64,000 bases of DNA from Eledone cirrhosa (lineage: Eukaryota), in assembly GCA_964016885.1 (NCBI GenBank), contig OZ024740.1:361088001-361152000 (forward strand), written 5' to 3'. A program made the translations under genes and the position numbers. The notes beneath the pieces were generated by a model that worked only from the letters and a program-made list of their open reading frames with translations, was not told the origin of the DNA and ran no database searches. The first letter of the stretch is position 1. Every line of letters starts with the position of its first letter. Of this stretch, positions 1-64,000 are shown piece after piece.

Positions 1-799
1 GCTCAATCTGCTAGGAATTATACTATCAGTCCTAAAAATGACAGATTACATAATGTAGTCCTAGATACAATTTGTCTGGAGAAAAGAGAACAACAAAGCT
101 GGGGTCATAAAGCCTAGAAGGTGTTTGGTTATACGTATGTTTGATCAGAGCTGATCTGGGGTTAATAACAGTACACGACCCACGTGTATTCACGCTCCGG
201 TGAAATGTGTTACAAACTTATTTTTCAATAAATTATGTTTACAAAAATATTCAAGCGATAAATTACCTCTTTTTAACCATTCAACATCGATGCATCTGAA
301 GCCGATTGTATGTGGAAAGAACTAGCACAGATTTTCGCACTTTAGTGAGTTTACTTCGATCACAGTTAATATATTTGTAACAGATGCAAAGCCACCAACG
401 TACACAGATGAGTGTAGATCAATTAAACAGACTCCAATTGTTATCGATAGTTAATATAATTCGTAAAATAAAATAAATTGTCGTGTTGTTATGAGAGATG
501 AGTTCTGATGGATAGAACTGAAGGATGTTTTTCTAGTGAAGCCAACAAGAACTTAAATATCCAAAACGACCGACAGGAAGAAAGCGGTGTAAGATTTTTG
601 GTGTCACCTTTTAAGTTTTTATTTTTATTTTTGCTGGTTTCAATTATTAGAGTGCGGATCATGCTGGGGCATCGATTTGAAGGGATTTAGTGAATCATGG
701 CGACCCCAGAACTTTTGAAGTCTGGTACTTTATCGATCTTATCTTGTTGAACATTATGGGGCATACCGCACCACCACAAACAATATATATATATATATA

Positions 800-1030
800 A
801 TAATAATAATAAATTTGAAGACTAAAATCCAAAGAGGGCTCGATAAGGATAAATATATATCAAATATAACCGTAGAGCAATATATATATTTAACGAGTGA
901 TTAAAATAACACAGTACTTAAAGCAATCAAATATGAACACTCAATACGTATATGTAAAGTGTACGCTACATTTTCTGAGTAGAAAAATAGCAGTGACTTC
1001 GAAATTCTAGCTTGGTGGCTTCATCTGGCT
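800..1030 (-). mobile_element. 3' end of Penelope-type pLTR family H2 (degenerate)
   Basis: 811-880 is the reverse complement of the 3' end at 56088-56160 (ttgctctacggt...gagccctctttggattttagtcttcaa + (TTA)n). Confidence 0.65.
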
Positions 1031-1033
1031 GCC

Positions 1034-1328
1034 TATATACTACTAAAACTACAGTCAAAACGGCGCATAATGGGAAAATACTTTGAAAGGAAGTTGCCTC
1101 TGAAATGGGAATACAAATGGAATAAAACAAGTTTCGCGTAAATCGGAGAGCGGGTTCCCGAGATATGGGGTTTTCCGGGTACCTTCATAAAGAGATAATG
1201 GTTGTGAGAGAGTAGATTGAAAGAGAGAGAAGGAAAATGGAAGAGAGAGAGAGAGCTGTAAAAATTATTTTTAAGTGAACATGATTTTTTTAAAATATGT
1301 TGAAATAAACGTGACACGGGTGGTCTAG
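1034..1328 (+). mobile_element. Non-autonomous Helitron-like element
   Basis: Ends ...cgggtggtCTAG|t in TA context; internal (GA)n; homologous minus-strand copies at 11105-11466 and 11810-12120; subterminal hairpin tgaccc-aac-gggtca visible in the partial copy at ~11478-11492. Confidence 0.65.
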
Positions 1329-1624
1329 TATATTATAACGGGCTCCTAGTTTCATGCTACCAAATTTCACTCAAAACCTTGGTCAACTCATTGTACATCT
1401 TTTAATTATAATGGAAATTATAAACAACAGCAGTTAAGGTTTACGACTGTGTGTAGTTTTCGATATCAATACAAAAAGTTCTACAATTCCATCATTATTA
1501 CCACATAAAATACTTAATAAATGCCCAAGTATACTAAAATTAATATAAGTTGTTAATAGCCGTGAAGCTACATCAATGGCCCAACATCCTACAGTTTCAT
1601 GTTTTAAAAGGCACTGATCCAACA

Positions 1625-1678
1625 ATCAGTTTGAAAAGTGCCCCGAAGGACGAAACTCCAGGCTCTTAGGCCACTGAT
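1625..1678 (+). ncRNA. Type-I hammerhead-like motif, U3-A8 core, cleavage triplet mutated (GCC)
   Basis: ATCAGT-TTGAAAA-gtgccccgaaggac-GAAAC-tccaggctcttag-GCC-ACTGAT; perfect 6-bp stem I, weak stem III. Confidence 0.55.
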
Positions 1679-2869
1679 GTATCTTCTGAGTTTATATATA
1701 TATACATTATATATATATATATATATCACTCGACTCGTACTCATGTATTGAGTTATATTTCTTCCGTTTGTGCAATTAAGCATACGTATGAGTGTGTGAG
1801 ACAAGATGGAGTGAATAGAACACAAACAAAACGAGGAGGGGATACAGCGGAGCAAGAATGGTTATTGGATGTGTAACGAAAGATATTTAATTAAATAACC
1901 ATAAAGTTACTAAGCTAACCGAGAAATGGATTAGTTACCTGACTAAACCGAAAGTCAACTGTTGCGTGTAACCCTCCCTAAGTATAACAATATCCTTTTC
2001 GGCACTCTTAGTTCAAATCCCGCCGAAGTCAACTTTGCCTTTCATCCATTCGAGGTCGATAAAAAAAAGTACCAGTCAATACTGGGGTCAGTTCTTTCTC
2101 ACTCTCCATCTTTCTCTTGAAGAAATCTGCTGTATTCAGACATGAAGTGGTGATGGGCTCCGCCAGGTTTTAAAATGCCCTAGAAACGCCTCTACGACTG
2201 CATTAGGAGTTATGAGACACACATAGAGAGAGAGAGAGAGAGAGAGAGAATGTACTGTAATTTGGTAAAGAATATCCAAAACTAGGAGAGCACTTAATCT
2301 GTGGGACGAGTTTGGGTATACAGATATTTATTACACTAATGTTCGTCTGCTATGAATATAAGCTTACATTCTTAGTCGCTTCAGTCACAAACCCCGGTAC
2401 TGCAGCCCGCAATGCAGAGGAAAGGAAGACAAGCAAATACCGGTCGCTTCCTCTTCGCACCGGTCACCGTCGTGATCTCAGGTGTCCTCGGACCCCCGCA
2501 CTGCTGAGCTCCTCCGTAAAATCGGATCGCCAGCAGCCTGTCTGAGGAAGGAACCCCGCGAGGAGGGTGACTGTTGCTGGCCATTGTCCGCGGGGCGCTG
2601 CCCAAACACCGCCCCGCCCAGGCATAGTGCCTATCACCCTCCCCTTTCCACCTTCCTTTCTTCTGTGGCCACAATTGGCCTTGCTTTTTCCCTCTCATTT
2701 ATTGCCCTTTCTCCTACTTTCCTAGTCAGATTGGCCCTTCTTTACCACTTCCCTCCTTTGTTCGTTGCTTGGATTGGTTTTTATCACTTTTTCTTCTTTT
2801 TCTTTCATATTTCCAATGCTATTTATACAATTGTGAATTGATTTATTGTCTGTCATTATATTAGATTTC

Positions 2870-3445
2870 CTTGCCATTCTGAGTTCAAATCCCGCCAAGG
2901 TTAACTTTGCCTTTCATCCTTACGGGGTCGATAAAACAAAGTACCAGTAATGTACTAGTTAATTTGCTGACCTTGTGCCAATAGTAGAAACAATTATATT
3001 AGATTTAACTTGGATTGGCAGTATCGGTAGAAGGTCGGACGCCATGCTTTCCAGCATAGTTACGTCCCTTTGCGGTCTGAGTTCAAATCTCGCCGAGGTT
3101 AACTTTGCCTTTCATCCTTATGGGGTCGATAAAATAAAGTACCAGTAATGTACTGGATAATTGATGGTCGTGTGCCAAAAAGTAGAAACAATTATATTAG
3201 ATTTAACTTTGCCTTTCATCCTTACGGGGTTGATAAAATAAAGTACGAGTAATACACTGTGATAATTGCTGGCCTTGTGCCCAAAGTAGAAACAATTATA
3301 TTAGATACTTATTTATACAACAACAAAAAAATAATTGTTTCTACTTTTGACACAAGGCCAGTAATTATCCAGTACATTACTGGTACTTTATTTTATCGAC
3401 CCCGTAAGGATGAAAGGCAAAGTTAACCTCGGCGGGATTTGAACA
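2870..3445. mobile_element. Cluster of tRNA-derived SINE copies and fragments (three direct, one inverted)
   Basis: A-box-like tggcagtatcggt (3016), B-box-like gagttcaaatc, conserved body ctttgcctttcatccttacggggtcgataaaataaagtaccag. Further copies at ~2009-2090, 12660-12830, 13160-13510, 42585-42670, 46977-47092, 48338-48452. Confidence 0.85.
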
Positions 3446-3523
3446 AAAGAAAATAATAATAATTTAGGGCCTAACTCAGAAAAACCTGAAATAAGCAGTC
3501 TACTTAAATGACAGTACGGCTGA

Positions 3524-3680
3524 GTACAGATTAAAGTTTAAGAAGATCCCATAATGGGGTGAAAGCAGCGGTTCTTTGCTTAAACTTCAATCTGTACTAA
3601 TAATAAATATTTCTGCGGGTTTATATATACAATCCTTATCGAGCCCTCTTCAGATTTTGGTCTTTGTAATTATTATTACT
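3524..3680 (+). mobile_element. Truncated pLTR family H2 copy with short 5' inverted arm and 3' part of the hammerhead
   Basis: agaagatccc-ataat-ggggt-GAAA-gca...tgctt-aaac homologous to 56018-56070; gtacagattaaagtttaag (3524) is an inverted copy of the downstream segment. Confidence 0.65.
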
Positions 3681-4512
3681 ATATATATATATATATGTGT
3701 GTGTGTACACATGTAAAAATAAGACAATGGTTAAAGATCATAAGATGTTATGAATCACTTTCCAAAATATAGTACGAGTTATTAGATAGCATAAATTGAA
3801 AGGTTTTGAAATATTACATATATATGTGTGTGTGTGTGTGTATAAAACGGAGCTCTTTGATATAGAGATCGTAAGACCGACTTAAATGTTTACAAAGAAA
3901 TTTCTAAAAAGATACGTTCTCACAATTAATTCTTCAAATTTCCCGCCATGCTACCGTTTCAATTTTGGCAAGACATTTGGCTACATTTCAAATTTGGCAA
4001 GACATTGGATACATTTAAAAAAATAAAAACATTCATTTAAAAACAAAAATGATAGTTATTTACCTGCAATTCCAGGAGAAGAAAAAAAGATGTTACAAAA
4101 CCACAATTGCCTCTCGTTCTCTATAACTTTATTTAAATTATTGTAAATGTCAGAAAAAGTAACAATAGACGTTAAGCTGTTAGCAGGATATTTTGGGTTA
4201 TCTCCCCTGTATATTACCCACTTCGCTCTCAAAGCACTCGTTCTTTTCGGGGCGAGGGGGGGGGGGTAATGTTAATGGAGGAATTAGGTCTATTCTTTTT
4301 CTCTTTATTTTATTTTGTTGTCCTTGGTTGTCTGACAGTGTGAGAGTACTGTTATATTCTATTTATTTACTGGTTATTGTTTGTGCGTGTCTGCTTTTAA
4401 GTTTAATATTCCTTCTACAATATTATTTAAACTAAAAGCTTATATATATTATATTTAATATATATGAATGGGATTTGGAGATATCTCTTCGTTTATTTGT
4501 TCATTTAATAAA

Positions 4513-5010
4513 TGAAACTTTGGTAAATTTATAGAAAAACACCCGCACCGATTTCAAGGCGAAATAATTTTTTCGTGTTTTTTTTTCCTTTTCCGCGTGA
4601 AATGAATTAAACTTACCTCCTAAAATGCTGCAAAGGACTGTTTTCCCGGAAAAGAGAGGGGACCTCCGATGCCCCCCCCCCCTCCTACGAGTTTTCTTTA
4701 CCATTTTTTTCCCCTTGGTTCTTTCGTATGCTACCAACTAATCTTATCGAACATGCTGCAAAGGACATTTTCCCCGGAGGTTTTTTTTTCCCTATAACTC
4801 CAACCCAAACCCTTACCCCGGGGAGGGGGAAACCTCGGACTTCCTCCTCCGTTTTCCGAGGGTCCCCTTTCCTTTTTCTCGGAAAAGAAGTTCTTTGCAG
4901 CATATTAGAGGGTAAGTTTAATTGATAGCACACGAAAAAAAAACACAGGAAAATTATTTCCTACTGAAATCGGTGGTGGTGGTGGTTTTATATAAGACCA
5001 AAACTTTTCC
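4513..5010. mobile_element. MITE/foldback element with ~150-bp degenerate terminal inverted repeats
   Basis: caccgatttca...aattaaacttacc-ctaaaatgctgcaaag (4546-4635) is the inverse of ctttgcagcatattagagggtaagtttaatt...tgaaatcggtg (4893-4975). Confidence 0.7.
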
Positions 5011-5199
5011 CATCTCTTGTAAAAAGAAAAAACAAATCCCGAAAATTCTACTATATTGCAAAAGTAATAACTACCATAGAATTATATATTCTAACAAGCA
5101 AATGGTTGGTATCAAATTATACAATTTTTATGATTTATGAAAAGAACAATTCAATAAAAAAAAAAGGTCAGGAAGAAGAGAAAGGAGAGAAGACAGTCA

Positions 5200-5510
5200 C
5201 TCAATTGCATGCTTAAGCAGGGAATGCTAATGTTGCTCTCTCATTTTTTAAGGCACAGCGTTACCATAGTTGATATAAAGGCTAAGGTGCTGGAATAGAC
5301 AAGCGCCCTTAACCTAATACTTCAGTAAGGCAAGAGCAGCCATCAAAGACAAGAACGTTGAAATCAGTGGCCCAGCTTCCGTGAATGTCTCGAATGTCAC
5401 AGGCTGATTAATCATAGTAATACATTAGTATATTGTATGTAACTATGGATATTGGGACCTGTACGTTTGCTGCAGGATGTGAGGAGTAGCTGACAGTAAC
5501 ATCCTAAATG
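5200..5510 (-). mobile_element. Degenerate CRE-like non-LTR retrotransposon C-terminus (RLE region)
   Basis: Minus-strand translation gives QPVTFET...GP...FL...LFQHLSL...GNA; similar to 47440-47870. Confidence 0.55.
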
Positions 5511-5863
5511 AGGCATCTACCTACCTATATATATCATCATCATTGTTTAACGTCTATTTTCCAGGCTAACATGGGTTAGGCGGGTTTGTCCCATTAGAAG
5601 CAAGTTGGGTCAGGTGACCGTGTCTTGCTCATATATATGGTATGATATGGTATACCTGATGGAATCATAGGAGTGACGTAGTGACGTTTCTTGGGCATTT
5701 TATGTCTGATGGAGCCCAGGTCTCAACAACAGATTTCTTCTAGAGAAAGTTAGAAAGTGAGAAAGAACCGACCTCGAAAGGATGAAATGTAAAGGTCAAC
5801 TTTGCCTTTCATATATATATTTATAACGCCCCCCCCCCCCCTCATATATACACACACACACAC

Positions 5864-5942
5864 ACGGGGTGTTCCCAAAAAATGTATACACACTTTAACA
5901 CCATTCTAATCAAAGTGTGTATACATTTTGGGGCGACATATC

Positions 5943-5945
<3 letters not shown>
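5864..5945. mobile_element. Tiny Tc1/mariner-type MITE
   Basis: cccaaaaaatgtatacacacttt / aaagtgtgtatacattttgggg inverted repeats with a ~15-bp spacer, in CA/TA context. Confidence 0.6.
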
Positions 5946-5980
<35 letters not shown>

Positions 5981-6944
5981 AGGGGTATGTATGTATAAAA
6001 GTATAAAAGCTATTTTTCAGCTTTGGTATTCTTCTGTTTGGTATGTTTCTACTTACCTCCATTGTATGACAGAAACTCATTAATCACTTTTGTTGGTGGT
6101 GGTGGTGTTCATAGTGAGTGGGAAGGGGCACAACAACTATTGCTGAAGAACTGAATTCATGTGTGCCTGAATAGCTTTGTATGCTTGAGTGTTTGTGTTC
6201 ATGTATACATGGGTGCATACATTTGAAAGTAATGCATGTATGCCTGTGGTTGTATGGATGTATGTAGTATGACTGTAACACAGTCATATTTGCCAGCTAA
6301 AGAGAAAGACCTCCATGACAATAAGTCTAAGTTAGTAAAGATAGCAGGATGTGAAATGTCTGCATCAAGATACATTCTGCTGAAAATCGAGGGGGTATAA
6401 AGATGTTCACTTTCTTGATTTTTCAATAACTACCTTAACACTTTTGCTATCATATTTCCAATGAAATACACTACCAATGTGTTTTGATTATTTTGAAAGT
6501 AATAAAAAGAATTTGAAGAATTTAGTAATATAACTAACTTTTACATTATTATGCTGATGTTTGGGATCTTAGTTAAACATTTCTTACGTAAAATTATGAT
6601 GGAATGTTTTAAAGTGGGCACTTTTATATCATAGAACAGGGGCAATTTGATGCAGGTTGATAGAATTAGTCCTTTTAATACCAAAATAATTGAAGCTGTC
6701 CTTGGTTCCATGATATGAAGCTCTTTATTTTAAAGTATTTATATTTATCTAAAAACTTTCCATTATAATTTTATGTAAAAACCTTTAAGTTATGTTCTAA
6801 ACATCAGCTTAACTATTTGATACCAAACTACCTGAAATCACCCCTGATTCTTTTTTCTTCCCTCTCCCCCAAGCAAGACACTAAAGCCACTAAAATGTAA
6901 GGGGTTACTGAGAAGGAAGGACAAGAGAGAGAAAATATAATTCA

Positions 6945-8540
6945 AGGAGAAAGATGATGACTGGTGTTGCTTTTGAATTTTTGCAAATTGCAGTGGTCAG
7001 GAAAGCAAGAAGCTGGAAGAGAATTCCATAGGTGAGATGAACAAGGGAAGAAACTATCAATATATTTTGTTATTATATTTAGGAACTTCAACTGTGAATG
7101 GATGAGAACTAGCCACCAATCCAGTGCTCTGTTTGAATTCATGAAAATGAATCAACAATGATAAAAACTCATCACAACAATTCTCATGAATTTATTTAGA
7201 AAACAGGTACAGAGAAGCAGCATTTCAATGGTGTGAAAGTGATTGAAGCTGACATGATAAGTCAAGACCAGTAATTTTGATTTTTCTTTGGATATTATCC
7301 AGACTCTGAAGGTGCATAGCAGAAGCATCAGACCATTTGTGGCAATAGTACTCAATACAAGGGTGAATTGTAGATTTATAAAGATATTTTCTGGCATGAA
7401 ACATTGTTGACACAATACGGCAAGCTAACTTCCTGGGCAGCAGACTTCACAATCGACATGATATAAAAATGATTAAATGATAGCAGCTTAGTCTTTGGTG
7501 CATTAACCCTTTAGCATTTAAACTGGCCATATCTGGCCAGAATTCTCTCACTTCTTTCTGTTCAAACTAGTCATAATCAGCTGCTTACACATTTGTTAAG
7601 GCATTGTTCTCAAAATAAATAATATCAAAATCTTGTAGCTTCGATATTATGTAAGGTAAAGCCTTTGCCGTGAAAATACAATAGTAAATATAGAGTACTG
7701 TAAATGCTAAAGGGTTAAAGGTAACAAGACATTTCATGCCCCATTCAACAACAAATCAAAGGCCATATTCAAGATCAGTTGCCAATTCCACTTTATCAAA
7801 CCATTTAGACTAAAGATGTGAGTTATCAGCATAGATACTGAGCTGAGAAAATATGTCATTGAGAAGATCATTGATGAAAAATTAAGAACAGTATAGGACC
7901 CAGGATAGAGGCCTGAGGGACTGGTCATTCAAGACCACCTTCAGTTCTTGATTTGATAAGAAAGACTCTATCCATTTGAAAATCTGTTTAGAAACACCGT
8001 AACTTTGCAACTTATGAAAGAGAGCAGCATGCAAAACCCTTTCAAAAGTCTTAAAATATCTATTCACCAAATTTATCTAAAGCACGGCTGACTCTCTCAG
8101 CAATAACTATTTAGACATCAGCAGTTGATAATGAGAAACAAAAGCCATACTGTTTATCTGAAATAAGATTCAGCTAGATAAGGGCTTAAACAATTCAAAA
8201 TTAAGTAATGCCTCAAATACTTTGTCAAAAAGAGGCAGAAGATTAAAAGGATGATAGTTAGAAGGATCAGACGGTTCCCTAGAGTTCTGAAAAACTGGAA
8301 CAACAGAAGACGATTTCCTACAAGATGGAAAGTAAGAATCAACAAGGCAATTATTGTAAAGTGCAGACAAAACAGGAGCTAGTTCAGGAGAACAATTCTG
8401 CAAGACTATGATGGGAATACCACATGCTTTATGGAGATCAAGATTTGAGATGACATCAGAAACCATGGTGAGAGTGATATGCATACTGCACAGTAATATA
8501 TTAGTTCAAAGTGGAAAGTCAGGCAAAGATGTTCCAGATA
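6945..8540 (-). mobile_element. Decayed CR1/L2-group LINE (RT and C-terminus)
   Basis: ORF fragments CSPELAPVLSALYN..PSNYHP, LFHKLQSYGV..WIESFLSN, YKSTIHPCIEYYC, FFP..HLWNSLP. Confidence 0.85.
7507..7714. mobile_element. piggyBac-type MITE nested in the LINE
   Basis: Perfect 14-bp TIR CCCTTTAGCATTTA/TAAATGCTAAAGGG flanked by TTAA on both sides. Confidence 0.85.
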
Positions 8541-8714
8541 AGTCAAGAGTAGAGTTAGAAGAAAATCTCTGTTTATTTTAAAGTATATGCATTCATCTAA
8601 AAACCTTCCATCACAATTTTATGTAAGATCCTTTACACGTTAAATTATATTCCCAAAATTCACTTACTAATAAGGAAGTTAAATGTATTAGTAAATCCTG
8701 CCAAATTCTTGATC

Positions 8715-9640
8715 ATTATCATCATCATCAACATCTTCTGCTTCACCCTCTTATTCCTGAGAGGGTCATGGGGGCAGAGGCCTCAAACACTCCTTCCAGT
8801 GGGTCCTGTCAGAAGCAACCATTTCCAACTGATCCAGCAGGATACCCAAGCAAGACCAGTCAAGATCATGGATGTTATCCAACCATCTTGCTTGGGGTCT
8901 ACCTCTTGGTCTCCTGCTGGTTGGTTTTGCCCGTAAAATCTGTCCAGCGATTCTTTCGTAAGACATTCTGACCACATGTCCATATTATCAGAACTGATCT
9001 CTCAATTCGGAGAAGTAGTGGCTCTACCTGGAGTGACTCTCTGATCTCAGAGCTACGCAGTTTATCGAGTAACATAACTCTAAAGACTCTTTGGAGGAAC
9101 CCCATTTTGGCCGCTTATATTCGCAATAACATTCTTTCAGTCATTACCCAAAATTCATGACCAAAGGTAAGGGTTGGCACAAATAACAAGCTTTTACGCC
9201 TACCTCCCTAATTACTGAATGCTGAAGCTGGTGCATTGCTGCATCAGCTCCTGAAACTCTTACACTTAATTCAGCCTCCTGCCTCCCATCACTCATGAGC
9301 ACGGTCCTAACATACTTGAACTTCTCTACTTGCTCAGTGGAACTCCATTCACATGTAAAGTGCACAGCACAGGCTTCTTTGAGAGGATGAGTATCTCAGT
9401 TTTCGCAGTACTGATTTTCATTCCAGCCATGCAGCAATCAGCATCAAACCTATCGAGTGGAGACCACTTTCTGTCGAGTTAAGTAACAGCATGTCATCTG
9501 CAAATTCCAGCCGAGTGATTTCACACCCACCAGTCCTGATACCACTTTTAACCCGGCTGTGCATGTCAATCCTGTTCTTGTAAATAATTAACAGGAGAGG
9601 TGATAGTATGCATCCTTGGTGGAGTCTGACTCCCACATTG
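8715..9640 (-). mobile_element. Decayed RTE (Rex3/Expander-like) 3' part
   Basis: LHQGCILSPLL, FADD, EQVEKFKY, VEPLLLRIERS, RPRGRP.RW; (ATG)n tail at ~8715. Confidence 0.85.
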
Positions 9641-9864
9641 ATTATTTTCAAAATTATTTGGAAATCGTTGAAAGTGTCTTTCATTAACAAAAGAATTAAC
9701 ATGAATCCAGTCATTTATTTATCAACCCCAGACTATTAAGAGTAGAATCACATGGGTTCACATGGGATTGGGATGAGGGCAAAATAAATATTTGAAAACT
9801 AAGATTCACAGAAAACATTGACCTAGAATCATTAGAGGAAGATATATGTTCCCTGCTCCTATAT

Positions 9865-10095
<231 letters not shown>

Positions 10096-11104
10096 ATGTG
10101 GGTGTGGGTGTGTTTACATGCTGCTTATTTTTGTTTTTCTTTCTCATATTTCTTAAGTTTCATCACTGCATAAATTGGTATCTGGGGCAGTATAAGAAGA
10201 GGACAAAATAATGCAGAATTTGGGGTTTGGGATGTTAGTAAGGAGATGAGATGAAGTAGGGTGGGCAGGTGACTTATACAGGAATTGAACTGCATTTTGT
10301 ACCTTGCAGGTACATCTGTCCACTTTTTTCCCCTCTCTAACTTTTATTTATAATGATCAACTATTATTATAATCATTTGCATTGTAACGACTACATTTCA
10401 AATTTTCCAAATGTTTCATAAATCAACCAGATGTGTACAGTTATAGTATTAGTATCATTAGTGTTACTATTATTATTTGGTTAGTCCTAGAATTTCTTGG
10501 TTTAGTAGGTCCTTGTGTCTTTTAGTATTATTTCTTAAAATTAACAAAGAGATATCACACACACATAGGTGCATATGCACACACACACACATATATATAT
10601 ATACACACACACTCACATATATAGCAGCATTGTATATGCTTTCATATACGCCTATATAAATATGTACATGTACACACATATTTATATAAGTGGAAAGCCA
10701 CTGAAAAGTCTGAGATGCAACAACTGCAACATCAGAGGCTCTACATATCTACTCGACCAGCTATAAATAGCAACTAAATCTTACTCTAATAACAGCCTAC
10801 TGACTGTAAAAGATGTAAGGCTACAATGGATAAGCTAAACTGGGGTAGGAAAAAGATGAAAACAGGGTGATCATACTTGGGATAGCTTTAATCATAGCTT
10901 ACACATCACAGTTACGTTGGAGCTAAACAGCAATAACAGTGTGTGTGTGTTGGACCTATGTCCAATGATGAGTGTTCCAGTTTTTTTAACAATGGAACAG
11001 CTTGCATATTATACTTATGTACTCTCTAAAATGCTCAGTTATCATATAAATAAAAATAAATGCTAACCGTGTATTTTAGAGAATACATAATATTCTATTA
11101 TATA

Positions 11105-11202
11105 CTAGACCACCCATGACCCAATATTTTTTGAAAATCATGTTCACTTAAAAATAATTTTACAGCTCTCTCACTCACTCTCTGTCTGTCTCTCTCTCTC
11201 TC

Positions 11203-11254
<52 letters not shown>

Positions 11255-11723
11255 AATCTACTCTCTCACAACCACTCTTTCTCTCTATTTATGAAGGTAC
11301 CTGGAAAAACCCTGTATCACGGGAACCCGATTTAAGCGAAACTTGTTTTATTCCATTTGTATTCTCATTTCAGGGGCAACTTCCTTTCAAAGTATTTTCC
11401 CATTAAGTGTCGTTTTGGCTGTATTAAATTACAGATAAGACACAATCACATAGTTTTAGTAGTATACTAAACCACTCGTGACCCGTTGGGTCATGTTCAC
11501 TTCAAAATATTTTTTAAAAAACATGTTCACTTAAAAATAATTTTTAAATAATTAAAATATACACAGACATATATATAATGTGAAATGAAACTGGAAGGCC
11601 CATATATATACATGTGCGTATGTATATATATATAAATGTGTGTGTGTGTATATATATATATAGATATGTATGTGTGTGTGTATATATATATATATGGGTC
11701 TCTGATCTATTCACTGGTCATAG

Positions 11724-11760
<37 letters not shown>

Positions 11761-11763
11761 CAA

Positions 11764-11796
<33 letters not shown>

Positions 11797-12120
11797 CACA
11801 ACACCACCAGCTCTCTCTCTCTCTCTCTCTCTCTTCCATTCTCCTTCCCTGTCTCTTCTCCCTCGCTCTATGTCTCTCTTTCAATCTACTCTCTCACAAC
11901 CACTATCTCTTTCTTGCTATCCTTCTCTCTCTCTATTTATGAAGGTACCCAGAAAACCCCATATCTCGGGAACCTGTGCTCCGATTTACACAAAATTTGT
12001 TTTATTCCATTTGTATTCCCATTTCAGGGTCCTTTCAAAGTATTTTCCCATTATGCGCTCTTTTGGCTGTATTACATTACAGACAAGCAAGCAAGCAATC
12101 ACAGAGTTTTAGTAGTATAT
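11105..12120 (-). mobile_element. Two copies plus a partial 3' end of the Helitron-like element seen at 1034-1328
   Basis: Shared tttcaatctactctctcacaaccac...gaaggtacc...ttttagtagtata; CTAG at 11105. Confidence 0.65.
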
Positions 12121-12912
12121 AGATAGATAGCTAGATTTATGCACAAGTTGCTATTATATTTACCGTATATACTAAAATATAAGCCGACCCAACTATTTTA
12201 TGTCTAAGAAATGGGGAATTACCCAAACCATATTTATGTAAAATTTGAAGTTGATGAAAATCGTCAAAATATTGGCCTTGAATATAAGCCAACCCTCCTT
12301 CTACCATCAATTTTTTGGTCACAGGGAGTTTCAATGACAGAATGTGCGACAAAGCTGACCTTTTGAATTATAGGCACAACTTTTTGGCTAGTTAAGTGAA
12401 CTGGAGCAACATGAAATAAAGTGTCTTGTTCAAGGACACAAAATGCTGCTGGGAATCATACTCATGATCTTATGAACATGAAGCAAACACCCTAGCCACT
12501 AAGCCATATATCTTCACACAACACTAACTCTAAGAATAACATCAACTCTACTTCTACTACGACTAAGTTAAACATCTTAGGAATAATCAATTAAATTATA
12601 ATGGAACTAAATACTGCAGTGCTGTATTCTTTCTGTAATTCTATCACATTATTGAAGGGAAGGGGAAAGTCGATCAAATCGATCCCAGTGCATTACTGGT
12701 ACTTAATGTTATCAACCCCATAAAGGTGAAAGGCACAGTACATTTTGACGGGATTTGAACTCAGAAATTTAAAAGGCCGGAATAAATACTGCTAAACATT
12801 TGACCAACAATCTAATGACTTTGTTAACCCACCACCATCACCCTTAATATAATGGTTTCTAAGGTCAGCAGTTTTGAAGAAGGGGAAAGTCAATTTACAT
12901 TGACCCCAGTGT

Positions 12913-13150
12913 GGAGGCACGTGGCCTGGTGTTAAGGGTGTTGGACTCACGATCATAATGTCTTGGGTTCGATTCCTTGTCTGGGTTGCATGTTGTTTTC
13001 TTGAGCAAAACACTTCATTTCACATTACTCCAGTATACTCAGCTGAAAATGAGTACCAGTAATAGCTGGGGCTTTAACCTCGCAATGGACTGGTCTCCTG
13101 TCCAGTGGGTAGTCTTGTACTCTCAGTCGCTTCATGCCATGAAACCAGTG
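12913..13150 (+). mobile_element. tRNA-derived SINE with CORE-like body
   Basis: ggaggcacgtggcctggtgttaagg...ggttcgattcc head, then cttgagcaaaacacttcatttcac. Confidence 0.8.
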
Positions 13151-13699
13151 TTTTATTGGCGATTTATTTTGTTAACCCCAGAAAGAGGCAAAACAAAGTT
13201 GACCTTAGTGAGATTTGAACTCAGAACGTAAAGAGACATAACTAAATACCACAAAGCATTTTGTCTGACACTTAAATGAGTCTACTATTATACCGTCCTT
13301 ATAATTGTTTCTACTTTAGGCACAAGGCCAGCAATTTGAAGGGGTGTGGAAAGTTGATTAAATCAACCTCAGTGCATTACTGAAGCTTTATTTATCGATC
13401 CCATAAGGATAAAAAGCAAAGCTACCAGGATTTGAACTCAGAATGCAAAGGGCCATAACTCTATGTCGCAAAGCATGGTATCTGACGCTCTACCGATACT
13501 GCCTATTTACCATCCTTATCACCCTAATAATAATAACAAGGGTGTCTAATTTAGGTGGAAGGGTAACGATTTGAGAAGTGGAAAGCGATTAAATTGACCC
13601 CAGTACTTGACTATTACTTTATTTTAGTGACACAGAGAGATGATGGCAATAAAGGAAAAAATGTCATCTAGTTGATGTATCAATTCCAACAGATGACAT

Positions 13700-14160
13700 C
13701 ACAATCACCATAATATTCATTTTATGTCTGCCTTCCATGTTGGTATTGGTTTGAATGGGTTTTAATGGTCTGAGACTAGATGGACCAGAAAAACTGCATC
13801 TTGCTCCTATGTTGGCATAGCTTCTATAACTGGATGTCCTTCCTAACACAAACAACTTTACAGTATACTGGGTGTCTTTTATTGCGGTACCAACATTACT
13901 ACTTTGCAGAGTGTACTGGGTGCATTTTTTTTTTTTTTTTTTTGTAGAACCAACACTAACACTTTACAAAATGTATTGGCTGCATTTTATTGTAACACTT
14001 TAAAGAGTAAAAACACTTTAAAGAGTGTACTGGGTACATTAAATCATGACACCAGCACTACCACTTTACAGAGTGTGGTGGGTGCTTTTTATCATGACAC
14101 TAGCACTACCACTTTACAGAGTGTACTGGGTGCATTTTATCATGATACCAACACTAACAT
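13700..14160 (-). repeat. RTE-derived 3' tail with 5-6 tandem ~45-bp modules
   Basis: Repeats of actttacagagtgtactgggtgc-tttt-atcatgacaccagcact, the reverse complement of the RTE 3' UTR module. Confidence 0.75.
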
Positions 14161-14783
14161 ATATAATGCCATTTCTCATTTGATTTTCAAGTAAAGATAC
14201 TAATCTTCACACATTTAACCACTGAGACACAGGACATATATCACTGTTTGCACTAGCAATAGCCAATGTGAAGCAAAGAGACAGACAAGCAAACATATAT
14301 ATATATATATATAATAGAATAGAATATATATACAATGGGCTTTGTATAATTTCAACCAAATTAATTCACAAGTCATAGGTCGGCTTGGGGCTATAGTGGA
14401 AGATACTTGCCTCAAGGTGCAATACAGTGGGATGTAACCTGAAACCATGTGGTTGCAAAATAAACTACATAACCACACAGCCAGGCATATTTAATCAAAA
14501 CCTTATAATGGGCAAACACACCCTCAACATATAGAATATAGCACTACTGTGCATTGCACACATAGTACATAGAATATTGTCAATACAATAAAAAAAATAC
14601 TAAAACAAAATATAGCACTGCATGTGTCCAAGGCATACAGCGCTGTGCTCAGTTGTCCAGTGAAAGCACTAGGTTTCTAACCTAGTGACAATTCTGAGGG
14701 AGGGGAAGTCAATTATATTGAATCCATTACCTCACCGGTACTTTAATGATGATGATGATGATGATGATGATAATAATAATAAT

Positions 14784-15345
14784 TGTTTTATTAACCACAA
14801 GGGTTTACATAAAGGAAAACATTAAGGATGATACAGGACAGTACAAATTGGGTTTATGTGTGTATAAAAGGAAACACAAGAATAACAAAAGATGTAACAA
14901 AAAAAGTAGAAACAAAAACAAATTCCACAATAGCGGGAGACCACCAAGGATTACTTGTGGAAAAAGCCCACAAAAGCCACGGTCACCCTGACCATTAGAG
15001 CAAGCGCCCTCTACCAGTTATCCCCCTTCAATACTACAGGCGCATGCTCAGAGTAGATCCATTCACATGGGTCATTCTTGCCTCTCTCACCCACCTTTCA
15101 ACAAACTGGCTGGAAAGCAACACTTCACCCCCCCCCCCCCCCCCTGATTTTCCTTTCCAGGTAAAACCTGAAAAAGTTAATCAGTGTCACCGAAGAGGAA
15201 AATTCCCATTTCCAACCCTTTCAGATGTGTCCACCATATGACCTCTCACAATTGCTACCAGGTAGATTAAAAACTGCCTGCCCTTCCTGGTTAAAGGAGA
15301 GTGGTGAGGCAATCTTCATGATGGACTCAGCTGATAGCCGGATCC
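14784..15345 (-). mobile_element. 5'-truncated, internally deleted Tx1 copy
   Basis: Reverse-complement similarity to 24590-25140 (ttattaaccacaagggtttacataaag); both flanks read (ATG)n(ATA)n, a probable TSD. Confidence 0.85.
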
Positions 15346-15376
15346 ATGATGATGATGATGATGATGATAATAATAT

Positions 15377-16432
15377 TCCACAAGAGGAGTGATGTCAATT
15401 GACTCTACTTAAAGAGATCTGAAGGTGGAAGAGGTCTTATCAGCATAGAGGACTGTGTTCAGATGGAGAAAAATAACCTGCACAAATATGTGACTGACAG
15501 TAGGGAGCCAATGCTCAAAATTGTACTGAAAGAGAAGACAATAGACCAGGGGATGTCCAAGGAGGAAGAGCAACCTTCATGAAAAATCCCTTCATTCTTT
15601 AAGAAAACGGAATTTAGAGATCCACAGACATGGAACTGGTTAAAAAGAGGAGACCTTAAAAAAGCTACAGAAGGAATGCTAATGGCTGCGCAAGAGCAAG
15701 CCCTCAGAACGAAGTGGGTGAAACACCATATTGACGAGGAGGAGGCTAGCCCACTGTGTAGGATCTGTGGAGAGAGAGAGGAGATTGTGGCTCACATTGT
15801 ATCCGAGTGTAAACACCTAGCCCAGACTCACTATAAAGGCTAGAGACATGATGTGATGGGCAGGGTGATCCACTGGCACCTATCCAAAGTAAACAATTTA
15901 CCACATTCTGAGAAGTGGTATGAGCATAAGCCAGAGTTGGTGATAGAAAACGATCAGGTGAAGGTGCTGTGGGATTTTAGGATACAGACGGACAAGAAAC
16001 TGGAACACAATAGACCTGACCTGGTGGTTTTGGACAAGGAAAAAAGATTGTGCCTGATTGTAGATGTAGCCTGCCCATTCGACACGAGAGTGCAAGAGAA
16101 GGAGAGGGAGAAAATTAACCGATACCAGGATTTAAAGTGGGAGTTAAAAAGGATTTGGAACTGCCATGAAATCAAGGTCGTCCCGATTGTCATAGGCGCA
16201 CTAGGTACTATCTCGAAGAATTTCCAAGGATGGTTAAAGAAGATTAGTCCAGCCCCGCTTTTTGGAACACTTCAAAAAGTATGCTTGCTGGGAACAGCAA
16301 GAACCCTCCAATACGTCCTGAATATCTGAGGCTGCAGGTAGCAGCTTGATATTCATTTCAACAAACTTTCCAGTTAAATAACATCAATGACTGAGACTCA
16401 AAGAACAATAATGATTATAATAATAATAATAA
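15377..16432 (+). mobile_element. R4/Dong-like non-LTR retrotransposon 3' fragment (CCHC + restriction-like endonuclease)
   Basis: LYLKRSEGGRGL, AAQEQALRT, CRIC...H...C, WDFRIQTD..HNRPD..VDVACP..EKINRYQDL..VPIVIGALG; ends in (TAA)n. Confidence 0.9.
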
Positions 16433-17268
16433 TAAAAAGAAGAAGCTGCTTTATATGGGTCAATAAAGTATGTACCAGTAATATACCAGTGTCAGTTATA
16501 AAAATTGTATATATGCCAAGTTAAAAACAAGAATGTAACAGTAATTATATTTCTCTTGGTGGAGATATTTGTTTCATGTTTATGTCATCTACACATTATT
16601 TAATGTTTTTGTTTTTTTTTTGTTTTTTACTTAAAAAAACAAAACAAAGAGACAAATTCAATCTCTTTTATTTATAATCCACCCTTCAAACATAATAGAG
16701 CAAAGAACATTAGTAGTAGCTTTCCTAGAAATCATATATTATTTTATGTACAAAAAATGAAGAGGGGAGAAAAGAAAAAAATGTCCAATATATTTTTATT
16801 TTACTTACATTTTGTGACAATTTTACATGATACATTTTCTCACTCATATTTCACCACTAACAGACATTTTGAATATTTTTTTTGTGTGATAATAAGGTGG
16901 TGGTGGTAGAGAAAGGGAGGGTAGGTAAAATATGGATGCCTGTAGGGACAATAAATTCATTCTTGTGATTTCACACTTCTTTATAGCTCACAGCTATTCA
17001 GATTTAACTGGCTGTCTATAAGGTTGTATCTCACATGAAGTTTATTAGGTGTTTCGATGATAGCCCACCTACCCTATAGTCCTATCGTGAATATCAATGT
17101 GAAATGAAGTGTCTTGCTCAAGAAAGTAATGCGCTATCTGGTCCAGGATTCAAACCCACAACCTTATGATAGTGAATCCAACACCCAAACTCTGAGGTTA
17201 CACAACTTCATTGCCTTGACAGGATTTTAGTTGATCATATTGACCCCAGTACTAATTTATTCCAGTTT

Positions 17269-17324
17269 TCACAGAACTTTGAAAAACCTAACTAAATAGA
17301 CATCTTGTTGAGTCAACTACCACC

Positions 17325-17359
<35 letters not shown>

Positions 17360-17808
17360 TATATATATATATATATATATATATATTTCCAGTTTTGTAC
17401 TTATTTTCTTCATCTCTTTTTGTTGAACTGCTAAGTTATGGGACATAAACAAAGCATAAACAAAAAAACAGACATGAACACATACAAAAGCACCAAAAAA
17501 TAAATGTAAAATGCTGATGATGATAATGACACACATAGACACACACACATACACACACACACAAACATATATATATATCATCATCATCATTGTTTAACGT
17601 CTAAAACGATGATGATGATGATATATATATATATATATGTGTGTGTGTGTCATTATCATCATCATCATCATCATCATTATCAGCATTTTACATTTATTTT
17701 TTGGTGCTTTTGTATGTGTACATGTCTGTTTTTTCGTTTATGCTTTGTTTATGTCCCATAACTTAGCAGTTCAACAAAAAGAGATGAATAAAATAAGTAC
17801 AAAACTGG

Positions 17809-17880
<72 letters not shown>

Positions 17881-17936
17881 GGTGGTAGTTGACTCAACAA
17901 GATGTCTATTTAGTTAGGTTTTTCAAAGTTCTGTGA
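17269..17936. repeat. ~670-bp near-perfect palindrome
   Basis: tcacagaactttgaaaaacc... mirrors ...ggtttttcaaagttctgtga; centre ~17600. Confidence 0.95.
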
Positions 17937-18194
17937 TTAGTAGTTCTTGGAGTAACCTGAGCTTAGGTAACCTTAAACAATATCTCATCTACTTTGATAT
18001 ATATATATATACCATCACTGTTAACCATCCATTTTCCATGCTTGCATAGGCTAGACCAGGCAGATGGCCATGTTTTGTGTATATGTTCCATTTTAGCATT
18101 AGTTTCTATCTGGATGCCCTTCCTAATTCCAATAACTTTACACCATGTACTCGGAACAATTTATTGTGTCACCAGTACTATATATATGTATGTG

Positions 18195-19105
18195 TGTGTA
18201 TATATACACTATAGATCTTGCCTGCAATCTGACCTGGACACAATGCAGCAATGGATCACGGACTGGCAACTCAAGCTGGCTGTGGACAAGTGTACCACCA
18301 TGCATTTTGCGAATAAAAACCCAGCGTCCACATACTCCCTCCACAATACTAATATCAAGAAGCCTTCTTGTGAACGTGACCTGGTCAGCAGCGATTTGCA
18401 TTGGACGAAGAACATCTCTAAAATTGTCAAGAAGGCCGAGGGTGTATTGGCCTCACTCAGGAAGACCTTTGTCAGCCATTCTTCAGCTATCTATCTAAAG
18501 CTGTATATAGCTATGGTGTGGCCACACTTAGAATTTACATCACCAGTCTGGAACCCCTATCTTGCTCAGAACATTGACTGTCTGGAAACTGTTCAGAGAC
18601 ATGCAACCAAGCGAATACCCTCCATCAGGCATCTACCATACTCTGAATGCCTTGCTTCCCTGGGCATGGATACATTGAAGCTCCGACGTCTGGCAACTGA
18701 CTTGGTAAACACCCACGAAATTATTAACCATCTTGCCAACAACTACCCTGAGTACCTTTTTGATTTCCATGTGTCTAACACACATGGGCATGCCAACAAA
18801 GTAGAAAACAGCACAGCTCCCATGACTTTCGGAAACATTTTTTCAGTTGCTGAAGCATGGAACAAACTACCTGCATCAGTTATTAGCTGTCGAGACACTG
18901 CATCCTTTAAAACCTCCATGCTTCCTGAGATTCGCCAACACTACACCTAATATTCCCCTTCCATACACACGCACACATGTATATCATGACTCATACACTA
19001 TTCACTTCTCTGACATTTGTATATTATTCTATGTACTATATATACACCTTTGATGAGTTGTAGTGCACCTGAGCACTATACACAATAATTTCCTTATTGT
19101 TATTT
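18195..19105 (+). mobile_element. CR1-group LINE 3' fragment
   Basis: LQSDLD..W..WQLKL..KC, LYIAMVWPHLEFTSPVWNPY, AWNKLP; 3' stem-loop agtgc-acctga-gcact and (TTA)n tail. Confidence 0.9.
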
Positions 19106-19340
19106 CATTATTATTATTATTATTGAATGCTATGGTTGACGGAGGCTCGGCTCTGTAAGGTATTGTAAATTTTGAACGCTATAACAATTGTAAATTGTTT
19201 AAAACTTTAACAAACTTGTAGACAAAAACACCCTCCTCCTCGTGAGAGCCGTCTTTCTGCCCGTTATTTGGCCCTTCGGGGTTAAATAACTGCTTATTGG
19301 GGTTTTGTGTCCAATATTTATTTTAAACAAAAAAAACAAC

Positions 19341-21476
19341 ATGGCTACGAAAAAGAATTTTCATAGGTCACTCCCACTCATTCCGTCTTCTTCTTCCTCA
19401 ATCATCACTACAGCAGAGAGAAGATTGTCTCTCTCCCTCCCTTCTTTAAATGTGTCTCTCTCTCTCCCTTCTCTTTCGCAAGCGACGACAGAAAAGAAAA
19501 GTCTCGTGCAAAGCGTGCAAGATTTCTCCACGACAACGACGAAACAGGTGTGCGGGAAATACGAAAACCCATTTCATTCGTCTGACGTCAGGAATAATAG
19601 CAGTAGCAGCCGTAATAATAACAGCAACAGTGACAATGAAAACAACAGTAGCAGCCGCAACAGCATCACCAGCAGCATAAACAACAACAGCATTAGCAGC
19701 AGCAACACCAACAACAACCACAGCAACAGCGGCGGAGGCAGTAGTCGTAGTACCTGCAGCAACAACAAAAGTAACAGCAGCTCTGACGACAACAACAACA
19801 ACAGCAGCAAAGAAAAACCAATCTCGTTTGCAGGTATCGCGAAGAACCTGGAAACAATCCTCATAACAAATGAGGAATTAGAGGAAGCGAAGAAGATGGT
19901 GACAAATACTGGACACCGAGCAGTCTGCAAGGCAGCGGAAAAATTTTTCGAAACCCAACAGTACTGTACGGTCACGTACCGTACAGTAAGTACAAAATCC
20001 CGTAGGGTTGAAAGAGCCACAGAGGCTCAAATACAAAAAGCCTTGGGGTCTGTGTGGCAGCGGAAAACGCACATCACCCGAGGCAAAAAATATGCCACCG
20101 TAGACGTACTTTTTGCCACACCCCAGGAGGCAAAGGCTCAATCCGTAGTGACCCTAAGGAGCGAGGAAATGGTGTTGGTGCCCTCCTACTGCGGGCAAAA
20201 AATTGTGAGGGTCAAACTGACCCACGTCCCCCCCCCCCCCCCGGGATGGCCCCTTCTTGGCTGGCCGCGTCTGTCCACGTCGGAATCGAGGACAAAACAA
20301 CTGTACTGCAAGTACAGAAAAAAGTAAGAGAAGATTGGGTCGGCACCTCCATTGAGATGTTAATCCAAACCAACCAGGAGTGCATCGAAGCTATCCCGGA
20401 TGTGATAGACTTCGATAACGGCACTCAACTGCCCATAAGTGTTGAGGGCAAACGCCCGAAATGCTTTCGCTGTGGATCGAAGACTCACCTCAGGGCCTTC
20501 TGCAACGAGAAGACCCTGAGAAAGGAGACCCCCCCCCCCCCTCCTTCCGAAACCGGCTCCACGGCTACCAACAGGACAAGCGGCAACCAGGAACGATAGG
20601 TCCGTGGCACCCATACCCACGCCACGGAAATCAAAAACAGCAGCAGCAGTGGATATATTAACAACAACAACAGCAATACCAAATGTAGCTGCAACAGAGA
20701 CTCCAGTGCAAACATCACCAACAACAACAAGTGAAAGAGTGGAGCTGGTACCCCTCCCCGACCCCACAGAATCAGACATGGAGTGTGAGGTGGGAGAGGG
20801 ATGGCAAAAGGTCGTAAGAAGGCACAAACGCAGAAGCAGCGCATCGTCGCCTTTGAAAAGGGAGGAAAGAAATGAGAAAAGGGTAAAGTCTACTGCAAAG
20901 ATACTCACAGCAGCAACACCACCAACACCATCACCACCCACACTAGCACCACCATCACCACCGGCGACAACCCCACCGCCAACAACACCTTCAACACCAC
21001 CACCACAAGCACCAACATCGCAAACACAACAAAACACACACACCCAGCAACAACGACAAGAAAATAGCAGAACCATACCCCACCCCCAGAAAAACAAATG
21101 CACGGCAATAAATACACACAACAAGAAACTAATGACTTACATAATTGAACACACAGACATTTCACAACACGACTACATAATACCAGCACCAATCAAAACA
21201 CCAACTAACATAAGACTGCTAAAAATAGCACAGAAACAATACACAAACATTAAAACGAAATTCCCCAACGCAGTTGGTGATTTCAGGGACCTAGGAGGAA
21301 CTATCAATCGAAGAGTATATTCGGACATACTCATAGAAGAGCCGACGACCAGCCGAAGGGACGATTCAATGGTCCCTTCACCAGACGATCAAGTGAAAAG
21401 GGATGTAAAAAACCATCCCTCCTCTACGAAAAGTACGGTAAGTGGTCTTTCCCATCTTTTCCACTCTATTTTAAAC
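19341..21476 (+). pseudogene. Tx1 ORF1 (gag-like), two mutually compensating frameshifts in poly-C runs
   Basis: Asn/Ser-rich N-terminus, RRM-like region, CFRCGSKTHLRAFC knuckle, Pro/Thr-rich tail; frame changes inferred at C-runs ~20228-20242 and ~20529-20541. Confidence 0.8.
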
Positions 21477-24400
21477 ATGACCTCACTCAGAATAGGCAGT
21501 ATAAATGCGCGCGGCTTGGGGTCGTCATGGAAGCAGGGTCACCTACTCAACGACCTCAGGTCACTAAACATAGATGTAGTGGCTATCAGCGAGACCAGAA
21601 TCTCCGAAGCACGGGCCTTCGCACCGATCTTCGGCGGCTACGATATGTACGCATCTCCCAGCCGTCCTGGATCGAGGGGAGGAGTTGCTGTGCTTTTTCG
21701 GAGAGGTTTGGATCTCGCCATACGGGCCGTCTTCCTGGACCCAGAGGGTAAGCTGGTGGTGCTGGACGTGACCAGCGGAGACGGGCAAGCTTTCAGGCTA
21801 GTGGCCGTCTATGCCCCGACAGGAGCAGGGCGGCCTGATTTCTTCCGGCGTCTGGAGACCTTTCTTGGAACGTCCCGCTCTTTAGTGTTAGTGGGCGACT
21901 GGAACGGGATCTTAGATGCATGCTGGGACTGTGTGGGTTTAGCAGATAGGGGTGGAGGGTGCAAGAGCCTCACCAACCTGCTCAGGCGTTTTGAACTGTC
22001 TGACAGGTACCGATTGGATTTCCCGAATGTGCCAATGTGGACTTGGACAAATCGTATAGGGTCATCCAGATCATATCTAGATAGAGTATTTTGTAGGGAA
22101 ATAGATAGGTCTAGCATAGGCTGTCCACAATTCAAGATAGTCAGCTACACGGACCACAAATTCGTGATCTGTGTGCTTGACTTAGATAGGCTTCATAGAC
22201 GAGGACCCGGCTACTGGAAGCTAAACGCGTCCTTACCAGCGCGCAAGGCCTACAGAGACCGGATTAGCGAACTAGTTAAGCGGGCGTTGACGGGGGCCAT
22301 CGTCAACAACAAGTGGTGGTTTGCTCTGAAAAGAGCGATTAGAATAGAATCCATTAGGTTTAGTAAGGCTTTAGCAATAGAGAAAAATAGAGCAGAGGGA
22401 GAACTAGTTAGAAAATTAGACGAGGCGCTTAGCAAAGGCATTGCGACCGACGTGCTTGCGGCGAAATTGGCCCTTGACCAATTCTTCAATGCAAAGCACG
22501 AAGGCTGCGTTGTCAGAGCAAGGGTGCGTGCTCTCAGACACGAGGGGACGAAAGCCGTTCAATGGGCCCGAGTGGCGGAGTCGCGTCGTGGCAACAAAGC
22601 CACAATCCGGTCTTTGGTGGACCACGACGGGCGCATGCTACTCGATCCCGGGCAAATGTGTGAAGCTTTTCAGCGACACTTCGCTCAGCTGTTCAGGGGC
22701 AGCGGTGGGCCGGGTCGAGGGATGGACTTTAGTGTCTACCTCGACGGACTGCCGCGGCTCTCGGCCACTGAGGCGAAGTGTTGCGAAAAGCCGATAACAG
22801 CCGCTGAAGTAAGGGAGGCAATGACTGGCTGCACAAGGGGTAAATCGCCTGGTTTGGATGGTCTGCCCTCTGAACTTTACGTACAGATGCCAGACTTGTT
22901 CGGAGGCCTCTTGGCAGACGTCTACTGCAACTGGCAACAGAACGGGAGAATTCCCAGTTCTGTGAGCCGAGGAGCGGTGGCACTGCTGAGAAAGGATCCG
23001 AACAAGGGGGATAACATAGATAATTTCCGGCCCATAACTCTGCTAAACACAGAGTTCAAGATTTTGGCCAAGGTGCTAGCAAAGAGGTTGGCGCTTGTCG
23101 TTGGTGGTCTGGTGGGAGAGGCGCAGACATGCGTCATTCCCGACAGATCCATCCACGACAACCTCCACCTCATGTGATACATCGTAGAGAGGGTAGCTAG
23201 GGAACCTGGCACGGGTGGGTCCTTGATCAATTTAGATCAGTCGAAAGCTTTCGATAGGGTCGACCATCGTTACCTAGTGGCAGTCCTGAGGGCGGCTGGC
23301 TTTGGGCCCGTCTTCAGAGGCTGGATCGCTGCCATGCACAGCGACATCTGCTCTGTGGTGAGAGTGAACGGTCACCTGTCGGAACCGTTCAACATCATGC
23401 GCTCGGTCCGCCAAGGATGTCCCCTCTCGTCCCTCTTGTACGTATTGACTCTCGAACCATTACTGCACAAACTGGAGACGCTGAGGGGCGTCCCACGCGA
23501 ACTAGGATGCGGAAGATCCGTGTCAGCATATGCGGACGATGTCACCGTAGTGGTGTCGAACGCCAAACACATCAAGGCGATCGGCACTACACTAAGAGAA
23601 TACGAAGCGGTGACAGGAGCAATGATCAACCAGGAAAAGTCAGTGGGCCTGCAGCTCGGCACCTGGAGAGGCAGGTCCATGCCGTCCAACAGCGTCGTCG
23701 GACGCTGGACGGACGGACCAGTTAAATTGCTAGGGGTCTGGTTCGGTCCGGACCTCCAGACGGACAAAAACTAGGACGAGGTGACGAGCAGGGTGGCTTC
23801 TCTCACCCAGAAATGGGCGGAGAGGAAGCTATCCCTGAAAGGTCGAGCGGAGGTGGCTAACGCGTACATCGCGTCTGTCATCTGCTACCGCCTGACCGTC
23901 GTACCTCGTCCTAAGCCTCGCCTGACTGCGCTGGAGCGTTTGCTCTTTCGCTTTTTGTGGAAGGGACGCGCTCCGATGGTCAGGCGGTCCATCTGTTGTC
24001 AACACCCGCTACGTGGAGGGCTGGGCATGCCGTGGCTGATGATGTGCAGGCACACGCTCAGGCTACGACATCTCCACCTCTTCCTCGACGGTGATCAGGT
24101 GTGGTCGCCGTTTGCTAGACACGTATTTCCCCAGCTCGTTTCCTTGACGGAGCTGCAGTCCTGGGTCAAGCGAAGACCGAGAGGGAGCGCCTGGAGACTG
24201 GAATGTCTTCAGGCGCTCACAGCCCTCGACCAATCGGGCAATGTGATCGGTGGAAACTCCACCTCGGCGTTCTATAGAGGATTAGTGGAGGGGAAGAGCG
24301 ACGACGTACTTGGGGAAACTCTAGGCGTCGACGAAAATCAACTAGCCAATCTCTTCGGAAGAACTTTCGGGCCAGGGCCTATGGACAACTTCCAGAAATC

Positions 24401-24881
24401 TCTGGCCTGGCAGTGCTACCGAGGAGCCTTGCCAGTTCGGGATAAACTCTACAGGCATAGAGGTGCCGTCAGCCGGGCATGTCCGAGATGCGCGCAGGGC
24501 GACGAAACCGTCCTGCACGCACTCGTCCAGTGTCCGAAAATTGCTGACTTGTGGGTTTATGTCGAACACCTGCTGTCGCGTTTAGGACGGATCCGGCTAT
24601 CATCTGAGTCCATCGTGAGGATTGCCCCGCCCTCCTCCTTTAGCCGGGAAGGGCAGGCAGTTTTTATCTGTCTGGTGGCCATGGCGAAAGAGATAGTATG
24701 GTGGACACGTTTGAAAGGGCTGAAGACGAACACTTACCTCTTCGGTGATGCTCTGATTGACTTTTTCAAATTTCATTTGAAAAGGAAAATCAGAGTAGAG
24801 AGGGAAGTGCTCTCTTCCCAGCATTTTGTTGAAAGATGGGTGAGAGCAGCAAGAATGGCCCGAGTGAATGGCCTACTCTGA
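21477..24881 (+). pseudogene. Tx1 ORF2 (APE endonuclease-RT-zinc finger), two in-frame stops
   Basis: SINARGL, ISET, VYAP, GDWN, YLDR, TDH; KSPGLDG, FRPITLLN, KAFDRV, VRQGCPLS, AYADD; CPRC..ETVLH..C. Stops at 23175 (TGA) and 23772 (TAG), all in one frame. Confidence 0.95.
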
Positions 24882-25143
24882 GTATATATCTGTAAATTAA
24901 AGGTGGAAAACTGGGAGAGGGCACTTGCCTTGGTGGTCAGGGTCATTGTGGCCTTTTACTGGGCTTTCTCCACAAATGTCCCTCCGAAGTCTCCCCCCTA
25001 TTGGGGAATTTTTCATTGTTATTTTTTGTTACATCCTCTGTTTTTGTTTTTTACACGCAGAAATGCCCATTTGTACCGTCCTGTATTGTCCAGCACTGTC
25101 CTTAATGTCTACTTTATGTAAACCCTTGTGGTTAATAAAGAAA

Positions 25144-25187
<44 letters not shown>

Positions 25188-25224
25188 TCACCCTGGTATT
25201 GGATTTCTATCTGGACTCTAGTTA

Positions 25225-26070
25225 ATCTTCCATTTGGTGTTGCGAAAGTACAGTAGCCAGAGTAAGAACAGGATGGAGAAAGTTCAGAGAGCTGCTACTA
25301 GCTACAAAAAGTTTTTCCCTTAAAATGAAGGGCAGATTGTACAATGCATGTATACGATCAGCAAGGTTACATGGTAGTGAGACCTGGGCTCTGTGTGCAG
25401 AGGACCTGGGAAGATTGGAAAGAAATGAAGCATACATGCTCCAATGGATATGTAATAGTAATATATGCGAACGGCAAAGCATAAAATCAAGTGAGAATGA
25501 AACTGGGCATAAGAGGGATCAGATGCAGTGTGCAGGAGAGGAGATTGCATTGGTATGGACATATGAGACATATGAAGGACAACAGCTATATATAAAGGTG
25601 CAGAGTGCTCAAAGTTGATGGAAGCTATGGAGTAGGAAGACTTGGGATGAGGTGATAAAAACTGACCTTGCACAATTACACCTCTCAAAGGCGATGACAC
25701 AGGACTGAAATCTCTGATGTTATGCAGTATTACAGAAGACCCGCCTTCCCTTGTACACAGGTTAAAACATACATCTAGTATGCACCTTCACCTCCCATGT
25801 CCTAACACCTCACACTCATCCTAACACTCCATCCCTCACTCACGTCTCTAGATCTACCACCCAATCCCCACCCAAGACCCAAGCTCATACTGTAAAGTGG
25901 TTGTGTTGGTGACATGGAAAAAAGCACCCAGCCTACACTGTAAATTTGGTTGGTGTTAGGAAGGACATCCAGCCGTAGAAACCAAACCAGAAAAAGTTCT
26001 GTATAAGACATGGTCACCTAGTCTGACTTGTCTCCCAATTAACAACTCATCTAACCAATTTTAGCAATGA
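25225..26070 (+). mobile_element. RTE 3' fragment
   Basis: KGRLYNACIRSA.LHGSETW; 3' UTR motif ggttggtgttaggaagg.catcc. Confidence 0.85.
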
Positions 26071-26097
26071 TGTGTATACACACACACACACACACAT

Positions 26098-26174
<77 letters not shown>

Positions 26175-26639
26175 CTGGAACATGCTAGATGGTGCTATGC
26201 CATCAGTTTTCATCAAACCAAAGTTATAGCAGACTTGCCCAAGGTGCCACACTGTGGGACTAAACCCCAAACCATGTGGTTGTGAAATGAACTCCCAAAC
26301 CACAGCCATACTTATGATCTACTTCTTTGGCAACATATGTCAGTAGAAATTAGGACTATATCTCCTTCCATCTCCTGTCCTACTTAAACTTCATAATATA
26401 CCCACACTTTCTTCTAAATATATGCATCAACTGTAACCATATACTGCATGCTTGTTTTATGTTGGGGTGGGTTTGCTGTTTTGTTTTTTTTTACTTAGTA
26501 AATTAATGTTTTACAACCATTCTATATTTATGTGTTTATATATGTGTGTATATATTCATGTTATGATGGTAGAATATTGTTAGTATGTGTGTATGTATGT
26601 GTGTATGCATGTATATACATGCATATGTATGTTCTTCTT

Positions 26640-27150
26640 GTTATATTATATTATACATTTTCACCAATAGAGAAGAATTTAGACATCAACTGGGTAAATA
26701 TGTATGTCTGTATGTGTTTGTGTATGTGCACGTATGGATGTTATTTCATGTGTGGATTGTATGTTTTGAGTTATATGTGTTATAGTGAATGTTTATGTAT
26801 CTATACATGTTATTATATGCACAATTTCTTAAATGTTTTACATATTTCTACAGTTCCATTAATGGTCTGTGCTTGCAGCTTCCTAACTAGCCGTGTTCTT
26901 TCTGGTTCTGTTAAGTCCAGCTTCTCAATATTTGTACTGAGGCAGTTAGTAACATATCCCAAAGCCCAATGATCACAGATACAAATCTAAAGGTATAGTC
27001 AGGGTGGAGTATCTGCAGATTCCTCATTAGTTCTGCATAAATGTTCTCCTTTTTGCTAATCTTTAGCATTACATCAACATCTGCTGGACAGCTGATTTCC
27101 ACTACTGTGCATGCCTTCTTTTCCCCGTAAATAGTTATTTTTCCAACGTT
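26640..27150 (-). mobile_element. R4-like RLE 3' fragment
   Basis: VVEISCPAD..KENIYAEL..VIIG; homologous to 32330-32870. Confidence 0.75.
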
Positions 27151-27437
27151 ACTCATACATATATGCTGAACATTTTTGTAATTTTCCTAAAAATATATTA
27201 TTAAAATATCATTCTGATCTTTAATCACTTCCATATATCTGTAATAAGCATAAATCATAAGGTTTCTATTATGCAAACTGTCATTTTATCAAAACACAAA
27301 ATTTCCAGTTTGTATGATTGTTCATATATCTGGTGATCCTGGTATATATTGCAATGCTGGACTTCAAAAATTAAATATATTCACTGCCATCATTATTGGT
27401 GGCATGGGTCCACTAGTACACACACACACATGGACAT

Positions 27438-27900
27438 ATCTATATATATAAAATAGCTAATTTGTTTGTCTGTTTGTCTCTTATGCACTTAAAAACCAGT
27501 GGACCAATCATATTCAAACTTGGCATGTGAGTTCCTTAGACTCAGGAATAGGTTTTCCTCACACTTGGACCTATATTAATTTGTTTATATGTTTGTTAAT
27601 CTGTGGTAACGGTGGTTGTCATGAGTTATTGTCTTCAATGCAATGAAATGTGACGGAAAATAGAGAGAATAAAGAAGTGAGAATTTGAGAAATTAAATAG
27701 AGCACTGAAAGATGGAACTAAGCAAGTAAGTTAACAATACATGAATGAGTAGAGAAAGAAACAGAGATAAAGAAAGTGAAGAAAGTGAGCGACACATGTT
27801 CAACATAGTAGCCGACACTAAAGCAACAAACACACCTGGTTCAGTATTGAATGTCCCTCTCTCTCTCCTGCATGATAGGAGGTATGAAACTGATGCTCAA
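27438..27900 (+). mobile_element. Helitron-like 5' end
   Basis: a|TCtatatatataaaa followed by (GTTT/GTCT)n and ttcaaacttggcatg; right boundary approximate. Confidence 0.5.
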
Positions 27901-27959
27901 ACAACTGAAATAGGATATGAAAGGAATAAAGAAACACAATATGAAATCATATTGCAACT

Positions 27960-28515
27960 ACAAGATATGTTACATACAAAGGTGTAAATTCCATAGTTTT
28001 TATAGAATTTCATGTCAGAGGTGGTGGAGATGGTACGTTTTGGTTTTCAACAGTAAAAATGCCTGCATAGCATTCAGCAATAAGTTCTGCACATTCTTTG
28101 GGATTGACAGTAATCTGGCTTGTATGGGGATTGCAAAGAGGACCAACTGGATAGTGAGGTCTCTGCTTTGAATGTTCATATTTCCAGAACACCTTATTGT
28201 CAGGGTTGGTTGCTATGTGCTGTTCAAATTCAAGCACTGCCTTTTTTGTCACCTGCTTGAGATAGTTGGATGATTTATTTTGCTTTTTTCTATTGATATC
28301 TGATTTATGCAATTTGTATTCCCGTTTTGCATTACAACGTTCTTTCCTGGCAAGTCAGACCACTGCAGTCTCCAAAATTGCACTTTGGGGATGTTTTTTC
28401 TGTTTACGTGGCACTGATGCTGCATATGCTGTCCATATTGAGTTCACGATGTTCTGAAGTATAGTGTTCACATCTCCAGAGTCGTAAAATTCAAACCAGT
28501 TTGGGCGTTGTAGCT
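27960..28515 (-). mobile_element. CR1-group LINE fragment (tether region)
   Basis: FEQHIA..NKVFWKY..VGPL..ECAELI...F. Confidence 0.65.
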
Positions 28516-28519
28516 CGGT

Positions 28520-30345
28520 TAACCAGGTAATACTAGAAGGTGTTATACCAAAGGATTGGTGCAGTAGCATCATTGTCAACTGCTACAAAGGTAAAGGTGA
28601 TGCACTAGATAGAGGAAACTATAGAGGTATAAAGCTGATGGACCAGGTCATGAAAGTAACAGAAAGAGTTATAGCACAGTTGATTAGGGACCGAGTGAAA
28701 CTAGATGAGATGCAATTTGGGTTTGTGCCAGGAAGAGGCACCACTGATGCCCTCTTCTTTGTAAGGCAGTTACAGGAAAAGTACCTAGCTAAAACCGCTC
28801 TACCTGGCATTCGTCGATCTCGAGAAAGCCTTTGACAGAGTTCCCCGTGCTATAATCTGGTGGGCTCTTAGAAAACTAGGAGTAGATGAATGCCTTGTGA
28901 AAGCTGCACAAGCCATGTATAGGGGAGCAGTCAGTAAAGTTAGGATTAGCAATGACTATAGCGAGGAATTTAGATTACAGGTCGGTGTCCACCAGGGCTC
29001 TGTTCTTAGCCCTCTCCTGTTCATCATAGTTCTGCAGGCAATAACAGAGGAGCTTAAGACCGGATGCCCATGGGAACTCCTGTATGCAGATGACCTCGCA
29101 CTTATAGCTGAATCTATGGGAGAACTAGAGAAGAAATTCCAAACTTGGAAGCAGGGACTAGCAAGAAAGGGTCTCAGGGTTAACCTGACAAAGACTAAGG
29201 TTTTTGTAAGTAGAAAACAGAACCCAGATCCCCTCAGGGAAATGGCCTTGCTCAGTATGTAGGAAAGGTGTAGGTAGGAACTCCATTCTCTGCCCCAAAT
29301 GCAAACAATGGGTACACAAGAGATGTAGCGGGATCTCAGGAAGCTTAACTAAGAATGTAGGCTTCACATGTAGCAGCTGTGCTGGGACAGCAAGCAGCAA
29401 ACATCCACAGGAAACAAGTACCACCAAACTCTGGGAGGGCTCTGTAGGAACAGTAGACAGCTTCTGCTACCTAGGTGACCGAATTAGCAGCGGAGGTGGG
29501 TGTTCGGAAAGTACAATAACTAAGGTAAGAACGGGATGGAAGAAGTTCAGGGAGCTACTGCCACTGCTAGCTGCAAAAGGGTTTTCCCTCAAAATGAAAG
29601 GCAGACTGTATGATGCGTGTATACGAACAGCAATGTTACATGGTAGTGAGACCTGCATGCTGTCTGTGGAAGACTTGCATAGATTAGAAAGAAAAGAAGC
29701 CTGCATGCTCCGATGGATGTGTAATAGTAATATACGTGAACGGCAAAGCATAAACGAATTGAGAAAGAGACTGAGCATAGGAGGAATCAAATGCTGTGCG
29801 CAGGAGAGGTGGTTGCGTTGGTATGGACATGTGATGCGTATGAAGGATGACAGCTGCATAAAAAGGTGCAGAGCACTAGAAGCTGATGGAAACCACGGAG
29901 TGGAGAGACCCAAGAAAACTTGGGATGAGGTGATAAAAGCTGACCTTACCCAATTACACCTCTCAAAGGCGATGGCACACGACCGTGACCTCTGGCGTCA
30001 TGCAGTAACATAGAAAACCTGACCTCCCACGGGTACAAGCCGAAGCTGAAGCATATAGACAATATGCTCACACACCCTCCCACTGCAAAGTGGTCGTGGA
30101 GGTGCCACGGCAAAAAAGCACCCAGCCCACACTATAGAGTGGACGTGTAGGCGTCACGGAAAAAAAGCACCCAGCACTCACTGTAAATGAGGTTGGTGTT
30201 AGGAAGGGCATCCAGCTGTAGAAATGAAGCCAGAATCAGTTCCCGTATGAGCAAGGCATGGTCAGCCGACCGGACACTGCCCACAACAGGACAACCCGTC
30301 TAACTGATGCTAGCGTGGAAGAACGGACATAAAACGGTGATGATG
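28520..30345 (+). mobile_element. RTE family A, 5'-truncated, frameshifted
   Basis: QFGFVPGRGTTDA, GVHQGSVLSP, LLYADD, Cys-rich insert, LHGSET; long structured 3' UTR and (GAT)n tail. Confidence 0.95.
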
Positions 30346-30487
30346 TAACGAAGGAGGTGTGGTAAGGAACCAGATGGACCATAATGCACCAGAGTACTCA
30401 ATACTTTGGGTAGTAGAGTGGGTAATAGGAAAAAGTTTAACCCTGACGGCAGAGCTCAAGCCGTTTCGACGGCTATTTCTGGACTAT
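30346..30487 (-). mobile_element. Truncated pLTR family H1 (3' half of the hammerhead)
   Basis: Homologous to 33918-34058 and 40497-40637. Confidence 0.8.
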
Positions 30488-30489
30488 GT

Positions 30490-30829
30490 ATCATCATCAT
30501 CATCATTTTACGTCCACTTTTCCCTGCTTGCAAGGGTGGGACGGGAACTGATTCTGGCTTGATTTCTACAGCCGGATGCCCTTCCTAACACCAACCTTAT
30601 TTACAGTGAGTGCTGGGTGCTTTTTTGCCGTGGCACCTCCACGACCACTTTGCAGTGGAATGATATGGACCCCAGTCCCTATCATCTCATTTCTACAGCT
30701 GAGTAAACAGGAGCAATGTGAAATCAAGTGTCTTGCTCAAGGAAACAACACATCACCCGGTCTGAGAATTGAACTCACAACCTTTCGATTGCAAGGCCAA
30801 TGCTCTAACCACTAAGCCATGTGCCTCCA
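30490..30829 (-). mobile_element. Composite tRNA-CORE-RTE SINE
   Basis: tRNA-like head (tggcttagtggtt, gagttcaattct), CORE-like ccttgagcaagacact, RTE-A UTR segment, RTE-C terminus, (ATG)n. Confidence 0.9.
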
Positions 30830-30849
30830 TATGTATATATGTATATATA

Positions 30850-31733
30850 CGAGATGTTTCAGAAAAATTCCAGGACTAATGTCACAAAAGATTTATTTCA
30901 AACCCAAACTTCACACTAAGAGTTTTCTCCTTCAAAGTAATCCCCCTGGAGTCTAATACACTTTTCCATCCTTTTCTGCCACGCTTGCATGCACTCTTGG
31001 AAGGATTCTTCCAGGATCCTCCGCAGTTCCGTCATCACGGCCTTTTTGATGTCATCCACGTCTTCAAAACGGGTCCCCTCCGGGTCGTACTTGAAGATCC
31101 ATGACTCATCACCGGTGATGACTGCCCCTAGCAAATCTGGTTCGGTTTCAAGACGCTCGAGGATGTCCTGGCACACTTGCATGCGTCGACCCTTCTGGTC
31201 ATCGTTCAGCAGTTTTGACACCATCTTCGCGCAGACTTTCTGCATGTCCAAATCTTCAGTGAGAATCTTCCAGACGCTGTTCCGATTCATGCCCAGCTCA
31301 TTTGCCATCAGTTGAACAGTCAGCCAATGATCGCTATGCACCATCTGCCTGACGCGCTCAACGTTGATCTCAGTCCTGGTTGTTGAGGGCCTTCCGCTCC
31401 TGGGGTCATCTTGCACCACTCAAAAACACGTGAGCGTGACATCGTCCCATGTCCATACACTTGCTGCAGCAATCCCAGTGCTTATGACGGAGTTTTCCCC
31501 AACCGCACCAGAAACTTCAAGTTTGTTCGTAGCTCTGTGCTCATTGCTTGACGACCTGAAACAGGACATGTATATAAAATTATGAAGAAAAAAGTTTGAT
31601 CGCTGCAGAGAGCTAAGATTACAGTTACATACTCCAGGGGGATTTCTTTGAAGGAGAAAACTCTTAGTGTGAAGTTTGGGTTTGAAATAAATCTTTTGTG
31701 ACATCAGTCCTGGAACTTTTCTGACACACCTCG
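30850..31733 (-). mobile_element. Internally deleted mariner transposon
   Basis: ~103-bp TIRs in TA context; DDPRSGRP HTH linker, VITGDESWIFKYDPE fused in frame to GTRFED..W..R..KC..QGDYFE. Confidence 0.95.
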
Positions 31734-31769
31734 TATATGTATATATATATATATATATATTCATTTCAT

Positions 31770-32074
31770 TTCATTTTATTTTACGTCCGCTTTTTCCGTG
31801 CTTGCAAGGGTGGGACGGGAACTGATTTTGGCTTGATTTCTTCAGCTGGATGCCCTTCCTAACACCAACCTCATTTACAGTGAGTGGTGGGTGTTTTTTT
31901 TGCCGTGGCACCTCCACGACCACTTTGCAGTGGAATGATATGGACCCCACTCCCTATCATCTCATTTCTACAGCTGAGTAAACTGGAGCAATGTGAAATA
32001 AAGTGTCTTGCTCAAGGAAACAACACATCACCCAGTCTGAGAATTGAACTCACAACCTTTCGATTGCAAGGCCA
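31770..32074 (-). mobile_element. Composite SINE copy (5'-truncated)
   Basis: Highly similar to 30490-30800. Confidence 0.9.
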
Positions 32075-32329
32075 TTTATGTAAGTAATTAGTACATATAT
32101 GTGCATGTGTGTGTATGTCTGTATGTGTATGTATGCATATACATGTCTGCAAGTGTATGTATGCATATACATGTCTGTATGTGTATGTCTGCATGTATGT
32201 ATATTTGTGTGTGTGTCTGTGTGTATGTATGTGTATGTATGTATATGTGTAGGCATGTCTGTGTGTGTGCATGCCTGTGTGAGTGTGTGTCTGTGTAGGA
32301 GTGTATAAAGTGCCTCAATGAAGGTATGT

Positions 32330-33295
32330 TCTTATAGTTTCATTATTTTATAAATTTTTACCAATAGAAAGAAAGCCAGTTTTTAACAAAGATACAAGAC
32401 TCTTTCATTGGAATTTAGACAACATCAACTAGGTAGATATGTATGTACATCTGTATGCATGCATGTGTGTGCAGGTATGAATGTTATTGTATGTGTGGAT
32501 CTGTGTGTTTTGAATTATATGTGTACACATGCATGTTTTGTATCTATACATATGTACTTGCAGTTATTATTTGCAGAATTGTGGGTATGTTTTACATATT
32601 TTTACAGTTCTATTAATGGATTATACATGTAACTTCCTAACTAGTTGTGCTCTTTCTGGTTCTGTGAAGCCTAGCTTCTCAAGATTTCACTCAAGCGGTT
32701 AGTAACATATCCCAAAGCCCCAATAACCACAGGTATAAATATGAAGGCATAGACAGGGTAGAGTATTTGCAGATTCCTCATTAATTCTGCATAGATGTTC
32801 TCCCTTTTGCTAATCTTTAATATTATATCAGCATCTGCTGGGCAGCTGACTTCCACTATTGACTGGAACATTCCACCAGTACTCTTTCATATTATGTATG
32901 TATATATGTCTTCCGCATTGTTGTAATGTTTTAAAATATTTATTGTCGGGATTATATTTTCTATGGATTGCATTCTAGAGTGTTTTGGCCACTACATCAT
33001 GCCTCATAGGTAGATTGTACCATGATGACATTTTTGGACAACTGGTTATGACATGGGTGACATCTTCAATGTTAATTCTGAAGAGTCTGCATTTGTTGTC
33101 ACAGCTGGGTGTTTTTGCCTGTATCTCCATTTCTTTTGTGCATTAGGTATTTTGTATTGATTTCCTGTTCTTAGATTGCAAAAGCATATATTTCAAAGTG
33201 AGAACCAATGTAGTGGTTGTTGGTCCAAGATAAACTACTTTGCTTATCTATATTACTCTCTTTGGAGCCTCCTGGCAACATATCCATGCATGATT
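32330..33295 (-). mobile_element. R4-like fragment (Zn finger-RLE-3' UTR)
   Basis: EQEINTKYL, IVEVSCPAD, IPVVIGALG. Confidence 0.75.
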
Positions 33296-33302
33296 TTAAA
33301 AA

Positions 33303-33690
33303 ATAATAATGAAATTATTGTGTACAGTGCTCAGGTGCACTACAACTCATCAAAGGTGCATGTATAGTACATAGAATAATAAAGTGTCAGGAAAATGAAC
33401 AGTGTATGAGTCATGATATAATAACAATAACAATAATGAAATATTGTGTACAGTGCCCAGGTGCACCACAACTCATCAAAAAAGTGCATGTACAGTACAT
33501 AGGGCAATGCACAAACATCAGTAAAATGAACAGTGCACGAGTCATGATACACACATGTGTGCATGTGTATGGAAGGGGTACATCAGGTGTAGTTTTGGCG
33601 TATTTTGGGAAGCATGAGTGTCTTAAAGGATGCAGTGTCTCGGCAGCTAACAATTGACGCAGGCAGTTTGTTCCATGCTTCAGCAACTCT
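33303..33690 (-). mobile_element. Two tandem CR1 3' ends (family of 18195-19105)
   Basis: AEAWNKLPASIVSCRDTASFKT; agtgctcaggtgcactacaactcatcaaa present twice. Confidence 0.85.
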
Positions 33691-33878
33691 GATAAGCATG
33701 CAGCTTTTCATCCATAGATTTACTGTAGTATTGGTGGTCAATTTCCATGGGTGTGAAATTTTGATTATCATGCAGTATTTGTTCTGGCACATTGCACTCT
33801 GAGTTCAAATTCTACAGAGGTCAATTTTGTCTTTCATCCTTTGATTACCAGCTTAATATTGAGGTCGATTCTTCCACC

Positions 33879-33919
<41 letters not shown>

Positions 33920-34007
33920 ATGAAGGAAATGTGGTAAGGAACCAGATAAACCATAATGCACCAAAGTACTCAATACTTAAGGTAGTAGAGTGGGTAATAG
34001 GAACAAG

Positions 34008-34116
34008 TATGACCCCGACGGCAGAGCTCAAGCCGTTTCGACGGCTAATTCTGGACTAAATGGGAATTTTTAGCCTGATAAATAAATAGCCGAACTTCTC
34101 AGGGGGTAATTCCATA
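34008..34116 (-). ncRNA. Type-I hammerhead-like ribozyme, CUGAGAAG core, GUC site
   Basis: UAUG-gaauu-ACCCC-CUGAGAAG-uu-CGGCUA..UAGCCG-uc-GAAACGGC-uugagcucu-GCCGUC-GGGGU-CAUA. Confidence 0.75.
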
Positions 34117-34592
34117 TATGGGAAGATAGTAATTGTCAAGAGGATTGGTCAAAAATTTGTTGTAAAGACAGTTGATTCTATCATGGCATTTAGTGGAAGG
34201 TAGGGTAGGGGTAGCTGAACTTGCTGGTAGAACAAAGAGAGAGTGGGGGAAGCCCAGTCAAGCTTTGAAAGTGAAATCTATACAGCAGGTTCTAAGGATA
34301 GTGTATAGAAGGTCGAAAAAAGTGTACTGGAGAAGGGGAGGGGAGTGGGGAGTTGAAAAAGTAGGTAAATATATAAAAAAAAACAGATATATAAACAAAC
34401 AGCAATTTCTGGTTACTATTCCATCCCCACCATCCTCAAATCTCTCATTGGTATTGTTAAGCTCTAGAAAAGTTTGTTCTACCAGCAAGTTCAGCTACCC
34501 CTACCCTACCTTCCACTAAATGCCATGATAGAATCAACTGTCTTTACAACAAATTTTTGACCAATCCTCTTGACAATTACTATCTTCCCATA

Positions 34593-34701
34593 TATGGAAT
34601 TACCCCCTGAGAAGTTCGGCTATTTATTTACCGGGCTAAAAATTCTTATTTAGTCCAGAATTAGCCGTCGAAACGGCTTGAGCTCTGCCGTCGGGCTCAT
34701 A
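34593..34701 (+). ncRNA. Second H1 hammerhead (inverted arm)
   Basis: Core at 34607-34614, GAAAC 34670-34674, predicted cleavage after C34692. Confidence 0.75.
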
Positions 34702-34715
34702 CTTGTTCCTATACT

Positions 34716-36840
34716 AAATGAGGAGAATAAATGGGAGAAAGACAGTCTCCCCCACATCGACCCAATAGAGGGACCAGCAGTGTTAGTCGAGGGTAGTATA
34801 ATAAGTAAGGCAATCAAGGATATGAAGACGGGTAAGGTAGCTGGGCCTTCGGAAATAGTTGCTGAGATGCTGAAGGCATCTGGCACGGTGGGACACACCA
34901 TGGTCACCCGGATAGTTAACCAAGTCATACAGAATGGGGTTGTTCCGAAGGACTGGCGTAGTAGTATCATCGTTAACTGTTATAACGGTAAAGGAGATGC
35001 CCTAGATAGGAGTAACTATAGAGGCATTAAATTAATCGACCAGGTCATGAAGGTCACGGAAAAAGTAATAGCGCAACTAATCAGAGAGAGAATTGACCTA
35101 GATGAAATGCAGCTCGGGTTTGTGTCAGGCAAAAGTACCACAGACGCTCTTTTCATTGTACGACAACTACAGGAGAAGTACCTAGCTAAAAGTAAACTCC
35201 TCTACTTAGCTTTTGTCGACTTGGAGAAAGCCTTCGACAGAGTCCCCCGTTCCATTATCTGGTGGGCTCTTAGAAAACTAGGTGTCGACGAATGGCTTGT
35301 GAGAGCTATACAAGCCATGTATAAAGAAACAGTCAGCAAGGTTAGAATTAACAACGAATATAGTGAAGAGTTTAGCGTAAAAGTTGGCGTCCATCAGGGC
35401 TCTGTTCTCAGCCCCCTACTATTTATTATTGCCCTTCAGGCTATAACAGAGGAGTTCAAGACCGGCTGCCCATTGGAACTCCTATACGCAGACGACCTAA
35501 CACTCATAGCTGAATCAATGGCCGAGCTAGAGAAGAAATTCCAAACATGGAAGCACGGCCTAGAATCAAAAGGCCTTAAAATTAATCTGGCTAAGACCAA
35601 AGTTCTAGTTTGTAGGAAAGAAAATAAGGCGGCGGTCCCTTCCGGGAAGTGGCCATGCTCAGTGTGTAGGAAAGGCGTAGGTAGAAACTCCATTTTGTGT
35701 CAGAAATGCAAAGTATGGGTGCATAAAAGATGTAGTGGGATCACAGGTAAGCTAACTAAGAACATAGATTTCACATGTGGCCGGTGCTCTGGTGCAATAA
35801 GTAGCAGCAAGTGGCCACAAAATACTAGCTCTTTCAACTGCGCAGAGGGCTCTATAGAAATAGTGGACAGCTTCCGTTACCTGGGTGACAAAATCAGCAG
35901 TGGGGGGGGGGGGGGTGCTCTGAAAGTACAGTAGCTTGAGTCAGAACTGGATGGAAAAAGTTCAGAGAGCTTATACCACTATTAGCCGCTAAAGGGTTCT
36001 CCCTAAAAATGAAAGGCAGGTTGTATGATGCCTGCATACGAACAGCAATGTTGCATGGCAGTGAGACCTGGGCATTGTGTGCAGAGGATATACGCAGACT
36101 AGAGAGGAACGAAGCTTGCATGCTCCGCTGGATGTGTAATAGTAATATACGTGAACGGCAAAGCATAAACGAACTAAGGAAAAAATTAGAAATAAGAGGG
36201 ATCAGATGTTGTTTACTCGAGAGAAGGCTACGTTGGTATGGACACGTGATGCGCATGAAAGTCGATAGCTGTATAACAAAGTGCAGGGCAATAAAGATAG
36301 ACGGTAGCCACGGAATAGGCAGACCTAGAAAAACCTGGGACGAGCTGATAAACTCCGACCTCACACACTTACACCTCTCCAAGACAATGTCACTGGACCG
36401 AGACCTTTGGCGGTACTCAGTAATAGAGAAGACCCGCCTTACCTAAATACACAGTAAAACCTACTACAGTCAGTAGGCATCTCTAACAAAATACACCCCC
36501 GTCCCACCACCCCCACCCCATCCACACCGCCCCCTTCTATGTAAAGTTATGTCGGTGCCACACCATCCAGGCCGAAACAAATGAGATTGTGTAGGTGTCA
36601 CGACAAAAAAACACACAGTACACGCTATAATGTGGCCGTGTAGGCAACACGGTAAAAACCTCCCAGACCCACACTGTAAATGTGGTTGGTGTTAGGAAGG
36701 GCATCCAACTGTAGAAAACCTGCCAGACAGTCCTATGCGAGCAAGACAATCACTCTTGCCTCAAGTGGGAAAACCCCCGTCCAAACCCATGCAAGCGTGG
36801 AACACGGACGTTAAACGTTGATGATGATGATGATGATGAT
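34716..36840 (+). mobile_element. RTE family B, 5'-truncated
   Basis: RT ORF (NYRGIKL, DLEKAFDRV, YADD, CSVC..C..C..WVHKRC..C..C), frameshift in G-run ~35902-35915, (GAT)n tail. Short tail copy at 56397-56506. Confidence 0.95.
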
Positions 36841-36851
36841 ATATCTATCTA

Positions 36852-36905
<54 letters not shown>

Positions 36906-37899
36906 ACCTTTTTTGACAAGAAATTAGCTGTGTTCAGACCTGGTGAGGGTTGGAGCTTCGCCAGTCTAAAAATGCCGAAGACATGCAGTGTGAGAGGATG
37001 GCACCCCTCCAACTCCATCATGAATTATGGGCTCTTTACTTTACTTACTACTCAAACAATATTAGTATTAACATATCCATCCATAATGAATAATCATGAA
37101 TAATTAGGCTGATTCTATAAATAAAGTTCACTCTAAACTAATTGAGGTAGCATATAGCAATGATGATTAAAAAAGAAATATATATATATATATATATTTA
37201 CATTAATATTTCACACTCAAATTTATATCTTTTGGAAAAATTACAAATTAAAAAGCAAAAACAATAGAAATGATCACCCCCACCACACTTCTCACTGCAC
37301 AACTCTAGAGGTATTGTTGTTTCTTTGTACCTTATCCATTTTGATGCCAAACTATCTGAAACCATCCCTGGTTCTATAATACAAAACTGCTTGTTTTAAA
37401 GTGTTTATATTTATCTAAAAACTTTACATCATAATTTTATGTAAGAGCCTTTGTTAAATTATATTTCAAAACACCAGCTTAACTATTAGATATCAAACCA
37501 ATTGAAATTACCCTTGGTTCTATAATACAATGCTGTTTATTTCTTATATTTAAATTTCCAACATAATATTATGTAAGACTCTAAACACCAGCTTAATAAA
37601 GAGAAATTGGTTATTTGACTAAATCCTTTAAAATGTTTCTTACTTTCAAAATAGGTGAATACACCATTTGAATCTACAGAAGGTGTATCTCATATACATT
37701 CCCGTGCTCTACTGAGTGTATGAGGTGCATTTTATTATGACACCAGCACCAGGAGGGTTATCATATCTGACATAACTGATAAGTCCTCTTCAACCTTTGT
37801 TTGGTAAGCTGGCTGCCCTTCTACTCACCAACCACATTGCAGAGTGTACTGGGTGTGTTTATTGCATCATCAACATTAGAGAGATTGTGTGCCATTATC

Positions 37900-38580
37900 A
37901 CACATGACTTGTGTAGATTAGAAAGAAACGAAGCTTGCATGCTCTGATGGATGTGTAATAGTAATATATGCGAACGGCAAGGCATAAACGAATTGAGAAA
38001 GAGACTGAGCATAAGAGGAATCAAATGCTGTGTGCAGCATTTGATGGTATGGACATGTGATGCGTATGAAGGATGACAGCTGCATAAAAAGGTGCAGAGC
38101 ACTAGAAGCCGATGGAAACCGCAGAGTGGGGAGACCCAAGATGACCTGGGATGAAGTGATAAAAGCCGACCTTACTCAATTGCACCTCTCAAAGGCGATA
38201 ACACATGACCGTGACCTCTGGCATCACGCAGTAATACAGAAGACCCAACTTCCTATGAGTACAAGCCAAAGCTGAAGCATATATACAATATGCACCCCCC
38301 CCCCCACTGCAAAGTGGTCGTGGAGGTGTCACGGAAAAAAAGCACCCAGCCCACACTGTAGAGTGAACGTGTAGGCGTCATTGAAAAAAAAGCACCCAGC
38401 ACTCACTGTAAATGAGCTTGGTGTTAGGAAGGGCATCCAGCAGTAGAAATAAAGCCAGAATCAGTTCCAGTATGTGCAAGACAAGGTCACCTGACCGGAC
38501 ACTGCCAACAACAGAAAAACTCGTCTAACCCATGCTAGCATGGAAGAACAGACGTGAAACGGTGATGATGATGATGATGT
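37900..38580 (+). mobile_element. RTE family A 3' fragment
   Basis: Highly similar to 29670-30345. Confidence 0.9.
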
Positions 38581-38943
38581 CACATCTGACGTAGCATCTC
38601 ATCTGTTTTTGGCTTGGTTTCTACAGCTGAATGCCATTCCTATCATTAACCACTTTCCAATGTAGTATGTATTAATTTGTGATTTGCCAGAGTAAAATAT
38701 AATGATTTAATCAAATATTTCAACTGATTGCTATCAACAGAGAAGTGGGCTGATATATCATTTGTATTGTTTCAGGATTAACATGGCTGACCTCACTGAA
38801 TTAATGAATTGTTAAATCCTTGTTATCATCAAGTTAAACTTAGATTTGTTTGAGTTATTAAATGTAATTCCCTCTAATAAGTGAATATAGATTGGCTAGA
38901 AGCCTATAGAGAAATTACACCTGTGTCTGAAACAAACATTTCC

Positions 38944-39039
<96 letters not shown>

Positions 39040-39838
39040 TATATCATAATCTATAAAGCTCAGTGTATGGACATGCTCCTTTGTTATAGAAATCTACGAT
39101 ATAGAATTTCTTCAATTGAAATTTACAATTCAGTATTCGAAATAGCTTCGATTGCGTCTTGGCACATATCATTTTTTCAATTTCACCCAAAATAACGCAA
39201 AAAATAGATAAAACTCAATATTTTACGATTTTTCTCTCTCATTTAAACTGCTAAACTCTTTCTATTACCATTCAAAATCTATACAACTTCATACTTTCTG
39301 CTACTTTCTCTTTCCAAGCTTGATGGTGATACTGTCCGTTTTACTCTTTATAACCATACTAACTTTTAGTTGCTTCAAACTTAATGATTTATTTACAAAC
39401 ACACACTCACATAAATTGATCAAAAAAAATTTAAAGCAATTAAACAACGTGCGGGATTTATAACCACAAATACACGACTATTCATTAACAACATTTAAAG
39501 CAAGCCGAAGAGAGAGAAGAGAGTGAGGGGGAGAGAGAGAGAGAACGTTTATTATTACATAAAATACCAGTAATGTACTGGGTATTTGCTGGCTTTGTGC
39601 CAAAAAAGTAGAAACAATTATTACATTTCATACGAAACGACAATTATTCAAAAGCAACAGATACATTTATTCAACAACAAGCGATAAATCTTTTTTAAAA
39701 CCTCTCAACGAACATGGATTCTTACAGACTTTGAGTCGAATCGGTTTGAAATTGTGCAAATGTATAAACATGGAACATGTGCACACACAAAACAACAACA
39801 ACAATCTGCCTTTTATAGATAATGATAAACAATAATAT

Positions 39839-40198
39839 CCTCTATGAGGTCACTAAGCCTGCTAGAAACAGCAGCTAACTCTCCCCATACCACACCACTC
39901 CCTACTGTCTTAAATTTAGAAAACATCTTCTATGAGGTCACTAAACCTGCTAGAAACAGCAGCTAACTCTCCCCCATATCACACCCCTCCCTACTGTCTT
40001 AAATTTAGAAAACATATCTTCTATGAGGTCACTAAACCTGCTAGAAACAGCAGCTAACTCTCCCCCATATCACACCACTCCCTACTGTCTTAAATTTAGA
40101 AAACACATATCCTCTATGAGGTCACTAAACCTGCTAGAAACAACAGCTAACTCTCCCTCATATCACAACCCTCCCTACTGTCTTAAATTTAGAAAACA
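39839..40198 (+). repeat. Four tandem ~90-bp units
   Basis: ctatgaggtcactaaacctgctagaaacagcagctaactctccc...ttagaaaaca x4; related dispersed copies at ~1-60, 10750-10810, 46112-46160. Confidence 0.9.
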
Positions 40199-40199
40199 C

Positions 40200-40486
40200 A
40201 CAGACAACCATGCAGAACAACTCCATCGCAGCTCTGTTGTTCGGCTGGTATCGTCTACGCGCGTGTTGCGCAAGTACTGTGAAACAATAAATTTCAACAC
40301 TTTTTTGCACAGAGATAATATCCATAGGCGAAACTACAATTGTCACTGCTGGCGCAGCTCATGCTTCCAGGTCTGCAATTCATTCACCCAGTGCATGGCA
40401 GACAAAAAAGTGCTGCCATAAAATGGGTGGTGCAACCTAACTTTGGTAACTTAATGACCCCGAGCAACGCCGGGCTTTAATGCTAG
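40200..40486 (+). mobile_element. Helitron 3' end
   Basis: Hairpin cccg-agcaacgc-cggg followed by CTAG|t. Confidence 0.65.
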
Positions 40487-40496
40487 TATATATATA

Positions 40497-41940
40497 AAAC
40501 GAAGGAAATGTGGTAAGGAACCAGATGGACCATAACGCACCAAAGTACTCAATACTTAGGGTAGTAGAGTGGGTAATAGGAACGAGTAGGACCCCGACGT
40601 CTGAACTCAAGCCGTTTCGACGGCTAATTCTGGACTAAATGAAATTTTTATCCTGGTAAAAGAATAGCCGAACTTCTCAGGGGGTAATTCCATATATGAT
40701 TGTCACAAGGATTGGTCAAAAGTTTGTTGTTGAGAGACATGATTCTATCATGGCATTTTGTGGAAGGTAGGGGTAGCTGAACTTGCCAGTAGAAGAAAGA
40801 GGGAGAGGGAGTGGAGGAAACCCAGTCGAGCGTTGAAAGTGACAACTACAGCAGATTCTAAGGATAGAAGGTTGAAAAAAGTATACTAGAGAAGGGGAGG
40901 GGGGAGGAAGTCGAAACAATAAGTAAATCTATATGGAGTAAATATATAGAAAAATATAAAAAATATAAAAAATATAAAAAATATAAAAAATATAAAAAAT
41001 ATAAAAAATATAAAAAATATAAAAAATATAAAAAATATAAAAAATATTAAAAATATTAAAAAAAATAATTTCTGGTTACTATTCCCCTTCCCCAATCATC
41101 AAATCTCTCACTGGTACTGCTAAGCTATAGAAAAGTTTAATAGGTGGGACGGAATACTGGATACAAGATTGTAGTGAAAGAATTTTATGAGTTAGTAGTA
41201 GTCGGCCAAATCTATCTTACAATGACAGGTCAACAAGCAGGGGGCCAAAATACTAAAAAAAAAAAACTAATACGAAATAATAATTCAGAGCCCCGAAACT
41301 AATACAAAATATTAATTCAGAATCCCGAAACATGAATACTAATACGATATATATAAGTACTGCTACAATACATAAATTCTAATACAAACTACATAAAAGC
41401 TCTTACAATATATATGAAAAACTAATACGAAAAATTAATTCAGAATCCCCCCCCCCCCCCCCCCCACCCCCCCCCCCACCCCAAAAAATATATATATATA
41501 AATACTGATATACGAGAAACTAAAGCAGAAATACCACTGAGAAATCTAGAAATCACGGAAATGGGGTAGCAATCAGAGAAGAAAGCAAGTAATTGGGGTC
41601 TAGCACATCTGCTATAAAAAGCGGAATCGGCCAATTCTATCATAGAATAAGGTGGGTGGGGGTACTGAGGCTACAGAGGACCGAACGGCTGCCTCGGAGT
41701 GGGCGAGAAGGTGAAAAGAACGACGACAAAGAAGGGGATCTGGGGTGGAAGGACTAGGAAGGGATGGGCGGAAGAAGGAAATATAGAGGAAACGATAAAA
41801 AATATATTAAAAAAAGTTACGTCTACCTTTGTAAGCAGGGGTTACCCATTACCAAAGTCGGCAAGTGGGGTGTTTCAGCCGTTGTCTACCCCCCCCCCCC
41901 CCCGGGTCATTATGGGGTTTATATATATATATATAAAAGA
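40497..41940 (-). mobile_element. Longer non-coding H1 element
   Basis: 40497-41138 colinear with 33918-34475; hammerhead at 40587-40694; internal (AAAAATATA)n at ~40948-41060. Right boundary uncertain. Confidence 0.65.
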
Positions 41941-42931
41941 GGGTGTTATAGTTTGCAGAAAAATAGTAATGAAAGAAAAAAAAAGTAAAAAACAAAACAA
42001 AGCAAAAAAGGTAAAATTAGAAGGGGTTGGGCAAGAAAAAACAACATGACACAACATGAAGTACTGGAGTTTCCATCTAATAATTTTGTAGTCAAGCCAA
42101 CATACACATTGCCATGAGCAATAGCAAGGTTAAGACATTAGAACACCCTCACCAGAAGCATCATGTGATATGTCAATAAAACATATGACAATCATCTCAT
42201 TGTCGGTGGTCTAGATGCTCCAAACGTATCAAAAAGTACAGGCTGAACAAAAAACAAAAAAAAAAAACAAATGTAATTTGCCGATAATTCCTGATGTTTT
42301 AGAGTTTTATTCTAATTGGGTATGGTGGCCTCAAATTTGCTGTTGCATCTAGGATGTGGGAAAGTGCAAAAAAGTAATTAACTCTAGTATCCCAAATGAG
42401 ACATTTACCTCTAATTCAAGAGCAAATGGAAATTTTTCAAACCATCTTATCTTATCTTACAGCCTCTTTCAGAAATTATCAATTACAGTGATTTTAATGG
42501 ACATCGCTCCATTTTGGCTCATGTACCAACAGTGCAAACTTTTAATACTAGTATGTATTCTCACCTGTTCTACCAACATATTAATAAACTTTGCCTTTCC
42601 TGCTTACGGGGTCGATAAAATAAAGTACCAGTAATGCGCTGGCTTTGCGCCAAAAAGTAGAAACAATTAATAATTATTCTAACTAACCAATGATATAGAT
42701 ATATACATACACATTACATACACACATGATCATTTTAGTATATATATATATACTGTATATATATATGTAAAGTAAGTAGAATCACAGTTAGCAATGTAGC
42801 ATATGTATAAACTTTATTGGCATATTACAATTGTTTCAATATCGATCAGGTCAGGGTGCAATAATAATGATTGAGGCCTTTACACAATTAACAGACACAC
42901 ACACACACATATATATATATTTATATATATA

Positions 42932-43060
42932 TATATTAGAAAGAGTTGGGGGCCTGACAACTAAGCTCTTGCTATTTCGAAAGCTAATTCCATATGCAGT
43001 CTGGAATTATCTGTCAAAACGGCAAGAGCTCAGCTATTGGGCCCTGACTCTTTCTAATAT
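42932..43060. repeat. Short head-to-head hairpin, diverged H1 relative
   Basis: atattagaaagagt...gctcttgc / gcaagagc...actctttctaatat; arms resemble GAAAC-GGC-aagagctca-GCY-GTC-GGG. Confidence 0.65.
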
Positions 43061-43064
43061 AATC

Positions 43065-43720
43065 ACACTCAGAAGGCCAATTTAAAGAATGCTTTCTTAA
43101 CCATGAAACAACCTTTAGACACCCAAACAAGCAATTGACCACAAACCTAACAAGCCATGTATGGTCATTGAAGGTGGCGGGCGTGAACTTCTCCATCAAA
43201 TGGAAAATCCTCGAGAAAATTAAGATCATATGCAAATGGATCTAAGGCCTGCAGATTGTGAAGCAATGAAAGATTAAATATTTTTTACAGATGTAACGCA
43301 ACAATACTTGCTTTAACAAAAGAGCCAATTTGTTTCAACTGCTGCTCCCATGTCACAAAATCTTTGTTATATAACTGGTAGGACCCAGGACAACCAGAGG
43401 ATTGACGATATCTCGAGCTAAACTATCACAAAGGATTGTTCTTCAAAGGTTATTTCCCCATAACAGTCTAATTGGAGTTACTCTCCTAATACGGAAATAA
43501 AAACTGACCTCTTCTGCGCAGAATCTATGCAGTTCAAAAATACCTTTGTTCACACTACAAACATACATGAGTTGAAAATCCTTTTTAGATGAAACACGTG
43601 TTCTCAAGTATGGTTTGGTAATTATTGTGCAACTAACTCTATACCCAACTCGTCCTTTGGACTGAGTGCTTTACCAACTTTGAAAATAACCTGATTTTTC
43701 ACTAATATGTAGTAGTGAAA
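43065..43720 (+). mobile_element. Penelope-like element 3' end (GIY-YIG C-terminus + pLTR with minimal hammerhead at 43568-43606)
   Basis: EGQFKECFLNHETTFRH..TNLTSHVWSLK..IKWKILEK, then frameshifted SYANGSKACRL..E and NKR..CCSH; TGAG-TTGAAAA-tcc..agat-GAAAC-ACGT-GTT-CTCA. Confidence 0.85.
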
Positions 43721-43736
43721 AAAAAAACAAAAAATG

Positions 43737-43794
<58 letters not shown>

Positions 43795-43795
<1 letters not shown>

Positions 43796-44653
43796 TAGGT
43801 ACCCGGTGTTGCACGGGATAAGGTATTTTGGAACGCGGGCCGCCAACAAACCTAATCGTGGAAAAACTGCATGCCTGGACAATATGTAAAGAAAATAAAC
43901 CGAATACTCTGATGGCTGGATAATCTTTAAGATTTTCCTCGATGAAGCAGGAAAAATGCAGGTTTTCACCTAATGCGAGCCCTAGGCCATAAAAAAGTTG
44001 GATTTTCTTTGCTCACGGTATGAAGAAGAGACTGACTAATACATAGTTACAATTTCAAGGAAATCGGTCTGACATAACGCCTCAAAAGACCCCTAAAACC
44101 TGAAAAAATGCAGTTTTTCACCTAATGCGGGCCCTAAGGGATCAAAAAGTTGAATTTTATGTGCATAACACTCCCTGAAACATAAGTAATACACGTGTAA
44201 ATTAAAAAAAAGTCGGTTGGGTACTTCTCGAGTTTTAGGGATTCAAATTCACAGACACACACACACACAGATAGACATCCTCAGGGAAGTGACGTAATGC
44301 AGACAGTCAGACATACAGACATATATTATAAGGGCGTGTTCTGGATGCAGATGGAATTGTGGGAAGTGACGTAATGCAGACAGCCAGACATACAGACAGA
44401 TATTATAAGAGCGTGACGTTATATGTATGTATCTATCTAAAAAGAGAAAGACTAAGAATTATAGAGAGAGATCGCTAAATCGCCTAATGCGGTCCCTATG
44501 GCATTGAAAATTTGAATTTTCTTTTGCTCAAAACACTCCCTGAAACATAAGTATTACATGTGTAAAGTTTGAAAAGAGTCGGTTGGGTGCTTCTCGAGTT
44601 TTAGGGATTCAAACTCACACACACAGACATCCTCAGTTTTATATATATATAGA
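43795..44653 (-). mobile_element. Complete non-autonomous Helitron
   Basis: Minus strand A|TCtatatat...cccg-tgcaacac-cggg-tac-CTAG|T; internal direct duplications. Confidence 0.85.
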
Positions 44654-44740
44654 TAATTGTATATATATATAAACCCATGCTAGCGTGGAAGATAGACGTT
44701 AAACGAGGATGATGATGATGATGATGATATATATATATAC

Positions 44741-44810
<70 letters not shown>

Positions 44811-44919
44811 GAGTATCGCTAATAGCTTTCTCCGTTTATGTAATTATGTATATATATAGTGAAAAATTGGACGGGAACAAAAACAGAGAGGCAGACAAAT
44901 AAAGGCTTATTAGGTTCAC

Positions 44920-44961
<42 letters not shown>

Positions 44962-44965
<4 letters not shown>

Positions 44966-45277
44966 TGGGTAATATTAAACATTATCCAATTAGAAGTATG
45001 AAAATACCTCAATGTAAAATCAAAGAATGTTTAAAACATTTAATCTTTTACGATCGTTTCATCCAAATACAAGATTGGATTCACCGGAGAAGATAATGAA
45101 GGTTAAAACGCAAATATTATATCATAACCATGTCATAAGAACATTAGGATACATAATATGGGAAGTAAACATAAGTATCAACATTTATATAAGAAAAGAT
45201 AGCAATGATTCCGGCCTTGTTCTAGGATGAGACGATCGTAAGTGATTAAATGTTTTAAACACTCTTTGATTGTCATT
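44962..45277. mobile_element. Head-to-head pLTR remnant, family H3, with two decayed minimal hammerheads
   Basis: Arms ~45010-45083 / 45206-45277; minus arm CCGGTGA-ATCCA..TGGAT-GAAAC-GATC-GTA, plus arm ..GGAT-GAGAC-GATC-GTA. Confidence 0.7.
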
Positions 45278-47439
45278 TATTATATATATATATATATATA
45301 ATATATTTATACCCTGCTATGAATTGAGTACCTTACTTACTGTGGTTACCTCCGATTAAACCCGGGATATACACGTACACACACACACGTATAATGAAAA
45401 GAAGTCTTATTAGAATTTTCTATTACTTAAATTCTATTTATATTTCTGTTTTGAAAAAAAATAATGTGGAGAGGAAAAGAAAAACCAAAAGGAAAATAAA
45501 TTTTTGTTTTTATTTATCACATTCTATATATATCATTGTCCTTACAAAAATATCTCTGACGAAATGAAAATACCAACAATTACCTCCCTTTTTCTTACAA
45601 TTATATTCAGTTTATGATAGATTTCGTAATTAATAACTTTCCTACTATATGTTCATTATATCGTGAATATCATTTAAAAATTATCTAGTATTTAATTGTT
45701 CTTAGTGTTAAGCTAATTAAAAGTTTCAATCAATTTTATGACGTGTACTTCTTAATGACTATTGCTCCGAGGATCCTAAACTGTGATAGTGGTAGCGCCT
45801 GGTGCCGAGACCGCTTGCCCCACCACCATTAAATATATATCTGCAGCGTCGACAACAGAAACTACTACCACCACCGCTAACTCCACTACTACTACTACTA
45901 CTGACTTTGGCAGTTGGCACTAATTTTAGAGGAGGAAATAAGTAGATTAAATCGACCTTAGTATTTGTCTTTATCGCCTCTGGCGGGATTTTCAAAGGGA
46001 CGTAACCAAAGACATTCTTTTCACCTTCGGTGTTTTACTCATTGATTGTGTCTTACATCACCGTTTGTTACAACTAATACGACGAACAAACGAAAGAGCC
46101 TGTTATATGCTTGTTCGACCTACTAGAAATAGCAGCCAAATCACATCGTGCTCTCTTAAAAAAGATCATTGGATAATGTTTGAAATTTCTTTTTTAAAAT
46201 GGGTTAATCATGGCCTTTGATCATATGTCTGCTCGTTCTTGAATAACTTGGGAATCACACAACTTTTATTAAACAGCGCTAGGACTACTAATTATACGAT
46301 TACCACCAGCACTAATATTGCTATACTATACTACCGCCACCAACATTAGGTCTGTTATTCAGTTCGGAGTTACCTAACTTGACTGTTTATCTTTTTTTCC
46401 CTCCCCTCCCTGCAATTACATCAACAGTCTTGTAAAAACACATTGAGTGACAACACATTTCTACATAATATTTCGTTTCCATGGACCAAAGATTGCACCA
46501 TATCTGTACCTTGAGGTAAGAAGACGTTCGTAAAAGAATACCACGCCGACACAGCACTCGCTTTCCTGTGTGTTATTGTTGTAAATCACACACACATGCG
46601 CGTATATATGTATATACATCGGCTTGCAAGTAAGTACACACTTAATCCTATCATATCACAATGTATGTATGTATATATATATATATATATATCTTTTGCT
46701 ACATTGCATTTGTGTAATCCACCGCTTTCTCTCTGTTACTGCCACCAACAGTGGTGTATATACATCTATGTATATCAAAGCACATAGATATTTTATGTCA
46801 GTAAATATATCCTGTTTACACACACACATGCGTGTACATATACGATTTATTTCGGTCAGCCGGAACCAAACTAGTTGAAATTTCTGGCGGTTTGGTTATG
46901 GTAATCGAAAGAAATTATATTCTACTTCTACACTTCCTCCCCTCTAACGCTTATATATATATATATATATATATATAATTGTTTCTACTTTTGGCACAAG
47001 GCCAGTAATTAATCAGTACATTACTGGTACTTTATTTTATCGACCCCGTACGGATGAAAGGCAAAGTTAACCTCGGCGGGATTTGAACTCAGATATATAT
47101 ATATATATATAATGAGCACAACGAGTACAAAACATGTCAGAAATTTGGTCGAATGGGAAACAGCCTGCAAATGTCAGGGCCACCGATTTTCCTTTGTGTG
47201 TATTTGTATATCATGATCATCATCTTATATCCATTTTCCATGTTGGTATGGGTTCTGCTACTTGTTAAGGTCAGAGTCAGTTCTTATTCAGAGTTACTGC
47301 CCTCCTCGACGGGTCAAAGTCACTACGTCTCATTTGTACGTTCCATTTTAGGCATGATTTCTACGACAGAGTGCTCTACCTAACAGTAAGCACTTTACAG
47401 AGCGTATTTTGTGCATTTCATCGTGGCACCAGTACTAGA

Positions 47440-48040
47440 GAGATTGTCCTGTCAAATTTAAGAGCACTTTTGGTTGTCTCTGAGCCGGCTGGATTATCCA
47501 GAAGTGATAGGAAGAGACCAGACGCCCTTACCCTTTGTCCCTGGGTAAGAAGCAGGTGTCTCACCTGGGACACCACAGTCACTGACTCTTTTGCTTCCTC
47601 CCACAGCATGGATGCCGCGGTAAATGTAAGGGTCACTGCCTCCGTTGCTGAACGGAATAAAATAAAAAAAATATTGGGAATTATCAAACAGTTATTTTTT
47701 CCAGCCTGTGGCGTTCGAGATGTTTGGTGGATTGTGGCCGCTGACAGCGAAGTTTTTGTCATTGTTGGCGACTCGCCTTACTGAGATGTCAGGTGAAACC
47801 CGAGAGGGTGTCTGATTGTTTCAGCGTCTTACGCTTTAGCGAGCATTTTGGCTTGCCTCAAACCTTTCCGTTGACCCTTGTAATGTTCGGGCGATTGTCA
47901 CACTTGGTGGTGAATTGTTCGTTTTTGTTTCCTTTTTTTTCTTTGTTTCTCTAGCTGTGGTCGTATATTTTGGTGTGATATATTTGTGAGGTTCCTAGCA
48001 ATAATTATGTAATGTTATTTATACAACTGTGAATAAAATT
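47440..48040 (+). mobile_element. CRE-like non-LTR retrotransposon 3' fragment (RLE)
   Basis: EPAGLSRSDRKRPDALTLCPW..LTWDTTV.DS..AE..K, FQPVAFE, LFQRL; AATAAA at ~48032. Confidence 0.8.
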
Positions 48041-48187
48041 TACCTGAAGTCAATGTGCGTTTATTACTGTGGCATCTATACTAGAGAGGTTACATTGTTC
48101 ACTGCAATGCTAAACAGTTCACTCCCGTTTTTGGAGGCAAATATGAGCATGAGTAATTAGAAGGGGAACGATAGCCAAAAGGTTTAA

Positions 48188-48534
48188 CCTTTTCGTTACC
48201 AAATATCTAATGATATGCCTTCTATTTCAATTAATTAATAAAGAATTTTGAGGGATTTACTAAAAAATAGTTCATTAGTAAGATAGCATATATGGTTCTT
48301 GTATATGTTTCTTGTATAAATTTATGTTGGAAGAACATGAGTTCAAATCCCGCCGAGGTTAACTTAGCCTTTCATCCTTACGGGGTCGATAAAATAAAGT
48401 ACCAGTAATGTACTGAATAATTGCTAGCCTTGTGCCAATAGTAGAAACAATTATATTAAATAGGAACCTTTCAAAATGGGTGGTTTTGTTTCATAGTGCC
48501 AGAATCTGTTTTGGTCAGGTTAGTACTAAAAAGG
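48188..48534. mobile_element. Degenerate piggyBac-type MITE with SINE insertion
   Basis: ttaa-ccttttcgttac ... gtactaaaaagg-ttaa. Confidence 0.5.
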
Positions 48535-49164
48535 TTAAAGAGGCGGGGTTGGGTATGAGAGTGAAGGGATACCTTCATGTTCATTGTTGTGGGTACATAC
48601 ATATACATATGTGTGTGTGTGTATATATATATATATATGTGTGTTTCATTCCCTCAGGCAATACTGTCCATTTTTTCCCCATCTCTAGATATTTATATAA
48701 CAAACATGTTTGACTATTTTTCATAATCAAAACCTGTATATATATATAAGTGTATATGTACACATCACCTCACACATATATATATATGCTTAGACACATA
48801 GATACACCACAAGGAAATATGTAATTAGTCTTAGCGAGGTATAATATACATATATACTCCATTTATGTTGTATGGTTCAACTAATGGTAGAACTTGTAAT
48901 TCCCATTAGCAGATTGTGATAATGGAGTCAAATACATAAGTGAAAAAAAAAAAGGCCAGATTCCAGTATAATCCTTTAATGTTTCATAAAACAGATGTCT
49001 GTCCATAGATTGATGAACCACATCCGTGTCAATTCTCTGTTTATATTTTGCTGTAACCTAGAAGTTGATTACTAAATCTTTATATGGAGCATTAAAAGCT
49101 TACCTTGTACAAATTGCACCTTTCAAAGACAGTGACACAAGTTCAAGTTCTCCGGCATTATCCA

Positions 49165-49910
49165 GTAATGCAGAAGACCCGCCTTCCCATGTGTGTGGGT
49201 TGAAGCATACACCTAGTATGCAGCACCTTCCTCTCCATCCCCTTTCCATTCACCTCCCATGTCCTAATACTCCACCAATGCCCTAACACACCACCGCACC
49301 ATAGATCTACCTCTCCAGTACCCAAGAAACTCCTCACCACAGGACACAGTCCATAGTGTGAAGTGGTTGTTTTAGGGCTGTGACAAAAAGCACCTACTTT
49401 GCACAGTAAAGTGGTTCTGTTAGTGTCACGACAAAAAAACATCCAGTTAACGCTGTAACGTGGTTGTTGTGGTGCCATGATAAGAAGCACCCAGTCCACA
49501 CTCTAAATGTGATTGGCATTAGGAAGGGTATCCAGCCATAGAAACTAAGCCGGAAGCAGTTCTGTATGAGCAAGACATGGTCATCTGATCTGATTTGTCT
49601 CACAACAGGACAACTCGTCTAACCCATGCTAGGGTAGAAAAATAGTTGGTAAGCGGTGATGATATTTATATATATCCCCTCAACACCTCTTCGGCCCAAC
49701 CCATGCATACAAGCATGAAAGCTGTACACACTCTACAGTACATACTATAACGTGGTTGACATTAGAAACAGCATCCAGTTGTAGAAACAAAGCCACTATA
49801 CAGATTTGTATGAACGATGTGGTCACTTGACTTGACTTGTCTCTTAACCTGACAACCTGTCTAACCCATGCTAGTGTGGAATGATATAAGTTAAACAATG
49901 ATGATGGTGA
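49165..49910 (+). mobile_element. Two RTE 3' UTR fragments
   Basis: Three repeated ..tgRcaaaaagcacc-type modules, ggcattaggaagggtatccagc, aacccatgctag, (ATG) tails. Confidence 0.8.
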
Positions 49911-49954
49911 TGTATATGTGAATAAATGTGTATGTATATATCATTTTATCATTC

Positions 49955-50263
49955 ATCATTTCATTTTACGTCCGCTTTTTCCCTGCTTGCAAGGGTGGGA
50001 CGGGAACTGATTCTGGCTTGATTTCTACAGCTGGATGCCCTTCCTAACACCAACCTCATTTACAGTGAGTGCTGGGTGCACCTCCACGACCACTTTGCAG
50101 TGGGATGATATAGACCCCAGTCCCTATCATCTCATTTCTACAGCTGACTAAACTGGAGCAATGTGAAATAAAGTGTCTTGCTCAAGGAAACAAACACATC
50201 ACCCGGTCCGAGAATTGAACTCACAACCTTTCGATTGCAAGGCCAATAAGCCATGTGCCTCCA
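49955..50263 (-). mobile_element. Composite SINE copy
   Basis: Highly similar to 30490-30829 with small deletions. Confidence 0.9.
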
Positions 50264-50307
50264 TATATGCATGTATGTATATATATGTATATATATATAT
50301 ATATATA

Positions 50308-50700
50308 GTGACGAAAACATAAGTCAATTGCATGAACTCATAATCCTTTATTTACTGCTATATATATTTCGATGATAGCCATTGAATGGCTATGACCTCA
50401 CCAGGCAGTTAGTCAGTTCTTAGATATGCCAGCTCTGTGTTTATAGTGTTGATGGTATCAGAGCCTTGGGACATATGAGCTTGTTAGGAATAATTTAATG
50501 TTGTCAGCAGGAATAGTCTTAATTCTCATTGGTCAGTTTGTAGGTGCTAGTAGGGTTGGTATTTGACCTCAAAGAGGCAGGTGGTGTTGTAAAGTTCAAA
50601 CCATCAGGCAAGATGACAATAGTTCCATATGACTGATTTTCACAAAAAGCATTCCTGGTCAGATATATATTCAATTAAGGTTAATAGTATGAAATAGATA
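50308..50700 (-). mobile_element. Penelope-like 3' end with minimal hammerhead at 50354-50409
   Basis: Decayed TLIE...W...LPDGLN; ACTGC-CTGGTGA-ggtc-ATAGCCA-ttcaa-TGGCTAT-catc-GAAAT-ATAT-ATA-GCAGT, then AATAAA. Confidence 0.7.
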
Positions 50701-51445
50701 CTACAGGTCATTCTTAAATTGAGGAATTTATGTGGCTTGGTGCTACTAAAAATTATGGTTAGAGTAGAAAATTTACTTATGTAGGTTGGCTTGCACATAC
50801 ACTCACACGCACCTCCACTCACACCACCTCCACTCACACCCACCTCCACAGACACACACACACATCCACACATACAAATTGAGGAATTAAATGTGGGGTG
50901 GTCATACTTAAAATAATGGTTAGAGTCAAATCCTTATATAGTTTAGAAAATTTAGAAATAAAAGGCTTATGTTGGTTGACTTGTACATACACTCACACCT
51001 ACCCCCTCAAATACACACTTATACACACACAAATCCATACAGGTGTATATATATATGTTCGCACAAGTATATATATATATACACAATATATATATATATA
51101 TAATATATATATATATACACAATATATATATATATATAAAATATATATATATATATAAAATATAAATGAAAGGTATAGAAATTGTTGTAGCGAGAAGCTA
51201 ACAGTATTCCATAACATATATGCGACTATAGCGTCAAAATGGGAAAAATAGTTAACGTAAGATGTTGGAAAAATAATTCAAACTCATCTCAAATAGAATC
51301 AGGATATAAATTCATCCACAGAATTATATATATATATATATAAAATATATATACATACATAAAGTATACACACCCATAAAATATACAGATATATAAAATA
51401 TACATACACACATATATATAAAATACACAGACATACACATATAAA

Positions 51446-51485
<40 letters not shown>

Positions 51486-51566
51486 CACATATATACACAC
51501 AGTATACATATATATATATATATAAAATCAGGTTCAATAAAACGTGGTTTTGATGTATATATATAT

Positions 51567-51599
<33 letters not shown>

Positions 51600-51910
51600 T
51601 ATATATATATATATATATATGGTATATATATATATATATATATATGGTATATATATATATATATATATATATGGTATATATATATATGGTATATATATAT
51701 ATGGTATATATATATATGGTATATATATATATGGTGTATATATATATGGTGTATATATATATATATGGTATATATATATATGGTGTATATATATATATAT
51801 ATATATATGTGGTATATATATATATATATATATATGGTATATATATATATATATATATATATATGTGGTATATATATATATATATGGTATATATATATAT
51901 ATATATATAT

Positions 51911-51945
<35 letters not shown>

Positions 51946-51966
51946 TATATATATATATATATATAT

Positions 51967-52003
<37 letters not shown>

Positions 52004-52068
52004 TATATATATATATATACCATATATATATATATATATGGTATATATATATATATATATATATATAT

Positions 52069-52101
<33 letters not shown>

Positions 52102-52469
52102 TATATATATATATATATATGGTATATATATATATATATATATATATGGTATATATATATATATATATATATATGGTGTATATATATATATGGTGTATAT
52201 ATATATATGGTATATATATATATGGTGTATATATATATATGGTATATATATATATATATGGTATATATATATATATATGGTATATATATATATATATATA
52301 TATATGGTGTATATATATATATATATATATATATGGTGTATATATATATATATATATATGGTGTATATATATATATGTATGGTGTATATATATATATATA
52401 TGTATGGTGTATATATATATATATATATATATGGTGTATATATATATATATATGTATGGTGTATCATTC

Positions 52470-52805
52470 ATCATCATTTCATTTTACGTCCACTTTTCCC
52501 TGCTTGCAAGGGTGGGACGGGAACTGATTCTGGCTTGATTTCTACAGCTGGATGCCCTTCCTAACACCAACCTCATTTACAGTGAGTGCTGGGTGCTTTT
52601 TTGCCGTGGCACCTCCACGACCACTTTGCAGTGGAATGATATGGACCCCAGTCCCTATCATCTCATTTCTACAGCTGAGTAAACTGGAGCAATGTGAAAT
52701 AAAGTGTCTTGCTCAAGGAAACAACACATCACCCGGTCTGAGAATTGAACTCACAACCTTTCGATTGCAAGGTCAATGCTCTAACCACTAAGCCATGTGC
52801 CTCCA
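52470..52805 (-). mobile_element. Composite SINE, full length
   Basis: Near identical to 30490-30829. Confidence 0.9.
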
Positions 52806-52807
52806 TA

Positions 52808-52844
<37 letters not shown>

Positions 52845-52867
52845 TATATATATATATATATATATAT

Positions 52868-52908
<41 letters not shown>

Positions 52909-52955
52909 TATAAATATATATGGTATATATATATATATATGGTATAAATATATAT

Positions 52956-52990
<35 letters not shown>

Positions 52991-53020
52991 TATATATATA
53001 TGGTATATATATATATATAT

Positions 53021-53094
<74 letters not shown>

Positions 53095-53258
53095 TATATA
53101 TATATGGTATATATATATATATATATATATGGTATATATATATGGTATATATATATATATATATATATATATGGTATATATATATATATATATATATATT
53201 TATTCAGGTTTGAGGTTCACCACTGTATAGAGCTGGTCTATTCCGTATGGTATATATA

Positions 53259-53482
53259 AGGCGTGTAGCTGAGTGGTTAGAGAATTGGATTCACAATGTT
53301 AAGGTTGTGAGTTCGATTCTTGGACCGGGCGATGCGTTATGTCCTTGGGCAAGACACTTTATTTCACGTTGCTCCTTCTACCTGGAGTTGCGACCGATAG
53401 ATAGTACTAGCAACTGGAAAGACCAACGGAAACATTGTTTCCTCGGTCCGATTTGACGAAAGTCGATCGATAAAAAAAAAAA
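53259..53482 (+). mobile_element. tRNA-CORE SINE with a different tail and poly(A)
   Basis: tagctgagtggtt A-box, gagttcgattct B-box, gtccttgggcaagacact, A-run end. Confidence 0.8.
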
Positions 53483-53715
53483 ATATATATATATGGTATA
53501 TATATATATATATATGGTATATGTATGTATATATATATATATGGTATATATATATATATATATGGTATATATATATATATATATATATGGTATATATATA
53601 TATATGGTATATATATATATATGGTATATATATATATATGGTATATATATATATATGGTATATATATATATGGTATATATATATATATATGGTATATATA
53701 TATATATATATATGG

Positions 53716-53749
<34 letters not shown>

Positions 53750-53893
53750 ATATATATATGGTATATATATGTATATATATATATATATGGTATATATATG
53801 TATATATATATATATATATGGTATATATATATATATGGTATATATATATATATCTATATATATATATAGTATATATATATATATATATATATA

Positions 53894-53935
<42 letters not shown>

Positions 53936-53993
53936 TATATATAGTATATATATATATATAGTATATATATATATATGGTATATATATATATAT

Positions 53994-54042
<49 letters not shown>

Positions 54043-54325
54043 TATATATATATATATGGTATATATATATATATATGGTATATATATATATATATATGGT
54101 ATATATATGTATATATATATATATATGGTATATATATGTATATATATATATATATGGTATATATATGTATATATATATATATATGGTATATATATGGTAT
54201 ATATATATATATGGTATATATATATATATATATAGTATATATATATATATATATGGTATATATATGGTATATATATATATATGGTATATATATATATATA
54301 TATAGTATATATATATATATATATA

Positions 54326-54361
<36 letters not shown>

Positions 54362-54439
54362 TATATATAGTATATATATATATAGTATATATATGGTATA
54401 TATATATATATATATAGTATATATATATATATATATATA

Positions 54440-54504
<65 letters not shown>

Positions 54505-55406
54505 TATATATATATATAGTATATATATGGTATATATATATATATATGGTATATATATATATGATATATATATATATATATATGATATATATATATATAT
54601 ATATGGTATATATATATATATATGGTATATATATATATATATATATGTTATATATATATATATATGGTATATATATATATATGGTATATATATATATATA
54701 TATATATATGTTATATATATATATATATGGTATATATATATATATGGTATATATATATATATATATATATATGGTATATATATATATATATATGGTATAT
54801 ATATATATATATATATATGGTATATATATATATATATATGGTATATATATATATATATATGGTATATATATATATATATATGGTATATATATATATATAT
54901 ATGGTATATATATATATATATATATATGGTATATATATATATATATATGGTATATATATATATATATATGGTATATATATATATATATATATGGTATATA
55001 TATATATATATATGGTATATATATATATATGGTATATATATATATATGGTATATATATATATATATGGTATATATACATATATATATGGTATATATATAT
55101 ATATATATGGTGTATATATATATATATATGGTATATATATATATATATGGTATATATATATATATATATGGTATATATATATATATATATGGTATATATA
55201 TATATATATGGTATATATATATATATATATGGTATATATATATATATATATATATATATGGTATATATATATATGGTATATATATACATATATATATATA
55301 TGGTATATATATATATATGGTATATATATGGTATATATATATATATGGTATATATATATATATGGTATATATATATATGGTATATATATATATATATATA
55401 TGGTAT

Positions 55407-56170
55407 ATATTTATTAAAATAACAGATTAAAGTTTAAGCAAAGAATCGCTGCTTTCACCCTTAATGGGATCTTCTGAAACTAACAAAGTCAATCTGTAAA
55501 CGCAGAACTGGATATTTCAAAAAACGTTGCAACCGGAGGAAGACAGGAAGACGATACTTTGGTTCGTGGTAACGTTCGCTGGCAAAGAACGGCAAAAAAC
55601 GAATATAATACGTCATTAATAGGAGCGGTGAAAAACAATTACGCGCAAAGACAAAACCACGTTTATGGTATAAAAGAGGTCGTAGACTAATGTTTGGTTT
55701 TGTCTTTGCGTGCTATTGTTCTCCACGCTCCACATATGACTTATTATCTTCGTTTTTTCGTTCATTGCCAGAGAACGTCTCTATGCACCACCTAAGAGAA
55801 CATTAGTCTACGACCTCTTTTATACCATAAACGTGGTTTTGTCTTTGCGCGTAATTGTTTTTCACCGCTCCTATTAATGACGTATTATATTCGTTTTTTG
55901 CTGTTCTTTGCCAGCGAACGTTACCACGAAGCAAAGTATCGTCTTCCTGTCTTCCTCCGGTTGCAACGTTTTTTGAAATATCCAGTTCTGCGTTTACAGA
56001 TTGACTTTGTTAGTTTCAGAAGATCCCGTTAAGGGTGAAAGCAGCGATTCTTTGCTTAAACTTTAATCTGTTATTTTAATAAATATTTGCTCTACGGTTC
56101 TTATATATTTGATATATATTTTCCTTAACGAGCCCTCTTTGGATTTTAGTCTTCAATTTTATTATTATTA
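55407..56170 (+). mobile_element. Non-coding head-to-head Penelope-type pLTR element, family H2
   Basis: 288-bp arms 55407-55694 / 55799-56086 with about three mismatches; (TTA)n end. Confidence 0.8.
55997..56070 (+). ncRNA. Type-I hammerhead-like motif with CAGAAGA core (mirror copy 55423-55496, minus)
   Basis: CAGAUUGA-cuuuguu-AGUUU-CAGAAGA-uCCC-guuaa-GGGu-GAAAGCA-gcgauucuu-UGCU-U-AAACU-UUAAUCUG. Confidence 0.65.
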
Positions 56171-56911
56171 CTATATGGTATATATATATATATGGTATAT
56201 ATATATATATATGGTATATATATATATATATATATGGTATATATATATATATATATATATATATGGTATATATATATATATATGTATGGTATATATATAT
56301 ATATATATATATGGTATATATATATATATATATGGTATATATATATATATCATATATATATATATATCATATAGTCCTATATATATATATATATATCAGA
56401 CAGTCCTATGCGAGCAAGACAACCACTCTTGCCTCAAGTTGGAAAACCCCCGTCCAAACCCATGCAAGCGTGGAACACGGACGCTAAACCTGATGATGAT
56501 GATGATGGTATATATATATATATATATATGGTATATATATATATATATATGGTATATATATATATATATATATATATATGGTATATATATATATATATAT
56601 GGTATATATATATATATATATATGATATATGGTATATATATATATATATATATGATATATGGTATATATATATATATATATATGGTATATATATATATAT
56701 ATATATGGTATATATATATATATATGATATATGATATATATATATATATATGATATATATATATATATGATATATATATATATATGATATATATATATAT
56801 GATATATATATATATATATGATATATATATATATGATATAATATATATATATATGATATATATATGATATATATATATGATATATATATATATATGATAT
56901 ATGTATATTTG

Positions 56912-56942
<31 letters not shown>

Positions 56943-57093
56943 ATATATATGATATATATATATGATATATATATATATATATATATGATATATATATATA
57001 TATGATATATATATATATATGATATATATATATATATATATGGTATATATATATATATGGTATATATATATATATATATGGTATATATGTATA

Positions 57094-57124
<31 letters not shown>

Positions 57125-57125
57125 G

Positions 57126-57156
<31 letters not shown>

Positions 57157-57330
57157 ATATATATGATATATATATATATATATGATATATATATATATGA
57201 TATATATATGATATATATATATATATATGATATATATATATATGATATATATATATGATATATATATATATGATATATATATATGATATATATATATATA
57301 TATGATATATATATATATGATATATATATA

Positions 57331-57375
<45 letters not shown>

Positions 57376-57397
57376 ATATATATATATGATATATATA

Positions 57398-57436
<39 letters not shown>

Positions 57437-57545
57437 ATATATATATATATATATGATATATATATATATATATATGATATATATATGATATATATATGAT
57501 ATATATATATATATATATATATATGATATATATATGATATATATA

Positions 57546-57617
<72 letters not shown>

Positions 57618-57632
57618 ATATATATATATATA

Positions 57633-57685
<53 letters not shown>

Positions 57686-58479
57686 ATATATATATATATA
57701 TATGATATATATATATATATGATATATATATATATATATGATATATATATATATATGATATATATATATATATATGATATATATATATATATATGATATA
57801 TATATATATATATATGGTATATATATATATATATATGATATATATATATATATATATGGTATATATATATATATATATGATATATATATGATATATATAT
57901 ATATATATGATATATATATATGATATATATATATATATATATATGATATATATATATATATATATATATGATATATATATATATCATATATATATATATA
58001 TATGATATATATATATATATATATATATATGATATATATATATATATATATATGATATATATATACATATATATATATATGATATATATGATATATATAT
58101 ATATATATATATGATATATATGATATATATATATATATATATGATATATATATATATATATATGATATATATATATATGATATATATATATATATATATG
58201 ATATATATATATATATATGATATATATATATATGATATATATATATATATGATATATATATATATATATATATGATATATATATATATATATATGATATA
58301 TATATATATATATATATGATATATATATATATATATATGATATATATATATATATATGATATATATATATATGATATATATATATATGATATATATATAT
58401 GATATATATATATATATATTATATATATATATATATATATGATATATATATATATATATATATATATGGTATATATATG

Positions 58480-58510
<31 letters not shown>

Positions 58511-58750
58511 ATATGGTATATATATATGATATATATTATATATATATATATGATATATATTATATATATGATATATATATATATATATATGATATATATA
58601 TATGATATATATATATATATATATATATGATATATATATATGATATATATATGATATATATATATATATATATATATGATATATATATATGATATATATA
58701 TATATATATATATATGATATATATATGATATATATATATATATATATATA

Positions 58751-58785
<35 letters not shown>

Positions 58786-59075
58786 ATATATTATATATAT
58801 ATATATGATATATATATATATATATGATATATATATATATATGATATATATATGATATATATATATGATATATATATATATATATGATATATATATACAT
58901 ATATATATATGATATATATATATGGTATATATATATATATATGGTATATATATATATATATATATATATGGTATATATATATATATATATATATGGTATA
59001 TATATATATATATATATATATGGTATATATATATATATATATATATGGTATATATATATATATATATATATATGG

Positions 59076-59117
<42 letters not shown>

Positions 59118-59228
59118 TGGTATATATATATATATATGATATATATATATATATATATATGATATATATATATATATATATATGGTATATATATATATAT
59201 ATGGTATATATATATGATATATATATAT

Positions 59229-59265
<37 letters not shown>

Positions 59266-59763
59266 TATATATATATATATATATATATATGGTATATATA
59301 TATATATATATATGATATATGTATATATATATATATATATGGTATATATATATATATATGATATATATATATATATATATATGATATATATATATATATA
59401 TATATGATATATATATATATATATATGATATATATATATATATATATATATGATATATATATATATATATATATATATGGTATATATATATATATATGGT
59501 ATATATATATATATATATATATGATATATATATATATATATATGATATATATATATATATATGATATATATATGTATATATATATGATATATGTATATAT
59601 ATATGATATATATATATATATATGATATATATGATAAATATATATATATATATATATATATGATATATATATATATATATATATGATATATATATATATA
59701 TATATATGATATATATATATATATATATGATATATATGATAAATATATATATATATATATATG

Positions 59764-59794
<31 letters not shown>

Positions 59795-60307
59795 ATATAT
59801 ATATATATATGATATATATATATATATATGATATATATATATATATATATGATATATATATATATATATATGGTATATATATATATGATATATATATATA
59901 TATGGTATATGGTGTATATATATATATATGGTGTATATATATAAATATATGGTGTATATATATATATATATATATATGGTGTATATATATATGGTGTGTA
60001 TATATATATATATATGGTGTATATATATAAATATGGTGTATATATATATATATGGTGTATATATATATATATGGTGTATATATATATACTATGGTGTATA
60101 TATATATATGGTATATATATATATATATATATATGGTATATATGTATATATATATATATATGGTATATATATATATATATATATATATGGTATATATTGT
60201 ATATATATATATATATGGTATATATATATATATATATATATATGGTATATATATATATATATATATATATGGTATATATATATATGATATATATGTATAT
60301 ATATATC

Positions 60308-62530
60308 ATAAGACGATTTAGAGACGTATGACATAGATAATAACTGGAAGCTCTTACGTGACAACTTGCTGAAGGCTACTGATGAAACCCTGTGGCTGAG
60401 CAGAGCTCCAACCAGACAGAGAGTGACCTGGTGGTGGAACAGCAGTGTAGATAAGGCTATTAGAGACAAAAGACTAGCATGGAAGGCTTGGAATAAGGGT
60501 GGGAGTAGGGAAGAATATACAGCCACTAAGAGAGAAGCTAGACGTCAGGTGTACTTAGCACGCAGGGAGGCAGAGAGTAGGAGGTTTGCCAATGTTCTGC
60601 GACGGGAAGATCAGAGGCGTGCGGTGTTCCACATTGCAAGGCAGTGTGTCAAATCAGGATGTTGTTGGTGATAAATGTGTCCGGGATGATGCCGGTGTAC
60701 TTAGTGTCACGAATGACCAGAAAAAGGAGGCCTGGAAATGTCATTATGAGAGACTGATGAATGTGGAGAACGAATGGAGAGAGAGAAATTACCCTTGGTA
60801 GATCCGACAGAGGGACCAGCTATTGAGATTGACGAATATAGGGTCCAAGAGGCGATTAGGGAAATGAAAAATGGTAAGGCGGCCGGACCATCGGGAATAG
60901 TTGCTGAGATGCTGAAGGCATCAGGGGACGTAGGCACTAAACTGGTTGCACGCATAATCAATCAGGCTATATATGGTGGTGTCATACCCAAAGACTGGTG
61001 CAGCAGTATTCTCATAAATTGCTACAAAGGTAAAGGGGATGCTTTGGAGAGGAGCAATTATAGGGGTATAAAACTGATAGATCAGTTATGAAAGTGGCAG
61101 AAAGGATTCTAGCACAACTAATTAGAGAAAGGGTCAAACTAGATGAGATGCAGTTTGGTTTTGTGCCTGGGAAGAGTACAACAGATGCCCTCTTCTTGGT
61201 GAGACAAATGCAAGAGAGGTTCTTAGAGAAGAATAAGCCACTATACTTAGCCTTTGTTGACCTAGAGAAGGCCTTTGATAGGGTACCCCGATCTGTCATC
61301 TGGTGGTCCCTAAGGAAGCTGGGTGTTGAGGAATGGCTTGTAAGGACAGTGCAAACTTTGTACAGAGGTACTCCCAGTAAAGTCAGGGTAGGAATGGACT
61401 TTAGTGAGGAATTCCAGATACAAGTAGGAGTACATCAGGGTTCGGTCCTCAGCCCGCTCTTGTTCATTATAGTCCTCCAAGCCATAACAGAGGAGTTTAA
61501 GACTGGCTGTCCATGGGAACTTCTCTATGCTGACGATCTGGCTCTTATGGCAGAATCAGTAGAGGAGCTAGAGAATAAATTCCGGCTATGGAAACAGCAG
61601 TTGGAAGCAAGAGGACTGAGAGTAAATCTAGCTAAGACAAAAGTGTTGATGAGTAGAAAAGAGGACAAAACCCTGATTCCGTCAGGGAAATGGCCATGTT
61701 CGATATGCAGAAAAGGAACTGGCATAAATTCTATAAAATGCACACAATGTAGGTCCTGGGTACACAAGAGATGTAGCGGGATAGCAGGCAAACTAACAGG
61801 TAGGGAGAAATATGTATGCAGTAGATGTACAGGGAAATTAGACAGTAGAAGTCGCACTGATAGACACATTTTTCAAATGCGAGAGGGCGCTATAGAAGTG
61901 GTGGATAGCTTCCGGTACCTAGGAGATCAGATTAGCATGGGAGGAGGGTGTTCCGAGGCCATAGTATCTAGAATAAGGACGGGTTGGAAGAAGTTTAGGG
62001 AGCTGCTTCCTCTGTTGACGAAGACAGGGTTTCTCCCTGCGTACGAAAGGCCGGTTGTATGATGCCTGTGTGAGGAGCGCGATGCTGCATGGTAGTGAGA
62101 CATGGGCAGCTACCGCAGAAGATATGCGACGGCTGGAGAGAAATGAGGCAAGCATGCTCCGTTGGATGTGCAGTGTAAATGTGCGTGAACGACCCAGCAT
62201 AAATGTGTTGAGAGAGAAACTGTGTCTGAGAGGGATAGAATGTAGTGTACGGGAGAGGAGACTGAGGTGGTATGGACATGTGATGCGCATGGAGGATGAC
62301 CGATGGGTGAAGAAGTGCCAGGAAATGCCAGTTGAAGGAAGACGTGGTAGAGGTAGACCACGAAAAACATGGGCGGAGGTGGTGAGAACAGACCTCAGAT
62401 CATTGAAGCTCACGGTGGAGATGACGAGGGACCGTGACGAGTGGAGAGATGCTGTGCTGAATAAGACCCGTCCCACCCTTGCAAGCAGGGAAAAGCGGAC
62501 GTAAAATGATGATGATGATGATGATGATGA
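60308..62530 (+). mobile_element. RTE family C, 5'-truncated, frameshifted
   Basis: TWWWN, KAAGPSG, QFGF, YADD, Cys-rich insert, RGRPRKTW; ORF ends at 62504 directly before (ATG)n. Confidence 0.95.

Positions 62531-64000
<1,470 letters not shown>

What the first reader, a model, noticed from the sequence alone, without database searches (positions are those of the whole stretch)
55407..56170. Second young hairpin family (H2) with a U4->A hammerhead core (CAGAAGA, CUU site)
Seen: 288-bp arms with about three mismatches, so a young insertion. Both arms carry a full type-I fold with a bulged stem I, but the normally conserved U4 is A. The diverged copy at 3524-3680 also reads AGAAGA-TCCC..GGGT-GAAAGCA, although its first AG overlaps the inversion junction. 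The spacer (55695-55776) is a diverged tandem copy of arm sequence. No ORF. Inference: an independent non-autonomous PLE family with a different core variant.
Basis: partly seen in the sequence, partly recalled or inferred. Interest (0 to 1): 0.75.

Follow-up and report, generated by a model that had tools for sequence, protein, structure and literature searches.

The report
Autonomous Penelope element with A4 hammerhead
This hairpin is the cut-short end of a very abundant, protein-coding jumping gene, inserted head-to-head with an inverted copy of itself; its hammerhead-shaped RNA has A instead of the usual U at one core position in about 99% of some 21,000 copies, so it likely cuts itself slowly at best, and cutting has not been tested.

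Summary
In detail: 288-bp arms with 3 mismatches, a type I hammerhead layout with core CAGAAGA and a CUU site. The 'non-autonomous family' reading is wrong. The hairpin is the 5'-truncated, inverted 3' end of an autonomous Penelope-like element (3,264-bp unit; intact 709-aa ORF with telomerase-like RT and Hydra-clade motifs). The 'spacer' is element sequence. A4 is fixed: 21,268 exact motif copies with A, 88 with U, 131 with C or G, and older subfamilies also have A. Across older copies, 0 of 55 core and stem sites carry lineage-shared changes, against 20 of 145 flank and 5 of 21 loop sites, so the fold is under constraint. There is no compensatory covariation, and the core alone is not significant. 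All published Hydra hammerheads have U4. I found no natural U4A in print (7 searches; three key papers were not held). Cleavage is untested: there is no RNA run and no genomic footprint at the cut site. This scan already reported the same family on other DNA of this genome (e1-10330111, e1-10319020, e1-9854161). Verdict: a new core variant in a known kind of element, likely a slowed ribozyme.

The parts
55407..55694 (-). Inverted, 5'-truncated copy of the element's 3' end (288 nt), ending at 3' end site A (equivalent to 56086)
55695..56172 (+). Forward, 5'-truncated copy of the element's 3' UTR (478 nt), ending at 3' end site B
   Evidence: 97.6% identical to the UTR of ORF-intact copy L034; end site B
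55695..55798 (+). 'Spacer': element sequence, part of the first unit of an old duplication (about 139-nt period, about 79% identity) in the parent's 3' UTR
   Evidence: the duplication shows in 29 of 29 other loci
55996..56071 (+). Type I hammerhead fold. Stem I: 55996-56004/56063-56071 and 56012-16/56058-62, with bulge 56005-11. Stem II: 56025-27/56033-35, closed by a U.U mismatch (56024/56036). Stem III: 56040-43/56053-56
   Evidence: sequence; conservation ends at the stem I ends
56017..56023 (+). Core CAGAAGA; 56018 is position 4 (A instead of U)
56055..56057 (+). CUU triplet; predicted scissile bond after 56057 (cutting untested)
   Evidence: hammerhead numbering applied
55422..55497 (-). 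Same hammerhead fold in the inverted arm (one G>A change in loop II)
56087..56172 (+). 86-nt 'tail' between the family's two 3' end sites; the ORF start lies 42 nt further on in tandem copies
54800..55406 (.). (TA)n-TGG minisatellite, the insertion target (it continues after 56172); no target-site duplication can be resolved
3524..3684 (+). Older copy (about 77-78% identity) with an inverted stub joined at stem I; C3 lost at the junction
790..905 (-). Tail-only fragment of the same family (87%), without the hammerhead core

Best explanation
The hairpin is a 5'-truncated, head-to-head insertion of the 3' end of an autonomous Hydra-type Penelope-like retroelement whose hammerhead fold has A fixed at core position 4, and that fold is likely a slowed, probably protein-assisted ribozyme that selection still keeps. 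SHOWN: the parent has a 3,264-bp unit, a 709-aa ORF and a 1,091-nt 3' UTR. Its two 3' end sites lie 29 and 115 nt downstream of the predicted cut. A4 is fixed in young and old subfamilies, and stems plus core lack lineage-shared changes. INFERRED: the endonuclease cuts (TA)n on both strands; each strand primes reverse transcription at one of two internal RNA sites; both cDNAs stopped early and were joined, giving the inverted repeat plus an 86-nt tail. Because the copies span the scissile bond, their templates were uncut (or re-ligated) at the 3' hammerhead, so a slow core costs little. PREDICTED: A4 lowers the cleavage rate and adds an off-state pairing between 56014-18 and 56036-40.
For: Intact ORF P0001. 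It has RWR, DKT, CxCx5C, CxxC and CxH motifs, as defined for the Hydra clade, and the top fold hits are telomerase RTs. 150 of 150 scored endonuclease-region matches are 97-100% identical. Position 4: 21,268 A, 88 U, 131 C/G; 35 of 35 older copies that cover it have A. Lineage-shared changes: 0 of 55 core and stem sites versus 20 of 145 flank sites (p=0.0024) and 5 of 21 loop sites (p=0.0011). 3' ends: 77 at 56085-86 and 117 at 56168-72, of 211. 53 of 60 head-to-head pairs use one end of each kind. Two RT start sites bounding the tail, a protein-assisted hammerhead and uncut RNA as main substrate were shown for another PLE (PMC11167929). A viroid U4C variant is slower in vitro yet works in vivo (as cited in PMC3088659).
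Against: No cleavage data. No pair shows a lineage-shared double-sided change; one copy has a single C-G to U-A swap. The core alone (0 of 11) is not significantly conserved (p=0.36), so protein binding could explain the constraint without catalysis. All single mutants in the CUGA region had low activity in a type III hammerhead (PMC9901934). Stem II is 3 bp with a U.U closure, and the active fold is 2.8 kcal/mol above the MFE. 5' truncations do not pile up at the cut site (2 of 54 within 56054-60). Older copies were picked by similarity to queries that include the motif, and related copies are not independent events, so the p-values are generous.
Confidence: 0.55

Rival explanations
1. The ribozyme is catalytically dead. 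The three-way fold is kept only as a binding or positioning element for the ORF protein next to the two RT start sites.
For: Stems are significantly conserved but the core alone is not. Hammerhead mutants did not impair insertion by the anole PLE in vitro. Naiads amplify without canonical hammerheads. CUGA single mutants had low activity. No footprint at the cut site.
Against: All 11 core positions stay unchanged while loops drift (0 of 11 versus 5 of 21; suggestive only). The G12/G8 catalytic pair, the A15.1-U16.1 pair and an NUH triplet are intact. The anole PLE's protein-binding site was mapped to the ORF start, not to the hammerhead core.
Confidence: 0.3
2. A4 is tolerated in this extended hammerhead (long bulged stem I giving a tertiary contact with loop II), and the ribozyme cuts at near-normal rates.
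For: Unlike the published Hydra motifs, which have short palindromic stems III, this one has a monomer-type stem III and a 14-bp bulged stem I. Tertiary contacts are proposed to offset core variants (PMC3088659 discussion).
Against: Low activity of CUGA mutants even in a tertiary-stabilised ribozyme. A4 raises an off-state pairing from 0.00 to 0.39 probability relative to natural U4 copies. Fast cutting would remove both RT start sites from the 3' end.
Confidence: 0.12
3. One reading: an independent non-autonomous hairpin family without a coding partner.
For: No ORF in the window copy. One internally deleted 1,368-bp tandem unit exists at L003.
Against: Arm and spacer are colinear with the 3' UTR of ORF-bearing copies. 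5' ends are scattered rather than fixed.
Confidence: 0.02

Closest known systems
Hydra clade of C-terminal EN+ Penelope-like elements (Craig et al. 2021, PMC8557442; passages, section 11, supplement parts 1, 2 and 52 read)
   Same: Single ORF with RW[K/R], DKT, CxCx5C linker, CxxC and CxH; (TA)n targets; inverted 5'-truncated copies; hammerhead near the 3' end, often closed by U.U at stem II.
   Different: All 26 Hydra rows of File S2 (25 families) have a CUGA core and a GUH site with a short palindromic stem III. This family has CAGA, CUU and a 9-nt loop III. It is longer (3,264 bp versus 'generally <3 kb') and its tail is 86 nt (30-40 in that paper). By eye it is not Hydra-1_Obim: protein and motif differ.
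[quoted passage not shown]
   Same: Type I hammerhead in the terminal repeat; opposite-strand pairs 100-700 bp apart; a family-wide core variant (U3-A8) is known.
   Different: U3-A8 is a compensated pair swap. U4A is an uncompensated change at an unpaired position. The motif here has a full stem III.
Natural core-variant hammerheads (Perreault et al. 2011, PMC3088659; passages and section 8 read, supplements searched, Figure 5 not visible)
   Same: U4C (viroid), A6C and a U10.1-U11.1 mismatch occur naturally with low or partial activity.
   Different: Those are rare single cases. U4A is not named in the text I saw. Here it is fixed in about 21,000 copies of an expanding element.
PAc/Poseidon element of Anolis (Frangieh et al. 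2024, PMC11167929; parts 1-2 of 4 read)
   Same: Two internal RT start sites bounding a tail, downstream of the hammerhead; AT-rich targets.
   Different: PAc has a canonical core, and its RT start sites lie inside the ORF. Here both ends lie in the UTR, upstream of the ATG.

Membership tests
Penelope-like element, EN+ | Telomerase-like RT in a single ORF | tested here: met
   709-aa ORF; YRDD at 346; top five fold hits are TERT structures, E 2e-8 to 1e-7, model pLDDT 70. Pfam and PDB sequence searches were blank.
Penelope-like element, EN+ | C-terminal GIY-YIG endonuclease | tested here: inconclusive
   YIG motif at 598 with downstream R, E and N by eye and aligned Hydra context. One of 120 listed homologues carries PF01541. 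No profile hit on P0001 itself.
Penelope-like element, EN+ | Partial tandems (pLTR), inverted 5'-truncated copies, one-sided tail | tested here: met
   L031 tandem; 53 of 60 pairs with the tail on one side
Hydra clade | DKG changed to DKT; RWK motif | tested here: met
   DKT at 115, no DKG; RWR (K>R variant) at 37
Hydra clade | CxCx5C linker; CxxC and CxH in the endonuclease | tested here: met
   positions 564, 662 and 690
Hydra clade | Insertion into (TA)n | tested here: met
   window; flanks of most fetched loci
Hydra clade | [quoted passage not shown] | not tested
   No tree was built with the published sequences, which were only read
Hydra clade | Canonical hammerhead (reported as universal in the clade; an associated trait, the clade being defined on the protein) | tested here: not met
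   U4 is A in 99% of copies
Canonical type I hammerhead ribozyme | Core C3 U4 G5 A6 N7 G8 A9 / G12 A13 A14 / A15.1-U16.1, H17 | tested here: not met
   All present except U4; no Rfam hit. Filed as a variant fold, not as a canonical member.
Canonical type I hammerhead ribozyme | Three stems around the core | tested here: met
   Pairs kept in 89-100% of older copies per pair; no shared compensatory change; stem II only 3 bp with U.U closure
Canonical type I hammerhead ribozyme | Site-specific self-cleavage | not testable with these tools
   needs a bench assay
Non-LTR retrozyme or other non-autonomous element | Non-coding unit with its own fixed ends or tandem monomers | tested here: not met
   colinear with the UTR of coding copies; scattered 5' ends

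The most novel reading that the evidence does not exclude
A4 is not decay but a selected attenuator. It lets the 5' core strand pair with the U-GAAA strand in an off-state, so the RNA stays uncut while it serves as template and cuts only when the element's own protein refolds it. This would be a natural, protein-switched hammerhead with a core not reported before, and it may have helped this family's expansion.
Probability: 0.18. Interest if true: 0.72.

Novelty: new variant of a known kind. Interest (0 to 1): 0.44.

Why it matters
What hammerheads do for Penelope-like elements is open. This family has many intact ORFs and about 21,000 motif copies with an uncompensated core change. It also has 88 natural U4 copies, and the genome holds other families with canonical cores. 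Together these give a ready-made comparison of whether cutting speed matters for transposition. Standard CUGA descriptors and Rfam miss the motif, so such variants are likely undercounted. The hairpin itself is an ordinary PLE insertion.

Tried and rejected
Rfam scan: no hammerhead hit. Pfam and PDB sequence searches for the ORF: blank. RNA evidence: no RNA holder listed; this says nothing about expression. The four laid runs are contigs of unknown kind; they list no variant at 56018 at the 5% level, nor does X1 at 2%. They cannot show RNA ends. A canonical U4 subfamily: rejected; the 30 of 88 U4 loci I fetched sit on mixed subfamily backgrounds or at inversion junctions. The apparent CTGAAGA in L073 and L095-097 comes from the inverted arm. 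A second A4 family: the pattern (13,717 matches, control 4,637) is dominated by the last codons of an RTE-like LINE ORF, with no stem I seen by eye, so it was rejected. That pattern requires GAAAC and a GUH site, so the second family mentioned in e1-9854161 is neither confirmed nor excluded. Cut-site footprint: 2 of 54 incidental 5' truncations lie at 56054-60. In the chromosome C1 part, junctions at the TA microhomology beside the cut (about 15 loci, my count) are about as common as at another AT microhomology 9 nt upstream (about 10). This is inconclusive to negative. A close sister family that would date the change: not found. The nearest database protein is 56% identical and has no context. 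Of 7 metagenome loci (37-43%), 4 showed one canonical CUGA motif downstream of the ORF. Not held: Nelson and Uhlenbeck 2008, Lunse et al. 2017, Ambros and Flores 1998. Ruffner 1990 and Przybilski and Hammann 2007 were not looked up. Measured U4A rates or a natural U4A case may be in these.

Full report
1. Observation. The inverted repeat is real: arms 55407-55694 and 55799-56086, 288 nt, 3 mismatches. Both arms hold a type I hammerhead layout with core CAGAAGA (56017-23). Stem II is 3 bp closed by U.U. Stem III has 4 bp and a 9-nt loop, followed by a CUU site. Stem I has 5 plus 9 bp around a 7-nt bulge. The spacer is 104 nt, and the forward copy continues to about 56172, into the same (TA)n-TGG minisatellite that lies on the left. 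The fold is not the predicted minimum-energy structure (-12.8 versus -15.6 kcal/mol) and Rfam does not see it.

2. What it belongs to. A genome search with the forward arm gave 801 candidates; the 40 scored each gave a near-full-length match at 95-100%. Upstream they continue into a long UTR and an ORF. One of 8 extended loci (L034) has an unbroken 709-aa ORF, and the window's forward arm is 97.6% identical to its UTR. With the last 200 aa as query, 150 of 150 scored matches were 97-100% identical and 11 had open frames of 709 aa or more. The unit is 3,264 bp, the 3' UTR 1,091 nt, and the ATG lies 42 nt after the tail. The protein has RWR, DKT, YRDD, CxCx5C, YIG, CxxC and CxH, the Hydra-clade signature in Craig et al. 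2021 (section 11). Its model matches telomerase RTs best (pLDDT 70, pTM 0.45). Pfam and PDB sequence searches were blank. No tree was built. The 'spacer' is part of an old duplication inside the UTR, seen in all 29 other loci. So this is a truncated copy of an autonomous element, not a non-autonomous family.

3. The core. Exact-pattern counts give 21,268 motif copies with A at position 4, 88 with U, and 131 with C or G. These are motifs, not insertions; reversed-pattern controls were 0. A looser pattern gives 30,978. U is at the level of background decay: by my count about two thirds of the 100 listed C/G copies are G. The 30 U loci fetched do not form a subfamily. In loci chosen by the endonuclease rather than by the motif, 37 of 37 hits have A4 (three of these loci repeat earlier ones). 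Among 51 older copies (mean 84% identity; 8 duplicate loci dropped), 35 of the 35 covering the position have A. By contrast, all 26 Hydra rows in the published table have CUGA and a GUH site. This genome holds several other families with canonical CUGA cores (157,937 overlapping matches versus 970 control).

4. Is the fold constrained? In the 51 older copies I scored sites where a change is shared by at least 4 copies and 12%, or where the majority differs from the window. Substitutions only were counted; CpG transitions and two indel-rich AT blocks were left out. Results: core and stems 0 of 55, flanks 20 of 145 (p=0.0024), bulge and loops 5 of 21 (p=0.0011). In the 28 copies found with an independent older query the figures were 0 of 55 and 18 of 145 (p=0.004). 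Variation resumes immediately outside stem I, at 55994-95 and 56072-76. Against this: the core alone is 0 of 11 (p=0.36), no pair shows a shared compensatory change, copies were selected by similarity to queries containing the motif, and related copies are not independent. The fold is kept. Whether for catalysis or for binding is not resolved.

5. How the hairpin formed. Of 211 distinct 3' ends, 77 fall at 56085-86 and 117 at 56168-72 (the second class was favoured by my queries, the first was not). Of 60 head-to-head pairs, 53 have one end of each kind and 7 have two long ends. The window copy is of the first kind. Frangieh et al. showed for another PLE that RT starts at two internal sites bounding the tail, on both target strands, that uncut RNA is the main substrate, and that the hammerhead cuts only with protein. 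I infer the same here: two primings, early stops, and joining. Both ends lie downstream of the predicted cut (29 and 115 nt), so every copy that spans it was made from RNA not cut there, or re-ligated. Incidental 5' truncations cluster at the 5' side of stem I (10 of 54 within 56003-16) and not at the cut (2 of 54). The first may reflect structure in the template, but short hits are under-detected and I chose the interval after seeing the data.

6. Activity. Untested. Single mutants of the CUGA region had low activity in a type III hammerhead (PMC9901934, passages). A viroid U4C variant is slower yet works in vivo, and U.U at the base of stem II is the best-tolerated mismatch (PMC3088659). Folding predicts that A4 adds an off-state helix between 56014-18 and 56036-40: probability 0.39, against 0.00 in three natural U4 copies, which misfold in another way. 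I put slowed but retained cleavage at 0.55, dead but structural at 0.30, and near-normal at 0.12.

7. Literature and novelty. Seven searches and supplement searches showed no natural U4A hammerhead. Limits: Figure 5 of Perreault et al. was not visible; file 1 of the Cervera supplement could not be searched; gapped alignments defeat string searches; three key papers were not held. Also seen: bioRxiv 10.64898/2026.07.22.740005 (part 1 of 5; its supplements were not seen), and passages of PMC6155905, PMC6765202, PMC11014351 and PMC13282606; none bore on U4A. Hammerhead position numbering is from my own knowledge and matches. Earlier notes of this scan report the same family in this genome. They are not independent support; I reached the Hydra assignment, counts and selection test before reading them. 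The host species was not determined.

8. Verdict. An ordinary PLE insertion geometry carrying an unusual, family-wide, apparently unreported core variant. New variant of a known kind; interest 0.44.

Noticed in passing
window 33997-34712: Another hairpin (240-nt arms, 98%) of a different repeat, with a short palindrome holding a GAAAC motif near the outer ends. My scans found no linear hammerhead there. Earlier scan notes describe rearranged hammerheads in Naiad-like repeats of this genome; I did not test whether this is one.
   Followed up: no
window 17328-17869: Long inverted repeat (202-nt arms as reported, 96%) made largely of microsatellite and unique-looking DNA, with no hammerhead motif found; looks like a local inverted duplication.
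   Followed up: no
L003:716-3263: Tandem of an internally deleted derivative (1,368-bp period: ORF start joined to ORF end plus UTR) carrying two A4 hammerheads; a possible non-autonomous offshoot.
   Followed up: partly
L034:4066-4110: A 19-nt piece holding the core and part of stem II is repeated three times at the inversion junction just before an intact ORF.
   Followed up: no
L166-L195: At least four other repeat families with canonical CUGA cores and the U.U-closed stem II. One (L178, L191, L105) shares the G15.2-C16.2 pair and CUU site with this family but has U4 and a palindromic stem III: a candidate comparator.
   Followed up: partly
L196-L225: An abundant RTE-like LINE whose last codons read CAGAAGA...GAAAC...GTC, a chance hammerhead look-alike; a warning for pattern searches.
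   Followed up: yes
L073, L095-L097, L103, L108, L111: Inversion junctions in or beside the core can create a canonical-looking CTGAAGA, which could mislead descriptor searches.
   Followed up: partly
L085/L139:1670-2763, L194:2031-3035, L152, L154: Fragments of more distant ORFs related to P0001 (30-48% identity), so further families of this kind exist in the genome.
   Followed up: no
window 43069-43212: Weak match to the element's endonuclease region (31%, E 2e-4), probably an old PLE remnant.
   Followed up: no
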